A stretch of DNA of 64,000 bases from NCBI GenBank assembly GCA_934249325.1, contig CAKQKW010000006.1, positions 3,491 through 67,490 on the forward strand, in the 5' to 3' direction. The notes beneath the pieces are model-generated. The model was not told where the DNA came from and made no database searches. It saw only the letters and a list, made by a program, of their open reading frames with translations. Shown piece after piece: positions 1-64,000 of this stretch (position 1 is its first letter; the number at the start of each line of letters is the position of its first letter). The stretch is from an uncultured Clostridia bacterium (GTDB taxonomy: Bacteria; Bacillota; Clostridia; Christensenellales; Borkfalkiaceae). The translations under genes and the position numbers were made by a program.

Positions 1-447
1 TTGAAAGAATACGGATTACATACGATTATCCGTTTGCCGCAGGTATTCAAACCGTATGCGAGCGTCAATACCAATCTTTTGTTCTTCAAAAAAGGCGTTG
101 TCAGTCGTGGCGTATGGTTCTATCGTCTTGACTATCCGGAAGGCGTTAAGAGCTTCTCCAAGACTAAGCCGATGCAGGACAAGCATTTTGATCCCGTTCG
201 TGAATGGTGGGAGAACAAAGAAGCCATTGTAGTCGATGGTTTTGACAAGGCACGCTTCTATACACCCGAAGAATTGGAAGCGTTGAACTACGATTTTGAT
301 AAATGCTGTCCGTTTCCTCATGTGGAAGAAGAAATTCTTGAGCCGAAGGACTTGATTGCCAAGTATGAAGCGGAACGCACCGAACTGAATGCCTCTATTG
401 ATCGTATCTTGGCAAGTATCACCGCAAAAATGGAGGAAAATAAATGA
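1..447 (+). CDS. hsdM: Type I restriction-modification DNA methyltransferase subunit HsdM, C-terminal fragment (5' part lies outside the window)
   Basis: The ORF is open to the window edge. The C-terminal sequence (RLPQVFKPYASVNTNLLFFKKG...VWFY) resembles the region after the catalytic motif of N6-adenine HsdM methylases. A 4-nt ATGA overlap links it to the downstream hsdS. Confidence 0.85.
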   Translation: MKEYGLHTIIRLPQVFKPYASVNTNLLFFKKGVVSRGVWFYRLDYPEGVKSFSKTKPMQDKHFDPVREWWENKEAIVVDGFDKARFYTPEELEALNYDFDKCCPFPHVEEEILEPKDLIAKYEAERTELNASIDRILASITAKMEENK

Positions 448-1862
448 CGGCACAAGAATTAAAAAACTCCATTTTGCAGTTGGCGGTTCAAGGGAAACTT
501 GTACCACAATATAAAGAGGATGAACCGGCATCGGAATTGTTGAAGCGAATTGAACAAGAAAAATCCACACTCATTAAGGCAGGCATAATCAAAAAATATA
601 AGGAACTTTCAACTCTCTCTGCAGATGATTGCCCATTTGATATCCCGGAATCGTGGATTTGGATGAAGCTCGGAGATATGTGTCAACTTCTTGACGGTGT
701 AAAAAGAAGGGGAGAAAAACATCCATATCTTGAAGCGAAATATCTTCGTGGTAAAGTTGATGCAACTATACTGAATGAAGGAAAATTTGTAGAAAAAGGC
801 ACTCGATTAATTTTAGTTGATGGTGAAAATTCAGGCGAGGTATTTAACTCAACCCAAGACGGATATATGGGTAGCACTTTTAAGGTGCTGTTTTTTCCCC
901 AAGTTCTGTCTGAGGAATATGTATTGTATTTTCTACTTTTCAAAAGAACGGCTTTCCGCAACAATAAGACTGGAGCCGCCATTCCTCATTTGAACAAAGA
1001 GCTGTTTTTTAATATGCCGTTCCCTATTCCCCCTCTTGCCGAACAAAAGCGCATTGTGGCAAAAATCGAAGAATTGATGCCTTTGATTGAGGAATACGGC
1101 AAGGCAGAAGAACAGTTAACCAAATTGAATGCCGAATTCCCGGACAAGCTCCGCAAATCCATTTTGCAACAAGCCGTTCAAGGTAAGCTTACCGAACGTG
1201 ATCCTGCCGACGAACCCGCCTCTGAACTTCTCAAACGCATTAAGAAGGAAAAAGAAGCTCTCATGAAATCCGGCAAAATCAAAAAAGAAAAGCCTCTGCC
1301 GGAAATTACAGAGGACGAAAAGCCTTTCGATATTCCGGATACTTGGGAGTGGGTAAGATTATCTGATATTTGCAATATATCAGACGGCACACATCAAACT
1401 CCGACTTATGTTGAACATGGTATCCCATTTATTTCGGCACAAAATGTAAAACCATATCGTTTTCTTCCCGAAAATCATAGGGATGTATCGTATGAGGATT
1501 ACTTAGAATACAACAAAAACATATCCCCTGAAAAAGGAGATATTCTGATGGCTCGTGTTGGAGCCGGGATAGGAGAAGCAGCAATAATTGATCAGGATTT
1601 TGAGTTTTCTATCTATGTAAGTTTGACATTAATTAAATGCTATTCAAAAGAATTTGATATGATGTATCTTCTTCATGTGTTAAATTCTCCTATCGGTAGG
1701 AAACTTGCAGAAAAGAAAACATTGGGTAAAGGTGCATCACAAGGTAATTTGAATTTGATATTTATTAGAGAATTTGTATTGCCTATCCCACCACTCGCTG
1801 AACAAAAACGAATTGTCAAACGCGTTGAAGAACTTCTCGCCTTGTGCGATGAATTGAAATGA
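444..1862 (+). CDS. hsdS: Type I restriction-modification specificity subunit HsdS (two target-recognition domains)
   Basis: The conserved helices 'PPLAEQKRIV..EEL' occur twice, and the spacer motif 'SILQ.AVQGKL....DEPASELLKRI..EK' also occurs twice. These flank two variable halves, which is the canonical HsdS layout. Confidence 0.9.
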   Translation: MTAQELKNSILQLAVQGKLVPQYKEDEPASELLKRIEQEKSTLIKAGIIKKYKELSTLSADDCPFDIPESWIWMKLGDMCQLLDGVKRRGEKHPYLEAKYLRGKVDATILNEGKFVEKGTRLILVDGENSGEVFNSTQDGYMGSTFKVLFFPQVLSEEYVLYFLLFKRTAFRNNKTGAAIPHLNKELFFNMPFPIPPLAEQKRIVAKIEELMPLIEEYGKAEEQLTKLNAEFPDKLRKSILQQAVQGKLTERDPADEPASELLKRIKKEKEALMKSGKIKKEKPLPEITEDEKPFDIPDTWEWVRLSDICNISDGTHQTPTYVEHGIPFISAQNVKPYRFLPENHRDVSYEDYLEYNKNISPEKGDILMARVGAGIGEAAIIDQDFEFSIYVSLTLIKCYSKEFDMMYLLHVLNSPIGRKLAEKKTLGKGASQGNLNLIFIREFVLPIPPLAEQKRIVKRVEELLALCDELK

Positions 1863-1872
1863 GGTGAATATA

Positions 1873-3198
1873 ATGATTGGTCTTGATAAAACCGCACAGG
1901 ATGCACTGAGAAATATTTATGCACAATTGGAGAACAATAGCGAGATATCCGTCTCGTCTCCGGGCTATAAAAAAACGACCATTGATTATTTAGTTAGTCA
2001 AGGGTTGCTTGAAAAAATTGATGCAAGTACACTAAGTGGGTGGGCATACATCATTAGACCAACTCATGGTGGAGAAGTAGTGTTTGCTGAGTTATCAGCG
2101 TTACCCTTATCAAAAGTTGACACTTTTATCAAACAAGGCGAAACCATTATGAAAGAGGAATATCATCATGTAACAGACCCCGGATTAGTAATACCTGATT
2201 ATATCAGCGGACCAAAATCAGATCAATGGTTTAACGAAATTAGCATATTTAACAGCCGAATATTAATTAATCATCCGTTACATGACCAGATTGCAGAGGT
2301 ATGTAAAAATCACAAACGGTCATTATCTGCTCACAAAGATATGATGGGATACTTGAAAGCACTCGCTTCAGATAGTGACTTTTGGAGAGAACCTGAACCA
2401 AAGGAGAACCCAATGAAAGTAAGCAGTAAAAGAACAATTGATCAGATGCTGGCAGATGGCATTGAACGTTGTGAGGAATATCTCAATCAGCCAAGCGACG
2501 AGACATACGGAAAAAAGCTATACATTGAAATTACAAGTAGATATGATAGTATTATTAGTGGATTTGGAAATGGTTTATATAATTATTATGCTGACCAACA
2601 CTTTTACGATCCCGAGATATGTGGCGATTCCCTATTACATAATCTGCGTGTATTACATGGAAAGATGGTTGCTTATCAAGCTAAAAAAAATTCGCCTGTT
2701 GCAACAGTAAACAATTCACTCAAACATTCAGAAAGTGATGTCAAAGACAATAAAAAGGTCTTTGTTGTACATGGACATGATAATGAAGCAAAGCAAGAAT
2801 TAGCTCGAGTCCTCGAAAAATCTGATTTTGAGGCAATTATTTTACATGAACAGCCCAATGCCGGAAAAACGATCATTGAAAAAATTGAGCGCTTTTCAGA
2901 TGTGGGTTATGCAATTGTCCTCTATACTGAATGTGATAAAGGGCGTGACAAGAATGTACCGATAGAACAAGAAAAAAGCAGAGCGAGACAGAATGTTGTT
3001 TTTGAGCATGGTTACTTAATTGCAAAGCTCGGCAGAGATCATGTATGTGCATTAGTCAAAGGGGATGTTGAAACTCCTGGAGATATTAGCGGAGTTGTCT
3101 ATGTCCCTATGGATGAGAATGGCGCATGGAAAATACAGTTGGCAAAGGATATGCAAGATGTGGGATTGCCTGTTGATATGAATAAGTTTTGCAGGTAA
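1873..3198 (+). CDS. Protein with an orphan ~290-aa N-terminal region and a C-terminal TIR-like domain (Cap12/PycTIR-type, 'predicted nucleotide-binding protein containing TIR-like domain')
   Basis: The C-terminal ~150 aa read 'KKVFVVHGHDNEAKQELARVLEKSDFEAIILHEQPNAGKTIIEKIE...RARQNVVFEHGYLIAKLGRDHVCALVKGDVETPGDISGVVYVPMD'. This matches the VFIVHGHD / EQ.N.G.TIIEK / R.RQNV.FE.GY signature as I remember it. ATG 1873 lies 6 nt after a GAGGTG Shine-Dalgarno. The ORF track starts at GTG 1864. Confidence 0.7.
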   Translation: MIGLDKTAQDALRNIYAQLENNSEISVSSPGYKKTTIDYLVSQGLLEKIDASTLSGWAYIIRPTHGGEVVFAELSALPLSKVDTFIKQGETIMKEEYHHVTDPGLVIPDYISGPKSDQWFNEISIFNSRILINHPLHDQIAEVCKNHKRSLSAHKDMMGYLKALASDSDFWREPEPKENPMKVSSKRTIDQMLADGIERCEEYLNQPSDETYGKKLYIEITSRYDSIISGFGNGLYNYYADQHFYDPEICGDSLLHNLRVLHGKMVAYQAKKNSPVATVNNSLKHSESDVKDNKKVFVVHGHDNEAKQELARVLEKSDFEAIILHEQPNAGKTIIEKIERFSDVGYAIVLYTECDKGRDKNVPIEQEKSRARQNVVFEHGYLIAKLGRDHVCALVKGDVETPGDISGVVYVPMDENGAWKIQLAKDMQDVGLPVDMNKFCR

Positions 3199-3218
3199 GG
3201 GCTTAATAGGAGGTTCGT

Positions 3219-4340
3219 ATGGATTTTTGTTTTGATGCAGTTATTATCGATACATCAGCATTGGAAAATTTTCAATTTGATTTCTGTGGATGGACGACAA
3301 AAACATTACCGTCGTTTTTTGATTTCCTTAAAGAACAAAATATCCATCTTTTGAACCATCCAGTATTAGACGGAGAAATAAAGAAACATATTGTTCATTC
3401 TCAATTGCTCGAAAAAATCAATGGTTTGCAACAAAATATTCAACGCAATAAAGAGTTTTATAAGCTTATCGGCGTTTCGCCTGAAGATGCCATAAAACGA
3501 TTATCTGAACTTGACATAGAAAAAATGTTGTTATCTGAGTACAACAATATTTTTTGCGATGCTACTATGCTCTCTTTTTCATCACCAGAAATAATTTTTG
3601 AAAAATACTTTAGTTCGTGTCCTCCTTTTTCAGAAAGCGGTAATAAAAAGAATGAATTTCCAGACGCCTTTATTATTGAAAGTGTAAAAGATTATTTGAG
3701 AAAGAATAGATTTCACAATGTTCTTGTCGTGAGCAAAGATTTTGATTGGAAAAAGGCTTTTGAAAAAGTGGAGAGAACATCTTTTTGCGACTCAATCGAT
3801 GATGCTTTGAAAATGGTTCAAAGCACTGAAAAAATTGATTATATAGTATCAGACTGTAAAATAGAAATATTAGAAGCTATACAATTTCAGGCAGAATGCG
3901 AATGCTATAGCCTATCTGATTTCGAGATGCCTGCAAATGCAGATGTCGAAATTATGTCGGTCAAAGTTGGTGATATAAATGATATTATTCCTTTGAGGAT
4001 TACTTCTTCTACGATACTATTTAAATGTTCCGCACACCTTTTTGTAGCTGGCTCAACACGTATTATCAATGAAGATCGTTCTTTCTGGGATCATGAAGAA
4101 AGAGAATACCTAATTATTTCGTATTCAGATATTTCATTTAAAAATGGGCAGGCAAATGTTGAATGTGAGATTACAATAGACTACTCTCCTGAAATCGACG
4201 ATTATACCGCTCAGGTGTCTGATGCAAGAATAATTGAAAAATATGCTATTGATATAGATCTGAATGGCGCTGATATCGATGAAGAAGAATGCTCAGATGA
4301 CCAATTGGCATATGAAGCTCTATTGGACGACCACAGATAA
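3219..4340 (+). CDS. PIN-like domain protein (DUF4935-type) with a ~180-aa C-terminal domain of unknown function
   Basis: The N-terminus 'AVIIDTSALENF' supplies the first acidic residue after a beta strand. 'FPDAFIIESV' and 'VLVVSKDFDW' sit where the later PIN acidic residues are expected. An AGGAGG Shine-Dalgarno lies 6 nt upstream of the ATG. Confidence 0.5.
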   Translation: MDFCFDAVIIDTSALENFQFDFCGWTTKTLPSFFDFLKEQNIHLLNHPVLDGEIKKHIVHSQLLEKINGLQQNIQRNKEFYKLIGVSPEDAIKRLSELDIEKMLLSEYNNIFCDATMLSFSSPEIIFEKYFSSCPPFSESGNKKNEFPDAFIIESVKDYLRKNRFHNVLVVSKDFDWKKAFEKVERTSFCDSIDDALKMVQSTEKIDYIVSDCKIEILEAIQFQAECECYSLSDFEMPANADVEIMSVKVGDINDIIPLRITSSTILFKCSAHLFVAGSTRIINEDRSFWDHEEREYLIISYSDISFKNGQANVECEITIDYSPEIDDYTAQVSDARIIEKYAIDIDLNGADIDEEECSDDQLAYEALLDDHR

Positions 4341-4342
4341 TC

Positions 4343-5149
4343 ATGGAAAATTATTTTATTTTTACCGACGAAGCCGGTGCTTATCAAAAGCGTCCAAGTG
4401 ATGCTCATATCAGAAGTCATCCGTTTTACATAAGAGCAAATGTTTGTATGTCAATTGATGATTATCGACAGTATCAAATTGAAATGCAACGTGTAAACGG
4501 CGAATATGAAATCCCCTTCGACGAGGAAATTAAATGGTCGGATTTATGGAGCAAAGAGAGAAAGAAACCGCGGAATGATCGGATTTCACAAATGTCTTCT
4601 GACCGTTTGAAGGGTTACTATTGTAAAGTTTTTGAGCTTGCCACAGCAAAAAAATCAACAATGTTTTTATTCACTGTAACAGACATAGTCGGACGAACAT
4701 GTGGATGGAGAATCGAACCATTATATAAAGCGCATTTACAAGACGCATTTGAGAGAATTCAGATGGATTTGAATAACACAGATGATTTTGCAACGTTTGT
4801 AATGGATGAATTAAACATAGAAACAATTAAAGAAATAAAGTCCGCTTGCCATGAGTTTACTATTCACGGAGATTTCGTTAAGTATAAAAACCTGTATCAG
4901 GGAGTATTAACTGAAAACAGCTTATATAGCCCTGGAATTCAACTTGCTGATTATGCAGCAGGTGTGATGAATGGATATCTGCGTGGAAAAATTGTTTCAC
5001 CAGGCAACTATCAATTTGCAACGAATCTATTTTCTGATTATATTATTTCCCGAATCAGATCACATTCCAACGGCACAATCGTTGGTTACGGAGTTATTGA
5101 TGTACCGAAAAAAACACCTTTTAGAAAAAAACTTGAAACTGTGTTCTAA
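4343..5149 (+). CDS. DUF3800-type protein (function unknown)
   Basis: The N-terminal 'YFIFTDEAGAY' and C-terminal 'IQLADYAAGV' match the two DUF3800 signature motifs (..D-E-S/A-G.. and Q-x-A-D) as I recall them. The start lies 2 nt after the upstream stop and has no obvious SD, which suggests translational coupling. Confidence 0.55.
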   Translation: MENYFIFTDEAGAYQKRPSDAHIRSHPFYIRANVCMSIDDYRQYQIEMQRVNGEYEIPFDEEIKWSDLWSKERKKPRNDRISQMSSDRLKGYYCKVFELATAKKSTMFLFTVTDIVGRTCGWRIEPLYKAHLQDAFERIQMDLNNTDDFATFVMDELNIETIKEIKSACHEFTIHGDFVKYKNLYQGVLTENSLYSPGIQLADYAAGVMNGYLRGKIVSPGNYQFATNLFSDYIISRIRSHSNGTIVGYGVIDVPKKTPFRKKLETVF

Positions 5150-5169
5150 TATAAAAGGAGAATTGGGTT

Positions 5170-6657
5170 ATGAAAAATAAATTGGTGTCTTTAATAGATA
5201 TGGTTAAACTTTCCCATAATCCTGAGCTTTCCAAAGCGTACATACGCTATTTGTGTGGCCTTAACGACGAGAAACAATATCGTCATCAAGAAATCAAAGA
5301 TATAAAGTCGTTGCTGTCATATATTCCTCTTCCCGAGACAAAACTTTCAGGATTTATTTATGGATATGATGTGCCTCAGTTAAATCGCGAATTCGATTTA
5401 CTTAAGATTACCGAAACTTGTTGTCTAAATATCGAGTTAAAAAGCGTTGATATCGCAGAAGAAAAAATCAGGAAGCAACTTCTTCAAAATCGTCATTATC
5501 TGAAACTGCTGGATAAGGAATTGTTTTTGTTTACATATATATCATCGTCAAACGTTGTATATTCATTAAACGATTGTGGAGAACTCATACAGGTTGATCT
5601 TTCATCACTTTTAGATACTTGGCGTACAATTAAGGATGAAGCAGTTCTTGTTGATTTGGATCAAGTGTTTGCTCCCAAAAACACGCTTGTTTCACCGCTT
5701 AATGCAACAGAAAAATTTTTGAATGGCGATTATATTCTCACAGAAAATCAAGAAAATATCAAAAAAAAGATTCTTTCATATATTACTTCAAATTCAGCTG
5801 ACAGATTCGTAGGGTTAACAGGTGGCCCCGGGACGGGTAAAACACTCGTTATTTATGATCTTGCGAAAGAACTGTCTGTTTCTTGCAGCATCCTAATTGT
5901 ACATAGTGGAATTTTGTGCGCTGGACACGAAGAATTAAATAATAAACTTCAAAATGTAAAAATCATTTCCGCGAAAGAACTACGGTACAGAGAAATCAAT
6001 AACGTTGATATTGTTATAGTAGATGAGGCTCATAGACTCTATACTGAATCTCTCGAAAAAATTGAAAGATGGGTTAAGCGAACAAAAACAATTTGTATTT
6101 TTTCGTATGATGCAGGGCAAATGCTTTCGCGAAGAGAAAAATTCAGAGATACTACAAAAAAGATTAATGTAATTTGTACAAATCATATTTTTAAACTTAC
6201 AAACAAGATTCGTACAAACAAAGAATTGGCATTGTTTATCACCTGCCTTTTTGATCTATCGAAGTATAGGGATGATTACTCTTTCCCAAATGCCAAAATT
6301 ATTTTTGAACCTGATAGAGTAAAAGCTAAAGTATCCATAGAAGCCTTAAAGCAAGCTGGCTACACTTTTATTTCCTATACGCCATCTGTTTTTCGCTCGT
6401 ATCTTGACGATCAGGCTGATGAATTTAATACGCACAATGTTATCGGACAAGAGTTTGATGGAGTGTGTATGATGCTGGATAATCATTTTTCCTATAATTC
6501 CTCAGGAAAATTAGAAGCCACCGAGCACCCAAATCCCGATTATCTTTTCACGCAGTTGCTTTACCAAGGGTTAACGAGAGTTAGAAGTAAAATTGCAATT
6601 GTGGTAACATCAGAAACAATATTACAAAATCTTTTACCTCTAATGAAAAATAATTAA
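5170..6657 (+). CDS. Predicted nuclease-ATPase: N-terminal PD-(D/E)xK (NERD-like) motif plus a P-loop DUF2075/SF1-helicase-like NTPase
   Basis: 'EFDLLKI...CLNIELKS' gives a D..ExK motif. The Walker A is 'GLTGGPGTGKT' and the Walker B/DEAH-like box is 'IVIVDEAHRL'. The C-terminal 'VIGQEFDGVCMM' and 'LYQGLTRVRSKIAIV' resemble SF1 motifs V/VI. An AAGGAG SD lies upstream. Confidence 0.6.
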   Translation: MKNKLVSLIDMVKLSHNPELSKAYIRYLCGLNDEKQYRHQEIKDIKSLLSYIPLPETKLSGFIYGYDVPQLNREFDLLKITETCCLNIELKSVDIAEEKIRKQLLQNRHYLKLLDKELFLFTYISSSNVVYSLNDCGELIQVDLSSLLDTWRTIKDEAVLVDLDQVFAPKNTLVSPLNATEKFLNGDYILTENQENIKKKILSYITSNSADRFVGLTGGPGTGKTLVIYDLAKELSVSCSILIVHSGILCAGHEELNNKLQNVKIISAKELRYREINNVDIVIVDEAHRLYTESLEKIERWVKRTKTICIFSYDAGQMLSRREKFRDTTKKINVICTNHIFKLTNKIRTNKELALFITCLFDLSKYRDDYSFPNAKIIFEPDRVKAKVSIEALKQAGYTFISYTPSVFRSYLDDQADEFNTHNVIGQEFDGVCMMLDNHFSYNSSGKLEATEHPNPDYLFTQLLYQGLTRVRSKIAIVVTSETILQNLLPLMKNN

Positions 6658-6675
6658 TATCAATAAAGATTCATT

Positions 6676-6711
6676 AAAAAGGAAGTCTAATTCGAATTAG
6701 ACTTCCTTTTT
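6676..6711 (+). terminator. Rho-independent terminator closing the hsdM-hsdS-four-gene operon
   Basis: A perfect palindrome 'aaaaaggaagtctaattc/gaattagacttccttttt' ends in a T run, 19 nt after the stop codon at 6657. Confidence 0.8.
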
Positions 6712-6776
6712 GTATGCGGCTGTTAAAAAATTATAGGTAACTTTTTTCTTAAAAACCTTGTAAAACTCATCGTAAA

Positions 6777-6811
6777 ATGTCCCTTTATTATAAAGGGGCA
6801 TTTTTCTTTTT
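6777..6811 (+). terminator. Second hairpin plus T-tract (terminator-like) just outside the left end of the IS
   Basis: 'atgtccctttat-tta-ataaaggggcat' forms an 11-bp stem and is followed by 'tttttcttttt'. Confidence 0.5.
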
Positions 6812-6814
6812 GCG

Positions 6815-7896
6815 GTGAATTATACTATTAAGTGCAACACCTAAGCGAAAAAAAAGAAGTTCATATAAATCTATGGTATAATGGTTTTAAGCACAAAACA
6901 AAAACACCAGGGAGAAATATATGAACTATAAACATTTTACCATAGAAGAACGTTGTTGTCTACGAGAATATTACATAAAAGGAAAAAGTTATAGAGAAAT
7001 AGCAAGGTTACTCGGTAGAAACGTAAGTTCGGTTTCAAGAGAGTTGCGAAGAAATTGCACGTTTTACAGAGATATTCCGAGATATTACCCATATACTGCT
7101 CAACGCAAAAGTAATTTAAGAAACAGTTATCGCCATCGAGGAATGTTTTGGAGTAAAGAAGTAATCGACTACATCGACGAAAAATTATCGCTGACTTGGT
7201 CGCCCGAACAAATAGCAAATACTCCATGCGAATTAAAAATACCTTCATTTAAGACGATTTATAGGTGGATAGACGAAGGATATTTGCGTTCAACGTTAAA
7301 AAATTTACGAAGAAAAGGCAAAACACGAAAAAGATTAGGAAACGGCGGAAGATTTACCACAGGTAAATCTATACGAAAGAGAGATAAAAGCGTATATACA
7401 AGAAAAGAATTCGGACATTGGGAAGCAGATACAGTTGTAAGCGGCAAAGGAAAAGCAAAAGCGTGTTTTGCAACGCTGGCGGAAAGAAAAACGAGATTTT
7501 ACATAGCAGTGAAAATACCTGATAGAAACGGCGAAACAATGGCAAACGCAATCATAAAAGCGTTGTCGATACTTCCGAAAGGAGCGGTGAAAACGATCAC
7601 TTGCGACAGAGGAAGCGAATTCGCGGGTTGGAAAAAAATAGAAGAAGAACTGCATTGTAGCATGTATTTTGCCGACCCGTATTGCGCGTGGCAAAAAGGT
7701 ACGAATGAAAACCTGAACGGATTGCTTCGCGAATTCTATCCCAAAGGTCACAATCTCGAAAGAGTATCCGAAAAAACACTAAAAAAGAATCTGGCGTTAA
7801 TTAACGCCAGACCCAAGAAAGTTTTACACTACCAAAAACCGGTAGATTTATTTAACTTTTTTCTCACTAAGTGTTGCACTTAGTTTGACAATTCAC
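6815..7896 (+). mobile_element. IS30-family insertion sequence, apparently intact (~1.08 kb)
   Basis: A single transposase ORF is flanked by 26-bp imperfect terminal inverted repeats. The left IR (6815-6840) is gtgaattatactattaagtgcaacac. The reverse complement of the right IR (7871-7896) is gtgaattgtcaaactaagtgcaacac. By hand alignment 20 of 26 positions are identical. Confidence 0.85.
6921..7883 (+). CDS. IS30-family transposase (HTH plus DDE)
   Basis: The N-terminal HTH 'SYREIARLLGRNVSSVSRELRRN' is present. DDE landmarks are 'HWEADTV', 'TCDRGSEF' and 'NENLNGLLREFYPKG'. The stop codon lies inside the right IR. Confidence 0.9.
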   Translation: MNYKHFTIEERCCLREYYIKGKSYREIARLLGRNVSSVSRELRRNCTFYRDIPRYYPYTAQRKSNLRNSYRHRGMFWSKEVIDYIDEKLSLTWSPEQIANTPCELKIPSFKTIYRWIDEGYLRSTLKNLRRKGKTRKRLGNGGRFTTGKSIRKRDKSVYTRKEFGHWEADTVVSGKGKAKACFATLAERKTRFYIAVKIPDRNGETMANAIIKALSILPKGAVKTITCDRGSEFAGWKKIEEELHCSMYFADPYCAWQKGTNENLNGLLREFYPKGHNLERVSEKTLKKNLALINARPKKVLHYQKPVDLFNFFLTKCCT

Positions 7897-7917
7897 TCTG
7901 TTTATCTGAATTTTCGC

Positions 7918-9903
7918 TTACTTATTCTTTAAATTGTTTATTGTCTTTTTGACCGTTTCGACTACGTTTTCAACGGTGAAACCGAATTTTTCGAGAAGGG
8001 CGGAGTAGGGGGCGGACGCTCCGAACGTGTCCATTCCGATAACGTCTCCGTCTAATCCGACGTATTTGTACCAAGGCGATTTTGCGCCTGCTTCGATTGC
8101 GATTCTCGCTCTTATCGACGGGTTTAAAACGCTGTTTTTATACGTTTGCTTCTGTTTATCGAAAAGTTCCATACAGGGCATCGATACGACCGTTACGTCT
8201 ATTCCTTCGAGCCTTAACGCGTCTCTCGCCTTCATCGCGAGTTCGACCTCCGACCCCGAAGCCATCAGTATTGCGTCCGAACGGTTTTTCGCCGAACGGG
8301 AAAGAACGTAAGCGCCCTTTAACGCATTGCCGTTCGATTCTTCGTATTGCGGAAGATTTTGTCTCGATAAAACTATACAGGTCGGTCCCTCTTCTTCGAG
8401 GGCGGTTATCCACGCGCAGACCGTCTCTTTTCCGTCCGCGGGACGGAATACTTTCATATTCGGTATCGCGCGAAGTCCCGCAAGTTGTTCGACGGGTTGA
8501 TGCGTTGGTCCGTCCTCGCCGACGCCTATAGAGTCGTGAGTGAGAATATACGTTACGTTTCTGTTCATTAAGGCGGACAAACGCATTGCGTTTTTCATAT
8601 AGTCCGAGAAAATGAAGAAGGTCGCGCAGTAAGGTCTCAAACCGCCGTGAAGCGAAATGCCGTTGCAAATCGCCGCCATAGCGTGTTCTCTTATTCCGAA
8701 GTGGAAATTCGTTCCGCTTCTGTTTTCGGCAGAGTAGTAGGTTCTGTTTTTCATTACCGACTTGTTCGACGGACCCAAATCCGCGCTGCCGCCGACGAGG
8801 TTAGGTATAAGATCGGCGAGGATATTGAGAACTTTCGAACTTGTGTTTCGCGTCGCGTCGGGCTTCGGAAAATCGTAAAGTTGCTTTTCTTTAAAGAAAT
8901 TCGGGAGTTTTCCCTTCATATAGTCGGAATATTTCTGAGCGAGTTCGGGGTATGCCGCCTGATACGCTTTAAACGTTCTCTTCCATATTCTTTGAATTCG
9001 TATTCCCTTCGTGGTATATCTGTGGTGATATTTCTTTACTTCTTCGGGAACGGTGAACGGCGGATAGTCGTAACCGAGGTTTTCTCTGAGTCCCTTGATG
9101 CCGTCCGCTCCGAGCGGCGCTCCGTGAGTGTCTGCGGAACCCGCTTTCGGCGAGCCGTAACCTATTACCGTTCTGACGATTATGAGCGACGGTTTTTCTT
9201 TTTCCGCTTTCGCTTTCGCTATTGCTTTCGCAATCGCCTTCACGTCGTTGCCGTCTTTGACGTTTATGACTTGCCAGCCCTGAGCCGCGTGGCGTTTTCC
9301 CACGTCCTCTGTGAACGCGCCGTCGGTATCGCCTTCTATCGTAATATTATTTTTGTCGTATAAAACTATCAACTTGCCGAGTTTTAAAGTGCCTGCGAGA
9401 GAAGCCGCCTCGTACTCGATGCCTTCCATCATACAACCGTCTCCGCAGAGCGCGTAAGTGTAGTGGTCAACCACGTCGTAATCGGGTTTGTTGAAAGTTG
9501 CCGCTAAAATCGTTTCGGCTATCGCCATACCGACCGCATTCGCTATGCCTTGACCCAAAGGTCCGGTAGTCGTTTCTACGCCGGGGGTAACTCCGTATTC
9601 GGGATGACCGGGTGTTTTCGAGCCTAATTGCCGAAAATTCTTTATGTCCTCCATAGATACGTCGTATCCGAACAAATGAAGAAGAGAGTAGTAGAGCATA
9701 GAGCCGTGACCTGCCGACAAAACAAATCTGTCTCTGTCTGCGAAGTCGGGATCTTTCGGATTGAATTTAAGGTGTTTTGCAAAAAGCGCGTAAGCGATCG
9801 GCGCACTTCCGAGCGGAAGCCCGGGGTGACCCGATTTCGCTTTTTCGATTGCCTCTGCGGAAAGAACCCTCAGCGTGTTTACGGAAAGTTGACTTATATC
9901 CAT
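7918..9903 (-). CDS. tkt: Transketolase
   Basis: Matches include '[11 protein letters not shown]', 'GDGCMMEG' and the C-terminal domain. The start is chosen at the internal Met ([12 protein letters not shown]) because an AGGAG SD precedes it. The ORF track extends 22 codons further, to 9969. Confidence 0.9.
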
Positions 9904-10086
9904 TAGTAAATCTCCTGTGTGCGTCGTAAGAAACGTACTTAAACCCATTATACATTTTTTTTTCGCCATTTACAAGCAAAAAGGGGTTGTTTTCAGCCCG
10001 ACTTTAAATTTTTCATTTTATACTCCCGACAGTCGGGGAAAATACGCCGCATAATTTTTAATTTCATCAAAAAACCATTATATCGC

Positions 10087-10115
10087 TTTACTTTTTTCAA
10101 TTTATTTTATATAAT
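10087..10115 (+). promoter_or_regulatory. Putative sigma-70-type promoter for proS
   Basis: TTTACT (10087-10092), a 17-nt spacer, then TATAAT (10110-10115). This placement argues against the track start at 10114. Confidence 0.4.
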
Positions 10116-10149
10116 GATTATTATCTATAATTGTAATCGGAGATTAAAA

Positions 10150-11880
10150 ATGCTTGTAAGAAACTTACTCGGCGCAAGATATAAAGAAACGCCCAAGGAC
10201 TGTACGATCGCAAGTCACGCTCTTATGATGAAGGGCGGATACATCAAATATATGAGCAACGGAAGTTACTCGTTGTTCAACCCCGCGAAAAGGATAACTT
10301 CAAAAATCGAAAAAATCATTCGCGAAGAAATGGATAAAATCGGCGGACAAGAAGTGCTTTTCCCCGTCGTAATGCCCGCTTCTCTTTGGGAAGAATCGGG
10401 AAGATATACGAGTATCGGCAGCGAAATGGCTCGTTTTACCGACAGAAACAATATGAAAATGGTACTCGGAATGACCCACGAAGAAGCAGCCGTTCATCTT
10501 GCGAGAGACGTTGCCGCTTCCTATACCGATTACCCGTTTATGATTTATCAGATTCAGACCAAATTCAGAGACGAACCGAGAGCGAGAGGCGGTCTTATAA
10601 GGGTAAGGGAATTTACGATGAAAGACGCGTATTCTTTCCATACCTCGCAAGCCGATCTCGAGGAGTATTACGAAAAGTGTTACGAGGCTTACGTCCGCAT
10701 ATTTAAAAGAACGGGAGCGAAAAACGTTATTGCGGTAAAAAGCGACAGCGGAATGATGGGCGGCAACGTTTCCCACGAGTTTATGCTTCTGACGGATATA
10801 GGCGAGGACACCTTGGCAATCTGCTCGAACGAGGGTTGCGATTATAAGGCGAACGTAGAAGTTGCCGATTGCATAACTCACGAAATAGAAAGCGAAAAGA
10901 GAGACCTTGAAAAAGTCGAAACGCCTAACGTTAAAACGATAGAAGGTCTTAAACATAAACTTGGCGTAGAAACCACGCTTATGTGCAAGGCGGTCGTGTA
11001 TCAGGAAAATCTTACGGACGAATACGTCGTAGTATTCATAAGGGGAGACTTAGAGGTAAACGAAACCAAACTGAGAAACTATCTCAAAGCCGAAGTACAC
11101 CCCGCTACGGGCGTGAATGAGGAAAGCGGAATAGTCGCAGGCTTTATAGGCCCCGTCGGCTTTAACGCTAAGGCAAAAGTGGTGTTTGACCGTTCGCTTA
11201 AAGGTATAGAGAGTTTCGTATGCGGAGCGAACGAGAAAGATTATCATTACGTCGGAATGAATATCGAAAGAGACGTAGGAAAGGTCGAATACGTCGACGT
11301 CGCGAAGGCGTATAACGGCGGCATTTGTCCGATATGCGGAAAGCCGACGATAACCTTGAAAAGAGGAATAGAAGTCGGAAACATATTCCAACTCGGACAG
11401 AAGTATACTAAGTCTATGAATATGACCTACGTGGATAAAGACGGCGAGAGGAAGAACCCGATTATGGGTTGTTACGGTATAGGAGTCGGCAGACTCTGCG
11501 CCTCTATCTGCGAGGAACAGCACGACGCTTACGGCCCCGTTTGGCCTATGCCTATCGCTCCGTGGCAGGTGGAGATCTGCTGTTTGCAGTCTGAGGACGA
11601 AAAGGTCAAAGCGGTTTCCGACGAACTTTACAAAACCCTTTCGGACGCAGGCATAGAGGTTCTTTACGACGACAGAGACGTAAGGGCGGGGTCTATGTTT
11701 GCCGACGCCGATCTTTTTGGAATTCCGATAAGGGCGGTCGTAAGTCAGAAAACGTGCGACAGAGGGGTCGTTGAAATTTCTTACAGAGACAAGTCGTATA
11801 AAGGCGACGTTACCATGGGCAAAGCCGCCGAGGAAATCGAAAGAAGAGTTAAAGAATTACTCGATAAATACAAGGCTTAA
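10150..11880 (+). CDS. proS: Proline--tRNA ligase (prolyl-tRNA synthetase)
   Basis: The sequence is class II aaRS ProRS-like throughout (HALMMKGGYI, FRDEPRARGGLIRVREFTMKDAYSF, GCYGIGVGR). ATG 10150 is preceded by a GGAG. Confidence 0.9.
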   Translation: MLVRNLLGARYKETPKDCTIASHALMMKGGYIKYMSNGSYSLFNPAKRITSKIEKIIREEMDKIGGQEVLFPVVMPASLWEESGRYTSIGSEMARFTDRNNMKMVLGMTHEEAAVHLARDVAASYTDYPFMIYQIQTKFRDEPRARGGLIRVREFTMKDAYSFHTSQADLEEYYEKCYEAYVRIFKRTGAKNVIAVKSDSGMMGGNVSHEFMLLTDIGEDTLAICSNEGCDYKANVEVADCITHEIESEKRDLEKVETPNVKTIEGLKHKLGVETTLMCKAVVYQENLTDEYVVVFIRGDLEVNETKLRNYLKAEVHPATGVNEESGIVAGFIGPVGFNAKAKVVFDRSLKGIESFVCGANEKDYHYVGMNIERDVGKVEYVDVAKAYNGGICPICGKPTITLKRGIEVGNIFQLGQKYTKSMNMTYVDKDGERKNPIMGCYGIGVGRLCASICEEQHDAYGPVWPMPIAPWQVEICCLQSEDEKVKAVSDELYKTLSDAGIEVLYDDRDVRAGSMFADADLFGIPIRAVVSQKTCDRGVVEISYRDKSYKGDVTMGKAAEEIERRVKELLDKYKA

Positions 11881-11885
11881 TTATT

Positions 11886-13001
11886 ATGGCGGGCAAAGCG
11901 AAAAAAAGAGACAATTTTTCATATAACCCCAACAGGTTCAACGCTCTCGACGGCGGAATATGTTATCTCGTTATTCTCACCGTATTTTTCTGCTTGCCGT
12001 ACGTTGTAAAATATACCTGTCGGGATCTTCTTCTTTCCGCGTACAATTACGATACTTACTTGTATCTTCTATTGAATTTGCTTATTTCGCAATCGGCGAT
12101 ATTTTTGGTTGCGTATATATTTTCTGCGGTGAGAAAAGTCAATCCTTTCAGGGGCGGCGGCTACGAGGCGAAGAAAGACGGCGTTCAGATTTTAATGTCG
12201 GTATTGCTGATTATGGGCGTAATGCTCACGTTCTATTACGTTCACATGCAGTTCTCGGACGACGCCGAATTTATTTTCGGTTCGTCTTCGGGTATCGAAC
12301 AACGTTTTTCACCTCTTACAGGTTTATATGCTTTCGTGTACGTCGTTGCAATTTCCGTTCTTCCCGCTATTTGCGAAGAAATGCTTTTCAGAGGAGTGGT
12401 GATGCGAGGTCTCGAACAGTTCGGGGGAGTTACCGCCGTAATCGTATCGTCCCTTGCGTTTTCGCTTATGCACGGCAATTTTTCGCAACTGCTTCTTCAA
12501 TTTATAGGCGGCGTGGCGATTGCTTCGGCGGTTTCCGTAACCCGTAACTATTTAGTCGGTTCGGTAATGCACTTTACCAACAATTTGTTTGCGGTGATTT
12601 ACGGAATTCTGATATACGACGACGGTTCGGCGGGAATATTATTCGCGACCGTGAATAAAGCCGTGGACGGTATGCTTATTCTTATAGGCGTTTCGTTCCT
12701 TGTCGTCAGTATCGTTTATTTTATGAAACTTGCGTTCGATAATCAGAAAAAGAGTATCTCGGGCGAAGAAAAAGTCAATAAATACGAAAAACGCGAGTTT
12801 TACCGCGTAAAAGAAAACGGCAGAGAGTACTTGCTCGACTGCCATGTCAAAGCCGAATTGAAGCCGAGGGGAGAGAACGACGGAAAATTGTTCTATATCG
12901 GCGGAAAATACAGAAAATTAAACGCGAAATCGCCATTTATAATATCGGTAGTTGTTTTTTCGGCGGCGTTTTTGTTCGCGATAATTCAGTTATTTTTGTA
13001 G
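11886..13001 (+). CDS. CPBP-family intramembrane glutamic endopeptidase (CAAX protease/Abi family), polytopic membrane protein
   Basis: The 'CEEMLFRG' and 'FSLMHGN' motifs sit in hydrophobic context. Confidence 0.75.
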   Translation: MAGKAKKRDNFSYNPNRFNALDGGICYLVILTVFFCLPYVVKYTCRDLLLSAYNYDTYLYLLLNLLISQSAIFLVAYIFSAVRKVNPFRGGGYEAKKDGVQILMSVLLIMGVMLTFYYVHMQFSDDAEFIFGSSSGIEQRFSPLTGLYAFVYVVAISVLPAICEEMLFRGVVMRGLEQFGGVTAVIVSSLAFSLMHGNFSQLLLQFIGGVAIASAVSVTRNYLVGSVMHFTNNLFAVIYGILIYDDGSAGILFATVNKAVDGMLILIGVSFLVVSIVYFMKLAFDNQKKSISGEEKVNKYEKREFYRVKENGREYLLDCHVKAELKPRGENDGKLFYIGGKYRKLNAKSPFIISVVVFSAAFLFAIIQLFL

Positions 13002-13008
13002 GAGTGTT

Positions 13009-13989
13009 ATGATATATTCGATTTTAACTATTATTTATTATTTCTTTTCGGTTATTAAATCTACGTTATGCGATATGTGGAATCAGCAGATTAAAGAAGG
13101 CGTGGACTATGGCATAACGTCTGATCCGTCCAACCTTGTTCTGTCGTCGAGCGGCGTATTTACCTATCTCTGGATGATTTTGGGGATAATATTCGGCGTG
13201 TACGTCATATATTATCTTTTCAGATCTTTCGGTTTATACAAGATGGCTAAAAACAGAGGCTTAAAAAATCCGAAGTTGTGCTTCGTTCCTTTTTACGCTT
13301 TGTTTATGGCAAACAGTCTTCGTTCCGATTGTAACGCGCTTAAAAATCATAAACCGTATCCAATAGTTGCGGTATCTGCGATAGGTCTTTATATTTTATT
13401 ATCCGCTATCACCGATTTGGCTTTTTCCATCGGTATTTTATCGGATATAGCCGCGCAGGGAAAAATCACGGCGGATATGTTCAGCGGATCGATTAAAACT
13501 GCGGACGTAATTTCGAATATAATGAGGATTGCAAAAATCGTTTATATCGTATTTATCGCTATGATATTTTTCGATATTTTCAGAACTTACAGTCCGTTCA
13601 GGGCAAACACTCACCTTGTTTTGTCGATAATTTTTCACATCGTTCTCGGAACTCCTTTACTGTACGGAATATTCGTATTCTCTCTGAGAAACGCCAACGC
13701 CGTAAACTATGACGAAGTTCTCGAAAAACGCAGAATTTATTACGGCTACGGCGGTGGATATAACCCTTACGGGAACAATAACGGCGGCAACGACAACGCG
13801 AGAACGAACGATAAAGCGGGCGACCCGTTCGACGATTTTAGCGATAAAAGCGGAACGAACGGAACAGGCGGTTCTTCATCCGACGACCCGTTCGCAGACT
13901 TTGGTTCGGATAGTTCGGCTTCGTCCTATAACAACGGTAAAAAAGACGATAACGGCGGCAACGACGACGATTCCGATTCGTTGTTTTAA
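13009..13989 (+). CDS. Hypothetical polytopic membrane protein with a G/N/D/S-rich disordered C-terminal tail
   Basis: Several hydrophobic helices are followed by the low-complexity tail 'YYGYGGGYNPYGNNNGGND...DPFDDF...DPFADF...DDDSDSLF'. I recognised no family. The start codon is uncertain. Confidence 0.45.
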   Translation: MIYSILTIIYYFFSVIKSTLCDMWNQQIKEGVDYGITSDPSNLVLSSSGVFTYLWMILGIIFGVYVIYYLFRSFGLYKMAKNRGLKNPKLCFVPFYALFMANSLRSDCNALKNHKPYPIVAVSAIGLYILLSAITDLAFSIGILSDIAAQGKITADMFSGSIKTADVISNIMRIAKIVYIVFIAMIFFDIFRTYSPFRANTHLVLSIIFHIVLGTPLLYGIFVFSLRNANAVNYDEVLEKRRIYYGYGGGYNPYGNNNGGNDNARTNDKAGDPFDDFSDKSGTNGTGGSSSDDPFADFGSDSSASSYNNGKKDDNGGNDDDSDSLF

Positions 13990-13992
13990 GAT

Positions 13993-15333
13993 ATGAAAAG
14001 CGATACCATTGCGGCGATTTCCACCGCCCCCGGAGTGGGCGGGGTCGCCATAATAAGAATAAGCGGAAGCGACTCTCTCGCTATCGCCGAAAAAGCGTTC
14101 AGACCGCTCGGAAAAACGGCGGTTAAAGACTTCGAGCCGTATAAAATGTACGTCGGAGAAATCGACGGCGGCAGTTTTACAGACTTCGGAATGTGCGTTT
14201 TTTTCAAAGGTCCCAAAAGTTACACGGGCGAAGATATGGTCGAGTTGCACTGTCACGGCGGCTACGCGATTACGAGAGGAATTTTAAAACGAGTGTTCGA
14301 ACTCGGCGCGACCCCCGCGACGAGAGGCGAATATACGAAAAGGGCGTTTTTAAACGGCAAAATGAGCCTTTCCTCGTGCGAGGGCTTAATCGATATAATT
14401 AACAGCGAAAGCGTGGGCGAGGTCAAAGCGGGTTATTACCTTTACAGGGAAAAACTCAACGCTAAAATAAAGGAAATGCAAGGCGAACTTACATACGCGT
14501 TGGCTTTTATAGAGGCGGGCATAGATTATCCCGAAGAGGGAGTAACCGAAGATAATTTCGATACGGTAAAAGCGACTTTGGAAAAGGTCAGAGACGAGAC
14601 CGCCGAAATTATTTCAAAATACGGAACGGGCAAAAAGATAAAAAACGGCGTAAAAGTCGCAATCGTCGGCAAACCGAACACGGGCAAAAGTTCAATTTTA
14701 AACGAACTTCTGAACTGCGATAAAGCGATCGTTTCGTCCGTCGCGGGTACGACGAGAGACGTCGTAGAAGGCGATATAGATATAGACGGCGTGAGATTTT
14801 GTCTCAGCGATACCGCGGGAATAAGAGAAAGCGGCGACGAAATCGAGACGGCGGGCATTGTAAAATCGAAAAACATACTGAACGCCGCAGATTTGATTAT
14901 GGTCGTACTCGATAATTCTTCGGCTTTACAGGAAGACGACGAAGAAGTTTTGAAAGCGACCGAGGGTAAAGAGAGAATTATCGTCGGAAATAAATCGGAT
15001 ATATCGGCGAAGACCGATATAAAAGCGGACGTTTACGTTTCGGCGAAAACGGGCGAGGGTATAGACAAATTAAAAGAAACGATGACGGACAAGGCGTTCG
15101 GCGGCAAAATAAACTACGACGGCGATTTTCTGACCGAAGAAAGGCATTTAAACGCATTGAAAAACGCATATAATTCAATATGCGAAGCGATAAACGGTTT
15201 TGAACTGAACACGGCGGACTTAACGACCATAGATATTAAAGACGCGTGGGACAGTTTGGGAGAAGTGAGCGGAGAGACGGCAAACGAGAGGATAATAGAC
15301 GAAATTTTCAGTAAATTTTGCGTCGGCAAATGA
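13993..15333 (+). CDS. mnmE: tRNA modification GTPase MnmE (TrmE)
   Basis: The N-terminus 'DTIAAISTAPGVGGVAIIRISG', the G-domain 'GKPNTGKSS' and the C-terminal 'CVGK' are all present. Confidence 0.9.
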   Translation: MKSDTIAAISTAPGVGGVAIIRISGSDSLAIAEKAFRPLGKTAVKDFEPYKMYVGEIDGGSFTDFGMCVFFKGPKSYTGEDMVELHCHGGYAITRGILKRVFELGATPATRGEYTKRAFLNGKMSLSSCEGLIDIINSESVGEVKAGYYLYREKLNAKIKEMQGELTYALAFIEAGIDYPEEGVTEDNFDTVKATLEKVRDETAEIISKYGTGKKIKNGVKVAIVGKPNTGKSSILNELLNCDKAIVSSVAGTTRDVVEGDIDIDGVRFCLSDTAGIRESGDEIETAGIVKSKNILNAADLIMVVLDNSSALQEDDEEVLKATEGKERIIVGNKSDISAKTDIKADVYVSAKTGEGIDKLKETMTDKAFGGKINYDGDFLTEERHLNALKNAYNSICEAINGFELNTADLTTIDIKDAWDSLGEVSGETANERIIDEIFSKFCVGK

Positions 15334-15351
15334 GAAACGGAGGAGTGACAA

Positions 15352-16251
15352 ATGGTAGATCTTGACCTTTACAGAGTATTTTACACCGTGGCGAAATGCG
15401 GTAGTTTAACGAAAGCGGCGGAGGAGTTGTACATATCGCAACCAGCCGTTTCGCAGGCTATAAAGCAACTCGAAACGCAACTCGGCGGAAAACTTTTCAA
15501 CAGGGTAAGTCGCGGAATGGAACTGACCGAAACGGGCGGGGTACAAATGCTTTCGATTGTGGAACAAGCCCTTAAAATGCTCGACGGAGCGGAGGATAAG
15601 TTCAAAGAAATAAGGAACATCGCGACGGGAACGTTGAGAATAAGCGCGTCCGACATAAACATTACGCATTTCTTAATGAGATATATCAAGAAATATCACG
15701 AACTCTATCCGAACGTTACCATTACGCTTAAAGACAGTACCTCGAAAGAGACTATCGAACTGATTAAGGCTCACAAAGCGGACGTAGGTCTTATAAATCT
15801 GCCCGTATACGACAAGGATATTCTTTTGACGGGTCAGACGGGTGAAATTGAGGATATTTTCGTCGCATCGGACAAATACGCCGACCTTTTCGACAAGACT
15901 ATCGAACTTAAAGATATGCCGAATTATCCCGTATTGATGCTCGATAACAGCACCACGACTTCAAAAGAGATTTACAACTTCTTAGAGTCTCTGAATATAA
16001 CGATTGTTCCCGAGTTTGAAGTGGGGAGCGTCGAACTTCTCGTCGAAATGGCTAAAAACGGACTCGGAATAGCATGCATACCGAGGAGATATATTCTCGA
16101 CGAATTGAAAAACAACGAACTTCACGAAATAAACGTAACGCCGAAACTTCCGCTCAGAATGACGGGGGTAGTGGTAAGCAAAGAGGGAGCGGAACACTCG
16201 TTTGTATTAAAAGAATTTATCAGAGTACTCGACGACGATCAATACAAATAA
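15352..16251 (+). CDS. LysR-family transcriptional regulator
   Basis: The N-terminal wHTH 'LYRVFYTVAKCGSLTKAAEELYISQPAVSQAIKQLE..LG.KLF.R' is followed by a substrate-binding domain of typical length. Confidence 0.85.
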   Translation: MVDLDLYRVFYTVAKCGSLTKAAEELYISQPAVSQAIKQLETQLGGKLFNRVSRGMELTETGGVQMLSIVEQALKMLDGAEDKFKEIRNIATGTLRISASDINITHFLMRYIKKYHELYPNVTITLKDSTSKETIELIKAHKADVGLINLPVYDKDILLTGQTGEIEDIFVASDKYADLFDKTIELKDMPNYPVLMLDNSTTTSKEIYNFLESLNITIVPEFEVGSVELLVEMAKNGLGIACIPRRYILDELKNNELHEINVTPKLPLRMTGVVVSKEGAEHSFVLKEFIRVLDDDQYK

Positions 16252-16273
16252 GATAAAAAAATAACAGAAAGTA

Positions 16274-16314
16274 AAAAAACTGCGAATCGACATAAAAGCC
16301 GCACGCAGTTTTTT
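16274..16314. terminator. Bidirectional terminator-like hairpin between the convergent LysR and dnaI genes
   Basis: 'aaaaaactgcg' pairs with 'cgcagtttttt' around a ~19-nt loop. An A-tract lies on one side and a T-tract on the other. Confidence 0.45.
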
Positions 16315-16327
16315 ATTGTTGTTTTTA

Positions 16328-17263
16328 TTATTTAAGCCGTCTTAAATCTTCGCCGTTGATTTCTATACGAACGCCCGTTTTTTTGTCGTTTAATCTCGAT
16401 AAAATTCTGTCGCCGTACCTGTCTAAAAGTTGATTTTGGTCGAGGTTGGTAGTTACTATGTATGGCATACCTTTCGCGTTTCTCTCGGAAAGGAGCGTTA
16501 AAAGATATTCTTCGGTCACGTTTTTATAGAACGGCTCGGTTCCGAGGTCGTCTATAACGAGCATATCGCAACCCGTAAGAATGCTCAGATAGAACGATTT
16601 TTCATATACGGGCGAAACGTGGTATTTGAGAAAAATAACATCGAGTTCGGAAGCCGTGATAAAAATAACGTTAAAGTCTTTCTTTTTAAGATCGTTTGCT
16701 ATGCAGCCCGACAGAAAACTTTTTCCCGTTCCCACGCTTCCCGAAATTACGATATTTTTCGAATTTTTGCCGAATTTGTCGCAGTAGGCGGCGAATTTTT
16801 CGTATATTTTTTTAAGCCCGTTCTTTTCCTCGTATTTCGTTTGCGAAAAGTCGGGCAGGGGTTTTTCTTCAATTCCGAGTTCGTTTAAAATAATCTGAGT
16901 TGCAACCTGATTGAAGCACTTGCATCTTTTTCCGTCTGCGGTGTATCCGCTGTCGTTGCAGCAAGGGCAGAGGTATTTCGGCGTAAGTTTATCATCGGTA
17001 ACGCCGAGTTGTTTTTTTCTTGCGGTCATTTTCTTTTTTGATTCTGCAAGTTCTTGTTCTGCCTCTTTTAAAAGTTGTCGGTCGCCCGAATAGTTTGCTT
17101 TGCTTTTTTTAAGTCTTGCCGAATTAAACTCGTTCAACGCATTCAAATATTTTTCGTCGTTTTCTAAGATTTCCTCGTAATAAGAGACGGACTCCTCGGC
17201 ATTTTTTCTGCGGTTATCGTATTCCGAACGAATTTCTTTGAGCAGAGAATCGCTGTAAATCAT
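16328..17263 (-). CDS. dnaI: Replicative helicase loader, DnaI/DnaC-type AAA+ ATPase with an N-terminal Cys-rich (zinc) motif
   Basis: 'CPCCNDSGY..DGKRCKC' and the Walker A 'GSVGTGKSF' are present, with an IstB-like C-terminal region. It lies directly downstream of a DnaD-domain gene. Confidence 0.8.
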   Translation of the reverse strand: MIYSDSLLKEIRSEYDNRRKNAEESVSYYEEILENDEKYLNALNEFNSARLKKSKANYSGDRQLLKEAEQELAESKKKMTARKKQLGVTDDKLTPKYLCPCCNDSGYTADGKRCKCFNQVATQIILNELGIEEKPLPDFSQTKYEEKNGLKKIYEKFAAYCDKFGKNSKNIVISGSVGTGKSFLSGCIANDLKKKDFNVIFITASELDVIFLKYHVSPVYEKSFYLSILTGCDMLVIDDLGTEPFYKNVTEEYLLTLLSERNAKGMPYIVTTNLDQNQLLDRYGDRILSRLNDKKTGVRIEINGEDLRRLK

Positions 17264-17265
17264 CT

Positions 17266-18684
17266 TTAAAACTCGACGTCGTCAATGTTGTCGATGAGAG
17301 CGTCGAACTCCTCCTTTGTGTAGTTTCTTGTCTTTATCGCCGAGCCGCCGTTTCTGCGTTCCGTCCGAGGGGCTGCAGGTATTTTATCGGGCGTAAATAT
17401 TCCGTCCGATTTCCATCCCGAAAGGACGGCGTTTACGTAAGCCATCGGGTTGGATTTGCCCGAGGCGATTTTGCACGCTTCGGCAATCATTTCGTCCGAG
17501 AAGTTCCACCCTCTCCAAGTCTTTAAATTCTGTCTGTCCCATTCGGTCGGTCTTCTCGAAAGTCCGCAAACGGAGAGCAGAGAACGGATGAACTCGTCGT
17601 CTAACGAGATAGCCTTTAAGTATTCCGTTATGGATTTCAGGGTTATCAAGCCGTTTTTATAGAGTTTCTCGATTATTTCGTTCATTTCTTCTAACGAACG
17701 CCTGTTCTTTTTGAAACAGTACGTCGCAATAAATACGAGAGTTTCCTCGTCGTAACCCATATTGAGCCACGGCGTTACGTAGTTTTCGGATACGGGATCG
17801 ATAACCTCCGTGTAAACGGAAAGCGCTCTGTTTACGGCAAACGCTATTTCGTTCGTCTTGTTTTTCGATTTGTAGTAGTCTGCAATTTCGCTTTCCGAAA
17901 ATTTCTTGTTGGCGTAGAGGAATTCTATTTCCCTATCGAGTTTTTCAACGCTTTTAATTTTCGCGGTTTTTGCGATAAACGCTATTACGTCGATATCGTA
18001 GAGCAGTTTTTTGTTCCATTTTTCGAAGAGTTTCAAATCTTCGATTTGCGGCTTTCTGTTCGGGCAAACGACGCTCATAAGCGAAGCGAATTCTCCCGAA
18101 CGCATAGAGTAGTCGGATAATTCCTTTTCGATTTTAGAGGTTGTCGTAATGCCTCTTGCTATAAAGTCGCCCGCAACTTTCAATATGTACTTACAGCCTA
18201 TCGCGCCGCCCTTTAAGTCCACGCAGTACTTGACAATCATCAAAAGAGCCTCGGGTTTGACCGAGTTTTCTTCCATCAGGGAGAAGTACGAAGAGTATTC
18301 GTTCGTCGTTATCATTCTCTCGGGTATAAGAACTTGCAAAGCCTTGTTGAACTCGCCGTATTTTTCGGCGTTGTATTTTTTCGGTCTCGCCGAGGTTACG
18401 GGAAGGTATCTTACAATAAAAGGTTCTTCGGAAATAACGTTCACGACCCCTAATTCTTCCCAAAATTTAAAGCAGTCGCAAACTTCCTCTTTTTCGAGTT
18501 TTACGTTTTCGCAGAACTTGTCGAAAGTAATATCTTCGTCGCTCGATTGACAGACGAAAAGCCCGTAAAGGTAAACCTTGACGGAGTCTCCGTTCGCTTC
18601 GGGCAGGTATGAAGCGATAAATTTATTGTCGATAATCGTAGAAGCGTTCGCTACCGATTCCTTTGTAAATGAACAAAAAGACAT
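17266..18684 (-). CDS. DnaD-domain replication initiation/helicase-loading protein (B. subtilis DnaB/DnaD-like)
   Basis: The C-terminal 'AYVNAVLSGWKSDGIFT' is a DnaD-type motif. Domain architecture is repeated, and the gene is operonic with dnaI. A GGAGA SD precedes the ATG. Confidence 0.7.
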   Translation of the reverse strand: MSFCSFTKESVANASTIIDNKFIASYLPEANGDSVKVYLYGLFVCQSSDEDITFDKFCENVKLEKEEVCDCFKFWEELGVVNVISEEPFIVRYLPVTSARPKKYNAEKYGEFNKALQVLIPERMITTNEYSSYFSLMEENSVKPEALLMIVKYCVDLKGGAIGCKYILKVAGDFIARGITTTSKIEKELSDYSMRSGEFASLMSVVCPNRKPQIEDLKLFEKWNKKLLYDIDVIAFIAKTAKIKSVEKLDREIEFLYANKKFSESEIADYYKSKNKTNEIAFAVNRALSVYTEVIDPVSENYVTPWLNMGYDEETLVFIATYCFKKNRRSLEEMNEIIEKLYKNGLITLKSITEYLKAISLDDEFIRSLLSVCGLSRRPTEWDRQNLKTWRGWNFSDEMIAEACKIASGKSNPMAYVNAVLSGWKSDGIFTPDKIPAAPRTERRNGGSAIKTRNYTKEEFDALIDNIDDVEF

Positions 18685-18744
18685 TGTTTCTCCGTGGCGA
18701 ATAAGTTTTGTCGTTTTGCTTTTCGCCGCATAATACGCTCGTAT

Positions 18745-18773
18745 ATTTTATTACTTTATTTTGTAAAAATCAA
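18745..18773 (-). promoter_or_regulatory. Putative promoter of the dnaD-like/dnaI operon
   Basis: On the minus strand: TTGATT, a 17-nt spacer, then TAAAAT. Confidence 0.4.
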
Positions 18774-18974
18774 GTTTTTTTCCAAACGCCGAAAAAAAAC
18801 GCAACATTTAGTGTAAACAATTAAAAAGGGACACAATACGAATTTTCGTAAAATTTTGTTACGTCAATCGTAAAACATCGGATATTTCCCGATATTTACG
18901 AAGATTTTGAGAGTTATTACGAAACGGAAGCCGACAAGGGCGTAATTTCCCGATTAACGATTATATTGCGGAGA

Positions 18975-19003
18975 TTGACAAAATTATGAAAAATTTTTAT
19001 AAA
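18975..19003 (+). promoter_or_regulatory. Putative sigma-70-type promoter for the 19104 gene
   Basis: TTGACA (18975-18980), a 17-nt spacer, then TATAAA (18998-19003). Confidence 0.5.
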
Positions 19004-19103
19004 ATGTCAAAAAAACGCTTAATATTTGTCGCAAAATTTAAAAAAATGTTGTATAATCATAGAAGTAAATATTATATATAAAGTCGAACATATCGGAGAC
19101 ACA

Positions 19104-20783
19104 ATGATTCATACGTCTGCATTTTTAACGCCCGTTTCCCTTTGGGAGGGCTTTGACGCAACACAGCCGACAAAGGCTAATATGCTCAGTGAAATACGCT
19201 ACGACAGCGTAATTCACAGGGAGTATTTTTTCTCGGGCAGAACCGTGGGGAACGAGCGCGTCAGAATATTCGGAACGTATTTCACGCCCGACGACGGAAA
19301 AAGTCACGACAGCGTTTTGTACATTCCCGACGTTACGGCGAAAATGAATTACGAGCAAGTCTTGGACTACGTTAAATGTGGCTTCAACGTACTCATGGTC
19401 GATATGTACGGCAAACGCGACGGCGCGGATAATTACACGGTTTACCCCGAGTCCGTATCTTACGCAAACTACGAGACGAGGGGCAGAAGTATGGACTTCG
19501 TTGACAGAAGCGCGAGAGAGACTTGCTGGTACGAGTGGGTTGCGGTAGCGAGGTATGCCGTAACCTTTCTGAAAGAACTTTCTCCGTCCGCTTCAAAGAT
19601 CGGGCTTATCGGCGTCAAGAACGGCGCGAATATAGGCTGGCAGACCGCCGCCGTGGACGATCGTATCGGCTGTGCCGTGTTTATGTTCGGCGCGGGTTGG
19701 TCGGCTTACAGGGGTATGCCCAAGTTCTCCGAAAGAGATTTCGAGATGAACGAAGAGAGAAGAAAATTCATAGCGGCGGTAGACGCGCACGCTTACGCGC
19801 AGTACGTCAGTTGCCCCGTGTTGTTTTTGACTTCCACTAACAGCGAAAACTTTGATTTCGACAGGTCGCTCGATACCCTTTCGAGACTCGGAACGGACGT
19901 GAAATATTCTTTTAATTTCGCGCCGAGTTTCAACGAGTATCTCGACGAGTATTGTAAGAGAGATTCCGAACTGTTTTTGCTGAAAGAATTCGGCAAATCG
20001 AACGTTGTGTTCCCGACTACGCCGGAAGTGGCGATAGAAAAGGACGGAAACTACCTTTCCATAAAATTGAAATATTCTACCGAGGCGAAAGTCGAGGACG
20101 CGAAAGTTTATATCAACGAGGGAGTTATGAATTCGGCTCTTCGGAACTGGAACTTCTGCAACTTCGTCGGAGACGCGGCGGAGGGTGAAAAGGACTTCGA
20201 GTACGTTGTTAGCGGCAGCACTCAGAACGTATTTGCATTCGCGGTAGTGAGGTATAAAAACGGAGTTACCGTTTCGTCGAAACTCGCGTACAAAAAGACG
20301 GACGGGAAGTCGTCGAAAAAATCGAATCTCGTATATTCGAGCAGAGACGGTCTCGACGGTATAACTTTTTACGATAAAAACGCCGAGGGCGTAAAGGGAA
20401 TTTTCGTAGACGAGGGCAGGTTTATAGAACTCGTCAAGGGAGCGAACGGCATAAGCGGAGCGTATAGTCATTGCGGACTTATCAGTTATAAATTCAGCGA
20501 GCCGTCCTGTAAGGTTGACGAAAACTCCATACTGAAAATGGACTTTTACAGTTCGGAATTCTGCGTGGTAAGGCTCGTGTTTATGGTGAATACTTCGGCG
20601 GGCGTAAAAGAGTTTCTTTACTCGTTCGATCTTAAAAGCGGAGGGTTCTGGCAGAACGTGACCGTTAAAACGGGCGATTTCAAATCGATCGAAGGTATGA
20701 GCATACGCGACTTCGGAAGCATTTTCGCGCTTCGTATAGAGTCGGATGGTAAGTATGCGGTCAACAATATTCTGATAATTTAA
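19104..20783 (+). CDS. Hypothetical protein, N-terminal alpha/beta-hydrolase-like fold with a C-terminal beta-rich domain
   Basis: The region 'VLYIPD...FNVLMVDMYG...IGLIGVKNGANIGW...FMFGAGW' resembles esterase/dienelactone-hydrolase-like proteins. The start is set at ATG 19104 (MIHTSAF), which has a GGAGA SD. The track start at 19026 lies inside promoter-like AT-rich DNA. Confidence 0.4.
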   Translation: MIHTSAFLTPVSLWEGFDATQPTKANMLSEIRYDSVIHREYFFSGRTVGNERVRIFGTYFTPDDGKSHDSVLYIPDVTAKMNYEQVLDYVKCGFNVLMVDMYGKRDGADNYTVYPESVSYANYETRGRSMDFVDRSARETCWYEWVAVARYAVTFLKELSPSASKIGLIGVKNGANIGWQTAAVDDRIGCAVFMFGAGWSAYRGMPKFSERDFEMNEERRKFIAAVDAHAYAQYVSCPVLFLTSTNSENFDFDRSLDTLSRLGTDVKYSFNFAPSFNEYLDEYCKRDSELFLLKEFGKSNVVFPTTPEVAIEKDGNYLSIKLKYSTEAKVEDAKVYINEGVMNSALRNWNFCNFVGDAAEGEKDFEYVVSGSTQNVFAFAVVRYKNGVTVSSKLAYKKTDGKSSKKSNLVYSSRDGLDGITFYDKNAEGVKGIFVDEGRFIELVKGANGISGAYSHCGLISYKFSEPSCKVDENSILKMDFYSSEFCVVRLVFMVNTSAGVKEFLYSFDLKSGGFWQNVTVKTGDFKSIEGMSIRDFGSIFALRIESDGKYAVNNILII

Positions 20784-20784
20784 A

Positions 20785-21450
20785 ATGGAAAACGGCGAAA
20801 TACAAAATATGCGCAAGGCGTTATCACCGAGGCTTTTAGGTCGGGAAAAATACGAGAAAACAAGCGTTTTCGACGTCGTACTCCTTGTACTTGCGATTCT
20901 GATGCTTTTCTATTCGTTTGTTCAGGCGTTCTGGCTGTCGCCCGTCAATATCGTGGGAGATTCTATGAATTACACGATTTACAACGACGACTGGCTTATG
21001 ATGGACAAACTCGCGAAGCCCGAAAGGGGAGACGTGGTAATTATAAAAATCAATGCGAAGAAAAATTACATCAAGAGAATAATCGGGATGCCCGGCGATA
21101 CTCTGAAAATAAAAAGCGGCAAGGTTTATCTGAAAAAGGCGGGCGAAGAAAACTTCACGCTTTTGGACGAGCCTTACGTTGATGTTAGTCTAAGAGATAA
21201 CGACGACTTCCGCGGCGGTGCGGAAATAACTCTCGGCGAAAACGAAATATTTTTTATGGGCGACAACAGAAGCAACAGCCACGACAGCAGAAAACAGGAC
21301 GTGGACCGCGAGTTGAAGGGTATAACGCTTGACGACGTGGTCGGGGTTATTCCCGAGTGGTCGATAAAAAATCGGGAAAGAATAAAAAAATACTACGTTT
21401 TCTGGTCCGACCTCAGTCTGAAAGCCCGCTCTTTTGTCGGTCTTAAATAA
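20785..21450 (+). CDS. lepB: Signal peptidase I
   Basis: 'GDSMNYTI', 'IKRIIGMPGDTL' and 'GDNRSNSHDSR' follow an N-terminal TM helix. Confidence 0.85.
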   Translation: MENGEIQNMRKALSPRLLGREKYEKTSVFDVVLLVLAILMLFYSFVQAFWLSPVNIVGDSMNYTIYNDDWLMMDKLAKPERGDVVIIKINAKKNYIKRIIGMPGDTLKIKSGKVYLKKAGEENFTLLDEPYVDVSLRDNDDFRGGAEITLGENEIFFMGDNRSNSHDSRKQDVDRELKGITLDDVVGVIPEWSIKNRERIKKYYVFWSDLSLKARSFVGLK

Positions 21451-21482
21451 AAAAATACTAATGAATCACGGAGAACAATAAT

Positions 21483-22328
21483 ATGAAAAAAATACTGATT
21501 TCCTCAGACACTACCTGCGATTTGCCGCAAAGCATAATCGACGAAAACGAAATTTCGCTTTGTCCGATAACTATTTTACTCGGTACGGAAGAACACAGAG
21601 ACACGATAGATATAGACGCGAACGGGGTTTTGGAGTACGTTGAAAAAACGAACGTTCTTCCGAAAACTGCCGCGACGGGTATTTACGCATACAAGGAGTA
21701 TTTCGAAAAACTTCTCGAAAATAACGAGCAGGTAATTCACTTCTGCATATCGTCTAAGGCGTCTTCGTGTTATTCGAACGCGGTGAAAGCGGCAGAGGAA
21801 CTTAAAAACGTATTCGTCGTCGATTCCTATTCGCTATCTTCTGGACAGGGCATACAATTACTTGAAGCCTGCGACCTTTTGAAAGAAGACAAAACCGCAG
21901 AGGAGATAATTGGTGAAATAGAGGCGAAAAGAGATAAATCTCAGATATCTTTCGTCGTTGACAGGCTCGATTTTCTTCATAAGGGCGGAAGATGTTCGTC
22001 GGTTGCGATGGTTGCTTCCAAAGTTCTTAAAATCCACCCGTCGATTGCCATAAGCGACGGCGCGCTCGGGGTAAAGAAAAAATACATGGGCAATATGGCT
22101 CGCTGTCTCACGCAGTACGTCAAAGATATTGCGGATGAAAATCCGAACTACGATCCGAAGAGGTGCTTTATAACTCACAGCCCGTCCGACAGAGAACTCG
22201 TCGACCTCGTCGCGGACAGCGTGAAGAACTTGTTTAAGTTCGACGAAGTTATAGATACGACCGCAGGCAGTACGGTTACGAGCCATTGCGGATATAATAC
22301 GATAGGAGTAATTTTCTACAATAAATGA
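21483..22328 (+). CDS. DegV-family fatty-acid-binding protein
   Basis: The N-terminus 'ILISSDTTCDLP' and the overall length and pattern fit DegV. Confidence 0.8.
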   Translation: MKKILISSDTTCDLPQSIIDENEISLCPITILLGTEEHRDTIDIDANGVLEYVEKTNVLPKTAATGIYAYKEYFEKLLENNEQVIHFCISSKASSCYSNAVKAAEELKNVFVVDSYSLSSGQGIQLLEACDLLKEDKTAEEIIGEIEAKRDKSQISFVVDRLDFLHKGGRCSSVAMVASKVLKIHPSIAISDGALGVKKKYMGNMARCLTQYVKDIADENPNYDPKRCFITHSPSDRELVDLVADSVKNLFKFDEVIDTTAGSTVTSHCGYNTIGVIFYNK

Positions 22329-22888
22329 CGAACGTATATACCGAAAGCGATTATGAAAACGCTTTGAAATTAAAACAAAGACTTTTCTACATTTACCTTG
22401 CGATAGTCGGCGTGGGATTAGCCGCCTGCGTAACTTTTTTCATATTCTTTCTGGAATTGCCGTATTTAAGTACCCCCGAGCTTACGGCAAAAAAGAATTT
22501 ATATCTTGCTCTGGTATGCGTTATAACGGGCGTGGAAATCATATTTTCTTTCGTATATCTCGGAATACCTTACAAGAGGGCGAAATATTATTTCAGACTT
22601 TTGCAGGATATAAAGACGGGGCAGAAACTCATGAACGAGAGTACGTTTTTGCAGAACGAAGAGTATATAAACGAAGTGGGGAACGTAGATTTCCACATTA
22701 TGGTCGTACTCGAATGGTCTGACAAAACGCAGGAGTATATGCGGAGACACGTTCTTGTCGATAAGGAAAAGCCTATGCCGAATTTCAAAAACGGCGACAT
22801 TATCAAATACGTTACTTACGCGAACGTTCTTCTTTCTTACGGACTTAAAAGCGAAGAAGACGTTTTCGAGGAAATGCCAAATAAATAA
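22325..22888 (+). CDS. Hypothetical membrane protein (2 predicted TM helices)
   Basis: A 4-nt overlap with degV indicates translational coupling. I recognised no family. Confidence 0.4.
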   Translation: MTNVYTESDYENALKLKQRLFYIYLAIVGVGLAACVTFFIFFLELPYLSTPELTAKKNLYLALVCVITGVEIIFSFVYLGIPYKRAKYYFRLLQDIKTGQKLMNESTFLQNEEYINEVGNVDFHIMVVLEWSDKTQEYMRRHVLVDKEKPMPNFKNGDIIKYVTYANVLLSYGLKSEEDVFEEMPNK

Positions 22889-22906
22889 AAAACGGAGGAC
22901 AGAATT

Positions 22907-24682
22907 ATGTCAAAAAACAGAAACGAAGTTGCGGAAAATCTCAAATGGAGACTTACCGATATTTTTAAGGATACCGCGGAATTCGACGCTCTTTTGGACA
23001 AGGTGTCGAAAATTGCGGATATGTCCGCTTACGAAGGTAAACTTTCGGATAAAAAGGTACTTTTGGAGTGCCTTAAAAAGATGGACGAGATCGATACCGA
23101 CCTCGAAAAACTCGACGTTTACGCCTATATGAAAAAGGACCTCGACACGAGAGATTCCGAGTCGCAGGCTCTTTTGACGAGAGTCGAAAACGTTATTATT
23201 TCGTATAGTTCGAGCGTATCCTTTATGACTCCCGAACTCACGTCTCTTCCCGAAAGATATCTCAAGGATGTAATCGCCGATCCCGATTTTAAAGATTACG
23301 ACTATAACCTTAAATGCCTTCTGAAACGCAAAAAGCACGTTCTTTCGAAAGAAAGCGAGAACGTACTCGCAATGGGAGGACAGGTGTTCGGCGGTTTTCA
23401 CGATATTTTCTCTATGATAGATAACGCCGATATGCCGTTCCCGACTATCGACGTGGACGGAAAGCCCGTCAAAGTCACGCACGGAATGTACGGTTTACTT
23501 TTGCAGTCGGAGGACAGAGACGTAAGAGAGAGGGCGTTTAAAGCGTACTATAAAGCCTATATTTCGCTTATCAACACCATTTCCGCTACTTATATAGGAA
23601 ACGTAAACAAGGACGTTTTCCTTTCTAAGGTAAGAAAATACGATAGTTGCCTTTCGCAGGCTCTTGAAAACGAAGACGTTTCGGCAAGAGTTTACGAAAA
23701 TCTTTTGGAGTGCGTTCACGACGGTCTTCCGCTTATGCACAGGTATATCGCGGACAGAAAAAAGGCTCTCGGCTTAGACGAAATGCACATGTACGACATT
23801 TACACGCCGATTGTCAAGAACGAAGATTTAACAATGCCTTACGAAGACGCGTTCAAACTTGTAAGAAAAGGATTGGCTCCGCTCGGCGAAGATTACGGCA
23901 AACTTTTGCAGACCGCTCACGACGAAGGGTGGATAGACGTAGAAGAGACTGACGGCAAGAGAAGCGGCGCGTACAGTATCTGCGTTTACGCTCTTCCGCA
24001 TCCTTACGTTCTTTTGAACTATCAGCCGACGATACACGATATTTTCACTATCGCTCACGAACTCGGACATTCTATTCACTCTTACAAATCAGACGCCGCT
24101 CAACCGAAATCGAAGTGCGATTACAAGATTTTCGTAGCGGAAGTGGCAAGTACGGTAAACGAAGTGTTGCTTTTGAAGTATCTGCTTAAAAACACCGAGA
24201 GCAAGTCGCTTAAAAAATATCTGTGTTCTTATTATATGGATATGATAAGAACGACCCTTTATCGTCAGACCATGTTCGCCGAATTCGAGTATATCGCTCA
24301 CGACGCGGCGGAAAAGGGCGTTCCGCTCACGAAAGATTTCCTTAACGGTAAGTACCTCGAACTTAACAAGAAATATTACGGTAACGATATAGTATCCGAC
24401 GACGAGATCGCTTACGAGTGGGCGAGAATTCCGCATTTCTATACTTCTTTCTACGTTTATAAATACGCGACGGGAATAATAAGCGCGATTTCTATCGCCG
24501 AGAGAATTTACAAAGAGGGCGATAAGGCTGTCGAGGATTATTTCAGATTCTTGTCTTCGGGCGGTTCGGACAGCCCCGTCGAACTTCTGAAACTCGCAGG
24601 CGTAGATTTGAACGAAAAAGACGCTTTCAAAGCGGCTATGAAGTCGTTTGAAGATACTTTGGAAGAATTTGAAAATATTTAA
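22907..24682 (+). CDS. pepF: Oligoendopeptidase F (M3B metallopeptidase)
   Basis: The 'HELGHSIH' zinc motif is present, and length and the N-terminal helical region are PepF-like. Confidence 0.9.
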   Translation: MSKNRNEVAENLKWRLTDIFKDTAEFDALLDKVSKIADMSAYEGKLSDKKVLLECLKKMDEIDTDLEKLDVYAYMKKDLDTRDSESQALLTRVENVIISYSSSVSFMTPELTSLPERYLKDVIADPDFKDYDYNLKCLLKRKKHVLSKESENVLAMGGQVFGGFHDIFSMIDNADMPFPTIDVDGKPVKVTHGMYGLLLQSEDRDVRERAFKAYYKAYISLINTISATYIGNVNKDVFLSKVRKYDSCLSQALENEDVSARVYENLLECVHDGLPLMHRYIADRKKALGLDEMHMYDIYTPIVKNEDLTMPYEDAFKLVRKGLAPLGEDYGKLLQTAHDEGWIDVEETDGKRSGAYSICVYALPHPYVLLNYQPTIHDIFTIAHELGHSIHSYKSDAAQPKSKCDYKIFVAEVASTVNEVLLLKYLLKNTESKSLKKYLCSYYMDMIRTTLYRQTMFAEFEYIAHDAAEKGVPLTKDFLNGKYLELNKKYYGNDIVSDDEIAYEWARIPHFYTSFYVYKYATGIISAISIAERIYKEGDKAVEDYFRFLSSGGSDSPVELLKLAGVDLNEKDAFKAAMKSFEDTLEEFENI

Positions 24683-24696
24683 CAGAGGATAATTTT

Positions 24697-26184
24697 ATGC
24701 CGCAACAGGTAAAACCAAATTCGATGCCGTATAGTCTCGAAGCCGAACAGTCGATACTCGGGTCTATACTCATCGATATGGAATTGCAATTCGAGATAAT
24801 GACGAAACTGAAAGAAAGCGATTTTTATCTCGAATCGCACAAATTGATATTTTCGGGAATGCAGAGCGTATTCGCCTCGAACGTACCCGTAGACCTCGTA
24901 ACCCTTTCGGACGCATTGGAAAAATCGGCTACTTTGGACAAGGCGGGCGGGATAGACTATCTTACGAGCCTTGCGAGAATGACTCCGTCGGCGGCGAATT
25001 ACGCCTATTACCTTGAAATAGTCAAGAGAGACGGAACTCTTCGCAAACTCATAAGGAGCGCGGATAAAATTTCCGAAGACGCGAGAAACTCGTCCGATCA
25101 TATCAAATCGGTGGCGTTCGCCGAAAAATGCGTTTACGACATATCCGAAGAACTCGATACGAGTACGCTCGCGAACATAAACACGACTTTTACGGGCATA
25201 CTCGAAAAATTCGAGAATATTCAGAAAGACAAAAACTACTTCCAAGGTTTAAAGACGGGCTTTACGGGTCTCGACAAACTTACGAACGGACTTCACGCAG
25301 GTAACCTTATTATCCTTGCGGCGAGACCGTCCATAGGTAAAACCACGTTCGCAATGAACATCGTCGAAAACATAGCGATAAGAGAGAAAGCGGTATGCGC
25401 GGTGTTCGCTCTCGAAATGACGCAGGCTGAACTCGGGCAGAGAATGATGTGTTCGGTTGCGAACGTATCGAACAAAAAGGCTCTTTCGGGCGAACTCGAC
25501 GACGACGACTGGCAGAGACTGTGGAACTCGAAGAAAGTTCTTGCGGACACAAAGATATTCGTAGACGATACGTCTATGACGACCTGTCCCGAAATTCTGT
25601 CGAAGTGCAGAAGACTTAAAAGCCGCGAGGGCAGACTCGACCTTATCGTAGTCGACCATATCCAACTTATGAACGCTCAGACGAAGAGCGACAGCCGTCA
25701 GCAGGAAATTACAGAAATATCGAGAGGACTTAAAATGATAGCGAAGGAACTCGATATTCCCGTAATAGCCCTTTCGCAGTTGTCTCGTCAGGTTACGAGC
25801 AGAAAGGGACAGGAACCCGTGCTTTCCGATTTGAGAGAGTCGGGAGCAATCGAGCAGGACGCGGACATAGTTATGTTCATACACAGACCCGACCTTGTAG
25901 CCGAAGAAAAAGAGTTGGAGCAGAATAAGGTCAAGAGGAACGTCGCCCAGATAATACTTGCGAAAAACAGAGCGGGAGAGTGTAACAGATTCAGCCTTCT
26001 CTTCAAGGGCGAAAATTCCAAGTTCGTAAATCCTCCCGTAGGCTTTGCGGACGATATCGACGTTCCGCCCGAAAGACCGCAGAGAACCCCGCACGAGTTC
26101 AGAAATATAGACGACAACGTAGGCGGCGAAGAGGCGGGAGAAGTACCTTACGAAGGCGGTGATGAAACGAATGACGTCTTCTGA
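24697..26184 (+). CDS. dnaB: Replicative DNA helicase (DnaB family) with a ~50-aa acidic C-terminal extension
   Basis: 'PYSLEAEQSILGS', the Walker A 'ARPSIGKTT', 'DHIQLM' and 'LSQLSR' are all present. Confidence 0.9.
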   Translation: MPQQVKPNSMPYSLEAEQSILGSILIDMELQFEIMTKLKESDFYLESHKLIFSGMQSVFASNVPVDLVTLSDALEKSATLDKAGGIDYLTSLARMTPSAANYAYYLEIVKRDGTLRKLIRSADKISEDARNSSDHIKSVAFAEKCVYDISEELDTSTLANINTTFTGILEKFENIQKDKNYFQGLKTGFTGLDKLTNGLHAGNLIILAARPSIGKTTFAMNIVENIAIREKAVCAVFALEMTQAELGQRMMCSVANVSNKKALSGELDDDDWQRLWNSKKVLADTKIFVDDTSMTTCPEILSKCRRLKSREGRLDLIVVDHIQLMNAQTKSDSRQQEITEISRGLKMIAKELDIPVIALSQLSRQVTSRKGQEPVLSDLRESGAIEQDADIVMFIHRPDLVAEEKELEQNKVKRNVAQIILAKNRAGECNRFSLLFKGENSKFVNPPVGFADDIDVPPERPQRTPHEFRNIDDNVGGEEAGEVPYEGGDETNDVF

Positions 26185-27205
26185 TAACGATAAAAACGAA
26201 TTTACGTATAACACAAAAGTTCTCAAAATTGACGATAATTCCTTGAAATCTGCGAAAGATTACATTTTGAACGGGGAAATAGTCGGCTTTCCTACGGAGA
26301 CCGTTTACGGACTCGGCGCGATAGCCTACAGCGACGAAGCGGTGAAGAAAATATTCGAGGCTAAGGGCAGACCCTCGGACAATCCTTTAATCGTTCACGT
26401 TCATAAAGATTACGACGTTGACAAACTCGTAACCGTAGAACACGATTACGTTTACGCGCTCAGAAAAGCGTTCCTGCCCGGTCCGCTCACTATGGTGTAT
26501 AAGAGCAAGGGGATGATAAGCCCCGTCGCGACCTGCGGTCTCGACACGGTGGGAATAAGAATACCGTCCGACGAGGGCGCGCAGGCTTTTTTGAGGGCGG
26601 TTGACGTTCCGATAGCCGCGCCTTCGGCAAACGCGTCGAAGCATACAAGCCCCGTAACCGCAATGCACGTTTACGAGGATTTAAAAGGCAAAATACCGCT
26701 GGTATTAGACGGCGGAAAGTGTAAAGGCGGCATAGAAAGCACGGTTTTAGACGTTACGACCGATACGCCTATAATACTTCGGAGCGGGCTTGTCACCGCC
26801 GAAATGATAAGAAACGTCGTCGGAAAATGCGAGTATTCTCAGAATAAACCGACAGATAAAATAAGAGCGCCGGGTATGAAATACAGACATTACTGCCCGA
26901 AGTGCGAAACGGCTTTGTTTAAAAGAGACGATTATAAGAAGGCTCAGGCTCTTTACGACGAGTACGAAAGCAAGGGGTTAAGACCTTATTTTATGTGCGA
27001 CGAAGCCGCTGCGAAGAATGTAAAAGGCAACGTTTTGTCGCTCGGAAAAACCGCCGAGGAAATCGCGTTCAACCTCTACGACAAACTTCACGAATGCGAA
27101 GAGATAGCGGACGTTCTGATTGCTTTCGAGGTCGATACGGGAAGCGACGTTGACGTCGGAATTATGAACAGACTATCCAAAGCCTGTAAAAAATACGAGA
27201 CGTAA
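26162..27205 (+). CDS. tsaC: L-threonylcarbamoyladenylate synthase (Sua5/YwlC/TsaC type, with Sua5 C-terminal domain)
   Basis: 'GEIVGFPTETVYGLGA' and 'SANASKHTSPVTA' are present. The start is ambiguous (GTG 26159, ATG 26162 or ATG 26171) and overlaps the end of dnaB. Confidence 0.85.
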   Translation: MKRMTSSDNDKNEFTYNTKVLKIDDNSLKSAKDYILNGEIVGFPTETVYGLGAIAYSDEAVKKIFEAKGRPSDNPLIVHVHKDYDVDKLVTVEHDYVYALRKAFLPGPLTMVYKSKGMISPVATCGLDTVGIRIPSDEGAQAFLRAVDVPIAAPSANASKHTSPVTAMHVYEDLKGKIPLVLDGGKCKGGIESTVLDVTTDTPIILRSGLVTAEMIRNVVGKCEYSQNKPTDKIRAPGMKYRHYCPKCETALFKRDDYKKAQALYDEYESKGLRPYFMCDEAAAKNVKGNVLSLGKTAEEIAFNLYDKLHECEEIADVLIAFEVDTGSDVDVGIMNRLSKACKKYET

Positions 27206-27232
27206 AAGTCTTTAAAAAATACGGAGATTACT

Positions 27233-27688
27233 ATGAAAATCGCAATAGGATGCGATCACGCGGGAATAAACTTAAAACCGACGCTGATCGAATACTTAGA
27301 GAAAAACGGATACGAATACAAGGACTTCGGAACTTACGACAAGGAGTCCTGCAACTACGCGGAATACGGTCAAAAGGTTGCGGAAGCGGTCGCTTTTGGA
27401 GGCTATGACAGAGGTATTCTTATATGCGGTACGGGAATAGGAATGAGCATTGTCGCGAATAAAGTTCCGGGAATACGATGTTCACATTGCCACGACCATT
27501 TTTCGGCTGTAGCGACCCGCAAGCACAACGACGCCAACGTAATCGCTTTCGGCGAAAGGGTTATAGGGGCGGGCGTGATGCTCGAAATAGTGGAAGCGTT
27601 TTTAACGACCGAGTTCGAGGGCGGACGGCACGTTGCCAGACTCGCCAAGATAACCGAGGTTGAAGAAAAATATTCAAATAAAAAATAG
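27233..27688 (+). CDS. rpiB: Ribose-5-phosphate isomerase B
   Basis: 'MKIAIGCDHAG' and 'ILICGTGIGMSI.ANK' are present. Confidence 0.9.
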   Translation: MKIAIGCDHAGINLKPTLIEYLEKNGYEYKDFGTYDKESCNYAEYGQKVAEAVAFGGYDRGILICGTGIGMSIVANKVPGIRCSHCHDHFSAVATRKHNDANVIAFGERVIGAGVMLEIVEAFLTTEFEGGRHVARLAKITEVEEKYSNKK

Positions 27689-27701
27689 AGAGGGAACACA
27701 G

Positions 27702-28577
27702 ATGCAAAACAAAGTCAGAAAAGCGGTAATACCCGTAGCGGGTTACGGAACGAGATTTTTACCTTTTACGAAAGCGGTGCCGAAGCCGATGCTTCCGATA
27801 CTGAATAAACCCGCCTTGCAGGTCATTTCGGAAGAGGTGGTAAACAGCGGCATTACCGACATACTTTTTATAGTCGGGTATAAAAAAGAGATACTCGAAA
27901 GCCATTTCGACGCCGCCCCCGAACTTGAAAAGATGCTCGCCGAAAAAGGCAAAAACGACTTTTTGAAAGAAGTCGTATATCCCGAAAAAATGGCGAACTT
28001 CACCTATAAAATTCAGGAAGTGCAGAACGGCACGGCAAGCGCTGTCGCTCTCGCGAGAGATTTCGTAGGAGACGAACCGTTCGCGGTTCTTTTCGGCGAC
28101 GACGTAATGTATAACGAGGGTCGTCCCGTAATCGGACAACTTATCGACGTATATGAAAAGTACGGAAAGACTGTACTCGGTTGCAAGAGGGTGAGTATGG
28201 ACGTAATATCGAAGTACGCTTCCGTCGAATACGACAAGGTACTCGAAGACGACGTTTACAATATGGTAAAAGTTACCGAGAAACCGAAAAAGGAAGAGGC
28301 TAAAAGCGACCTCGCGCCCCTCGGAAGATACGTTTGCTCGCCCGACATATTCAAAATAATAGACGATTTAAAACCGGGAGCGAACAACGAGTATCAGTTT
28401 ACCGACGCCTTAGACGAAGAGGCGCATAAAAACGGCGCTCTCGCTTACGTTTTCAAAGGAACGAGATACGATATGGGCGACAGGTTCGGATACCTAAAAG
28501 CAAATATCGAATACGGACTGAGAGACGAAGAACTTAAAGGCAAACTCAAAGACTATTTAAAGGAACTTGTAAAATAA
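27702..28577 (+). CDS. galU: UTP--glucose-1-phosphate uridylyltransferase
   Basis: 'KAVIPVAGYGTRFLPFTKAVPKPMLPI' is present. ATG 27702 has a purine-rich SD. The track start at 27660 overlaps rpiB. Confidence 0.9.
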   Translation: MQNKVRKAVIPVAGYGTRFLPFTKAVPKPMLPILNKPALQVISEEVVNSGITDILFIVGYKKEILESHFDAAPELEKMLAEKGKNDFLKEVVYPEKMANFTYKIQEVQNGTASAVALARDFVGDEPFAVLFGDDVMYNEGRPVIGQLIDVYEKYGKTVLGCKRVSMDVISKYASVEYDKVLEDDVYNMVKVTEKPKKEEAKSDLAPLGRYVCSPDIFKIIDDLKPGANNEYQFTDALDEEAHKNGALAYVFKGTRYDMGDRFGYLKANIEYGLRDEELKGKLKDYLKELVK

Positions 28578-28596
28578 CAGATAATCAAGACAAACC

Positions 28597-31056
28597 ATGA
28601 ACGAATACAAGATGACCGAAGGCGTACTGTACGCCGTTAAAAACTCGCAGATCGTGTCGAGAAAATACAAACTCGGATATGTAGGAACGGAAGAGGTTCT
28701 CTACGGGCTTTTGTGTTTACCGAGGTGCGAGGCGTGCAAATGCCTTGCGGAATACGGCGTAAACAAAGACAACTATTTCGACCAACTTAAAAATTCGTTC
28801 AGATACGACGATAAAACGGGCGGTTTTACGCCGAAGGCGAAAGCGGTAATCAACAAAGACGCCGAAGCGATAGCCGACGCCGCGAAAGCGAGGTACATTT
28901 CGACCGAGCATCTTCTTCTTGCCATACTCAATAAAAAGGACTGCGTCGCCATGAGTTTGCTTCGCAGAATGAACGTGAACACGGTAGGACTTATCGGGCT
29001 TTTAGAAAAGAAGATTTACGCATGGCGTGAAAAAGAGGAGACGCAAGACGAAACCGAGGAGACAGACGAAAACGTCGATACAGCCGAAAAACCGTCCGAA
29101 AGAGGGGATAATCCGCTCGAAAAATTCGGTTACGATCTTACGGAAAAGGCGAGAGACGGAAAACTCGACCCCGTTATCGGCAGGGACAGAGAGATAAACC
29201 AGATCATTCAGTCGCTTTCGAGAAGGACGAAAAACAGTCCTTTGTTAATAGGCGAACCGGGCGTTGGTAAGAGCGCGGTTATAGAGGGACTCGCTCAGGA
29301 AATCGCGAACGGCGAAGTTCCCGACGTCCTCAGAAACAAGACGATATTTTCGCTTAATATGTCGGGACTTTTAGCGGGAACGAAATACAGAGGCGAACTC
29401 GAGGAGCGTTTCAAGGACGCTATCGACTATATCGTCAAGAGAGGGGACATAATTCTCTTTATCGACGAAATCCACAACATAATGGGCGCGGGCGCGACGG
29501 GCGACAGCAGTTTCGATATAGCGGAAATGTTAAAACCGATGATGGCGAGAGGCGAACTTCAGACGATAGGTGCGACGACCATTGACGAATACCGTAAGTA
29601 TATCGAACCCGACAAGGCTATGGAGAGACGTTTTCAGCCCATTACGATAGAAGCCCCGAACGTCGAAAATTCTATCCGCATATTGCAGGGACTCAAAGAT
29701 AAATACGAAGCGCATCATAACGTTACGATTTCCGACGAGGCTATAAAGGCTGCCGTCGTTCTTTCAGACAGATATATAACGGATAGAAATTTACCCGATA
29801 AGGCTATCGACCTTATAGACGAAGCGGCGGCGAAGGCCAGACTGAAATATTGCTATACGCCTGAAGATTATAAGGAAAAGGGTCGTCAGATTCAAAAACT
29901 CGAAACGGAATTGGAGTACGTTACGAGTATGGGGGCGGGCTATCAGGGAGAGAGGAATAAACTTCTCGACAAAATAGCGAGGGCTAAAGACGAACTTTTC
30001 GCTATAGGCGAAAGAACGATGGAAGAGCGAAGCGGTTCCACGCCGAGAATAACGGATGAGGACATTGCCGAAATAATATCCGAATGGACGAAAATCCCGC
30101 TAACGAGGCTTACTTCGGACGAAAGCGAAAGGCTTTCCAACATCGAAAACGACCTGCACGAAAGAGTGATTGGTCAGGACGAGGCGGTGAACGCCGTCGC
30201 GAGGGCTATAAAGAGGGCGAGAACGTGTATAAAAGACCCCAACAGACCTATCGGCTCGTTTATTTTCGTAGGACCTACGGGGGTAGGTAAAACCGAACTG
30301 TCGAAAGCATTGGCAGACATTGTGTTCGGCGACAGGAACGCCCTTATCAAGTTGGATATGAGCGAATATATGGAAAAAAATTCCGTGTCCAAACTCATAG
30401 GCGCGCCGCCCGGTTACGTCGGTTACGAAGAGGCGGGTATTCTTACCGACAAGGTAAGGCGTAAACCTTATTCGGTAGTACTTTTCGACGAAATCGAAAA
30501 AGCCGATTCGGAGGTGTTCAACCTCATGCTTCAGATTCTCGACGAAGGCAGGCTTACGGACAGCAAGGGCAGAACGGTCAACTTTAAAAATACGATAATA
30601 ATACTGACTTCAAACGTGGGAGCGTCTATCGTTTCGGCTAAACCGTCGTTCGGCTTCAATAACGATTACAGCCGAGAAAACGAAATGAAAGACAGAATTT
30701 CCGAAGCGTTGAAGAGAAAATTCAGTCCCGAGTTTTTGAACAGACTCGACGATATAATAATATTCCACAGTCTAAGCAGAGAAGACTGCGGAAAAATTAC
30801 CGATATATTATTCGATTCGCTTATAAAAAGGCTTGCCGAAAACAATATACGGCTAAAAATCGCGGGAAGCGCGGCTGACCTCGTTATAGATTCGGGGTAC
30901 AGCGAAACCTACGGCGCGAGACCGCTTCGCAGGGCTATTACCACGCACATAGAGGATATGCTCGCTTCGGCTATTCTCGATAAACAAATTCAGCCCGGAG
31001 ACGAGGTTCTCGTATTTGCCGAAAACGGCAAGGCGTCGTTCGTCAAATCGAGGTAG
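28597..31056 (+). CDS. clpC: ATP-dependent Clp protease ATP-binding subunit ClpC (two AAA+ modules, short middle domain)
   Basis: The Clp_N repeats, 'GEPGVGKSA', 'GPTGVGKTE' and 'GARPLRRAI' are present. An acidic insert follows the N-domain. Confidence 0.85.
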   Translation: MNEYKMTEGVLYAVKNSQIVSRKYKLGYVGTEEVLYGLLCLPRCEACKCLAEYGVNKDNYFDQLKNSFRYDDKTGGFTPKAKAVINKDAEAIADAAKARYISTEHLLLAILNKKDCVAMSLLRRMNVNTVGLIGLLEKKIYAWREKEETQDETEETDENVDTAEKPSERGDNPLEKFGYDLTEKARDGKLDPVIGRDREINQIIQSLSRRTKNSPLLIGEPGVGKSAVIEGLAQEIANGEVPDVLRNKTIFSLNMSGLLAGTKYRGELEERFKDAIDYIVKRGDIILFIDEIHNIMGAGATGDSSFDIAEMLKPMMARGELQTIGATTIDEYRKYIEPDKAMERRFQPITIEAPNVENSIRILQGLKDKYEAHHNVTISDEAIKAAVVLSDRYITDRNLPDKAIDLIDEAAAKARLKYCYTPEDYKEKGRQIQKLETELEYVTSMGAGYQGERNKLLDKIARAKDELFAIGERTMEERSGSTPRITDEDIAEIISEWTKIPLTRLTSDESERLSNIENDLHERVIGQDEAVNAVARAIKRARTCIKDPNRPIGSFIFVGPTGVGKTELSKALADIVFGDRNALIKLDMSEYMEKNSVSKLIGAPPGYVGYEEAGILTDKVRRKPYSVVLFDEIEKADSEVFNLMLQILDEGRLTDSKGRTVNFKNTIIILTSNVGASIVSAKPSFGFNNDYSRENEMKDRISEALKRKFSPEFLNRLDDIIIFHSLSREDCGKITDILFDSLIKRLAENNIRLKIAGSAADLVIDSGYSETYGARPLRRAITTHIEDMLASAILDKQIQPGDEVLVFAENGKASFVKSR

Positions 31057-31058
31057 TT

Positions 31059-31850
31059 ATGGCGATAGGCGTTTCGACTGCAAGTTTATTTTTAAGACAA
31101 TACAACGAGGACTCGATAGTAACGTTAAACGAATTAGACGCGAGAGTCTGCGAAGTTTTTCTGGAAAGTTTTTCCGAGTACGAACCCGAATACGGGAAGT
31201 TGCTGCTCGAAAGAAAAGGAAACCTCGACGTACATTCGTTGCACGTCGTCACGATGAATTTCGAGACCGAATTGTTTTCCGTAAATCCGAGAGCCTTCAA
31301 AGACGCCGCGGTATGGTTTGAAAAGGTCCTTACGGTCGGCAAAACGCTCGGAGCGAAGTGTTACACCATGCACGGCAGAGCGAGAATAAAACCGAACGGC
31401 AATTACGACGACTATAAAGCGGCGGGCGAGAGGTTTGAAATTCTCTGCAAAATCGCCGAGAAATACGGTATAAGCGTATGTCTCGAAAACGTTTCGTGGG
31501 CGTTTTGCAACTATCCCGATTTTTTCAGAAACGTGAAGAAATACTCTGAGGACTTAAAAGCGACCCTCGATATAAAACAGGCTCGCCTTTCGGGGTACGA
31601 TTACAGGGAATATATAGACGCGTTCGGCGAAAATATAAAGACCGTTCATCTGTCGGACATAGGAGACGACGGCAGAATAAGGTTGCCGGGGAAAGGCAAC
31701 TTCGATTTCGAGGAATTATTCAAAAGGTTAAAAGACGTCGGCTATAAAAGCGATATGCTTATAGAGGCGTATAAAAACGATTACGACGAGATAAGCGAGA
31801 TTAAAGAAAGTCTCGACTATCTCAGAGAAATCGAATATAAAGTTTTTTAA
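31059..31850 (+). CDS. Sugar phosphate isomerase/epimerase (xylose-isomerase-like TIM barrel)
   Basis: The pattern 'YTMHG...LENVS...HLSD' is typical of the AP-endonuclease-2/xylose-isomerase-like TIM family. Confidence 0.65.
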   Translation: MAIGVSTASLFLRQYNEDSIVTLNELDARVCEVFLESFSEYEPEYGKLLLERKGNLDVHSLHVVTMNFETELFSVNPRAFKDAAVWFEKVLTVGKTLGAKCYTMHGRARIKPNGNYDDYKAAGERFEILCKIAEKYGISVCLENVSWAFCNYPDFFRNVKKYSEDLKATLDIKQARLSGYDYREYIDAFGENIKTVHLSDIGDDGRIRLPGKGNFDFEELFKRLKDVGYKSDMLIEAYKNDYDEISEIKESLDYLREIEYKVF

Positions 31851-31864
31851 AAGGAGTATAAACA

Positions 31865-33304
31865 ATGGCTAAAAGGTATCTAAGCAAGGAATGGAAAGAA
31901 TCAATGGCGTTAAGGCTCGACTACAACAATATGATGAGCGAGTTTGTAGGGGAAGAGCAGGGTTATACGAAAAAGGACATAGATAAACTGAAACCCATGG
32001 CGGCGGCGGCTTTAAAGAAACTCGCCGACGAAAGAGGTAAGGGCTGGCTCGGTTGGATGGACTTGCCGTTCAATCAGAAAGAGGTCGTTGCGGAAATTAA
32101 CAAAACGGCTAAGGAAATCCGCAAGACGGCGAAGAATTTCGTAGTTTTGGGAATAGGCGGCAGTGCGCTCGGACCGATAGCGGTTTTTCAGGCTCTTTGC
32201 CACCTTCACTACAACGATCTTTCCCCGAAACTCAGAAAAGGTCCGAAGTTTTACGTCGAGGACAACGTCGATCCCGAGAGAATGGCTGCCCTTTTAGACG
32301 TTATCGAACCCGAAAAGACGGTGTTCAACGTTATCACGAAGAGCGGTTCGACCTCTGAAACGATGACGCAGTACCTCATTATATACAATATACTTAAAGA
32401 GAAACTCGGAGACAAGGCGAAAGATCACATAATAGCGACCACCTCGTCTAACGCGGGCAATCTTATCAAACTTGCGAAAGCGGAAGGCTTTAAGACTTTC
32501 TACATTCCCGACGGAGTGGGCGGCAGATTTTCCGAACTTTGCCCCGTAGGACTTCTTCCCGCGGCGGTACTCGGCATAGATATAGCCGAAATGCTTGCGG
32601 GCGCGGCATATCAGGATAAAGTCGCGAGAAACAAGAACGTATACGCAAATCCCGCGTTGATGAACGCGATTTTGCAATACCTCGCAATGAAAGACGGCAA
32701 GAATATTTCCGTAATGATGCCTTACGCCGACGGACTTAAATATTTCGCCGACTGGTATTGTCAGATTTGGGCGGAATCGCTCGGAAAAGAAGTCGATAAC
32801 GACGGAAAAGTCGTGAGAGAAGGGCAGACCCCCGTTAAATCTCTCGGCGTTACCGATCAGCATAGTCAGGTACAACTTTACGCGGAAGGTCCTTTCGATA
32901 AAGTCGTTACTTTCCTTGCGGTGGATAAATACAGAACGGAAGTTAAAATTCCCGAGGGTTGCGAAAATATACCCGACGTGCATTTCCTTTGCGGTCACAC
33001 TATGAACGAACTCATTTCCGCGGAGAAAAAAGCGACCGAATACGCGTTGACTGTAAAAAATAAGGTCAACCATACGATAAATCTTCCCGAAATCAACGCT
33101 TTCACAATAGGCGAATTGCTTTACTATTTTGAAATGGAGACTGCTTTCGAGGGCGAATTTTTGAACGTAAACACTTATAATCAACCGGGCGTAGAAAACG
33201 GTAAAAACGCGACTTACGCGATGCTCGGCAGAAAGGGCTACGAGGCGAAAAAGCAGGAACTCGATTCCGCGCCCGCCAAAAAGGACGACTATATAATAGG
33301 TTAA
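31865..33304 (+). CDS. pgi: Glucose-6-phosphate isomerase
   Basis: 'GIGGSALGP', 'ITKSGSTSET' and 'GGRFS' are present. Confidence 0.9.
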   Translation: MAKRYLSKEWKESMALRLDYNNMMSEFVGEEQGYTKKDIDKLKPMAAAALKKLADERGKGWLGWMDLPFNQKEVVAEINKTAKEIRKTAKNFVVLGIGGSALGPIAVFQALCHLHYNDLSPKLRKGPKFYVEDNVDPERMAALLDVIEPEKTVFNVITKSGSTSETMTQYLIIYNILKEKLGDKAKDHIIATTSSNAGNLIKLAKAEGFKTFYIPDGVGGRFSELCPVGLLPAAVLGIDIAEMLAGAAYQDKVARNKNVYANPALMNAILQYLAMKDGKNISVMMPYADGLKYFADWYCQIWAESLGKEVDNDGKVVREGQTPVKSLGVTDQHSQVQLYAEGPFDKVVTFLAVDKYRTEVKIPEGCENIPDVHFLCGHTMNELISAEKKATEYALTVKNKVNHTINLPEINAFTIGELLYYFEMETAFEGEFLNVNTYNQPGVENGKNATYAMLGRKGYEAKKQELDSAPAKKDDYIIG

Positions 33305-33323
33305 TAAAGACAAGGAGCAAAAG

Positions 33324-35201
33324 ATGAGGAAGAAAGACGAACAGACAAAATATCTTTTTCATCAGGGAACGAATTACCGTTCGTATAACTATCTCGGCTC
33401 GCATTTTGCGAAAAAGGGAAAGGATAGCGGCGTTATATTCCGCGTATGGGCGCCGAATGCCGAAAGCGTTTCGGTCGTAGGAGATTTCAACGGCTGGGAT
33501 AAAACGGCGAACGTTATGAAAAAAGACGGCGGAATATTCGAACTTTTCGTTAAAGGACTTAAACAATACGATAATTACAAGTATTGCGTGAAGTCTCAAA
33601 AATCCGAAGTTCTGAAAGCCGATCCTTACGCATTTCACGCCGAGACGACGCCTGAAACCGCCTCGAAAATTTATGACCTCGACGGGTATAAATGGAGAGA
33701 CGGCGAGTATATGGAAAATCTCGGCGGGCAGGCTCATCATAAACCGATGAATATTTACGAGGTAAATCTCCTGTCTTTTATGAGAAAGGAAAACGGGGAT
33801 TATTACTCGTATAGGGAACTCGAAAAAGTACTTGTTCCATACGTTAAAAAACACGGGTATAACTACGTCGAGATGATGCCCGTCACGGAATATCCGTTCG
33901 ACGGTTCGTGGGGATATCAGGTTACGGGGTATTTCGCCGTGACTTCGAGGCTCGGGACGCCGAAAGATTTTATGTCGCTCGTGGACGCTTTCCATAGGGA
34001 GAATATAGGCGTGATTTTGGACTGGGTTCCCGCTCATTTCCCGAAAGACGAATTCGGTTTGTACGAGTTCGACGGCGCGCCCCTCTACGAAAATCACGGT
34101 TGGGACAGAATAGAGCATAAAAGTTGGGGAACGAGACGGTTCGATTACGGCAGGACGGAAGTACAGTCGTTTCTTATATCGAGCGCGTTTATCTTCTTCG
34201 ATAAATACCATATCGACGGAATAAGGGTAGACGCCGTGGCTTCGATGCTGTATCTCGATTACGACAAAAAACCCGGAGAATGGCTGCCAAATCAATACGG
34301 CGACAACAAGAACATCGAGGCGATTGAGTTTATCAAAAAACTCAACAAGTCGGTTCACGAGGCATACCCTTACGCTATTATGATTGCGGAAGAATCGACT
34401 GCGTACCCATACGTTACGAAGCCTGTGGACGAAGGGGGACTCGGTTTCGATTACAAATGGAATATGGGCTGGATGAACGACGTATTGTCTTACGTTGCGG
34501 TCGACCCGTTATTCAGAAAATACGACCACAACAAACTGAACTTTTCGATGATGTACGCTTTTTCCGAACATTACATTCTGCCGATTTCTCACGACGAAGT
34601 GGTACACGGTAAGAAGTCTCTTTTAGATAAACAGTTCGGAAGTTACGAAGATAAGTTTGCGGGCGTAAGGGCGTTTATGGGATATATGATCGCTCACCCG
34701 GGGAAAAAACTTATGTTTATGGGTTCGGAGTTCGGTCAGTTCAAAGAGTGGAATTACAAAGAGGGCTTGGAGTTTTTCCTCAAAGACTACGAAAAGCACA
34801 ACAAACTCGACAGATTTTTCACGGAATTGAACAGGTTTTATCTCGCGAACGAGGCGTTATACGGCGACGACGACGGATGGGACGGATTCGAGTGGATAGC
34901 AGCCGACGACGCAGACAAAAACTCGCTCGCTTTCATAAGGAAGTGCGGTAAAAGCGAAATTATCGCCGCGATAAATTTCAGCGGGGCGGATATTAAGTAC
35001 AGGATAGGCGTCGAAAAAGGCGGTTATAAGGTCGTGTTCGATTCCGACAAACAGATTTACGGCGGCGACGGAAAAAGTCGCAAAAGAATATATAACGCGG
35101 AAGCGATAAGTTCGAACGGCAAGGATTATTCTATTGAAATAGATATGCCGAAACTGTCGTTCAAGTACCTCGTTCCCGTGAAAAAGGATGCCGGAGTATA
35201 A
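33324..35201 (+). CDS. glgB: 1,4-alpha-glucan branching enzyme
   Basis: The CBM48-like N-terminus (FRVWAPNA), GH13 motifs 'DWVPAHF', 'GIRVDAV' and 'AEEST', and 'PISHDEVVHGK' are present. Confidence 0.9.
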   Translation: MRKKDEQTKYLFHQGTNYRSYNYLGSHFAKKGKDSGVIFRVWAPNAESVSVVGDFNGWDKTANVMKKDGGIFELFVKGLKQYDNYKYCVKSQKSEVLKADPYAFHAETTPETASKIYDLDGYKWRDGEYMENLGGQAHHKPMNIYEVNLLSFMRKENGDYYSYRELEKVLVPYVKKHGYNYVEMMPVTEYPFDGSWGYQVTGYFAVTSRLGTPKDFMSLVDAFHRENIGVILDWVPAHFPKDEFGLYEFDGAPLYENHGWDRIEHKSWGTRRFDYGRTEVQSFLISSAFIFFDKYHIDGIRVDAVASMLYLDYDKKPGEWLPNQYGDNKNIEAIEFIKKLNKSVHEAYPYAIMIAEESTAYPYVTKPVDEGGLGFDYKWNMGWMNDVLSYVAVDPLFRKYDHNKLNFSMMYAFSEHYILPISHDEVVHGKKSLLDKQFGSYEDKFAGVRAFMGYMIAHPGKKLMFMGSEFGQFKEWNYKEGLEFFLKDYEKHNKLDRFFTELNRFYLANEALYGDDDGWDGFEWIAADDADKNSLAFIRKCGKSEIIAAINFSGADIKYRIGVEKGGYKVVFDSDKQIYGGDGKSRKRIYNAEAISSNGKDYSIEIDMPKLSFKYLVPVKKDAGV

Positions 35202-35252
35202 AAATTGAATTAAGGCCTTACGGAAACAACCGTTTGGCTAAGGAGGGAAAAA

Positions 35253-36443
35253 ATGATAAACAAAAAGGAATGCGTGGCAATGCTTCTTGCCGGCGGACAG
35301 GGTAGCAGGCTGTTTGCTTTGACGAACAAGATAGCAAAGCCCGCGGTAACTTACGGCGGAAAGTACAGGATAATCGATTTTCCGCTTTCAAACTGCGTCA
35401 ACTCGGGTATAGACACAGTCGGCGTATTGACTCAATATCAACCGCTTGTGTTGAACGATTATATCGGTAACGGCGAGCCGTGGGATCTCGACCGCTCTTA
35501 CGGCGGCGTACATATTCTTTCGCCCTATCAGGCGAAACACGGATCGGAGTGGTTCAAGGGTACGGCGAACGCCATATATCAGAACATTCCGTTCATAAAG
35601 AGGTATAACCCCGATTACGTTCTCATTTTGTCGGGCGACCATATTTATAAAATGGACTATGCGGATATGCTTCTCCGCCATAAATCGAGCGGGGCGGACT
35701 GCACGATTGCGGCGATAAAAGTTCCGCTTTCCGAGGCTTCGAGATTCGGCATACTGAACGTTGACGACGACGGGGTGATATACGAATTCGAGGAGAAACC
35801 GAAAAAACCGAAGAGCGATCTCGCTTCTATGGGAATATATATTTTCTCGGCTCAGAAACTTTACAAGTATCTCGAAGAGGACGAAGCGGACGAAAAGAGT
35901 TCCAACGATTTCGGCAAAAACGTTCTTCCGAGAATGCTTAATGCAGGCGAAAAAATGGTCGCGTATACTTTTAACGGCTATTGGAGAGACGTAGGCACCA
36001 TAAATTCCCTTTACGAGTCGAATATGGATTTGCTCGGCGGAGAACCCGAATTTGACATATCCGATCCGTCCTGGAGAATAAGATCGAGAAATCCCATCGC
36101 TCCGCCGCAATATCTTGGCGACGAATCGAGAGTCGTGAACTCGATAATAGTATCGGGTTGCGATATAGAAGGTACGGTCGAAAACAGTATTTTGTCGCAC
36201 GACGTCACGATAGGAAAGGGGGCTGTCGTTCGCAATTCGGTTATATACGCAGGAGTTACAATCGGTGAAAATTCAACGGTTGACCACGCTATAATCGACG
36301 AAAACGTCCGAGTAGGCAAAGGCGTTAAGGTCGGAGTCAAACAGGCGAGCGACGATAAAAAAATTACTGTTTTAGGCAGAGATATAGCCGTTTCGGATAA
36401 TAAAACAATCGAAATCGGCGCAATTATCGATGAAAACGTGTAA
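35253..36443 (+). CDS. glgC: Glucose-1-phosphate adenylyltransferase, catalytic subunit
   Basis: '[11 protein letters not shown]...[22 protein letters not shown]' is followed by a left-handed beta-helix C-terminus. Confidence 0.9.
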
Positions 36444-36457
36444 GGGAGGAAAGATAA

Positions 36458-37564
36458 ATGAGCGTACTCGGACTAATATTTTCAAATATTCACGATAACA
36501 ACGTTCCCGAACTTACCGCGAAAAGAACGGTAGCATCGATACCGTTTTGCGGAAGATACAGACTGATAGACTTCGCTCTTTCTAATATGGTTAATTCCGA
36601 TATTACCAAGGTCGGAATAATCACAAAGAGCAATTTTCAGTCTTTGATGGATCACATCGGCAGCGGTAAAGATTGGGATCTTGCGAGACATTACGGCGGA
36701 TTGTATATTCTTCCGCCATTCGGCGTAACCGAAAGCAGTATGCTTTATTCGACGAGGTTGGAGGCTTTGAAGAGCGTAACGGGCTTTTTGACAAAATCTC
36801 ACGAAGAATACGTCGTAATGAGCGATTCGGATATGGTTTGCGCCATCGACTTTAAACCGATAATCGCCGAACACGTTGCAAACGGAGCGGATATGACTCT
36901 CGTTTACGTTAAAAAAGACGGCTATGCGAGCGGTAAAGACAACGTTATTTTAAACGTTGGGCAAGGCGGAGTCGTTACGGGAGTCTCTTACGGCGAGACT
37001 GTCGGCGAGGCTGATTTGTTTACGAATATCGTAGTTATATCGAGAACTCTTTTATTGAGTTTGCTGTCGGAAGCGTTCGCGCACGGTTGTAATTCTTTCG
37101 TAAAAGACATAATCGCGACGCACGTTCCTTTCGGCAAGGTTTACGCGTACAGACACGTCGGATACTACGAGGAAATTACTTCGATGCAGAAGTATTACGA
37201 AGAAAATCTCAACTTTTTAAACAGAAATTTAAGAGACGAAATTTTCAGAAAAACGAACGTTTATACTAAAGTCAAGGATTCGACCCCGACGAGATACGGC
37301 GGCAATTCTATATGTCATAACTCACTCGTTGCAGACGGTTGCAACATCGAGGGCGAAGTATATAACAGTATAATATTCAGAGGCGTTACCGTCGGCAGAG
37401 GGGCGGTAGTTAAAAACTGCGTGCTTATGCAGAATACAATAATAGGAGCAAACGCCTCTATGAATTGCATAATTACCGATAAAAACGTTATCATTAAAGA
37501 TAGAAGGGTTTTATCGGGTAGCGAAAATCACCCGTTCTATATATCCAAGGGAACGGTAATCTGA
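36458..37564 (+). CDS. glgD: Glucose-1-phosphate adenylyltransferase subunit GlgD (regulatory paralogue)
   Basis: This is a GlgC paralogue lacking the GGxGxRL motif ('RTVASIPFCGRYRLIDFALSNMVNS'). Its position directly after glgC matches the usual Bacillota arrangement. Confidence 0.85.
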   Translation: MSVLGLIFSNIHDNNVPELTAKRTVASIPFCGRYRLIDFALSNMVNSDITKVGIITKSNFQSLMDHIGSGKDWDLARHYGGLYILPPFGVTESSMLYSTRLEALKSVTGFLTKSHEEYVVMSDSDMVCAIDFKPIIAEHVANGADMTLVYVKKDGYASGKDNVILNVGQGGVVTGVSYGETVGEADLFTNIVVISRTLLLSLLSEAFAHGCNSFVKDIIATHVPFGKVYAYRHVGYYEEITSMQKYYEENLNFLNRNLRDEIFRKTNVYTKVKDSTPTRYGGNSICHNSLVADGCNIEGEVYNSIIFRGVTVGRGAVVKNCVLMQNTIIGANASMNCIITDKNVIIKDRRVLSGSENHPFYISKGTVI

Positions 37565-37582
37565 TATTAAAAGGAGTATTTT

Positions 37583-39337
37583 ATGGCAAATAAAAAGGCT
37601 GAAACGGTTAAAGAAGAAGTAAAAACTGATACCATAAAAGAAAAATCGACCGCTAAAACGAAAAAGCCCGCAACGGCAAAGGTCGCGACGGCAAAAGCAG
37701 CGACGGTAAAAGAGGCGGCGGTGAAAAAAACCGCGGTAAAAACTGAAGAGAAAAAAACCGCAACCCCCAAAACGACGAAAAAGACGGAAGCCCCTAAAGT
37801 CGCCGCTAAGAAGCCGACGGCGAAAAAGACGGAGAAGGTCGCGGAGAAAGAGACTAAGGTAATACCCGAGGCGACGGCTGAAAGCGTAAAGATGACGGTA
37901 ACTCCCGTGAACTCGGTATTGTTCGTCGCAAGCGAGTCCAACCCCTTTGCCGGAACGGGCGGACTTGCAGACGTAATCGCATCGCTTCCTAAAACGCTTG
38001 CGGAAAACGGTAAATACGATATAAAGGTCGTTATGCCGTTGTACGGAGATATTCAGAGCTCTTATAGGGAGCAAATGAGGTTTTTGATGAATTTCAACGT
38101 TCCGCTTGCGTGGAGAAATCAGTATTGCGGAGTGTTCAGTCTCAAAAAAGACGGCGTAACGTTTTTCTTTATAGATAACGAATATTACTTCAAGAGAAAC
38201 GGATTATACGGCTTCTACGACGACGGAGAGAGGTTTGCGTTCTTCTCGAAAGCGGTACTCGAAATGATGAGACACCTTGATTATTACCCCGAGATCTTGC
38301 ATTGTCACGACTGGCAGACGGCTCTTTCGATAATTTATCTTAAAACGTTGTTCGCCAATCAGTACGGTTACGACCACATAAAAACCCTTTTTACCATTCA
38401 TAACATAGAATATCAGGGGAAATTCGGCTACGAGTGTTTAGGCGATTTGTTCGGGCTGCCCGATTACGCAAAAGAAATTCTCGACTACGACGGTTGTTTG
38501 AACCTTATGAAAGGAGCGATTCAGTTGTCCGACAGATTTTCGACCGTAAGCAGAATGTACGCTAACGAAATCAAAAACGCGTTCTTTGCTCACGGATTGC
38601 AATACGCCGTCTGCTCGAATGAGTATAAACTCTGCGGAATTTTAAACGGTATAGATCAGACGGTATATAATCCCGAGACGGACGACAAACTTTTCAAAAA
38701 TTACAACGCCGACGACCTTGCGGGCAAAAAAGTATGCAAAAGAGAACTTCAAAGAATGCTTAATCTGCCCGAAAGAGAAGACGTACCCCTTATTTCGGTT
38801 ATATCGAGACTTGTGCCTGCCAAGGGGCTTGATCTCGTGAAATGCGTTTTTGAAGAACTTCTTTCCGAGGACGTTCAGGTAGTTATTCTCGGTAAAGGCG
38901 AAGCGGCGTATGAAAATTATTTCAGACAGACCGCCGAAGCGTATTCGGGTAAGTGCAGAACGCTTATCGCGTACAATAAAGATTTGGCAAGCAAGATTTA
39001 TTCTGCTTCCGATATTTTCCTTATGCCCTCGAAGCAGGAACCGTGCGGACTTTCTCAGATGATCGCATGCAGATACGGCGCGGTACCGATTGTCAGAGAA
39101 ACGGGTGGGTTGTATGACAGTATAATTCCTCACAACGACGGCTCGAGAACGGGCGGAAACGGTTTTACGTTTAAAAACTACAACGCGCACGAAATGCTTT
39201 ACGTTATAAAGGACGCTATTTATACCTACGGAAATAAGGAAGAGTGGGCGAAAATAGTTAAAAACGCTATGACAACCGATTTCAGTTGGGAAAAATCGGG
39301 ACTCGAATATGAAAAACTGTACGACGGAATGCTTTGA
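37583..39337 (+). CDS. glgA: Glycogen synthase (ADP-glucose type) with a ~103-aa Lys/Ala/Thr-rich N-terminal extension
   Basis: The core starts at 'VLFVASESNPFAGTGGLADV', and 'PSKQEPCGLSQM' is present. A strong AAGGAG SD lies 8 nt before ATG 37583. An alternative internal ATG at 37892 has only a weak SD. Confidence 0.9.
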   Translation: MANKKAETVKEEVKTDTIKEKSTAKTKKPATAKVATAKAATVKEAAVKKTAVKTEEKKTATPKTTKKTEAPKVAAKKPTAKKTEKVAEKETKVIPEATAESVKMTVTPVNSVLFVASESNPFAGTGGLADVIASLPKTLAENGKYDIKVVMPLYGDIQSSYREQMRFLMNFNVPLAWRNQYCGVFSLKKDGVTFFFIDNEYYFKRNGLYGFYDDGERFAFFSKAVLEMMRHLDYYPEILHCHDWQTALSIIYLKTLFANQYGYDHIKTLFTIHNIEYQGKFGYECLGDLFGLPDYAKEILDYDGCLNLMKGAIQLSDRFSTVSRMYANEIKNAFFAHGLQYAVCSNEYKLCGILNGIDQTVYNPETDDKLFKNYNADDLAGKKVCKRELQRMLNLPEREDVPLISVISRLVPAKGLDLVKCVFEELLSEDVQVVILGKGEAAYENYFRQTAEAYSGKCRTLIAYNKDLASKIYSASDIFLMPSKQEPCGLSQMIACRYGAVPIVRETGGLYDSIIPHNDGSRTGGNGFTFKNYNAHEMLYVIKDAIYTYGNKEEWAKIVKNAMTTDFSWEKSGLEYEKLYDGML

Positions 39338-39363
39338 TATTCCGTAAATAAGGAGATTTACTA

Positions 39364-41799
39364 ATGGGAGCGACTACTGAAATTACTCCGAAAGAAATGA
39401 AAGACGTGATAAGCGGAAAACTTTCGAGATACTTCGGCGTATCTATCAAGGAAGCGACGACGGAACAGATGTATAAAGCCGTTGTTATGTCCGTAAGAGA
39501 TATTCTGCTCGAAAAGAGGAACGCTTATCACTATAAGACGAAAGCGGCGAAAGCGAAAAGAGTATACTATTTATGTATGGAATTTTTGCTCGGGAGATCG
39601 CTTAAAAACAACGTTTATAACCTCGGTATAGAAGAGCAGGTCGGAAAAGTTTTAAAGACTAAGGGTCTGGCTTTGGAAGACCTGTATGAACTCGAACCCG
39701 ACGCGGGACTCGGTAACGGCGGTCTCGGAAGATTAGCGGCATGTTTTATGGACGCTTTGGCAACGGGAAATTATCCGGCAATGGGCTATTCAATAAGGTA
39801 CGAATACGGTCTTTTCAAACAAAAAATCGTAGACGGCTGGCAGACCGAACTTCCCGACGTGTGGCTTCCCGGCGGCGAAGTGTGGCTTACGCCTCGTTCG
39901 GATATGGCGGTAAGAGTTAAATTCGACGGTAAAATATCGGAAGAATGGACGGGTAGCGGAATGAAAATCAACCATACCGACTATATGGAAGTCGAGGCTG
40001 TTCCATACGATATGATGATTTCGGGCAAAAATTCGGAAGCGGTTTCCGTTCTGAGACTGTGGGCGGCGAAAAGCGTCAGAAATTTCGATATGAACTCGTT
40101 TTCCGAGGGCGATTACGTCAGGTGTATGCAGGAGGATAACGAAGCCGAACTTATATCCAAGGTGCTTTATCCGTCCGACAATCACTCGGAGGGTAAATCT
40201 TTAAGGCTTAAACAGCAGTATTTCCTCGTTTCGGCGACTTTGCAGAATATCGTAAACGAGCATCAGAGAAGATACGGCGATTTGCATACTCTTCCCGATA
40301 TGGCGGCTATCCATATCAACGACACGCACCCCGCGCTTTGTATTCCCGAACTTATGAGAATACTCATGGACGAGCATGGTTTCGGTTGGGACGAGTCGTG
40401 GGATATAGTTAAAAGGACGGTCGCATATACCAACCATACGGTTATGAGCGAGGCTTTGGAGAAATGGAACGAAGATCTCGTCGAGAGAAGATTGCCGAGA
40501 ATACATTCCATAATCAAGGAAATAAATCAAAGATTTTGCGGTCAGATGTGGGATAAGTTCCCGGGGGACTGGGATAAAATCGAAAGAATGTCGATATTGT
40601 CACACGGACAGGTCAGAATGGCTAATCTTTCGGTAGTCGCATCGCACACCGTAAACGGGGTATCGAAACTTCACAGCGAAATAATCAAGAACAGTATTTT
40701 TAAGGACTTTAATGACGCTTATCCCGAAAAGTTCACGAACGTGACGAACGGTATCGCGCACAGAAGATGGCTTTGTCAATCCAATAAAGAACTTACGGAA
40801 CTTCTTTGCGAATGTATCGGCGACGGTTTCGTTTTGGACGCGAGCGAACTTCGTAAGTTTAAAAAATTCGAAAACGACGAAGGCGTTTTAACAAGACTTG
40901 CCGAGATAAAGAAGATTAAAAAGGGTCAACTCGCGTCGTACGTTTATAAAAAGAGCGGAATAACCATTTCTCCCGATTCGATTTTCGACGTTCAGGCGAA
41001 GAGGCTTCATGAGTACAAACGTCAACTTTTAAACGCAATGTATATAATCAATTTGTACAATGCGTTAAAAGAGAACCCCGATCTCGACGTAATTCCCAAG
41101 ACTTTCATCTTCGGAGCGAAAGCCGCGCCGGGGTATTATATGGCGAAGAGAATAATAAAACTCCTTTGTTCTATTGCAGACGATCTGAGAAAGAACCCCG
41201 ACAAACGTATAAGGGACAAACTGAGCGTAGTTTACCTCGAAGATTACAACGTTACCATGGCTGAAACGCTTATGCCCGCGACCGAAATTTCAGAGCAGAT
41301 TTCCACGGCGGGAAAAGAAGCGAGCGGCACGGGTAATATGAAGTTTATGATAAACGGCGCGCTTACGATAGGAACTCTGGACGGCGCGAACGTAGAAATG
41401 AGAGAGTCTGTCGGAGACGAGAATATATTTATATTCGGTATGAACGCAAAACAGGTCGAAGACCTGTGGAAACACGGCTACGACGCGTGCGCATTCTACA
41501 ATAACAACGTTGTGTTACAAAAGGTTATAAATTCGTTAAAGGCGGGTTTTGCCGGCGAGAAGTTCGACGATATAGCGAATTATCTCCTCACTAACACTCC
41601 TATCGCCGACCCGTATATGTGTATGGCTGATTTCAGTGATTTCCTCGCTATCCACGATAAAGCGGATAAGACGTACAAGGACGCGTTGAAATGGAATAAA
41701 ATGTCTCTTAACAATATTGCGGGCGCGGGAATATTCTCCGCAGACAGAAGCATAAAGGAATACGCGGACAGAATCTGGGATCTTAAACAAATCAGATGA
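39364..41799 (+). CDS. glgP: Glycogen/maltodextrin phosphorylase
   Basis: 'EPDAGLGNGGLGRLAAC' is present, as is the PLP site 'EASGTGNMKFM.NGA'. Confidence 0.9.
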   Translation: MGATTEITPKEMKDVISGKLSRYFGVSIKEATTEQMYKAVVMSVRDILLEKRNAYHYKTKAAKAKRVYYLCMEFLLGRSLKNNVYNLGIEEQVGKVLKTKGLALEDLYELEPDAGLGNGGLGRLAACFMDALATGNYPAMGYSIRYEYGLFKQKIVDGWQTELPDVWLPGGEVWLTPRSDMAVRVKFDGKISEEWTGSGMKINHTDYMEVEAVPYDMMISGKNSEAVSVLRLWAAKSVRNFDMNSFSEGDYVRCMQEDNEAELISKVLYPSDNHSEGKSLRLKQQYFLVSATLQNIVNEHQRRYGDLHTLPDMAAIHINDTHPALCIPELMRILMDEHGFGWDESWDIVKRTVAYTNHTVMSEALEKWNEDLVERRLPRIHSIIKEINQRFCGQMWDKFPGDWDKIERMSILSHGQVRMANLSVVASHTVNGVSKLHSEIIKNSIFKDFNDAYPEKFTNVTNGIAHRRWLCQSNKELTELLCECIGDGFVLDASELRKFKKFENDEGVLTRLAEIKKIKKGQLASYVYKKSGITISPDSIFDVQAKRLHEYKRQLLNAMYIINLYNALKENPDLDVIPKTFIFGAKAAPGYYMAKRIIKLLCSIADDLRKNPDKRIRDKLSVVYLEDYNVTMAETLMPATEISEQISTAGKEASGTGNMKFMINGALTIGTLDGANVEMRESVGDENIFIFGMNAKQVEDLWKHGYDACAFYNNNVVLQKVINSLKAGFAGEKFDDIANYLLTNTPIADPYMCMADFSDFLAIHDKADKTYKDALKWNKMSLNNIAGAGIFSADRSIKEYADRIWDLKQIR

Positions 41800-43610
41800 C
41801 GATATATTTTAACCCCTTGTCCGAAGAATATAAAAGCGTAACGGGCGCGATTTCGGACAGGGAAGAACTGTTTCTCGCCGTTAAAATAACAGGCGGCGAG
41901 AAATGCAAACTGCATTTGTTCTCCGACGAAAACGGAGAAGAAACAGTTTTCGATATGGAAAAAAGAGACGAATTATTCGCCGTAAAACTTCCCGCATTAA
42001 AAGCAGGGCTGTACTTTTACTGTTTCGTCTCGGACGGTGTGAAAATAGGAAAGAGTTATTTCGGCTTCGGCGAAATCCAAGACGACGTTCGGAAGTTCCA
42101 ACTTCTCGTTTACGACTACCGCTATTTCTACCCCGAGAACTTTTTGGGTAAAGTTATGTATCAGATTTTTCCCGACAGGTTCGCAAGAGCGGAAGGATTC
42201 GGAAACCCGGACGGCAAAAGGATCAGAAACGATTGGGGCGGCATGCCCGAGTATCTGCCCGACGAAAACGGCAAGATAAAAAACGACGATTTTTTCGGCG
42301 GCAACTTCGAGGGTATACGAAGAAAAGCGGAATACTTAAAGGAACTCGGGATAGACTACGTTTACTTAAATCCCGTATTGAAAGCCTATTCCAATCACAG
42401 GTACGATACGGGCGATTATATGCGTTTCGACGAGTTGTTGGGAAGCGAAAACGATTTTTCATCTCTCGTAAAAACTTTCAAAAAATTCGGTATTACCTTG
42501 ATTTTTGACGGTGTTTTCAATCATACGGGCGACGATAGCGTATACTTTAACAAGTATGGAAATTATCCGTCTGTAGGCGCGTATCAATCGAAAGACTCTC
42601 CGTACTACGACTGGTACGTCTTTAAAAATTATCCCGACGATTACCTTTCGTGGTGGGGTATAACCGTACTTCCGACTATAAATAAAAAAGCGGTAGAGTT
42701 CGAGGACTTCATCGCGGGCGAGGGCGGCGTACTGGATAAGTACATGTCGTTAGGTTTCGGAGGCGTAAGGCTCGACGTTGTGGACGAGATTTCTGACGAG
42801 TTCGTCAGAAAGATAAGAGAGAGAATAAAGAGTTACGGCGACGATAAAGTCTTAATCGGCGAAGTGTGGGAAGACGCTACGAATAAAATAGCCTACGATA
42901 AGCGGCGTAAGTATTTTCAGGGCGGCGAACTCGACTCAGTAATGAATTATCCGCTTAAAGACGCGATAATCGAGTACGTTATAAACGGCGACGCTCTTAC
43001 TCTTTTTAAAGTTGTAAGGGAGCAGACGGACAATTATCCTTATTTTGCTTTAAACTCGCTTATGAACATACTCGGAACGCACGATACGCCGAGAATACTC
43101 ACCGTACTCGGCAAAAGAGGAGTATTGAAGCAAACGCGAGCCGAAATGGCAGACGAAAAACTCACGGATGCCGAACTGAAAGAGGGGAAGCGGATGCTTA
43201 AATGCGCGTCGCTTTTGCAGTTTACTTTGTACGGCGTTCCGTGTATTTACTACGGCGACGAACAGGAAATGCAGGGAAATAAAGACCCGTTCAACAGAAA
43301 GTGCTTCGTCGAAAGCGACGATAAAGAACTGTTCGTGTGGTACTCCGATTTGTCGAAATTGAGACGCTCGTTCTCGTGTTTTGCGGCGGGAAGAACCGAA
43401 GACGTCGTGGTTGACAAAGGCTTCTTTTCCTTTTCGAGAAACGACGGAAAGACAAAAGTTTACGTCGCGGTAAATTGCGGGATAAACCCCGTGGATTTAA
43501 AGTTCGACGGCGATATATACGAAGTTACGAGAAACGTAAAACTTTCAAAAATTCGTTTAAACACCTACGATTTTGCAGTGTTTTACAAAACGGGGAAACA
43601 GAAGCGGTGA
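41796..43610 (+). CDS. GH13 alpha-glycosidase (neopullulanase/cyclomaltodextrinase-like)
   Basis: GH13 motifs 'DGVFNHTG', 'GGVRLDVVDE', 'IGEVWED' and 'LGTHDTPR' are present. A 4-nt overlap joins it to glgP. Confidence 0.8.
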   Translation: MTIYFNPLSEEYKSVTGAISDREELFLAVKITGGEKCKLHLFSDENGEETVFDMEKRDELFAVKLPALKAGLYFYCFVSDGVKIGKSYFGFGEIQDDVRKFQLLVYDYRYFYPENFLGKVMYQIFPDRFARAEGFGNPDGKRIRNDWGGMPEYLPDENGKIKNDDFFGGNFEGIRRKAEYLKELGIDYVYLNPVLKAYSNHRYDTGDYMRFDELLGSENDFSSLVKTFKKFGITLIFDGVFNHTGDDSVYFNKYGNYPSVGAYQSKDSPYYDWYVFKNYPDDYLSWWGITVLPTINKKAVEFEDFIAGEGGVLDKYMSLGFGGVRLDVVDEISDEFVRKIRERIKSYGDDKVLIGEVWEDATNKIAYDKRRKYFQGGELDSVMNYPLKDAIIEYVINGDALTLFKVVREQTDNYPYFALNSLMNILGTHDTPRILTVLGKRGVLKQTRAEMADEKLTDAELKEGKRMLKCASLLQFTLYGVPCIYYGDEQEMQGNKDPFNRKCFVESDDKELFVWYSDLSKLRRSFSCFAAGRTEDVVVDKGFFSFSRNDGKTKVYVAVNCGINPVDLKFDGDIYEVTRNVKLSKIRLNTYDFAVFYKTGKQKR

Positions 43611-44296
43611 AAAACGTTTACGAAGAGACGATCGACAAACTGAAATCGTGTGCCGACGAGAAATACAAGAAGTTCAACGACAGGATTCTGATGACGAAAA
43701 GCGTTACTCTCGGCGTGAGGATTCCGATCGTAAGGCAAATAGCGAAAGGCATACCTATTGATAAAATCGAGGAATATTTGTCGCTATGCGAGTTTCGGTA
43801 TTACGAAGATACGCTTGTATACGGTTTTCTTTTATGCCGACTTACATTCGAGGAGACGCTTTCGAGAAAGGACGGGTATCTCGCTCGCTGCGATTGCTGG
43901 GCGAGTATAGATACGTTCGTTCCGATGATGAAGGTCGATAAGAAAGACAGGGAGAGGTTTTTCGATTTCGTCAAAGAAAATATAAAAGGCTCGGAAGGGT
44001 TTTACCTGCGGTTTTATCTCGTATCGCTTATGGACTTTTATTTGGACGAAGACCATATCGACGAGGTTTTGAAAATAGCGGAAGAGTACGACGGAAAGGG
44101 GTACTATAACGACATGGCTATCGCATGGCTCGTTTCGGTCGCGTTCGTGAAATTCAGGGATAAGACCATGGAATTTTTAAAAGACAATAAACTTTCGGCG
44201 TTCACGCAGAATAAGTCCATATCGAAAATAAGCGATTCATTCAGAGCGACGAAAGAAGACAAAGAATATCTGAAACAAAATTTGAGGAAGAAATAA
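43607..44296 (+). CDS. DNA alkylation repair protein family (HEAT-like repeat, AlkD/AlkC-related family)
   Basis: 'KYKKFNDRILMTKSVTLGVRIPIVRQIAK' resembles the DNA_alkylation family. The start is inferred at GTG 43607 (a GTGA overlap with the GH13 stop), because upstream codons of the track ORF overlap GH13. Confidence 0.6.
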   Translation: MKNVYEETIDKLKSCADEKYKKFNDRILMTKSVTLGVRIPIVRQIAKGIPIDKIEEYLSLCEFRYYEDTLVYGFLLCRLTFEETLSRKDGYLARCDCWASIDTFVPMMKVDKKDRERFFDFVKENIKGSEGFYLRFYLVSLMDFYLDEDHIDEVLKIAEEYDGKGYYNDMAIAWLVSVAFVKFRDKTMEFLKDNKLSAFTQNKSISKISDSFRATKEDKEYLKQNLRKK

Positions 44297-46470
44297 TGGA
44301 TATTTTAAAGCAGATTACAGAAGAATTCAAATTGAGAGACGAACACGTCAAGAACATCGTTTCGCTTCTCGACGAGGGAAATACGATACCGTTTATTGCC
44401 CGTTACAGAAAGGAGATGACGGGACATATCGACGATCAGGTATTAAGAGAGTTTGCCGACAGGCTTACTTATCTCAGAAATATCGAGAAACGTAAAGACG
44501 AAGTTACGAAGTCGATAGAAGAGCAGGGAAAAATGACGGAAGAAATAGCCGCCGCTCTTTCCGCAGCCGAAACTCTGACCGAGGTCGAAGACATTTACAG
44601 GCCGTACAAGCAGAAGAGAAAGACGAGGGCGACGGTCGCCATCGCGAAAGGCTTGGAACCCCTTGCGGATATTCTTTTAAAACAGGACGTAAAAAACGGA
44701 ACCGCGGAAGAACTCGCAAAGCCGTTCGTAAACGAGGAACTCGGAGTCAAAACGGCGAAAGAGGCTTTGGCGGGAGCGGAAGATATTATCGCGGAAAGAA
44801 TATCGGACGACGCGGAACTCAGAAAGAAACTACGCAGAATTTATCTTAAAAACGGCGAAATTTCCACGAAAATACAGAAAGCCGAAGAAGACGGAGCGAA
44901 GACTTACGAAATGTACGCCGACTACTCGGAACCCGTTTCCGAGATTAAATCGCACAGGGTACTTGCCATAAACAGGGGCGAGGAGGAAGGATATCTCAAA
45001 GTCAAGGTCGCAATCGACGAGCAGTTTGCAATAAGGGTTTGCGAGATAGGTTTCGTAAAGGAAGGCAGCGTTACCACCGATTGCGTTAAAGACGCCGTTG
45101 CGGACGCGTACAAAAGACTTATTCAGCCGTCGATTGAAAGGGAGATAAGAAATTACCTCACCGAAAACGCTCAGGAACAGGCGATAAAAATGTTCGACGT
45201 AAATCTGAGACCTCTTTTAATGCAACCGCCCGTTAAGGATAAAGTCACCATGGGCTTCGACCCCGCGTACAGAACGGGCTGTAAAATCGCGGTCGTGGAC
45301 GGCACGGGCAAAGTACTCGACACTACGGTCGTTTACCCCACGCCGCCGCAGAGCAAAACGGAAGAAGCGAAAGCGGCGTTGAAAAAACTCATAGACAAAT
45401 ATTCCGTCGACGTTATCTCGATAGGTAACGGCACGGCTTCAAAGGAGTCCGAGATTTTTGTTTCCGATATGGTCAAAGATTACGGCGGAAAAGTCGGGTA
45501 CGTCGTCGTAAACGAAGCGGGAGCGTCCGTTTATTCGGGTTCGCCGCTTGCGGCTAAGGAATTTCCGCAGTACGACTTAACTCTTCGTTCGGCGATTTCT
45601 ATCGCGAGGAGACTGCAAGACCCCCTTGCGGAACTTATAAAAATCGACCCAAAGGCGATAGGCGTGGGACAGTATCAGCACGATATGCCGCCCGCAAGGC
45701 TCGACGAGGTGTTGGACGGCGTTTTGGAAGATTGCGTAAACAGCGTAGGCGTGGATTTAAACACGGCAAGCCCGTCGCTCCTTTCCCACGTTGCGGGACT
45801 CAATTCGGGAATTGCGGCGAACATAATTGCGTACAGAGAAGAGAACGGCAAGTTCAGCGCGAGAAAGCAACTTCTTAAAGTTCCCAAACTCGGCGCGAAG
45901 GCTTACGAGCAGTGCGCGGGCTTTTTGAGAATAAGGGACGGCAAAAATATACTCGACAATACGGCGGTACACCCCGAATCTTACGAAGCGACCGAAAAAC
46001 TCCTCGCTCTTTTCGGATATACCGATAAAGACGTCGAAATGAGAAAACTCGACAAACTTCCCGAACAGATAAAAAAATACGGCGAAGCGAAAGCGGCGGA
46101 AGAGTGCGGACTCGGCGTTCTGACTATGAAAGATATAGTTTCGGAACTTTTAAAGCCGGGCAGAGACGTGAGAGACAGTCTGCCGAAGCCCGAACTTCGT
46201 TCGGATATAATGGACATCAACGACCTTGTCGTAGGAATGGAATTAAGCGGAACGGTAAGAAACGTTATCGATTTCGGAGCGTTCGTAGATATCGGCGTTC
46301 ATCAGGACGGACTTGTGCATATATCCGAAATATCGGACAATTACGTTAAACACCCGTCGGACGTTTTGAAAGTCGGTCAAAGCGTAAAGGTCAGAGTAAT
46401 ATCCGTAGACGTCAAGAAAAACAGAATAGGTCTTTCGATGCGTAAGTCACCCGAAAAAAAGAATTCGTGA
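44296..46470 (+). CDS. tex: Tex-like transcription accessory protein (YqgF/HhH/S1 domains)
   Basis: 'IPFIARYRKE.TG' is present, and the C-terminal S1 domain reads 'G.V..V..FGAFVDIG.HQDGLVHISE'. Confidence 0.9.
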   Translation: MDILKQITEEFKLRDEHVKNIVSLLDEGNTIPFIARYRKEMTGHIDDQVLREFADRLTYLRNIEKRKDEVTKSIEEQGKMTEEIAAALSAAETLTEVEDIYRPYKQKRKTRATVAIAKGLEPLADILLKQDVKNGTAEELAKPFVNEELGVKTAKEALAGAEDIIAERISDDAELRKKLRRIYLKNGEISTKIQKAEEDGAKTYEMYADYSEPVSEIKSHRVLAINRGEEEGYLKVKVAIDEQFAIRVCEIGFVKEGSVTTDCVKDAVADAYKRLIQPSIEREIRNYLTENAQEQAIKMFDVNLRPLLMQPPVKDKVTMGFDPAYRTGCKIAVVDGTGKVLDTTVVYPTPPQSKTEEAKAALKKLIDKYSVDVISIGNGTASKESEIFVSDMVKDYGGKVGYVVVNEAGASVYSGSPLAAKEFPQYDLTLRSAISIARRLQDPLAELIKIDPKAIGVGQYQHDMPPARLDEVLDGVLEDCVNSVGVDLNTASPSLLSHVAGLNSGIAANIIAYREENGKFSARKQLLKVPKLGAKAYEQCAGFLRIRDGKNILDNTAVHPESYEATEKLLALFGYTDKDVEMRKLDKLPEQIKKYGEAKAAEECGLGVLTMKDIVSELLKPGRDVRDSLPKPELRSDIMDINDLVVGMELSGTVRNVIDFGAFVDIGVHQDGLVHISEISDNYVKHPSDVLKVGQSVKVRVISVDVKKNRIGLSMRKSPEKKNS

Positions 46471-46476
46471 ATTTTC

Positions 46477-46505
46477 TTGACAAATCTTTCAAAAGTTGAT
46501 ATAAT
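46477..46505 (+). promoter_or_regulatory. Consensus sigma-70-type promoter for acpP
   Basis: TTGACA (46477-46482), an exact 17-nt spacer, then TATAAT (46500-46505). Confidence 0.7.
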
Positions 46506-46561
46506 CGCATCGTTAAAGCAGAATTGTTTTTTCGTAAACATAAAACGGAGGAAACGTAGTA

Positions 46562-46792
46562 ATGGATACAATGGAAAAAGTTGTTACGCTTTTAAGCGAA
46601 CAATTAGGAGTAGATAAAGATACGATAAACGCAGGCAGCGATGTGGTAAAAGACCTCGGCGCGGACTCTATCGACGTCGTTCAGTTGCTTATGGCGATGG
46701 AAGACGAGTTCGGCGTTACCGTTACGGAGGACGACGCGAGCAATCTTAAAACGGTAGAAGATATCGTCTCGCTTATCGATAATCGCAAATAA
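46562..46792 (+). CDS. acpP: Acyl carrier protein
   Basis: The protein is 76 aa with the 'DLGADSIDVVQLLMAMEDEFG' phosphopantetheine-attachment motif. A GGAGGA SD lies upstream. Confidence 0.9.
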   Translation: MDTMEKVVTLLSEQLGVDKDTINAGSDVVKDLGADSIDVVQLLMAMEDEFGVTVTEDDASNLKTVEDIVSLIDNRK

Positions 46793-46806
46793 AATTTCAT
46801 AAATTT

Positions 46807-46842
46807 TCGCTCGGCGTGAAAGTCGGGCGAATTTTTTATTTT
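46807..46842 (+). terminator. Rho-independent terminator after acpP
   Basis: The stem 'tcgctcggc/gtcgggcga' (including G-U pairs) is followed by 'attttttatttt'. Confidence 0.6.
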
Positions 46843-46857
46843 ATAAATAAAATACGC

Positions 46858-46886
46858 TTGAAAATCATGCCGCTATATGTTATAAT
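46858..46886 (+). promoter_or_regulatory. Putative promoter for ftsK with extended -10
   Basis: TTGAAA (46858-46863), a 17-nt spacer, then TATAAT (46881-46886) preceded by TGT (a TGnTATAAT extended -10). Confidence 0.6.
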
Positions 46887-46925
46887 AAGAACATAGAAAT
46901 AAGCGTACGGGCGAGGTGAGTGGAA

Positions 46926-49775
46926 ATGTCGAAAAAAAGCGAAAAAACCGAGAAAATCGAAAAAAAAGAAAGTTCTTTTATCAATAAGGAACTGTGGGGA
47001 ATGGTTCTTATCGCTTCGTCGGCGTTTCTTTTTTTATGCCTCGTAACGGGAGATAATCTCTTTTCGCCCGTAGGAAAATGGTTGCAGGGTTTCCTCTTGG
47101 GGTTTTCGGGCTTTTTTTCGTTTCCTTTGCTTCTGTTCGTGTTTTTTTGCGGCTTCATGATCGTAATAGGCAGAAAGGTTCAAAACGGCAAGGGCAAACT
47201 CAACGCAGTTATGATTTCAATTTGTTTGGTTTGCGGTTTTGCGATTACTCACCTTGCTGTATCGCCCGTTGGCGGAAGTTCCGTAAGCGATTACTCGGCG
47301 TCGTGTTATAACGTCGGGTTCGGCGGTTTCGCCGTTTCGACCATAGGCGGAGTCCTTTTCGGGTTTATCGACGTTCTTCTCGTCAAATCGGTTTCCGCCG
47401 TCGGCACATACGTTATATGGTGTATAATCGCGACGATAGCGGCGTTTATCGCGCTCAGGGACGTTATCCTTCCGGGAAAACGCAACGAGGCGAAGAGGGC
47501 GAACGTTAAAGATAACGAAAATATTTCCGAGACGGGAGAAAGCGTTTCTTCTTTCGCTTCCTCTTCGGACGGTAACGAAAAACAAACCGAACGCAAGGAA
47601 AACGATTTTATCAAATCGCCTTCGGAGGTTCGTAAACGGACGCTTATAGTCGGAGGCGATTCCGATTTTGAAATGAAAAAGGAAGAACCCGCATACGCGG
47701 AAAAGAAAAGGTCGGACGAATATACCGATATTGCGAAAACTAAAAAGAAGCCGACCTATTACAGCGACGAATTCGATTCCGATTACGAGAGTAAAACGAG
47801 AAACGTTAAATCTTCGGGTTACGTTTCTTACGGCAAGAAAGACGAAGTACGTTACGATTCCAAAAAGAAAAGAGGAACCGCTTACGATATTCCGAGCGGC
47901 GGCGAGGACGACGGTATAAACGAAGACATTTATATGCCTAATTCTTTCAAAGCGGCGGTCTCCCGTCACGCTCAGAAAAAATCTTCCGCATATTCGAGCG
48001 ATATAGAAGAGCAGATGGAAGAGGTCAACAGCAAGGTCGGCGACGACGTAGTTACCGACAGTAAAGTGAGCCTTGACGAACCGCTTAACGGAACCGACGA
48101 TTTCGGGAGTAAAAACGTTTACGAAGATATTCCCAAACGCAGAACCGAGGCAGTAAAAGCCGAAAGCGAGCGAAACGATTATAAACAAAGCGGGTTTTCC
48201 AAGGCGGACGCTACGACAAGAAGCAGCGAAAAACCGACTTCCGAAAAGGGCGAAGAAGAGGAAGTAAACCCGTACGACGAGATGCCCTTGAATTTCAGAT
48301 ACAACGCTCCGCCGATTGATCTTCTGAAAACTTATTCGCGTGAAGAGAACTACGGCGAAGTCGAAATGTTCAAACACGAAAAAGCGGCTAAGATTATCAA
48401 CACGCTTAAAGTTCTCGGCGGCGTAGAGGTGACGCTTGCGAAAACCGTTCACGGACCTACGGTTACGAGATTCGATTTTGCGATTCCCGACAACGTGTCC
48501 ATTAAAACCGTTTTGAAATACGCGGACGACCTTAAATTAAGGCTCGAAACGAAAAACGAGATAAGAATTATCGCTATCCCCGGCGAATCGCTCATAGGTA
48601 TAGAGGTCGCGAACGACAAGCGTTCGATGGTGGGACTTAAAGACGTTATCGAAAGCGACGCTTTCAGAAACACGAAAAAGACTTCGCTCACTTTCGCAAT
48701 CGGCAAAGACATAGTAGGAAACCCCGTCGTCGCGGATATTACGAAAACGTTGCATCTGCTTATAGCGGGAGCGTCGGGAACGGGTAAAAGCGTAGGACTT
48801 AACACCTTGCTTATAAGTTGGTTCTATAAATACAGCCCCGCCGATTTGAGACTTATCATAGTCGACCCGAAACTCGTCGAGTTCAAAGTGTTCGAGGGTA
48901 TTCCGCATTTGCTTTTCGGAGACATTATCACAGACGCGAAAACGGCTGTCGCAATGCTCAACTGGGCGGTTAAGGAAATGGAAGCGAGATATGCGAAAAT
49001 GGCTAATCTCGTCGTCCATAACATAGAGGAATACAACGATTTAATCGATCCGAGAAAGGACAGAAAACTTCCGAAAATAGTGATCATAATCGATGAGTTC
49101 GCCGATCTTATGAGTACGGATAAGAAGAGTATCGAAGAGAAAATCGGCAGACTTGCTCAGAAAGCGAGAGCGGCGGGAATGTACCTTATACTCGCGACCC
49201 AAAGACCGTCGGTAAACATTATCGAAGGTTCTATCAAGACTAACTTTATTTCGCGTATGGCGTTTAAGATGTCCAACGGCACGGACTCTACGACTATTTT
49301 GGGCGAGGGCGGCGCGGAGAAACTTCTCGGCAACGGCGATCTTCTTTACAAAATGGGTTATATGACGAACTGCGAAAGAGCGCAGGGAGCGTATATCGAT
49401 ATGTCCGAGATAAAAGCGGTCGTAAACTATATCAAAGAAAACAATAAATGCTACTTTAATGAAGCGGCGATGAAGGAGATATCGGGCGAAGCGAATCCTC
49501 AAATCGAAGACGTAAACGGAAAAGAGTCGGGCGGTGACGCGAAAGACGTACCCGATTACTACATTAAAGCGTTGAAAATAGCGGTGGAACTCAGATACGT
49601 TTCCATATCGCTTATTCAGAGGAAACTCGATTCCTGCGGCTTCCCGAAAGCGGCGAAAATATTTGATTGGATGGTAAAACAGGGCTACGTTTTGAACAGT
49701 CAGACGGACAAACAAAAGCAGGTAACGCTTACGAAAGAGGAGTTCGACGAACTTTACGGAGATTATGACGTTTAA
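46926..49775 (+). CDS. ftsK: DNA translocase FtsK/SpoIIIE
   Basis: N-terminal TM helices and a long low-complexity linker precede the motor ('IAGASGTGKSV', 'IIIDEFADLM', 'ATQRPS') and the gamma wHTH ('ISLIQRKL'). ATG 46926 follows a GAGGTG. The track starts at GTG 46920. Confidence 0.9.
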   Translation: MSKKSEKTEKIEKKESSFINKELWGMVLIASSAFLFLCLVTGDNLFSPVGKWLQGFLLGFSGFFSFPLLLFVFFCGFMIVIGRKVQNGKGKLNAVMISICLVCGFAITHLAVSPVGGSSVSDYSASCYNVGFGGFAVSTIGGVLFGFIDVLLVKSVSAVGTYVIWCIIATIAAFIALRDVILPGKRNEAKRANVKDNENISETGESVSSFASSSDGNEKQTERKENDFIKSPSEVRKRTLIVGGDSDFEMKKEEPAYAEKKRSDEYTDIAKTKKKPTYYSDEFDSDYESKTRNVKSSGYVSYGKKDEVRYDSKKKRGTAYDIPSGGEDDGINEDIYMPNSFKAAVSRHAQKKSSAYSSDIEEQMEEVNSKVGDDVVTDSKVSLDEPLNGTDDFGSKNVYEDIPKRRTEAVKAESERNDYKQSGFSKADATTRSSEKPTSEKGEEEEVNPYDEMPLNFRYNAPPIDLLKTYSREENYGEVEMFKHEKAAKIINTLKVLGGVEVTLAKTVHGPTVTRFDFAIPDNVSIKTVLKYADDLKLRLETKNEIRIIAIPGESLIGIEVANDKRSMVGLKDVIESDAFRNTKKTSLTFAIGKDIVGNPVVADITKTLHLLIAGASGTGKSVGLNTLLISWFYKYSPADLRLIIVDPKLVEFKVFEGIPHLLFGDIITDAKTAVAMLNWAVKEMEARYAKMANLVVHNIEEYNDLIDPRKDRKLPKIVIIIDEFADLMSTDKKSIEEKIGRLAQKARAAGMYLILATQRPSVNIIEGSIKTNFISRMAFKMSNGTDSTTILGEGGAEKLLGNGDLLYKMGYMTNCERAQGAYIDMSEIKAVVNYIKENNKCYFNEAAMKEISGEANPQIEDVNGKESGGDAKDVPDYYIKALKIAVELRYVSISLIQRKLDSCGFPKAAKIFDWMVKQGYVLNSQTDKQKQVTLTKEEFDELYGDYDV

Positions 49776-51108
49776 TAAATTCAAGGAAAAAACCATCGGA
49801 GTTATCTCGCTCGGTTGCGACAAAAACAGAGTAGACACCGAAAAGATGCTCTCGATATTAGGATCGGACAAAATTACAAACGACTTAGCCGAGGCTCAGA
49901 TTGTAATAATCAACTCGTGCGCGTTTCTCGAAAGTTCGAGAAAAGAGGCGATTGATAACGTTTTTGAAGTCGACGAAATGCGTAAAAACGGCAAACTCGA
50001 AAAAATCGTTCTTACGGGCTGCATGCCGCAGAAATTCGTCGCCGAAATGTTCGACGAGTTCAAGGAAGTGGACGTGTTTTTGGGAACGGGCGACTATGAG
50101 TATCTCCCCGAGGCTATCGAAGTCGCTTACCGCGGCGAAAGGGTAAATTACGTAGGCAAGGGCAAACTTTTCAAAACCGAAAAGAGGGTTCTGACAACCC
50201 CTTTGCATTACGCTTATCTGAGGATAGCCGACGGTTGCAACAACCATTGCACCTACTGTCTGATACCCTCGATAAGAGGTAAATACCGTTCGGAAAAAGA
50301 GGAAGATTTAATTAAAGAAGCGGAGGGTCTCGGCGAAATCGCCGAACTCATAATCGTGGCTCAGGACATTACCTGTTACGGCACGGACTTATACGGCGAT
50401 TATAAACTCGTAGAACTCCTGCGTAAACTTTCCGAACTCGAAAACGTAGGTTCGATAAGGCTTTTGTACTGTTATCCCGACAAACTTTCCGACGAACTTA
50501 TCGCGGAAATCAAAAACAACGATAAGATTATCAAGTATCTCGATATTCCGCTTCAACATGCGGACAACGCAGTCTTAAAGAGAATGAATAGAAAGGGGAC
50601 GGGCGAGGAGTATTTGCGGCTGATTGAAAAACTCAGAAGTGAAATTCCCGAAATCGCTATTCGTTCGACCTTTATCGCGGGTTTCCCCGGCGAAACGGAA
50701 GAAGAATTTAAAAATTTGCTTTTGTTTATCAAAAAGGCGAAACTTACAAACGCGGGTTTCTTCGCTTATTCGAGAGAAGAGGGAACGCCGTCATATAAAA
50801 TGGCGGGGCAACTTGACGAAAAGACGAAAGAGGAACGAGTTAAAAAACTCTACGCCGAGCAGAGAAAAATATCGAGGAAAAACAACGAAAATCTTGTCGG
50901 AAAGACGGTAAAAGTTCTTTGCGACGGCGTTGACTACGATAAGCAGTCTTTTTACGGCAGAGCGTATTTTTCCGCTCCCGATATAGACGGAAAGGTATAC
51001 TTTACCTCAGATAAAGATATTTCTCAGGGCGAATATTACGACGTTCTGATAGAAAAATGCGACGACTACGACCTGTACGGAGGTGTTATAAATGAATCTG
51101 CCGAATAA
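49765..51108 (+). CDS. rimO: Ribosomal protein S12 methylthiotransferase RimO (radical SAM, TRAM domain)
   Basis: 'GVISLGCDKNRVDTE' and the radical-SAM 'CNNHCTYCLIP' are present, followed by a C-terminal TRAM domain. Confidence 0.85.
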   Translation: MTFNKFKEKTIGVISLGCDKNRVDTEKMLSILGSDKITNDLAEAQIVIINSCAFLESSRKEAIDNVFEVDEMRKNGKLEKIVLTGCMPQKFVAEMFDEFKEVDVFLGTGDYEYLPEAIEVAYRGERVNYVGKGKLFKTEKRVLTTPLHYAYLRIADGCNNHCTYCLIPSIRGKYRSEKEEDLIKEAEGLGEIAELIIVAQDITCYGTDLYGDYKLVELLRKLSELENVGSIRLLYCYPDKLSDELIAEIKNNDKIIKYLDIPLQHADNAVLKRMNRKGTGEEYLRLIEKLRSEIPEIAIRSTFIAGFPGETEEEFKNLLLFIKKAKLTNAGFFAYSREEGTPSYKMAGQLDEKTKEERVKKLYAEQRKISRKNNENLVGKTVKVLCDGVDYDKQSFYGRAYFSAPDIDGKVYFTSDKDISQGEYYDVLIEKCDDYDLYGGVINESAE

Positions 51109-51691
51109 ACTTACTTTAACGCGAATTATTCTTATTCCGTTCTTTATAGTTGCCTTTTACGGGCTTTACTTTACGGGACATTACTTTATATCTCTCGGAA
51201 TTTTCGCGATCGCTTCGATTACCGACTTTTTCGACGGCTATATAGCGAGAAAATATAATATGGTAACCGACCTCGGAAAATTTCTCGACCCCATAGCGGA
51301 CAAGGTTCTTGTTTTAACGGGACTTATCGTGCTTCTTGCCGACCCGAACTCCACGAACGTATTTACGCAAATCGGATCGTGGGGGCTTATCCTCGGCGGC
51401 GTTGGCGTTTCCGTTATTATGGCGAGAGAAATGACCGTTTCGTCTCTCCGTATGATGGCGGCGAAAAAAGGTATCGTTTTAGCGGCTGAAAAAATAGGCA
51501 AGGTTAAAACGTTTTTTACGGACGTAACTATTATAGTATTGCTGTTTACGGGCGATATGCTCGTACTTGCTCCGTCCGTCGGTAAAATTCTCGACTACGT
51601 CGGACTCGTCTGCTTCGGTATATCGGTAATTCTTACGGTAATATCGGGCGTTTCGTATCTCGTAAAGAACAAGGAAGTATTTGCCGAATGA
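51092..51691 (+). CDS. pgsA: CDP-diacylglycerol--glycerol-3-phosphate 3-phosphatidyltransferase
   Basis: 'NKLTL.RI' and 'DFFDGYIARK......GKFLDPIADK' (the CDP-alcohol phosphatidyltransferase motif) are present. Confidence 0.9.
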   Translation: MNLPNKLTLTRIILIPFFIVAFYGLYFTGHYFISLGIFAIASITDFFDGYIARKYNMVTDLGKFLDPIADKVLVLTGLIVLLADPNSTNVFTQIGSWGLILGGVGVSVIMAREMTVSSLRMMAAKKGIVLAAEKIGKVKTFFTDVTIIVLLFTGDMLVLAPSVGKILDYVGLVCFGISVILTVISGVSYLVKNKEVFAE

Positions 51692-52182
51692 TAAACGAAA
51701 AGGGCGAACTTTCGCCCGAAGTAACGCTCGTAGAACTTCTGAAACGGGAAAACGCGAAAATATCCGTCGCCGAGTCCTTTACGGGCGGCAACGTTTCCGC
51801 TCGCATAGTTTCGGTTTCGGGGGCAAGCAAAGTGTTTTACGAAGGTATCGTCGCCTACGATTCGGACGCGAAAGAAAAAAGACTTAACGTTTCCCGTTCG
51901 GCAATCGAAAACGATAAACCCGTTTCCGCAAGAGTTGCGGAAGAAATGGCGAAAGGGCTTATCGGAACGGGAACGGTAGATTACGCCGTGTCTACGACGG
52001 GCATTGCGGGACCGAATTCCGACGATTCCGATTTTCCCGTCGGACTGTGTTATATAGGTGTGGCGACTAAGAATAGCGTTACGGCTTACAAGTATAATTT
52101 CAGCGGCAACAGAGAGGAAGTAATAAGAAAAGGAACCGAAGAGGCTCTTTTACTCGCGATAAAAACTATAAAAAAATTGTAA
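51688..52182 (+). CDS. pncC: CinA C-terminal domain protein / nicotinamide-nucleotide amidohydrolase PncC
   Basis: 'AESFTGG' and 'TGIAGP' are present. An ATGA overlap joins it to pgsA. The pgsA-cinA-recA synteny is classical. Confidence 0.85.
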   Translation: MINEKGELSPEVTLVELLKRENAKISVAESFTGGNVSARIVSVSGASKVFYEGIVAYDSDAKEKRLNVSRSAIENDKPVSARVAEEMAKGLIGTGTVDYAVSTTGIAGPNSDDSDFPVGLCYIGVATKNSVTAYKYNFSGNREEVIRKGTEEALLLAIKTIKKL

Positions 52183-52196
52183 TATAAGGAGATAAT

Positions 52197-53207
52197 ATGT
52201 TAGAAGAAAAGCAAAAAGCGCTCGACCTCGTCTTGAAAGAGATTGAGAAACAATACGGCAAGGGCGCTATCATGAAACTCGGGCAGAGTTCGGCGGACAT
52301 TAAAATAGACGTTATTCCCACGGGTTGTCTCACGCTTGATTTGGCTCTCGGAATCGGCGGCGTACCTCGCGGAAGAATTATCGAAATTTTCGGACCGGAG
52401 TCTTCGGGTAAAACGACGGTTGCGCTTCACGTTATCGCTCAGACTCAAAAGATGGGCGGCGTTGCGGCGTTTATCGACGCGGAACACGCTTTGGACCCCG
52501 TTTACGCAGGCAAACTCGGCGTAAACCTCGACGACCTTTACGTTTCGCAACCCGATACGGGCGAACAGGCTCTCGACATAACCGAACATCTCGTAAGAAG
52601 CGGCGCGGTTGACGTCGTAGTCGTAGACTCGGTTGCCGCGCTTACCCCAAAGGCTGAAATCGAGGGGGATATGGGCGATAGTCACGTCGGTTTGCAGGCG
52701 AGACTTATGTCTCAGGCTTTAAGAAAACTCACGGGTATTACCAACAAATCGAAAACCTGCGTAATATTTATCAACCAGTTAAGAGAAAAAGTCGGCGTTA
52801 TGTTCGGCAACCCCGAAGTAACCCCCGGCGGCAAGGCGTTGAAATTCTATTCGTCTATAAGAATAGACGTAAGAAAAGCCGACGCTTTAAAGGATAGCGA
52901 CGGAATGTTTGGTAACAGGACGAAAGCGAAGATTGTCAAAAACAAACTTGCTCCCCCGTTCAAAACGGCGGAATTCGATATTATTTACGGCGAAGGAATT
53001 TCTCAGACGGGCTGTCTCGTCGACCTCGGCGTAGAATACGGAATTCTCGAAAAGAGCGGCTCGTGGTTCTCGTATAACGGCGAGAAAATCGCTCAGGGCA
53101 GAGATAAAGCGAAAGATTATCTTGCCGCGAACCCCGAAATCGCAAAAGAAATCGAAGAAAAAATCAGAGCGGCTGTCGCCGAGGCTCAGTCTAAAAAAGA
53201 TAACTGA
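52197..53207 (+). CDS. recA: Recombinase RecA
   Basis: '[16 protein letters not shown]', 'FIDAEHALD' and 'FINQLREK' are present. Confidence 0.95.
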
Positions 53208-53227
53208 ACAGATTAAAATACTAAAAT

Positions 53228-53255
53228 ACGCCTTTTCCCGAGAGGGAAAAGGCGT
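53228..53255. terminator. Hairpin between convergent recA and the 53268 gene (terminator-like; the U-tract fits the minus-strand transcript better)
   Basis: A perfect 12-bp stem 'acgccttttccc-gaga-gggaaaaggcgt'. Confidence 0.6.
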
Positions 53256-53267
53256 AAAAGTAAAAAT

Positions 53268-54446
53268 TTAAAATTCTATAACCGAAAGTTTCGTACAAAG
53301 GGTCGCGTCGGCGAGTTTTTCGCATTTGCCGTCGGCGTTGATTAAAACGATATGTTTTCCGTTGGTGTAGATTATCCGACCGCCGCTTAAAATTCGGTAG
53401 TCGATAACTCCGTTTTTAACGGGCGTAACGTTGCCGTTTCGGTCTCGTTTTACGAGTTGCCATGACCACGGAGCGATGCCTGCGAAATTGTCTTTGTGTC
53501 TCAGGTTTTTCTTGTATTCTTCGTTCGCGTTTATGAGATTGTCCTCTATGACTATCTCCCTCGGCGATTTATCCATCGTTTTAGCGGGGTTGTTCGATTT
53601 TTCTGAAAAACCCTTGCCCGTAAACATAGTGGTGAAGAGTTCAAAGAAATAGAAAATCGCTTTAAAGAGTTTCCACGGAATAAGCAAAACGTCCAGAAGC
53701 GTTCCGAAAACGCTGCGTTTGTTCTCTTTTTCGGGGCGAATTATGTAATACAAATTGCCGTCCGTATCGTCTTTGGGTTTTACGAGCGACTTTTTTTCGT
53801 CCGATAAAATCTCTTCGACGTCGCCGCCGAATAAATCGTAGGTATAAACGGACGACGGCGAATATCTGACAAATTCCCCTCGGCTGTTTCTGCCCGCTCC
53901 TTTGGAAGCGAAATAGACGAGAGAATCGTTACGAGCGGAGAATACCGCGTCGAAATCGGCGCTGTCGCCGTCGGTGACGGTCATATAGTCGCTCGAATCT
54001 ATATCGTAAACCGCAAGGTGTGAATTGACGAAATTGTCTTTTACGCAGGTTACGAGTCTTTTTCCGGTTTTGTCGGGAAACGCCCCGTTAAAGACGAGTT
54101 CGCGGGAGTGAATTATATGCCCCTCGTTGTCTTTTTCGCTCGTAAGGTCTTTCGTAATTATTCCCGAGAGTTGGTCTACGGTTATAGAATATACGATTTT
54201 GTCGGGAGAATTTAAAAAATCTACCGAGTTGAAATACGAAATATCGCCGCTTGCTTCGTCCGTATCGTAAACGTCGCCTACGCCCATAAAACGGGCTCCC
54301 GCTCCTTTCGTTTTCCATTCGGAATCTCTCGCGGCTTTTCTTGCGGCTTCCGCGTAATTCGAGTGAAATTCGGATTCGTAACTTTTTGCGACGCCGTTCT
54401 CGACCGTTTTCAGCGTAAGTCCGTCGTTAAACACTATCTTATACAT
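53268..54446 (-). CDS. Hypothetical protein (beta-rich, with one internal hydrophobic segment)
   Basis: This is a 392-aa ORF with coding-like composition on the opposite strand to its neighbours. I recognised no family. The hydrophobic stretch is 'LLDVLLIPWKLFKAIFYFFELFTTMF'. Confidence 0.45.
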   Translation of the reverse strand: MYKIVFNDGLTLKTVENGVAKSYESEFHSNYAEAARKAARDSEWKTKGAGARFMGVGDVYDTDEASGDISYFNSVDFLNSPDKIVYSITVDQLSGIITKDLTSEKDNEGHIIHSRELVFNGAFPDKTGKRLVTCVKDNFVNSHLAVYDIDSSDYMTVTDGDSADFDAVFSARNDSLVYFASKGAGRNSRGEFVRYSPSSVYTYDLFGGDVEEILSDEKKSLVKPKDDTDGNLYYIIRPEKENKRSVFGTLLDVLLIPWKLFKAIFYFFELFTTMFTGKGFSEKSNNPAKTMDKSPREIVIEDNLINANEEYKKNLRHKDNFAGIAPWSWQLVKRDRNGNVTPVKNGVIDYRILSGGRIIYTNGKHIVLINADGKCEKLADATLCTKLSVIEF

Positions 54447-54476
54447 ATAGAAAATTATATCACAATAGGTGAAATT

Positions 54477-54932
54477 ATGTCAAGAGGAGATAAAGCATTT
54501 GAATATTTTAATAACGGATATAACTGTTCGCAAGCGATTATTCTTGCGTTTGCCGATTTATTTCCCGATAAAGCCGACGATTTGGTCAAGACAATGTCGT
54601 CGTTCGGCGGTGGCTTCGGACGGCTTCGCGAAGTGTGCGGAGCGTTTTCGGGTATCTGCGCCGTAGCGGGGCTTTTAGTCGGTTTCGACGGCAAAAACGG
54701 AGTATCGAAAGCCGAACATTACGCTTTTATCAGAAGTCTTGCGGACGAATTTAAAAAAGAAAACGGCTCGCTTATTTGCCGCGAACTTTTGGGCGGTACG
54801 ATAAAATTATCGTCCGACGACCCTTCTATAAGAACGGAAGAATACAGAAAGAAAAGACCTTGTCCCGAGATATGTAAAATCGCCGCGGATATACTCGAAA
54901 GAAACCTGAAAGAAAGATATGGAATCTCTTAA
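54477..54932 (+). CDS. C_GCAxxG_C_C family redox-active protein
   Basis: 'YNCSQAIILAF' and 'CGAFSGICAV' (C-G-A-x-x-G-x-C) are present. ATG 54477 has an AGGTGA SD. The longer track ORF overlaps the convergent gene. Confidence 0.75.
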   Translation: MSRGDKAFEYFNNGYNCSQAIILAFADLFPDKADDLVKTMSSFGGGFGRLREVCGAFSGICAVAGLLVGFDGKNGVSKAEHYAFIRSLADEFKKENGSLICRELLGGTIKLSSDDPSIRTEEYRKKRPCPEICKIAADILERNLKERYGIS

Positions 54933-56115
54933 AACACTTTACAAAATAGGCAGAGGGCCGTCGAGTTCTCATACCATGGGACCTGAAAAAGCCTGTAAGA
55001 TATTCAAAGCCGAATACGGCGACGCCGACAAATACGTCGTAACCCTTTACGGCTCGTTGTCGGCTACGGGCAAAGGACATCTTACAGATAAAGTCGTGGA
55101 AGAAACGCTCGGAAATGATAAAACCGAAGTGATTTTCGGCGAAACCGAGGGTAGTTTTTTTCATCCCAATACTATGAAAATACGCGCCGAGAAAAACGGC
55201 GAAACCGTAGCCGAAAAGACTTTTTACAGTATCGGTGGCGGCGAAATAAAAATAGAGGGCGAAACGTACGATAAAGCGAAAGATTTATATCCGCATAATT
55301 CTTTTGCCGAAATTAAGGAGTTTTGTAAACAAAATAACCTTAAATTATGGCAGTACGTCGAGGTGTTTGACGAACCCGACTTGTTTGATTATCTGTCAAA
55401 AGTATGGAACGCGATGCAGAAATGCGTGAGAGACGGTCTTTCCGCATCGGGCGTTTTACCCGGCGGTCTTAACACCGAGAGAAAGGCGAAAACTCTTTTC
55501 GAGCAGTACGCCTTGAACGAATCGCCCGTTGCGAGACAAAACAGGATTGTTTGCGCCTACGCGTTCGCGTGTTCGGAAAACAACGCGGGCGGAGGCGAGG
55601 TTGTAACCGCTCCGACTTGCGGTTCGTGCGGCGTTTTGCCGGCGGTACTGAAATATCTGAAAGATAAAAACGACGTTCCCGAAAAGGAAATTCTTAAAGC
55701 GTTGGCTGTTGCTGGCGTTATAGGTAATATCGTCAGGACAAATGCGTCTATAAGCGGCGCGGAGTGCGGCTGTCAGGCTGAAGTCGGCGTGGCGTGCGCT
55801 ATGTCGTCTGCGGCGGTCGCGAGCCTTTACGGAATGGATATCGACCAGATAGAATACGCTTCCGAAATTGCCATAGAGCATCATTTAGGTCTAACCTGCG
55901 ACCCGATTTGCGGACTTGTTCAGATTCCGTGTATCGAAAGAAACGCAGTCGCCGCTTTAAGAGCGTTAAACGAAGTTACGCTCGCTACTTTCCTTACGGG
56001 AAGCAGGAAAATAACCTTCGACGAGGCTGTCGCTACAATGTACGAGACGGGCAGAGACCTCGGCAACAAATACAGAGAGACTTCCAAAGGCGGTCTCGCA
56101 AAATTGCGTAAATAA
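54919..56115 (+). CDS. sdaA: L-serine ammonia-lyase (iron-sulfur dependent, single-chain form)
   Basis: 'YKIGRGPSSSHTMGP' is present, along with the Cys ligand region 'APTCGSCGV'. Confidence 0.85.
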   Translation: MESLKTLYKIGRGPSSSHTMGPEKACKIFKAEYGDADKYVVTLYGSLSATGKGHLTDKVVEETLGNDKTEVIFGETEGSFFHPNTMKIRAEKNGETVAEKTFYSIGGGEIKIEGETYDKAKDLYPHNSFAEIKEFCKQNNLKLWQYVEVFDEPDLFDYLSKVWNAMQKCVRDGLSASGVLPGGLNTERKAKTLFEQYALNESPVARQNRIVCAYAFACSENNAGGGEVVTAPTCGSCGVLPAVLKYLKDKNDVPEKEILKALAVAGVIGNIVRTNASISGAECGCQAEVGVACAMSSAAVASLYGMDIDQIEYASEIAIEHHLGLTCDPICGLVQIPCIERNAVAALRALNEVTLATFLTGSRKITFDEAVATMYETGRDLGNKYRETSKGGLAKLRK

Positions 56116-56124
56116 GAAAACAAA

Positions 56125-57288
56125 ATGTATACCGTATATCTAAAAAGAAACGAAGAGAAAAAAATTTTAAACGGCTACCCTTGGATATTTGCGAACGAAG
56201 TCTATAAAATCGAAGGAAAAGGATTGCAAGGTTCGGTCGCGGAAGTAAGAGGTTTCGACGGCAGATTTATAGGTTTTGGTACGATAAATCATCACTCGAA
56301 AATTATCGTAAGAATACTTACGTTAAAAAACGAAACAATCGACAGAGACTTTTATCTCGCAAGGGTAAAAGAAGCGGTAAAAGCGAGAGAAGAACTCGGC
56401 TATTTAGATAATTACAGAGCGGTATTCGCCGAGTCGGATTTTCTTCCCGGACTTATCGTCGATAAATACGGCGAATATCTTTCGGTACAGTTTTTGTCTC
56501 TCGGTATGGAGACGATAAGAGAACTTATTATCGGAATACTCGTAGAAGTATTTGCGTCGAAGGGAATATACGAAAGAAGCGACGTTCCCGTAAGAGAAAA
56601 GGAAGGGCTTGAAAAGCGAAAAGGCGTTATTTACGGCGATTTTATTCCTAAGGTTACGATAGCCGAAAACGGTCTGAAAATGGTCGTAGACCTCGAAAAC
56701 GGACAAAAAACGGGATATTTTCTTGATCAGAAAGAGAACAGAGACAATCTGAAATACTACGTTAAAGGCAAAAACGTACTCGATTGTTTTTGTAATGAAG
56801 GCGGTTTTTCGCTTTGCGCGGCTAAATACGGAGCAAAGGAAGTGACGGCGGTAGATATAAGCGAGAAGGCAATCGAACTCGTAAAGGAAAACGCCGCTTT
56901 AAACTCTCTTACGATACAAACCGAAGTTGCGGACGTGTTCGAGAAACTCAGGGAGTACAAGAAGGATAGAAGGAAGTTCGGAGTAGTCGTTCTCGATCCG
57001 CCGGCGTTTACGAAATCCACCGATACGGTGAAGGAAGGGTATAAGGGCTACAAGGACGTGAACGTAAACGGACTTAAAATCGTCGAAAAAGGCGGCTATC
57101 TCGTCACTTGCAGTTGTTCTCAGCATTTAACGCTTAATCTTTTTTTGCAAATGATTAAAGAAAGCGTAATCGAGAGCGGAGTGAGGGCAAAACTCGTCGA
57201 ACTCAGAATGCAAAGCAAAGACCATGCGTGCGTTATAGGCTACGACGAGAGTTTGTATTTGAAAGTTGCGGTTGTAAAGGTGTTATAA
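56125..57288 (+). CDS. rlmI: Class I SAM-dependent rRNA (cytosine-C5) methyltransferase, RlmI-like (PUA plus MTase)
   Basis: 'GYPWIF.NEV' marks the PUA N-terminus. 'QKTGYFLDQ', 'VLDCFC..GGFS' and 'VVLDPPAF' are also present. Confidence 0.8.
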   Translation: MYTVYLKRNEEKKILNGYPWIFANEVYKIEGKGLQGSVAEVRGFDGRFIGFGTINHHSKIIVRILTLKNETIDRDFYLARVKEAVKAREELGYLDNYRAVFAESDFLPGLIVDKYGEYLSVQFLSLGMETIRELIIGILVEVFASKGIYERSDVPVREKEGLEKRKGVIYGDFIPKVTIAENGLKMVVDLENGQKTGYFLDQKENRDNLKYYVKGKNVLDCFCNEGGFSLCAAKYGAKEVTAVDISEKAIELVKENAALNSLTIQTEVADVFEKLREYKKDRRKFGVVVLDPPAFTKSTDTVKEGYKGYKDVNVNGLKIVEKGGYLVTCSCSQHLTLNLFLQMIKESVIESGVRAKLVELRMQSKDHACVIGYDESLYLKVAVVKVL

Positions 57289-58467
57289 ATGGACGCGAAA
57301 GAATATAAGAAATCTAATAAGAGAAAAGCGCAAAAAAAGAGGTTTTCAAAAAATAAATATTACTACATATTTGTCGTTGCGATTATAATTATCGTCGTCG
57401 CCGTTTTGTTTATATCAAACGGATTCAGTTTCGACTTTTCGGATAAAAAAGATAAGAACAACGTAGGCGTAGAGACAAGCGTCGATAAGTTGCAGAATTT
57501 GACGATAAAATTTTTAGACGTAGGGCAGGGCGATTGTATATTTATTACCTTCCCCGACGGCAAGAATATGCTTATCGATGCGGGCGAGCATAAAGAAAAT
57601 CGGGACGTAATCGATAAATATCTGACAAATGGCGGCAAGAAAGTAACTTTAGATTATTGCGTTGCAACTCACCCCGACTCCGACCACATAGACAATATGC
57701 CTTACGTTTACGAACAATACGACGTTTTAAGATCTTATCGTCCCTATCTGAAATCGACTTCGGACAGAGTTTCGAGTCTTACGGAAGAATTTAACAAGGG
57801 CGTTATAATAGACAAAAAAAGCGAAACGAAAATCTACGCCGATTATCTCAACTCGGTATACAACGAGAAGTGCGAGTGGGAATTTTTCTGCGATAGTTCG
57901 GACTTTACAAACAGCGTTAAGGTCAAGGACGGCGGCGAATATAAATATACGGTTGACTTTATGATGCCGTATATCGAAGAGTTAAACAGTTTCAACGATT
58001 TAAGACAGGCGAACAATTTATCCGCTATTATAATGATTGAATACGGCGGTAAGAAAGTTCTGCTTACGGGCGACGCTGAAAAGAAAGTCGAGAAATTGTT
58101 CGTTGAAAAAGCGGACGCTAAACTTGCCGATTGCGACGTGTTGAAGTTAGGACATCACGGCAGTAAAACTTCGTCTACGATTGATTTTCTTAATTTTGTT
58201 AAGCCCGAAAACGTAGTTATTTCGTGCGGCGTGTCGAATAAACATCATCACCCGAACAAAGAAACGATAGATAACGTCATAAGTTGTAAGTCGGATGTTT
58301 ACAGGACTGACATTCAGGGAACTATAACGATAACTATCGATTCAAGCGGAAATATCGTTTTCAATAAAGAGTACGACGATTTCGACGATAAAATGCTTTT
58401 CTTTGACGGCGACGAGATAAAGTTGCAGGCGGAGAAAATCAACAAAGTTAAACAAAAGGCTGCGTAA
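57289..58467 (+). CDS. ComEC/Rec2-related metallo-beta-lactamase-fold protein (MBL domain only, N-terminal TM anchor)
   Basis: 'FLDVGQGDCIFI..PDGK.MLIDAG', 'THPDSDHI' and 'LKLGHHGSKTS' are present. Confidence 0.75.
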   Translation: MDAKEYKKSNKRKAQKKRFSKNKYYYIFVVAIIIIVVAVLFISNGFSFDFSDKKDKNNVGVETSVDKLQNLTIKFLDVGQGDCIFITFPDGKNMLIDAGEHKENRDVIDKYLTNGGKKVTLDYCVATHPDSDHIDNMPYVYEQYDVLRSYRPYLKSTSDRVSSLTEEFNKGVIIDKKSETKIYADYLNSVYNEKCEWEFFCDSSDFTNSVKVKDGGEYKYTVDFMMPYIEELNSFNDLRQANNLSAIIMIEYGGKKVLLTGDAEKKVEKLFVEKADAKLADCDVLKLGHHGSKTSSTIDFLNFVKPENVVISCGVSNKHHHPNKETIDNVISCKSDVYRTDIQGTITITIDSSGNIVFNKEYDDFDDKMLFFDGDEIKLQAEKINKVKQKAA

Positions 58468-58479
58468 AAATATAAACTA

Positions 58480-58515
58480 AAAGACTGTAACCGAGTGGGA
58501 GTTACAGTCTTTTTA
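58480..58515. terminator. Bidirectional rho-independent terminator between the MBL gene (+) and potD (-)
   Basis: A 13-bp stem 'aaaagactgtaac / gttacagtctttt' has flanking A and T tracts. Confidence 0.75.
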
Positions 58516-58611
58516 TCTTGTGCTTTGATTTAGTCTAAGGAATAAAATATCTTTTGCTTCTCCCCGAAGGAGGAGGCGAGCGGCAAAACGGTATTCAATT
58601 TGATAACAAAA

Positions 58612-60351
58612 TTAAATCCTTTCGCTTTTAATGAGTTTGCCGTAATATTTCGGCTTCCTCATAAACGTTACGCCGTGTTTTTTCAGTATCGCGTATACGA
58701 TAAAGAAAATTGCTATAACGCCTATAATAGACGGGATCAAAATCAACAGCCATACGGGAATATCTCCAACTTTAACGTCGCTCCACATCTTATTCAGATC
58801 TTTCAATTCGCCTTTCGACAGAGTAGTCATTATCGCGCATCTGTCAACCGTCGATTTTTCGGGATATTGCGTTGTAAGTTGTCTGCCGAGATTGTCGGTC
58901 GAAGTGTATACGATAACTTTTCCGTCCTCGGTCTTGTATTCGTCGGAAATATTAGTGAAGTAGTACGAATAATCTATGGGAACGTAGCCGAGTTCGTTCG
59001 CTTCTTCTTCGTCCGTGGTGAGTTCGTAGGTGTCGAGAAGTCTGTCGAAAACGTCGTCTCCCGCTATCGGGCTTACGTAACCTATATAGTCCATATTTGA
59101 AATGGCGCAGTCAGGCGAAGAAATAAAGTTTACGAACTTCTGAGCGAGTTCTTTGTTCGCCCCCTTAGGCATAACCCATGCGTCGAACCAAATATTACTG
59201 CCTTCCTTAGGAACAGAGTAGTAAAGAGTCGCTCCTTCCATTTCGTCCGCCGTGTCAAGCGTGTACGCGGCGTCTCCCGACCATGCGAAGTTTATCGCGA
59301 TTTTGCCCGAAGCCATATCCTTTTTACCGCTGTCTACCTCGAATCCGAAAACGTTGTGTTTGAGGACTTTAAGAGTTTCACTCACTTTATCAACCGTCTT
59401 TTTATCGGAATCGGGGAATAATTTGCATACTTCCGAATACTTGTCGGGAGAAAGTTCCTTTATTTCCGCAAACTCTTCCGAAAATTTGGTATTTACGTTG
59501 TTAAATACTTTTATCAAAACCGATTGATATTCGCTTTGCGTGAGTTTTCCGCTTTCCCACATTTGACGAAGTTTTATAAGTTGTTCGCTGTACACGTTTC
59601 CTACCGCCAACGCGTATGTGTCTCTAATACTGTCTTTGATTGTTCCGAGGTTTTTGTAATACGCCTCCCACGGAAGATGCCAAGTGTTCGCTTCCAACGC
59701 TTCTTCGAGTTCTACGCCGTTCATAGAGGAAATATCTATGTTTTTGTCGGCGTTTACTTCGAGGAGTTTTTCGGGGTTATATACGAAACCCATAGTGCCC
59801 CACATATAGCAGACTGCGTATTCCGACCACTTTTTTGTCTCTTTCGTAACGTAGTCTTGTTCGTTTTTGGAGTTGAAAAGGTCTTTAATAAAGCCCGAAG
59901 CGTATTCGTTGAAGTTGTCTATTTTGTCGTAAATCACGTCGCCGTTATTGTCGAAATCTACGTCGTAAGTTTCAAGCATATCTTCGTTTATCATTCTCTG
60001 AATCATATAATCGGAAGGACAAACGAGGTCGTAGGCGTAGGTGTATTTGCCGTCTTTACCCTTTTTCTTCGTGAGTTGCAACTCGTTGTACATATTTTCG
60101 AGCGTTCCGAAAGTGGAGTAGTTGACCTTTACGTTCAATCCCTCTTTTTTCATTTTTTCCTCGAACGCTTCGATAATATCGAAGGTTTCCCATTCGCTGT
60201 TGTATTCCGAGATATACTCTTCGGCGTTGAATATATTAAGTTCGATTACTTTGTTGTCGTTCGCTTTTGCCGCGCCTCCGCAAACAAATACGGAACACGG
60301 AACAATAAAAACAAAAAGTAAGGCTATAAGTCGTTTAACGCGCTTTTTCAT
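58612..60351 (-). CDS. potD: Spermidine/putrescine-type ABC substrate-binding lipoprotein, unusually long, with a C-terminal TM helix
   Basis: The signal peptide carries a lipobox-like 'VFVCGG'. PotD/PotF-like blocks are present ('LNIFNAEEYI', 'VCPSDYM', 'INFAWSGDA', 'IWFDAWVMPKGA'). The C-terminal 'IPVWLLILIPSIIGVIAIFFIVYAIL' is hydrophobic. Confidence 0.75.
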   Translation of the reverse strand: MKKRVKRLIALLFVFIVPCSVFVCGGAAKANDNKVIELNIFNAEEYISEYNSEWETFDIIEAFEEKMKKEGLNVKVNYSTFGTLENMYNELQLTKKKGKDGKYTYAYDLVCPSDYMIQRMINEDMLETYDVDFDNNGDVIYDKIDNFNEYASGFIKDLFNSKNEQDYVTKETKKWSEYAVCYMWGTMGFVYNPEKLLEVNADKNIDISSMNGVELEEALEANTWHLPWEAYYKNLGTIKDSIRDTYALAVGNVYSEQLIKLRQMWESGKLTQSEYQSVLIKVFNNVNTKFSEEFAEIKELSPDKYSEVCKLFPDSDKKTVDKVSETLKVLKHNVFGFEVDSGKKDMASGKIAINFAWSGDAAYTLDTADEMEGATLYYSVPKEGSNIWFDAWVMPKGANKELAQKFVNFISSPDCAISNMDYIGYVSPIAGDDVFDRLLDTYELTTDEEEANELGYVPIDYSYYFTNISDEYKTEDGKVIVYTSTDNLGRQLTTQYPEKSTVDRCAIMTTLSKGELKDLNKMWSDVKVGDIPVWLLILIPSIIGVIAIFFIVYAILKKHGVTFMRKPKYYGKLIKSERI

Positions 60352-61141
60352 TCTTTTTATGCCTCCTTGAAGCAGATACGTTCTGAATTACGAGTATCAA
60401 AATCATAAGAACGAATATCAGAGTAGACAACGCTCTTAAAGCAGGTACCGAAGAGCCTTTTCCGCCTTTCGCGTAAGCGTCGAAAACGTAAGTCGAAATC
60501 GTATCGAACGTCGGCGGACGGGTAAACGTTGTGATTATATAGTCGTCGAGAGATAATGTAACGGCGAGCATAAAACCGCTGAATATACCGGGAAGTATCT
60601 CGGGAAGTATGACCTTGAACAACGCTTTCGTCGGGCTTGCTCCGAGATCCAACGCCGCTTCGTATAAGTTGCCGTCGAGTTGTTTGAGTTTCGGTATAAC
60701 CGAAAGGTAAACGAACGGGAAGCAGAGAACTATATGTCCGATCAGAAGCGAAGCGTAAGTTCTGCCGAACGCGAACATAGAGCATACAAGCGCGATGGAA
60801 ATCGCCGTGACTATTTCCGCGTTAATTACGGGTATCTGAGTTAAAGCGTTTAACGCGCCCTTGACTTTTCTTTTCGAGTAAAAGGTTCCTATCGCGCCGA
60901 TTGTGCCGAGAATGGTCGAACATACCGAAGCGAGCAGGGCGAGAACTACGGTGTTTAAAACGGTCTGCATTATCGACTTGTCGGTAAAGAGTTGTTTGTA
61001 AAGTCCGAATCCCCATTTTTTCGACCATATTCCTATGGACGGAGAGAGGTTGAACGAATATACCGTAAGGAGAATAATCGGAGCGTAGATAAACGCTAAC
61101 GCAAGTACGATATACGCTATTTTTATTATCTTTTTTACCAT
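60335..61141 (-). CDS. potC: ABC transporter permease (PotC-like)
   Basis: It has 6 TM helices and the EAA-type motif 'EAALDLGASP...F.KV.LP'. Confidence 0.85.
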   Translation of the reverse strand: MVKKIIKIAYIVLALAFIYAPIILLTVYSFNLSPSIGIWSKKWGFGLYKQLFTDKSIMQTVLNTVVLALLASVCSTILGTIGAIGTFYSKRKVKGALNALTQIPVINAEIVTAISIALVCSMFAFGRTYASLLIGHIVLCFPFVYLSVIPKLKQLDGNLYEAALDLGASPTKALFKVILPEILPGIFSGFMLAVTLSLDDYIITTFTRPPTFDTISTYVFDAYAKGGKGSSVPALRALSTLIFVLMILILVIQNVSASRRHKKNEKAR

Positions 61142-61974
61142 AATCCGCCTCCTCTCGTGTTGACTTCTTCGTCGGAAAATTTACGCGTTATAAGCATTGT
61201 TATGAATATCAGCACAAGGAGTATCATGGCGATAGCCGAACCCGCGTGCCAGTCGAACATAGTCGAGAACTGATCTTCGATTAGTTTACCGATAATCGTT
61301 ACGTTGCCGTTGCCCAAGGTATCCGATACGACGTAACTCGTAGTCGTCGGTAAAAGTACCATTGTAATCGCCGAAACGATACCGGGCGCGGAAAGGGGAA
61401 CAACGACTTTGAAAAAGGTCTGAACGCTGCTTGCTCCCAAGTCCTGCGACGCTTCGAGAAGGTTTTTATCCAACTTTATAAGCACGGTATACAAAGGGAG
61501 GATGGTGAACGGAAGATAGTCGTAAACCATACCTATAACCGTGTTTACCATGCTGAGTTTGCTCGACTTATATAAGCCGATTTTAAAGAGCAATTCTTTC
61601 ATGGCCGCAGTTCTTAAAACGAAGTTTATCCACATGGGGAGAATAAAGAGCATAAGAACTACGTTTTTCCATTTCATTTTCGAACGCGCGAGAATGTACG
61701 CAACGGGGTACGCCACTAAAAGGCATATCACGGTTGTTATTATCGCCAAGCCGAAACTGACGTAAATCGCGCGGATATTAGCCGAACTTCCGAAGAAATA
61801 AACGAAGTTTTCAAACGAAAACGAGAAGTACGCTATATCGTTTGTCGTAGGTTCGTGAGTTTCGACGGTGAATGCGTATAAAACGATTAACAAAAGCGGA
61901 AGGACCACGAAAAACAACATAAATACGCCGTAGGGTATTCCGAGTTGTTTTCTCGAAAATTTAAGCGTTTTCAT
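61135..61974 (-). CDS. potB: ABC transporter permease (PotB-like)
   Basis: It is polytopic and has the EAA-type motif 'EASQDLGASSVQTFFKVV.P'. Confidence 0.85.
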   Translation of the reverse strand: MKTLKFSRKQLGIPYGVFMLFFVVLPLLLIVLYAFTVETHEPTTNDIAYFSFSFENFVYFFGSSANIRAIYVSFGLAIITTVICLLVAYPVAYILARSKMKWKNVVLMLFILPMWINFVLRTAAMKELLFKIGLYKSSKLSMVNTVIGMVYDYLPFTILPLYTVLIKLDKNLLEASQDLGASSVQTFFKVVVPLSAPGIVSAITMVLLPTTTSYVVSDTLGNGNVTIIGKLIEDQFSTMFDWHAGSAIAMILLVLIFITMLITRKFSDEEVNTRGGGLW

Positions 61975-61975
61975 T

Positions 61976-63478
61976 TTATTTATTTACCGCCTTTAATTTT
62001 AATTTAATCTTATCTTTCGGGATTTTTACCGAAACTCTGTCGTTTTCGTTCCAGGTGTACTCGGTGTCGACGACGAAATCTTCTTCCTCTTTATCCGTCC
62101 TGATTATTACCTGATAGTGGTCGCCTTTGTAAACGATTTGAATTATCGTTCCGGCAGCCTCTCCGTCCTCGTCGTTATCGATTATTTCTATGTCTTTAAG
62201 TCCGACTTCGACGGTTACGTCGGTGTCCGTAAGGTCGATTTTTTCGCCGTCGGCGGTAATGAGGTATCCTTCTTCGTCAAGCGTAGAGTTTTCGTAGAGT
62301 TGAGTTACGTCGCACTCGAACTCGCCGTCCGCGAAGCATACGGTGTTCTTTTTGGTGATATATCCGTCGTATCGGTTGCAATCGAACTCTTTCGCCATTA
62401 TGTGAATGTCGTCGGGACGTATAATTACCGAACATTTTTCGCCGACTTTTCTTTCAATGGTGTCCTGAACGACGATTTCCGTTTTTCCGACCATAAAAAC
62501 CATTTCGTAATGAACGCCTTTGAATATGGAAGAAGTAATGACGCCGTTTACTTGTCCTTTGTTTTCGTCAACGAGAAAAACGTCCTCGGGACGAACCACG
62601 ACGTCCACTTTTTCGTTCTTCGGGAAGTCGTCCACGCAGTCGAAAACTTTGTTGATGAAACGTACTTTTTTCTCGCCGACCATAGTTCCCGAGAAGATAT
62701 TGCTTTCGCCTATGAAGTCTGCGACGAACGCGTTTTTCGGCTCGTTATAAATGTCTTTCGGCGTGCCGATTTGCTGAATCTGACCGTCTTTCATAACGAC
62801 TATCGTGTCGCTCATGGTAAGAGCCTCTTCCTGATCGTGCGTAACGTATATAAACGTAATGCCGAGTTTGTCGTGCATCGCTTTAAGTTCGAGTTGCATG
62901 TCTTTACGCATTTTAAGGTCGAGCGCGCCGAGCGGTTCGTCGAGAAGAAGTATTTCGGGTTCGTTTACGATAGCCCTCGCGATAGCGATACGCTGTTGCT
63001 GACCGCCCGAAAGAGTAGTGACGTCTCTCTTTTCAAACTCTTCGAGGTCTACGAGTTTCAATACTTTCGAAACCTTTGCGTCGATTTCCGCTTTTGACAT
63101 TTTCTGAATTTTCGTAACGGTTTTTCCGTCCGGAGTTTCATAGGTGTTTCTGAACTTTTTCAGTTTAAGTCCGAACGCGATATTGTCGTAAACGTTTAAA
63201 TGCGGGAAAAGAGCGTAACGCTGAAAGACTGTGTTTATAGGTCTTTCGTAAGGCGGTAGATTGGTTATATCTTTACCGTTCAAGAGAATCTGTCCTTTTG
63301 TCGGCATCTCGAAGCCCGCAATCATTCTGAGCGTCGTCGATTTTCCGCAGCCGGACGGACCTAAAAGGGTAATGAATTCGCCTTTTCTTACGTAGAGGTT
63401 CATATTCTCCACAGCCTGCTCGCCGTCGAATATCTTTTCGACGCCGATGAGTTCGATGATTTTTTCTTCCTTTTCCAT
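61976..63478 (-). CDS. potA: ABC transporter ATP-binding protein (PotA-like), extended C-terminus
   Basis: The Walker A 'GPSGCGKST', signature 'LSGGQQQR' and Walker B 'LLLDEP' are present. The product is 500 aa with two successive TOBE-like beta-rich segments. Confidence 0.9.
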   Translation of the reverse strand: MEKEEKIIELIGVEKIFDGEQAVENMNLYVRKGEFITLLGPSGCGKSTTLRMIAGFEMPTKGQILLNGKDITNLPPYERPINTVFQRYALFPHLNVYDNIAFGLKLKKFRNTYETPDGKTVTKIQKMSKAEIDAKVSKVLKLVDLEEFEKRDVTTLSGGQQQRIAIARAIVNEPEILLLDEPLGALDLKMRKDMQLELKAMHDKLGITFIYVTHDQEEALTMSDTIVVMKDGQIQQIGTPKDIYNEPKNAFVADFIGESNIFSGTMVGEKKVRFINKVFDCVDDFPKNEKVDVVVRPEDVFLVDENKGQVNGVITSSIFKGVHYEMVFMVGKTEIVVQDTIERKVGEKCSVIIRPDDIHIMAKEFDCNRYDGYITKKNTVCFADGEFECDVTQLYENSTLDEEGYLITADGEKIDLTDTDVTVEVGLKDIEIIDNDEDGEAAGTIIQIVYKGDHYQVIIRTDKEEEDFVVDTEYTWNENDRVSVKIPKDKIKLKLKAVNK

Positions 63479-63491
63479 AGTCTGTCTCCGT

Positions 63492-64000
63492 TTAAAAAGT
63501 CGGCGGCGTGGCTACCCAAATAAATTTAGCCACCCTGTCCGTATTGTTTTCTATATAATGTTCTTTAGAGGCGGAGTAGTAAAAACTTTCGCCTTTATTA
63601 GCCTTGTATTTTTTCGCGCCCAAGTGAATTATAACCGTTCCGCTTAAAACGAATCCGAATTCCTCGCCCTCGTGCGGAACGTCGGGTTCGGTGCTTTTTT
63701 TCGGCATAAGTTCGACGAAAACAGGTTCCATTTCGTTTTTTTGCGAGTTGGGTACGAGCCAGTTGAGAGTGTACTGCGGCGTCTCCTTTTCGATAAATTC
63801 CTGTTCTTTAAAGACTATTTTTTCTTCGACTTCGTCGCCGAAAAAGTCTTTAAGGTTAGTCCCGAGAGCGGACAGAATGTCGCAAAGAGTCGCAATCGAC
63901 GGGCTTGTCAACTCGTTTTCGAGTTGGCTTATATAGCCTTTCGTAAGTTCGCATCTGTTCGCGAGTTCTTCCTGCGTCAAATCGCATTGCAATCGAAGTT
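63492..64000 (-). CDS. XRE-family HTH regulator with a C-terminal cupin domain (PuuR-like); N-terminus runs off the window
   Basis: The HTH 'LTQEELANRCELTKGYISQLE' and the cupin 'HEGEEFGFVLSG' are present. The reading frame stays open to position 64000 upstream of the track Met. Confidence 0.8.
   Translation of the reverse strand, partial: LRLQCDLTQEELANRCELTKGYISQLENELTSPSIATLCDILSALGTNLKDFFGDEVEEKIVFKEQEFIEKETPQYTLNWLVPNSQKNEMEPVFVELMPKKSTEPDVPHEGEEFGFVLSGTVIIHLGAKKYKANKGESFYYSASKEHYIENNTDRVAKFIWVATPPTF

Follow-up and report, generated by a model that had tools for sequence, protein, structure and literature searches.

Assorting candidate immunity genes and a DUF3800 companion gene of type I restriction operons on a low-GC clostridial island

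The operon and the edge of its island

The window analysed here is a 64,000-nt stretch of DNA from an uncultured Clostridia bacterium. It opens within a type I restriction-modification (R-M) operon that is complete and lies on a low-GC mobile island; the 3' two-thirds of this operon occupy positions 1-6711. All of the genes described lie on the forward strand. The first is the C-terminal end of hsdM (1-447; Pfam N6_Mtase, 7e-8; PADLOC MTase_I, 4.5e-32), whose 5' part is upstream of the window, and it overlaps by 4 nt (ATGA) with hsdS (444-1862; Pfam Methylase_S, 9.6e-34; PADLOC Specificity_I, 2.4e-126). Four accessory genes follow: gene A (1864/1873-3198; 441 aa from 1873), gene B (3219-4340; 373 aa), gene C (4343-5149; 268 aa) and gene D (5170-6657; 495 aa). 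The start of gene A is most likely the ATG at 1873 rather than the GTG at 1864.

A preliminary description of this DNA had reported tight packing of the six co-directional frames, and this was borne out by junctions of -4, 10, 20, 2 and 20 nt. Shine-Dalgarno sites precede A (GAGGTG), B (GGAGG) and D (AGGAG), again as reported, and gene C starts 2 nt past the B stop codon with no such site. The quoted sequence motifs were all found, and the domain calls were correct: CAP12-PCTIR_TIR (1.5e-38) for A, PIN_12 (1e-19) for B, DUF3800 (1.1e-8) for C and a P-loop/SF1 helicase for D.

The description had also stated that no hsdR gene was present. This is true inside the window only, because the window edge cuts the operon. 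Contig L001 matches window positions 1-6998 at 100% identity (6,998 bp) and carries a 772-aa hsdR (HSDR_N, ResIII, EcoEI_R_C) directly upstream of a full 482-aa hsdM. This completes the type I system, whose gene order is hsdR-hsdM-hsdS.

The operon ends at an intrinsic terminator at 6676-6711, a perfect hairpin (-21.2 kcal/mol; z = -5.5 against shuffled sequences) followed by a T-run. It is strong, but the earlier statement that it is the only convincing hairpin was not confirmed: another one, likewise with a T-run, was found at 6774-6804. An Rfam scan of positions 1-9000 returned only two sub-threshold matches to miRNA models, both on terminator hairpins. A scan for promoters found 32 sites, no enrichment over the 26.9 expected, and is uninformative on internal promoters. 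The four accessory genes extend the type I operon and probably share a transcript with hsd. Outside the cassette, an IS30-family transposase gene (6921-7883; NCBIfam transpos_IS30, 1.9e-79) lies where the low-GC island ends on the right; related contigs break there, and GC content climbs from 0.30-0.39 to 0.47-0.52 at about position 8000.

Genes A, B and D

Gene D is predicted to encode a nuclease-helicase of the Nhi/AbiO family, an already described single-gene defence type. It matches the PADLOC models end to end (AbiO, 3.1e-139, residues 6-490 over profile positions 4-465 of 468; Nhi, 9.3e-134, full length) as well as Pfam SLFN-g3_helicase and AAA. Like Nhi and lactococcal AbiO, it combines an N-terminal PD-(D/E)xK-type nuclease motif (D76/E89/K91) with an SF1 Walker A (GPGTGKT) and Walker B (DEAH, 285-288), all invariant in a 4-sequence alignment. 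A sequence search of the PDB gave no match, neither a solved structure nor a close characterised relative to compare it with. Homologues are present on 219 plasmids, and 20 of 20 loci from IMG/VR had no A, B, C or hsd gene nearby, so that gene D shares the lone-gene spread of the family and has no obligate partner in this set. Nhi of Staphylococcus epidermidis acts alone and degrades phage replication intermediates (PMC11084316, PMC10732053); gene D would do the same.

Gene A ends in a Cap12/PycTIR-type TIR-like domain (Pfam match at residues 298-417), and the roughly 200-270 aa ahead of it form an uncharacterised N-terminal domain. The C-terminal part also matches PADLOC models of PDC-S35, the best with 6.5e-82 for residues 198-442 over positions 28-264 of 265 in one model; these models span 231-278 positions and, in contrast to gene A, lack the extra N-terminal domain. 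PDC-S35 is a predicted PADLOC system that has not been validated, and our literature search on it found nothing relevant. In P0240 and P0248 the N-terminal domain of gene A is fused instead to TIR domains of the canonical type. A 51% identical homologue of gene A (P0279) is flanked by BREX and Hachiman and has no hsd, B, C or D neighbour, a lone-gene occurrence that accompanies the model match. Its sequence places gene A with the PDC-S35 candidates, as a self-contained sensor-effector whose TIR-like domain would deplete NAD+.

The CAP12-PCTIR_TIR domain at the C-terminus (1.5e-38) is shared with the Cap12 effectors of CBASS and the PycTIR effectors of Pycsar, and a PDB sequence search gave a weak match only, to a Cap12 structure (9lmq). 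However, the NCBIfam Cap12 models gave a score of 29.5 bits, far short of their cut-off of 450, and no CD-NTase or pyrimidine cyclase is found among the operon genes. A Thoeris assignment was likewise rejected, with no SIR2, SLOG or ThsA match in the locus. The earlier exclusion of CBASS, Pycsar and Thoeris, made for lack of a cyclase, ThsB or SAVED/SLOG partner, was therefore correct.

Gene B has an N-terminal PIN_12 domain (72 bits versus a cut-off of 32) and a C-terminal domain with a long beta-sheet. Its placement in PIN_12 agrees across the Pfam score, the acidic residues and the fold: among 32 sequences D11 is kept in at least 90% and E53, D149 and D174 are invariant, and in a structure model with pLDDT 89 the PIN half matches the PIN protein PAE2754. 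The C-terminal domain gave weak fold matches only, to lipid-binding (TULIP/JHBP-like) proteins, and these are not relied on. None of 80 loci from GTDB genomes had C, D or hsdS as a neighbour of the B homologue, and no neighbour family was conserved in them; the largest shared family varied in position and strand. We considered a VapBC-type toxin-antitoxin and rejected it, as the protein has 373 aa in two domains and no small partner is conserved in the 80 loci. Gene B appears to be a stand-alone mobile gene for a predicted PIN RNase, in which the second domain might serve in sensing. A literature search on PIN_12 found nothing relevant.

Gene C and type I restriction operons

Gene C belongs to DUF3800 by its Pfam score (36.4 bits versus a cut-off of 21), its predicted RNase H-like fold and its DE and QxxD motifs. 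The top PDB match of the structure model (pLDDT 84.7) is RNase HII 1EKE (E = 3e-5), and D9, E10, D155, Q200 and D203 are invariant. The modelling predicts an RNase HII-like fold and a candidate nuclease. We found no match in the phage collection and one distant match among plasmids. Two known settings were rejected for gene C: it is not a retron type VII effector, given that the locus has no reverse transcriptase domain and positions 1-9000 no Rfam match, and not a PrrC/RloC anticodon nuclease, as it has neither the ABC-type ATPase N-domain nor the C-terminal anticodon nuclease domain.

The preliminary description had proposed that the whole cassette was wired into the R-M operon. For A, B and D this did not hold up, but gene C is persistently found at type I operons. 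hsdM and hsdS lie upstream of C on the same strand in 53 of 56 metagenome loci, the 56 being those with at least 4 kb upstream of C; most of these loci come from related gut Clostridia and fall into 7 clusters at 65% identity, so that far fewer than 53 of them count as independent. The link spans 17 clusters of C at 80% identity and three type I families, and it is also seen in L183, L187 and L188. No conserved partner was found downstream of C, where 299-aa and 264-aa genes occur in different lineages and are unrelated.

Such a distribution could also arise if gene C were a passenger with no functional tie to type I enzymes, belonging to the conserved backbone or flank of a single family of integrative elements and marking the edge of a recombination hotspot. 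The origin of most loci in related gut Firmicutes fits this explanation, as do the Recombinase, ParB and NikA genes after C in L169-174. At the opposite end of the operon, upstream of hsdR, a GIY-YIG/DUF4357 gene is likewise recurrent (L001, L127, L147), and therefore C could be element backbone rather than a functional partner. Distant relatives of C also occur without restriction genes, at a Sphingobacterium locus (L216) and on a Thermococcus plasmid. On the other hand, the link persists where flanks and gene order have changed: in L176-179 the order is reversed, with C directly upstream of hsdRMS and between unrelated genes. In one of the three type I families, hsdR and hsdM are not detectably similar by tblastn, and a distant relative of C follows an operon of a type III-like Mtase and a Res helicase (L217). 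Moreover, C is always co-directional with the hsd operon and often translationally coupled to it. We regard the passenger explanation as possible, although on the unlikely side. Gene C is, on our reading of the related elements, the one cassette gene that belongs with the restriction operon, and this link is the only new lead from the locus; its function we infer. None of the papers found to mention DUF3800 connects it with restriction-modification.

An exchangeable slot and its relation to known systems

Between hsdS and C, related elements carry about 18 different defence-type contents. The occupants include TIR_2, AbiTii, Schlafen/PDC-S50, SpbK-like, LmuA-like and PDC-S32-like genes and an ORC/CDC6-like ATPase, and several have no Pfam or PADLOC family match; L175 has hsdRMS-C with no slot gene. 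In a comparison with L169, identity is about 100% over window positions 2900 to about 4420 and falls to 64-76% from just inside C, so that B is 99% and C 73.5% identical. L005 and L169 have the same cassette next to allelic variants of hsdS (about 70% identity). The mosaic DNA shows that the slot is exchanged by homologous recombination in the conserved flanks; the related elements keep hsdRMS and C and swap the hsdS-C interval and the genes after C.

The preliminary description had proposed that A-D could be one undescribed abortive-infection system with several effectors, sharing a transcript with hsdMS and possibly licensed by it. The tight co-directional packing and single terminator are what one would expect of it, and the six-gene string does appear again in identical or near-identical contigs. 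Identical contigs, however, are the same element and therefore not independent, and A-D are not co-localised outside the lineage. Instead we observed A-C-D without B (L089), A-C (L093, L183), B-C (L096), A-B-C without D (L094, L169-174) and C-D with other slot genes (L099, L150), and homologues of A, B and D stand alone elsewhere. PADLOC models place D in a described single-gene system and A in a single-gene candidate. A single four-gene system is thus very improbable, and the evidence favours the alternative that had been offered, a stack of two or three mini-systems.

Smaller units within the stack, with A acting with B and/or C with D, also have to be weighed. A and B are found together in two diverged lineages, one being that of the window and the other that of L094 and L169, whose A is 75-85% identical, and in three Psychrobacter loci (L037, L041, L060) a short CAP12-TIR gene directly precedes the B homologue. 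C and D are adjacent in five lineages (the window, L089, L099, L142, L150), with roughly parallel divergence (86/97, 68/64, 54/41 and 53/41%). This recurrence, with the Psychrobacter arrangement, means that some pairwise cooperation is possible. Against it, the Psychrobacter loci are the exceptions among the 80 B loci, 77 of which have no A-like gene; B occurs without A in L096, and A without B in L089, L093 and L180-183. D is absent from most C loci, C from all 20 D loci, and one 80% cluster of C has an AAA_13/S24 gene or others in place of D; Nhi, in addition, has been described as acting alone (PMC11084316, PMC10732053). We consider two-gene systems improbable.

We therefore favour, with a probability of about three in four, the reading that A-D are independently assorting immunity modules behind a complete hsdRMS, that only C belongs with the restriction operon and that recombination in the flanks swaps the slot. 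A, B and D would then be independently mobile immunity genes, one of them (D) of a known kind. Had the cassette been one system, it would be a new defence system; what is left is of narrower use. The widespread orphan domain DUF3800 is found repeatedly beside immune modules (retrons, Cas12a2/a3, Cas13), and a clade locked to type I operons offers a simple, genetically tractable setting for the role of the domain. The hsdS-C slot is a ready catalogue of candidate defence genes.

Tentatively, and as a possibility short of an even chance, we propose that this DUF3800 clade is a dedicated fourth component of ATP-dependent R-M operons, mostly type I and possibly type III, which fires as a back-up when restriction is blocked, and that the hsdS-C interval is a recombination-driven slot in which gut Firmicutes swap abortive-infection genes while the operon promoter and terminator are kept. 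Coupled to the type I enzyme much like PrrC, the gene C nuclease would stay silent as a reserve for as long as restriction functions and would be set free once a phage disables restriction.

Variable defence cargo adjoining type I hsd genes and exchanged by recombination is known from S. aureus vSa-alpha/beta and the E. coli immigration control region (PMC12829572, PMC12707154). The present locus differs in that the variable genes lie inside the operon frame, from hsdS to a conserved terminal DUF3800 gene, with junctions of a few nt.

DUF3800 proteins have been tied to other immune modules, as the retron type VII effector, as TPR-DUF3800 with Cas12a2/a3 and as Csx32 in Cas13 CASK loci (PMC7736814, PMC10910872, PMC13594972, bioRxiv 10.64898/2026.08.25.746378). 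Gene C shares with these the Pfam family, the predicted RNase H2-like fold and the N-terminal DE motif, but its partner is a type I R-M system, and it has no reverse transcriptase, CRISPR or TPR component and, by the Rfam scan of positions 1-9000, no DUF3800-associated RNA motif. It differs further from the retron-linked clade in that QxxD is intact (Q200, D203).

PrrC (in EcoprrI) and RloC are nucleases within type I R-M loci that fire upon inhibition of restriction. Like them, gene C is an accessory nuclease gene, here a predicted one, that sits within a type I operon or at its end and reads in the same direction, and this position suggests a guardian role (review PMC12707154). The resemblance is solely one of position within the type I locus. 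Whereas PrrC and RloC have an ABC-ATPase and an anticodon-nuclease domain, gene C has a DUF3800/RNase HII-like fold instead, and it lies after hsdS or before hsdR, not between the two.

Operon layout and the edge of the island

The six co-directional open reading frames of the preliminary description are present in the window, and the junctions claimed for them hold. hsdM and hsdS overlap by ATGA and are followed on the plus strand by genes A (1873-3198), B (3219-4340), C (4343-5149) and D (5170-6657), with spacings of 10 nt (hsdS-A), 20 nt (A-B), 2 nt (B-C) and 20 nt (C-D). Shine-Dalgarno sites were likewise found as described, GAGGTG before A, GGAGG before B and AGGAG before D, with C lacking a site. 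The ATG at 1873 is the most likely start of A, giving a protein of 441 aa, and the same start is called in related contigs. The hairpin at 6676-6711 is a convincing terminator (-21.2 kcal/mol, z = -5.5 versus shuffles). A further hairpin with a T-run lies at 6774-6804, upstream of an IS30 transposase gene (6921-7883). The tight junctions and single terminator suggest that the operon is co-transcribed.

hsdR seems to be missing only because the window begins inside hsdM: in contig L001, which has no mismatch to window positions 1-6998, a 772-aa hsdR immediately precedes hsdM, with GIY-YIG/DUF4357, Fic, HTH and serine-recombinase genes further 5'. The GIY-YIG/DUF4357 gene recurs 5' of hsdR in islands whose type I families differ (L001:5368-6207, L127:356-1186 and L147:365-1201); it may be another constant companion, or else a marker of the backbone. 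In some related operons hsdM and hsdS form a single fused ORF of 737-741 aa (L092:3847-6063, L188:2788-5001).

The GC content steps from ~0.35 to ~0.50 at ~8000, where a transketolase gene (7918-9969, minus strand) lies next to the transposase gene. Together with the IS30 transposase, 3' of both hairpins, this jump delimits a horizontally acquired island on its right. Metagenome contigs of the same element stop in the region of the second hairpin and the transposase gene.

Distribution of genes A, B and D

The proposal that A-D constitute one undescribed defence system was not supported, since the genes assort separately and both D and A match single-gene PADLOC models. In particular, D (495 aa) matches AbiO (3.1e-139) and Nhi (9.3e-134) over the whole model length; it contains a Walker A and a DEAH motif, and the nuclease residues D76, E89 and K91 are invariant. 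By these matches it is a new member of the known Nhi/AbiO family. Nhi is a single-protein system that senses phage replication intermediates, breaks them down and responds to phage SSB (PMC11084316, PMC10732053); D would similarly degrade phage DNA. Its homologues occur on 219 plasmids, many from Bacillus and Enterococcus, and at 20 IMG/VR loci (33-47% identity) no A, B, C or hsd gene was nearby.

Gene A encodes a C-terminal CAP12-PCTIR_TIR domain (Pfam, 1.5e-38). Its match to PDC-S35, a single-gene candidate in PADLOC (6.5e-82), places it in that predicted family, where it may act by NAD+ depletion. It also has an extra N-terminal domain: ~270 aa (window 1873-2680) are 82-84% identical to the proteins P0240 and P0248, in which the same domain is joined to a canonical TIR/TIR_2 C-terminus. 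Such a pairing with Cap12-type and canonical TIR domains is what one would expect a modular sensor-effector to show, with the effector domain exchanged on a conserved putative sensor. The family is very large (>6,500 clusters), and one 51%-identical homologue lies between BREX (PglX-PglZ-BrxL) and Hachiman (HamA/HamB).

Gene B (373 aa) is an uncharacterised, predicted PIN_12 RNase, and would cleave RNA. Its acidic residues E53, D149 and D174 are invariant and D11 is present in at least 90% of homologues. The confident model (pLDDT 89) has a C-terminal domain built around a long beta-sheet, for which fold comparison gave no reliable structural match, and B matched no PADLOC model. Searching one genome per GTDB species gave 304 relatives, and the best 80 loci (23-48% identity) come from lineages as far apart as Clostridia, Gammaproteobacteria, Bacteroidota and Cyanobacteria. 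Within these 80, neither C, D nor hsdS was found nearby and no neighbour family was conserved; neighbours were typical island genes (AbiH, BpuSI-type R-M, UvrD helicase, HNH nucleases). An AbiH gene lies 3' of the B homologue, in the same orientation and overlapping its end, in five gammaproteobacterial genera (L057:11073-12041; also L061, L062, L065 and L077), and the two may form a two-gene unit in that clade.

Related restriction islands contain every partial combination of the four genes: A-C-D (L089), A-C (L093, L183), B-C (L096), A-B-C without D (L094, L095, L169-174), and another gene followed by C-D (L099, L150). At the DNA level the element is mosaic: the window is ~100% identical to L169 at ~1320-2340 and ~2900-4420 and 64-76% identical in a patch within A and from ~4430 on, so that B is 99% identical while the adjoining C is 73.5%. 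These homologue and island surveys show that the four genes do not travel together and that A, B and D are independently distributed, in support of the fallback reading of stacked mini-systems.

Pairwise cooperation of A with B, or of C with D, is quite improbable beside this distribution. It is suggested by the recurrent C-D adjacency and by three Psychrobacter loci, a second, distant instance of TIR-like/PIN_12 adjacency. There, a short CAP12-PCTIR_TIR gene lies directly 5' of, and co-directional with, the B homologue (L037:2285-3163, L041:245-1075, L060:489-1340), encoding 276-292 aa with the TIR-like domain N-terminal.

Gene C and the slot in type I operons

Gene C encodes a DUF3800 protein of 268 aa. 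Its model (pLDDT 84.7) matches archaeal and human RNase H2 (1EKE, E = 3e-5), in line with published DUF3800 predictions (PMC7736814, PMC10910872), and D9, E10, D155, Q200 and D203 are invariant among 29 homologues. A profile of C retrieved 80 metagenome loci (51-86% identity), 56 of them with at least 4 kb upstream. In 53 of these 56, hsdM/hsdS lie 5' of C on the same strand, and the other three look like deletions or replacements; in contrast, hsdS matched at 0 of the best 80 of 304 B loci. The survey thus links C to type I operons. Clustering the C proteins gives 17 groups at 80% identity and 7 at 65%, and their partner operons span three type I families: the window's own (hsdR 81-92%, hsdM 84-98% identical), a 49-51% relative of it, and one with a 1012-aa hsdR whose similarity is undetected by tblastn. 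C has diverged much faster than its partners, being 53% identical where hsdR is 81%.

The slot between hsdS and C holds ~18 different contents, from 0 to ~3.8 kb, including DUF6173 with a PDC-S32-like gene, an ORC/CDC6-like ATPase, an LmuA-like gene, a DUF4145 protein, TIR_2, AbiTii, a Schlafen AlbA_2 protein (PDC-S50, 1.8e-122), an SpbK-like TIR and a SEC-C protein. Several slot genes had no Pfam family match, and those also compared with PADLOC had none there. At least five different cassettes occur inside one C cluster of at least 80% identity, so cassettes turn over. Breakpoints within conserved coding sequence point to exchange by homologous recombination, and the short junctions leave no room for attachment sites. 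A second variable position, 3' of C, holds D, a YhcG nuclease with a serine recombinase, an AAA_13/S24 protein or unrelated genes. The L147 protein in this position (10816-13566) is a 916-aa AAA_13 ATPase-Peptidase_S24 fusion, and AAA_13 is presumably the ATPase family of the RloC/PrrC anticodon nucleases.

C might be merely a backbone gene flanking a hotspot, a reading we consider rather unlikely. In L175 the order is hsdR-M-S-C with no gene in between, and in L176-179 C lies directly 5' of hsdR-M-S, with unrelated flanking genes on either side. In this second arrangement (L176:8001-16828; also L177-L179) the type I operon ends in an integrase and extra inverted hsdS copies, which look like a phase-variable specificity shufflon. 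The C-restriction link is the one lead that remains, and it is a moderate one.

Distant relatives of C give a mixed picture of restriction-gene neighbours. One, on a conjugative transposon, has AAA_21/RloB next to it and lacks restriction-gene neighbours (L216), and another lies within an AbiE/NACHT island on an archaeal plasmid. On a prophage-like contig (L217:3346-9807), an N6_N4 methyltransferase and a ResIII/DEAD helicase (type III-like R-M) are followed by three small genes, a distant DUF3800 gene and an integrase; the layout of slot and DUF3800 may reach beyond type I systems.

An Rfam scan of window positions 1-9000 detected no RNA motif of the kind associated with DUF3800, and a link to restriction-modification appears in none of the 21 DUF3800 papers of the library searched. 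By analogy with PrrC/EcoprrI (PMC12707154), C could be a nuclease that responds to the state of the restriction enzyme. The link between C and restriction, together with the in-operon slot, is a new form of a known theme, in which type I loci harbour accessory genes.

Follow-up and report, generated by a model that had tools for sequence, protein, structure and literature searches.

The window, by which we mean the whole 64-kb stretch of DNA analysed here, begins inside a Type I restriction-modification (R-M) operon. The hsdM gene is cut by the window edge, and the remaining fragment shares ~98% identity with the complete hsdM of a related locus (L007), where hsdR lies upstream. It is followed on the same strand by hsdS, a gene encoding a protein with a TIR-like domain, a PIN_12-domain gene, a DUF3800 gene and an AbiO/Nhi-like defence gene, after which a terminator-like hairpin closes the co-directional block (Table 1). 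An IS30-type transposase gene stands at the edge of this low-GC island, where the GC content rises from 0.32-0.37 to 0.45-0.49. The hsdS TRD1 (about 451-1050) has been swapped relative to L007, with 41-76% DNA identity in a locus that is otherwise ~99% identical. The PIN_12 gene was found in the window lineage only and is probably separate cargo. No RNA elements, DUF3800-associated motifs included, were detected in positions 1-12000 by Rfam.

Table 1. Features of the TIR-like gene and its neighbours in the window (residues in the 444-aa frame).
Feature	Position	Strand	Evidence or remark
hsdM 3' part (Type I R-M methyltransferase), cut by window edge	1..447	+	PF02384 N6_Mtase E=7.1e-08
hsdS specificity subunit	444..1862	+	PF01420 Methylase_S E=9.6e-34, two stretches
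Junction TGAGGTGAATATAATG	1860..1875	+	hsdS stop TGA 1860-1862; Shine-Dalgarno GAGGTG 1861-1866; probable start ATG 1873-1875; sequence read directly
Stand-alone TIR-like (PF10137) gene	1873..3198	+	441 aa; GTG 1864 as start would give 444 aa
N1 (aa 4-78), alpha/beta, winged-helix-like topology	1873..2097	+	AF2 pLDDT ~90, order H-E-H-E-E-H
N2a (aa 82-175), helical with beta-hairpin	2107..2388	+	alignment A1; AF2 pLDDT >90
Disordered variable loop N2a/N2b (aa 176-189)	2389..2430	+	pLDDT <50 over aa 177-188; poorly alignable
N2b (aa 190-276), helical, recombining diverged cassette	2431..2691	+	invariant columns; identity to L007; PADLOC PDLC05004 (aa 198-442)
Disordered linker (aa 277-296)	2692..2751	+	pLDDT <50 over aa 277-291; mean pairwise identity 0.16
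TIR-like effector domain PF10137 (aa 297-444)	2752..3195	+	Pfam, PADLOC PDC-S35, Foldseek
Active-site motif R375-Q-N377-V-V-F-E381	2986..3006	+	SfSTING R78, N80, catalytic E84; phmmer alignment to 7un8_A
D407 in PGDISG motif	3082..3084	+	SfSTING D110; alignment to 7un8_A
PIN_12-domain gene, next in operon	3219..4340	+	PF16289 E=1e-19; no PADLOC match
DUF3800 gene	4343..5149	+	PF12686 E=1.1e-08
AbiO/Nhi-like helicase-type defence gene, last of co-directional block	5170..6657	+	PADLOC AbiO E=3.1e-139, Nhi E=9.3e-134
Terminator-like hairpin closing co-directional block	6774..6804	+	14-bp stem + T-run
IS30-type transposase, edge of low-GC island	6921..7883	+	HTH_38 + rve

The open reading frame (ORF) is intact from GTG 1864 to 3198 on the forward strand (444 aa), and residues are numbered in this frame throughout. 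The GTG codon was dropped as the start because it sits within the Shine-Dalgarno sequence, and ATG 1873 is probably the true start, giving a product of 441 aa; the same length is obtained from gene callers (homologue P0001, called from the same ATG). Given the overlap between the Shine-Dalgarno sequence and the hsdS stop codon, translation of the gene probably takes place from the tail of an hsdR-hsdM-hsdS transcript. In sister loci, the gene and hsdS overlap by 4 nt. The motifs listed in the initial annotation of this ORF were all recovered, namely VFVVHGHD (aa 299-306), HEQPNAGKTIIEKIE (aa 328-342) and RARQNVVFEHGYLIAKLGR (aa 373-391).

The TIR-like effector domain

The C-terminal ~150 aa had been described as a TIR-like effector of the Cap12/PycTIR type, which the HMM search bore out. 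PF10137 (CAP12-PCTIR_TIR) matches aa 298-417 with E=1.5e-38 and 131.9 bits over profile positions 1-118 of 119, and against a gathering threshold of 24.7 bits this sequence match is far above chance level. In Foldseek, the TIR-like part of the AF2 model matched the TIR domains of the TIR-STING structures 9lmq, 7un8 and 9lmr (E=5e-5 to 1.5e-3, probability 1.00; 5e-5 to 3e-4 for 9lmq and 7un8), with SPARTA TIR and DNPH1 as lower-ranked matches. The active site was located by alignment to 7un8_A, whose chain numbering is offset by +8. R375, N377 and D407 align with R78, N80 and D110 of SfSTING, and E381 of the FEHG motif (NVVFEHG) aligns with E84 (DNVVFEFG), placing a Glu at the catalytic position as had been recognised from the sequence. 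In SfSTING, R78 and N80 contact NAD+, E84 in helix alphaC is catalytic, and D110 acts in trans by completing the adjacent TIR's active site (PMC9402430). Among the 51 homologues of alignment A1, R375, Q376, N377 and D407 are invariant, while E381 is conserved in at least 90%, its exceptions being canonical-TIR swaps. The effector is also the most conserved part of the protein, with a mean pairwise identity of 0.75 in the family.

Sequence and predicted structure alike identify the C-terminal domain as a TIR-like fold of the Cap12/Pycsar type that retains its catalytic residues. Because the Arg, the Asn, the catalytic Glu and the trans-acting Asp are all kept, the effector is most likely an NAD+ glycohydrolase that is active only when at least two TIR-like domains are packed together. 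The domain shares just 20-23% identity with Cap12 TIR domains of solved structure (Foldseek), so that we infer, rather than assign, the NADase activity and its product.

With CBASS Cap12 TIR-STING (SfSTING; PDB 7UN8, 9LMQ), the window protein shares the TIR-like fold, the active-site R, N, catalytic E and trans D, and probably the need for TIR-TIR packing. However, Cap12 has its TIR at the N-terminus and its STING sensor at the C-terminus, whereas the order in the window protein is reversed and neither STING/SAVED nor a CD-NTase is present. The Cap12 equivalogs NF050171 and NF050172 gave 29.5 and 22.9 bits over ~60-70 TIR residues against a cut-off of 450 for a full-length match (NCBIfam), and the window neighbours are hsdM, hsdS, PIN_12, DUF3800, AbiO/Nhi-like and IS30 genes, with no CD-NTase in the operon. 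Pycsar PycTIR is closer in layout, having an N-terminal sensor and a C-terminal PF10137, but the window protein is without a cNMP-binding domain and its locus without a PycC cyclase, and the PADLOC PycTIR model matches the TIR part only, and weakly (E=9.8e-06, 23.1 bits). An N-terminal cyclic-nucleotide module, which the initial annotation had ascribed to both Cap12 and PycTIR, agrees with the PycTIR order but not with Cap12 TIR-STING, where profile coordinates put the sensor at the C-terminus.

The modular N-terminal region

Upstream of the effector, the protein consists of N1, N2a and N2b, with a disordered loop and a disordered linker (Table 1). N1 weakly matches wHTH proteins in Foldseek (LmrR, E=0.089; MukE). 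It is optional or replaceable, being missing from ~360-aa homologues, and in ~448-aa forms a partial N2b copy stands in its place (hhalign probability 95%). N2a has the invariant residues G92, W122, R132 and P138 (alignment A1), and N2a alone was found N-terminal to TIR_2, PF10137 and DUF4062 domains. N2b carries the motifs DIxRCE, ITSRYDSII, FGNGLYQY and HFYDPE and, like N2a, a beta-hairpin in the AF2 model; an internal duplication was nevertheless ruled out, the two modules being unrelated (hhalign probability 0.4%). The earlier description of this region as mostly helical holds for N2a and N2b, but N1 is alpha/beta and each N2 module also contains its hairpin. The full-length AF2 model has a pTM of 0.38 and its inter-domain arrangement is unreliable, while a separate N2 model reached a pLDDT of 88.6.

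The N-terminal ~290 aa had no match in Pfam, NCBIfam, PHROGs, PDB sequences or Foldseek (PDB, BFVD), and PADLOC matches only the N2b part. When the full model was submitted to Foldseek, the TIR-like part alone matched confidently, and the best E-values of the separate N2 model were 0.75 in PDB and 0.5 in BFVD. The N2 profile returned nothing from PDB sequences even at E<=10, Pfam searches with 30 N2 homologues singly gave scattered lone matches without consensus, and the region had no tblastn match in plasmid and phage records. The region was first reported as showing no placeable motif, and it stays unplaced in family and fold searches after structure prediction. N2a and N2b are two new protein modules without a detectable structural relative.

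The N-region is less conserved than the effector, with mean pairwise identities of 0.43 (N1), 0.52 (N2a) and 0.59 (N2b). Compared with L007, N2b is 63% identical at the amino acid level and 63-72% at the DNA level, against 96-99% in the flanks; N2b together with the linker forms a 63-72% cassette inside a locus otherwise ~99% identical, which is the same pattern as in the hsdS TRD. The N-region modules assort independently between loci, and whole effectors are exchanged as well. Two homologues (P0052 and P0055) have an N1 100% and an N2a 87-95% identical to those of the window protein, yet end in a canonical TIR (PF13676/PF01582), and P0052 occupies the same place after hsdS; in another homologue (P0167), N1-N2a is joined to DUF4062. 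The N2 search recovered 263 representatives among 1.84 billion proteins. Among the best 150 of these, every identifiable N2 partner domain was PF10137, TIR_2/TIR/SEFIR or DUF4062, and the survey of fusions found no non-TIR effector. Five proteins with unassigned tails, considered as non-TIR fusions, proved to be TIR_2/SEFIR, DUF4062 or unassignable. The family is rare, and the recovered members are nearly all from gut and rumen Bacillota, a group whose phage defence is little studied.

Since the N-region evolves faster than the effector, its modules recombine independently and the effector is exchangeable, we infer that it behaves as the specificity or sensor part of the protein. Among the best 150 representatives, N2a and N2b were found with TIR-fold effectors only. 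Their role probably goes beyond ligand binding; they may supply the assembly geometry for TIR activation, and would then offer a handle on how TIR domains reach an active assembly. If so, the N2b cassette swap and the whole-effector exchange would together represent a natural specificity-swap experiment and a template for engineering.

Predicted activation by a direct infection cue

We propose, with a probability of roughly 0.55, that the gene product is an abortive-infection enzyme acting as a single protein, in which a TIR-like NADase is controlled by an N-terminal region sensing an infection cue directly. The N-region (optional N1, N2a and hypervariable N2b) would hold the enzyme off and recognise the cue, for which SpbK and Swarozyc suggest, as the most likely candidate, a multimeric phage protein or nucleoprotein assembly. 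Cue binding would cluster the protein, and the TIR-like domains would complete one another's active sites; the resulting depletion of NAD+ would leave the infected cell unable to support the phage. Co-expression as the tail of hsdR-hsdM-hsdS would make it a second line behind restriction.

SpbK is reported to be a TIR NADase sensing the SPbeta protein YonE (PMC12847820). Swarozyc is a portal-activated DUF4062 protein whose auxiliary domain has an HTH/winged-helix core, and Evangelion combines DUF4062 with a diversified auxiliary region. All three are reported to act by abortive infection via NAD+ depletion and resemble the window protein in their design, in which a single gene combines a conserved NADase core of TIR fold with an auxiliary region that has diversified. 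The window gene has this stand-alone layout, including the lack of a constant neighbour. In addition, N1 looks winged-helix-like, in keeping with the HTH/winged-helix core of Swarozyc, and N1-N2a is joined to DUF4062 in the homologue P0167 mentioned above. However, these systems use other TIR-fold families than PF10137, and N2a and N2b have no detectable relative in the PDB. The different activation logic that had been suggested for the effector family would be new within PF10137, but phage-protein-triggered stand-alone TIR or TIR-like NADases were already known (SpbK, PMC12847820; Swarozyc, Evangelion). If the proposal is true, a self-contained sensor-effector without a cyclase would be a third switch for the Cap12/Pycsar-type TIR-like NADase, and would extend to PF10137 the design of a TIR core with a diversified auxiliary region known from SpbK (canonical TIR) and Swarozyc/Evangelion (DUF4062).

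The genes of CBASS and Pycsar effectors usually stand beside that of their cyclase. PADLOC models found no cyclase among the 42 other ORFs of the 64-kb window, and none was present among the Pfam-labelled or scanned neighbour genes of ~60 related loci; in ~99% identical loci that reach further 5', the genes upstream are hsdR and others that do not encode a cyclase. The gene had been said to have no signal-generating partner, and for cyclases this holds beside the gene, throughout the window and upstream in its near-identical relatives. The N-region also matches no STING, SAVED, CARF or cNMP-binding model, so that it is not a known cyclic-nucleotide sensor. These results count against N2 being a new receptor for a nucleotide second messenger whose cyclase or synthase is encoded elsewhere, although Cap12 and PycTIR are second-messenger-gated and the invariant polar/aromatic cluster of N2b (R226-Y-D, G-N-G-L-Y-Q-Y, H-F-Y-D-P) would fit a ligand pocket. 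The fast turnover of the N2b cassette fits a variable phage target better than an invariant host-made messenger, and we regard a distant signal as quite improbable.

A Thoeris-like pair was also considered, in which the TIR(-like) protein would sense infection and make an NAD+-derived signal, with DUF3800 (or PIN_12) as the signal-activated effector. In four lineages (L011 cluster, L014, L016 and L037), the DUF3800 gene overlaps the end of the TIR/TIR-like gene by 4 nt or begins 1-35 nt behind it, the adjacency occurs in both PF10137 and canonical-TIR versions, and the window lineage has DUF3800 too, after the intervening PIN_12 gene. A DprA-like (PF02481) ORF precedes or is fused to the gene in one lineage, and work from 2025 described numerous new Thoeris types whose effectors were unexpected. 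However, DUF3800 is adjacent in five of the ~20 lineages with downstream sequence, and most lineages, including all hsdR-tail and BREX-tail ones, are without it. Because all DUF3800-linked loci share one R-M family, the adjacency is explained by shared island ancestry; the tight spacing is no evidence of linkage in these islands, since a 1-nt overlap is also seen with hamA, the known and separate Hachiman gene. The TIR-like genes of L007 and L008 are identical while their DUF3800 proteins are only 74% identical. DUF3800 was rejected as a partner, being unsupported by co-variation with either the TIR-like gene or N2b and missing in most lineages. Thoeris ThsB does resemble the window protein in its TIR fold, its variable non-catalytic part and its occurrence in defence islands, but here the domain is PF10137 instead of a ThsB-type TIR, no conserved signal-binding partner was found, and DUF3800 is not a described Thoeris effector; both DUF3800 and PIN are absent from the text and supplements of the Thoeris survey. 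Moreover, the PF10137 domains with a described function, those of Cap12 TIR-STING and PycTIR, act as effectors that deplete NAD+. A Thoeris-like pair is thus considered improbable. As a separate observation, TIR domains can also produce signalling molecules, and this capacity together with the DUF3800 genes directly 3' in several lineages are points against a plain NADase model.

The protein might instead be no immune sensor at all, but an addiction or toxin module stabilising a mobile island, or an N1-based DNA-binding regulator with a degenerate enzyme. The island is low in GC and IS30-flanked, sister loci lie amid relaxase, ParB, resolvase and integrase genes, and N1 has a winged-helix-like topology. 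A degenerate enzyme is argued against by the invariant catalytic residues and by the effector domain being the most conserved part, and N1 is dispensable in many homologues. With no consistently adjacent antitoxin-like small ORF and with neighbours that are overwhelmingly defence genes, such a role appears highly improbable.

Association with Type I R-M and BREX operons

Five PDC-S35 HMMs of PADLOC match the window protein (E=6.5e-82 to 7.5e-42), the best being PDLC05007 (273.3 bits, E=6.5e-82), while PDLC05004 covers N2b and the TIR-like domain (aa 198-442). The family is already catalogued as the single-gene PADLOC defence candidate PDC-S35, which was found by 'guilt by embedding' in BREX, DISARM and Type I R-M and is one of 145 PDCs described as untested (Payne et al. 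2024 preprint). Like the window gene, which directly follows hsdS, PDC-S35 is found within Type I R-M or BREX operons or closing them, but its profiles have 231-278 positions and none covers the N1 and N2a (about 190 aa) that the window protein adds. Literature searches returned no paper and no published function or mechanism for 'PDC-S35', domain-survey mentions only for 'PF10137', and no paper linking TIR-like proteins to hsdS.

Lineages were defined as 80%-identity clusters, and adjacency as the same strand with a gap of -19 to +98 nt. In ~14 of the ~24 lineages with informative upstream sequence, a Type I R-M operon (~12 lineages) or a BREX operon (brxL, 2 lineages) ends immediately upstream of the gene, whose neighbour on that side is hsdS, hsdR, hsdM or brxL. 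At least six operon layouts are involved (hsdRMS, hsdMS-x-hsdR, hsdSM, hsdMS, a second hsdRMS family and BREX), so the association arose repeatedly. This tail position, with a Shine-Dalgarno sequence over the hsdS stop or a 4-nt gene overlap, would suit the same enzyme acting as a guard of adenine-methylation immunity, triggered when the Type I R-M or BREX system upstream fails or is inhibited. Ocr/ArdA-type anti-restriction DNA mimics or a methylation-derived metabolite can be imagined as triggers, comparable to PrrC with EcoprrI and PARIS in BREX. Inhibition of BREX by Ocr has been reported, and a backup role was proposed for PARIS or Gabija when embedded in such systems (Payne et al. 2024 preprint).

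On the other hand, ~10 of the 24 lineages have no R-M or BREX link, including members of the same 80% cluster, and the association with Type I R-M is thus not obligate. Within one cluster of at least 80% identity (L018), the gene follows hsdR, hsdS, hsdM or an unrelated AAA-ATPase+PDDEXK_9 gene, and in other lineages it follows a YobI-like NTPase, AAA_15 ATPase, GNAT, 5'-nucleotidase, IS200, DprA-like or tRNA methyltransferase gene. The HsdR families also differ between lineages (772 aa vs 1045-1110 aa), so that there is no conserved partner surface. Hachiman, PIN_12, DUF3800 and AbiO/Nhi share the tail position, which may be a mere cargo hotspot. Because a single lineage can follow unrelated genes and the R-M families differ, a fixed physical R-M partner is unlikely; of the two cues that the initial annotation had envisaged, a phage component or the status of the R-M complex, direct sensing as such agrees with the sensor-like N-region, while the tie to the R-M complex has weakened.

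We therefore regard a trigger by R-M or BREX failure as unlikely. Its broader form would be slightly more doubtful: N2a and N2b would form an undescribed sensor/assembly unit for TIR-fold enzymes that makes an NADase guard Type I R-M and BREX and fire on their neutralisation, for instance through anti-restriction proteins that mimic DNA or through a cue derived from methylation or restriction, with N2b setting specificity as the HsdS TRDs do. Because the gene recurs behind Type I R-M and BREX operons, a backup role for methylation-based immunity is directly testable. PrrC (EcoprrI) and PARIS/BrxU in BREX resemble the window gene as abortive or secondary defence genes co-transcribed with Type I R-M or BREX, but the effectors of PrrC and PARIS are unrelated (ABC ATPases + nuclease), and PrrC-type genes are placed between hsdS and hsdR, whereas the window gene lies at the 3' end of its operon and belongs to a family that is not confined to R-M contexts.

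Gene start and effector domain

The gene under study is an intact ORF on the + strand (1864-3198), which from its GTG would encode 444 amino acids, the numbering used here. The hsdS stop codon and a Shine-Dalgarno sequence precede an ATG at the junction with hsdS, TGAGGTGAATATAATG. Gene callers chose this ATG for an identical 441-aa protein (P0001) on 4 independent metagenome contigs, and the gene probably spans 1873-3198.

According to Pfam, aa 298-417 are the CAP12/Pycsar TIR domain PF10137, with the whole profile covered (E=1.5e-38), and the three motifs quoted in the initial annotation were all found (aa 299-306, 328-342, and 373-391). Five PADLOC models of the phage-defence candidate PDC-S35 matched the protein (E=6.5e-82 to 7.5e-42), identifying it as an N-terminally extended member, while the PADLOC models for CBASS-effector TIR and PycTIR matched weakly and the NCBIfam Cap12 equivalogs, with a cut-off of 450 bits, scored 29.5 and 22.9. 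PDC-S35 belongs to a PADLOC set of 145 PDC families, all untested candidates, drawn from genes that lie inside BREX, DISARM, or Type I R-M systems (Payne et al. 2024 preprint), and no paper mentioning the name PDC-S35 was found. Beside the defence genes around it, a non-immune role as a toxin or regulator seems very improbable.

An AlphaFold2 model built from 51 homologues (mean pLDDT 82.3) matched the TIR domains of TIR-STING 9LMQ, 9LMR, and 7UN8 with a probability of 1.00 at 20-23% identity. A previous study of filaments of SfSTING, a Cap12 TIR-STING, described the roles of R78, N80, and the catalytic E84, and showed that D110 reaches across to complete the active site of the dimer mate (PMC9402430). 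In a phmmer alignment to 7UN8, whose deposited chain numbering is offset by +8, R78/N80/E84 (RDNVVFE) correspond to R375/N377/E381 (RQNVVFE) of our protein, and D110 (PTD) to D407 (PGD). R375, Q376, N377, P405, and D407 are invariant across the 51-sequence alignment, and E381 is kept in at least 90% of it, the exceptions being two homologues with a different TIR. The alignment and this conservation therefore confirm the glutamate initially proposed as E381, aligned to SfSTING E84, together with the remaining catalytic set. From homology to SfSTING, we infer a NADase activity that would depend on TIR-TIR packing.

The domain order ascribed earlier to Cap12, with the sensor N-terminal, was mistaken: profile and chain coordinates place the TIR of Cap12 TIR-STING N-terminally and the sensor C-terminally, and, unlike it, PycTIR shares the order of the window protein. 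The TIR-like part is also matched by phrog_16442 (287 positions, E=2.9e-55), a family of functionally uncharacterised phage proteins, and phages or prophages therefore also encode close relatives of the effector domain.

Features of the TIR-like gene, its protein, and related loci (window coordinates in nt unless stated)
Feature	Position	Strand	Remark
hsdS TRD1	451-1050	+	41-76% DNA identity to sister locus L007
hsdS stop TGA	1860-1862	+	within junction sequence
Shine-Dalgarno GAGGTG	1861-1866	+	within junction sequence
ATG of TIR-like gene	1873	+	7 bases after Shine-Dalgarno
N1	aa 1-78		alpha/beta, winged-helix-like element order; weak Foldseek support (LmrR, E=0.089)
N2a	aa 82-175		helical with one beta-hairpin; pLDDT mostly >90
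Disordered loop	aa 177-188		between N2a and N2b
N2b	aa 190-276		helical with one beta-hairpin; pLDDT mostly >90
Disordered linker	aa 277-296		after N2b
N2b and linker (DNA)	2401-2850	+	63-72% DNA identity to L007
phrog_16442 match	2698-3159	+	aa 278-432 of 441-aa protein
PIN_12 gene	3219-4340	+	99-100% conserved; window lineage only
DUF3800 gene	4343-5149	+	third diverged cassette
DUF3800 gene segment	4351-5100	+	63-86% DNA identity to L007
AbiO/Nhi-like gene	5170-6657	+	PADLOC E=3e-139, 9e-134; ends co-directional block
Terminator-like hairpin	6774-6804		strong; after AbiO/Nhi-like gene
IS30-type transposase	6921-7883		after hairpin
L005 TIR-like gene	10001-11335 of L005		BREX lineage
L040 PF10137-like ORF	2909-3328 of L040		between hsdM and hsdR
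L040 N2-bearing gene	7683-9038 of L040		after hsdR

N-terminal modules and their exchange

No match to aa 1-296 was found in Pfam, NCBIfam, or PHROGs, and 30 homologous N2 segments scanned individually gave nothing beyond scattered single matches. Based on the homologue alignment and AlphaFold2 models, this region was divided into N1, N2a, and N2b, the last two together forming N2. G92, W122, R132, and P138 are invariant in N2a, as are the motifs DIxRCE, ITSRYD, FGNGLYQY, and HFYDPE in N2b. For a model of N2 alone (pLDDT 88.6), the best matches in the PDB (E=0.75) and among predicted structures of viral proteins (E=0.5) were not significant, and the N2 profile had zero matches to PDB sequences even at E<=10. 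A common origin of N2a and N2b was rejected, the modules being mutually unrelated. In homologues of ~448 aa, N1 is replaced by a partial copy of N2b (hhalign 95%).

The N2 family is small, since its profile had 263 hits (E<=0.001) among 1.84 billion representative proteins, in which N2a and N2b are frequently found apart from each other. When the 150 hits listed of the 263 were classified by local HMMs and then Pfam, every identifiable partner had a TIR fold (PF10137, TIR_2/TIR/SEFIR, or DUF4062) and the rest were fragments; nuclease, SIR2, transmembrane, or other effector partners were absent from these 150. The survey of homologues suggested in the initial annotation thus shows that the N-domains are portable, while fusion to other kinds of effector did not appear among the listed hits. 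N2a and N2b, structurally unassigned modules joined solely to TIR-fold enzymes in this set, are new. Their confinement points to a mechanistic tie to TIR activation, and suggests that they act, for example, by setting assembly geometry rather than as a generic ligand sensor. One homologue, P0167, has N1-N2a fused to DUF4062, so that the N-modules are connected with three TIR-fold families in all.

Natural exchange of both the effector and the N2b cassette is likewise new. Two homologues, P0052 and P0055, are 100% identical to the window protein in N1 and 87-95% in N2a, and carry a canonical TIR (PF13676/PF01582) in place of PF10137 after N2b; the P0052 gene occupies the equivalent locus position, overlapping the hsdS end. 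In the sister locus L007, hsdM, the conserved parts of hsdS, N1, N2a, most of the TIR-like domain, and PIN_12 are ~99% identical in DNA to the window, and the diverged segments are those of the Table. The hsdS TRD1 difference is a textbook TRD swap and shares its operon with the swapped N2b cassette. Another locus, L035, has a different N1 with the same N2b as L007, and an identical TIR-like gene is shared by L007 and L008, whose DUF3800 proteins are only 74% identical; module identities are thus uncoupled between loci. Mean pairwise identity across the family is 0.43 for N1, 0.52 for N2a, 0.59 for N2b, and 0.75 for the effector. By these comparisons N2b behaves like a specificity cassette, as HsdS TRDs do, which is the main argument for the N-region as the sensing part.

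Proposed activation and known systems

Neither a CD-NTase nor a nucleotide cyclase was found among the Pfam-labelled or scanned neighbours in related loci, and the PADLOC cyclase models matched none of the 42 other window ORFs. The initial claim that no cyclase accompanies the gene holds, with neither a known cyclic-nucleotide sensor in the N-region nor a cyclase just upstream. Given this absence and the cassette-like turnover of N2b, we regard it as improbable that the N-region instead reads a messenger synthesised from a remote locus.

We favour, with a probability of roughly 0.55, an NADase that carries out abortive infection as a single protein. Its N-region would itself recognise a cue of infection, and N2b would confer the specificity; a presumably autoinhibited protein would then cluster, letting D407 from one TIR-like domain complete the active site of its neighbour, and NAD+ would be depleted. 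The gene is probably co-transcribed with the R-M genes, as the last of them. The effector and the missing cyclase of the initial interpretation stand, and its sensing role for the N-region gains indirect support.

The new activation logic once proposed was overstated, because SpbK, Swarozyc, and Evangelion already establish direct sensing of phage proteins by stand-alone TIR-fold NADases. SpbK interacts with the SPbeta protein YonE (PMC12847820). Two 2026 preprints, on Swarozyc and Evangelion, show that single-gene defence systems use DUF4062 as a TIR-like NADase; Swarozyc is activated by assembly on the phage portal and has an auxiliary domain with an HTH/winged-helix core, and Evangelion joins a diversified auxiliary region to its DUF4062 core. 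Stand-alone TIRs were set aside in a large survey of TIR signalling from 2025.

Genomic position relative to Type I R-M and BREX operons

The locus set comprised 20 loci from species genomes and 42 from metagenomes. The former are from Bacillota, except two fragmentary hits (a Bacteroidia MAG and a Campylobacter MAG), and the Bacillota carriers are mostly gut or rumen isolates and MAGs, including Ruminococcus bromii ATCC 27255, Christensenellaceae, Lachnospiraceae, and Oscillospiraceae. Neighbours were labelled by tblastn with reference proteins and Pfam, and lineages were defined as 80%-identity clusters, ~24 of which had informative upstream sequence.

The gene directly follows the final gene of a Type I R-M operon (hsdS, hsdR, or hsdM, in at least five layouts) in ~12 of these ~24 lineages, and brxL of BREX type 1 in two, with gaps of -19 to +98 nt. 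The preceding gene elsewhere is that of a YobI-like NTPase, AAA-ATPase_like+PDDEXK_9, an AAA_15 ATPase, a GNAT, a 5'-nucleotidase, IS200, a DprA-like protein, or a tRNA methyltransferase. A single 80% cluster sits behind hsdR, hsdS, hsdM, and an AAA+PDDEXK_9 gene, and no partner protein is conserved across the ~24 lineages. Therefore the tail position with methylation-based systems, itself new, is real by lineage counts and arose repeatedly, yet is not obligate. This recurrence would speak for the same enzyme as a guard triggered by R-M or BREX inhibition. With a position that is not obligate and no conserved partner, the earlier idea of a sensor of R-M complex status lacks support, and a guard is doubtful, though the likeliest of the alternatives.

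Unrelated systems also use the tail position: Hachiman directly after the TIR-like gene in the BREX lineage, and PIN_12, DUF3800, and AbiO/Nhi in the window, which begins within hsdM and continues with hsdS, the TIR-like gene, PIN_12, DUF3800, and the AbiO/Nhi-like gene. The PIN_12 and DUF3800 proteins had no PADLOC, NCBIfam, or PHROGs match and look like uncharacterised defence-island cargo. DUF3800 lies directly 3' of a TIR or TIR-like gene in four other lineages. A Thoeris-like pair with DUF3800 or PIN_12 would suit their adjacency; with PIN_12 limited to one lineage, DUF3800 varying beside identical TIR-like genes, and DUF3800 and PIN effectors absent from the 2025 survey, it is unlikely.

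In the GC profile of positions 1-10000, the hairpin and IS30-type transposase mark the edge of a low-GC island (0.32-0.37, versus 0.45-0.49 in the adjoining tkt/proS housekeeping genes). In near-identical loci hsdM comes after hsdR, before which lie AbiEii/DUF6088 or Fic and TnpV, and the island adjoins relaxase, ParB, resolvase, or integrase genes. The AbiO/Nhi slot in L007-L010 holds instead a 299-aa ORF, NikA-like, ParB, resolvase, or relaxase genes.

In the BREX-lineage loci L005, L006, and L063, the gene lies between brxL (7-nt gap) and Hachiman hamA (1-nt overlap), and thus three systems are packed without intergenic space. One Type I R-M operon (L040) contains two TIR-type genes, the N2-bearing one with a non-PF10137 C-terminus. 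The otherwise window-like L035 has a 309-aa ORF without Pfam match between hsdS and the TIR-like gene (2086-3015 of L035). Finally, in one lineage (L048, 404-1021) the 5' end of the TIR-like gene is overlapped by a 205-aa DprA-like (PF02481) ORF, and a DprA-like fragment is fused ahead of the N-modules in the homologue P0128; these may be gene-calling or frameshift artefacts, or may hint at a nucleotide-binding partner.
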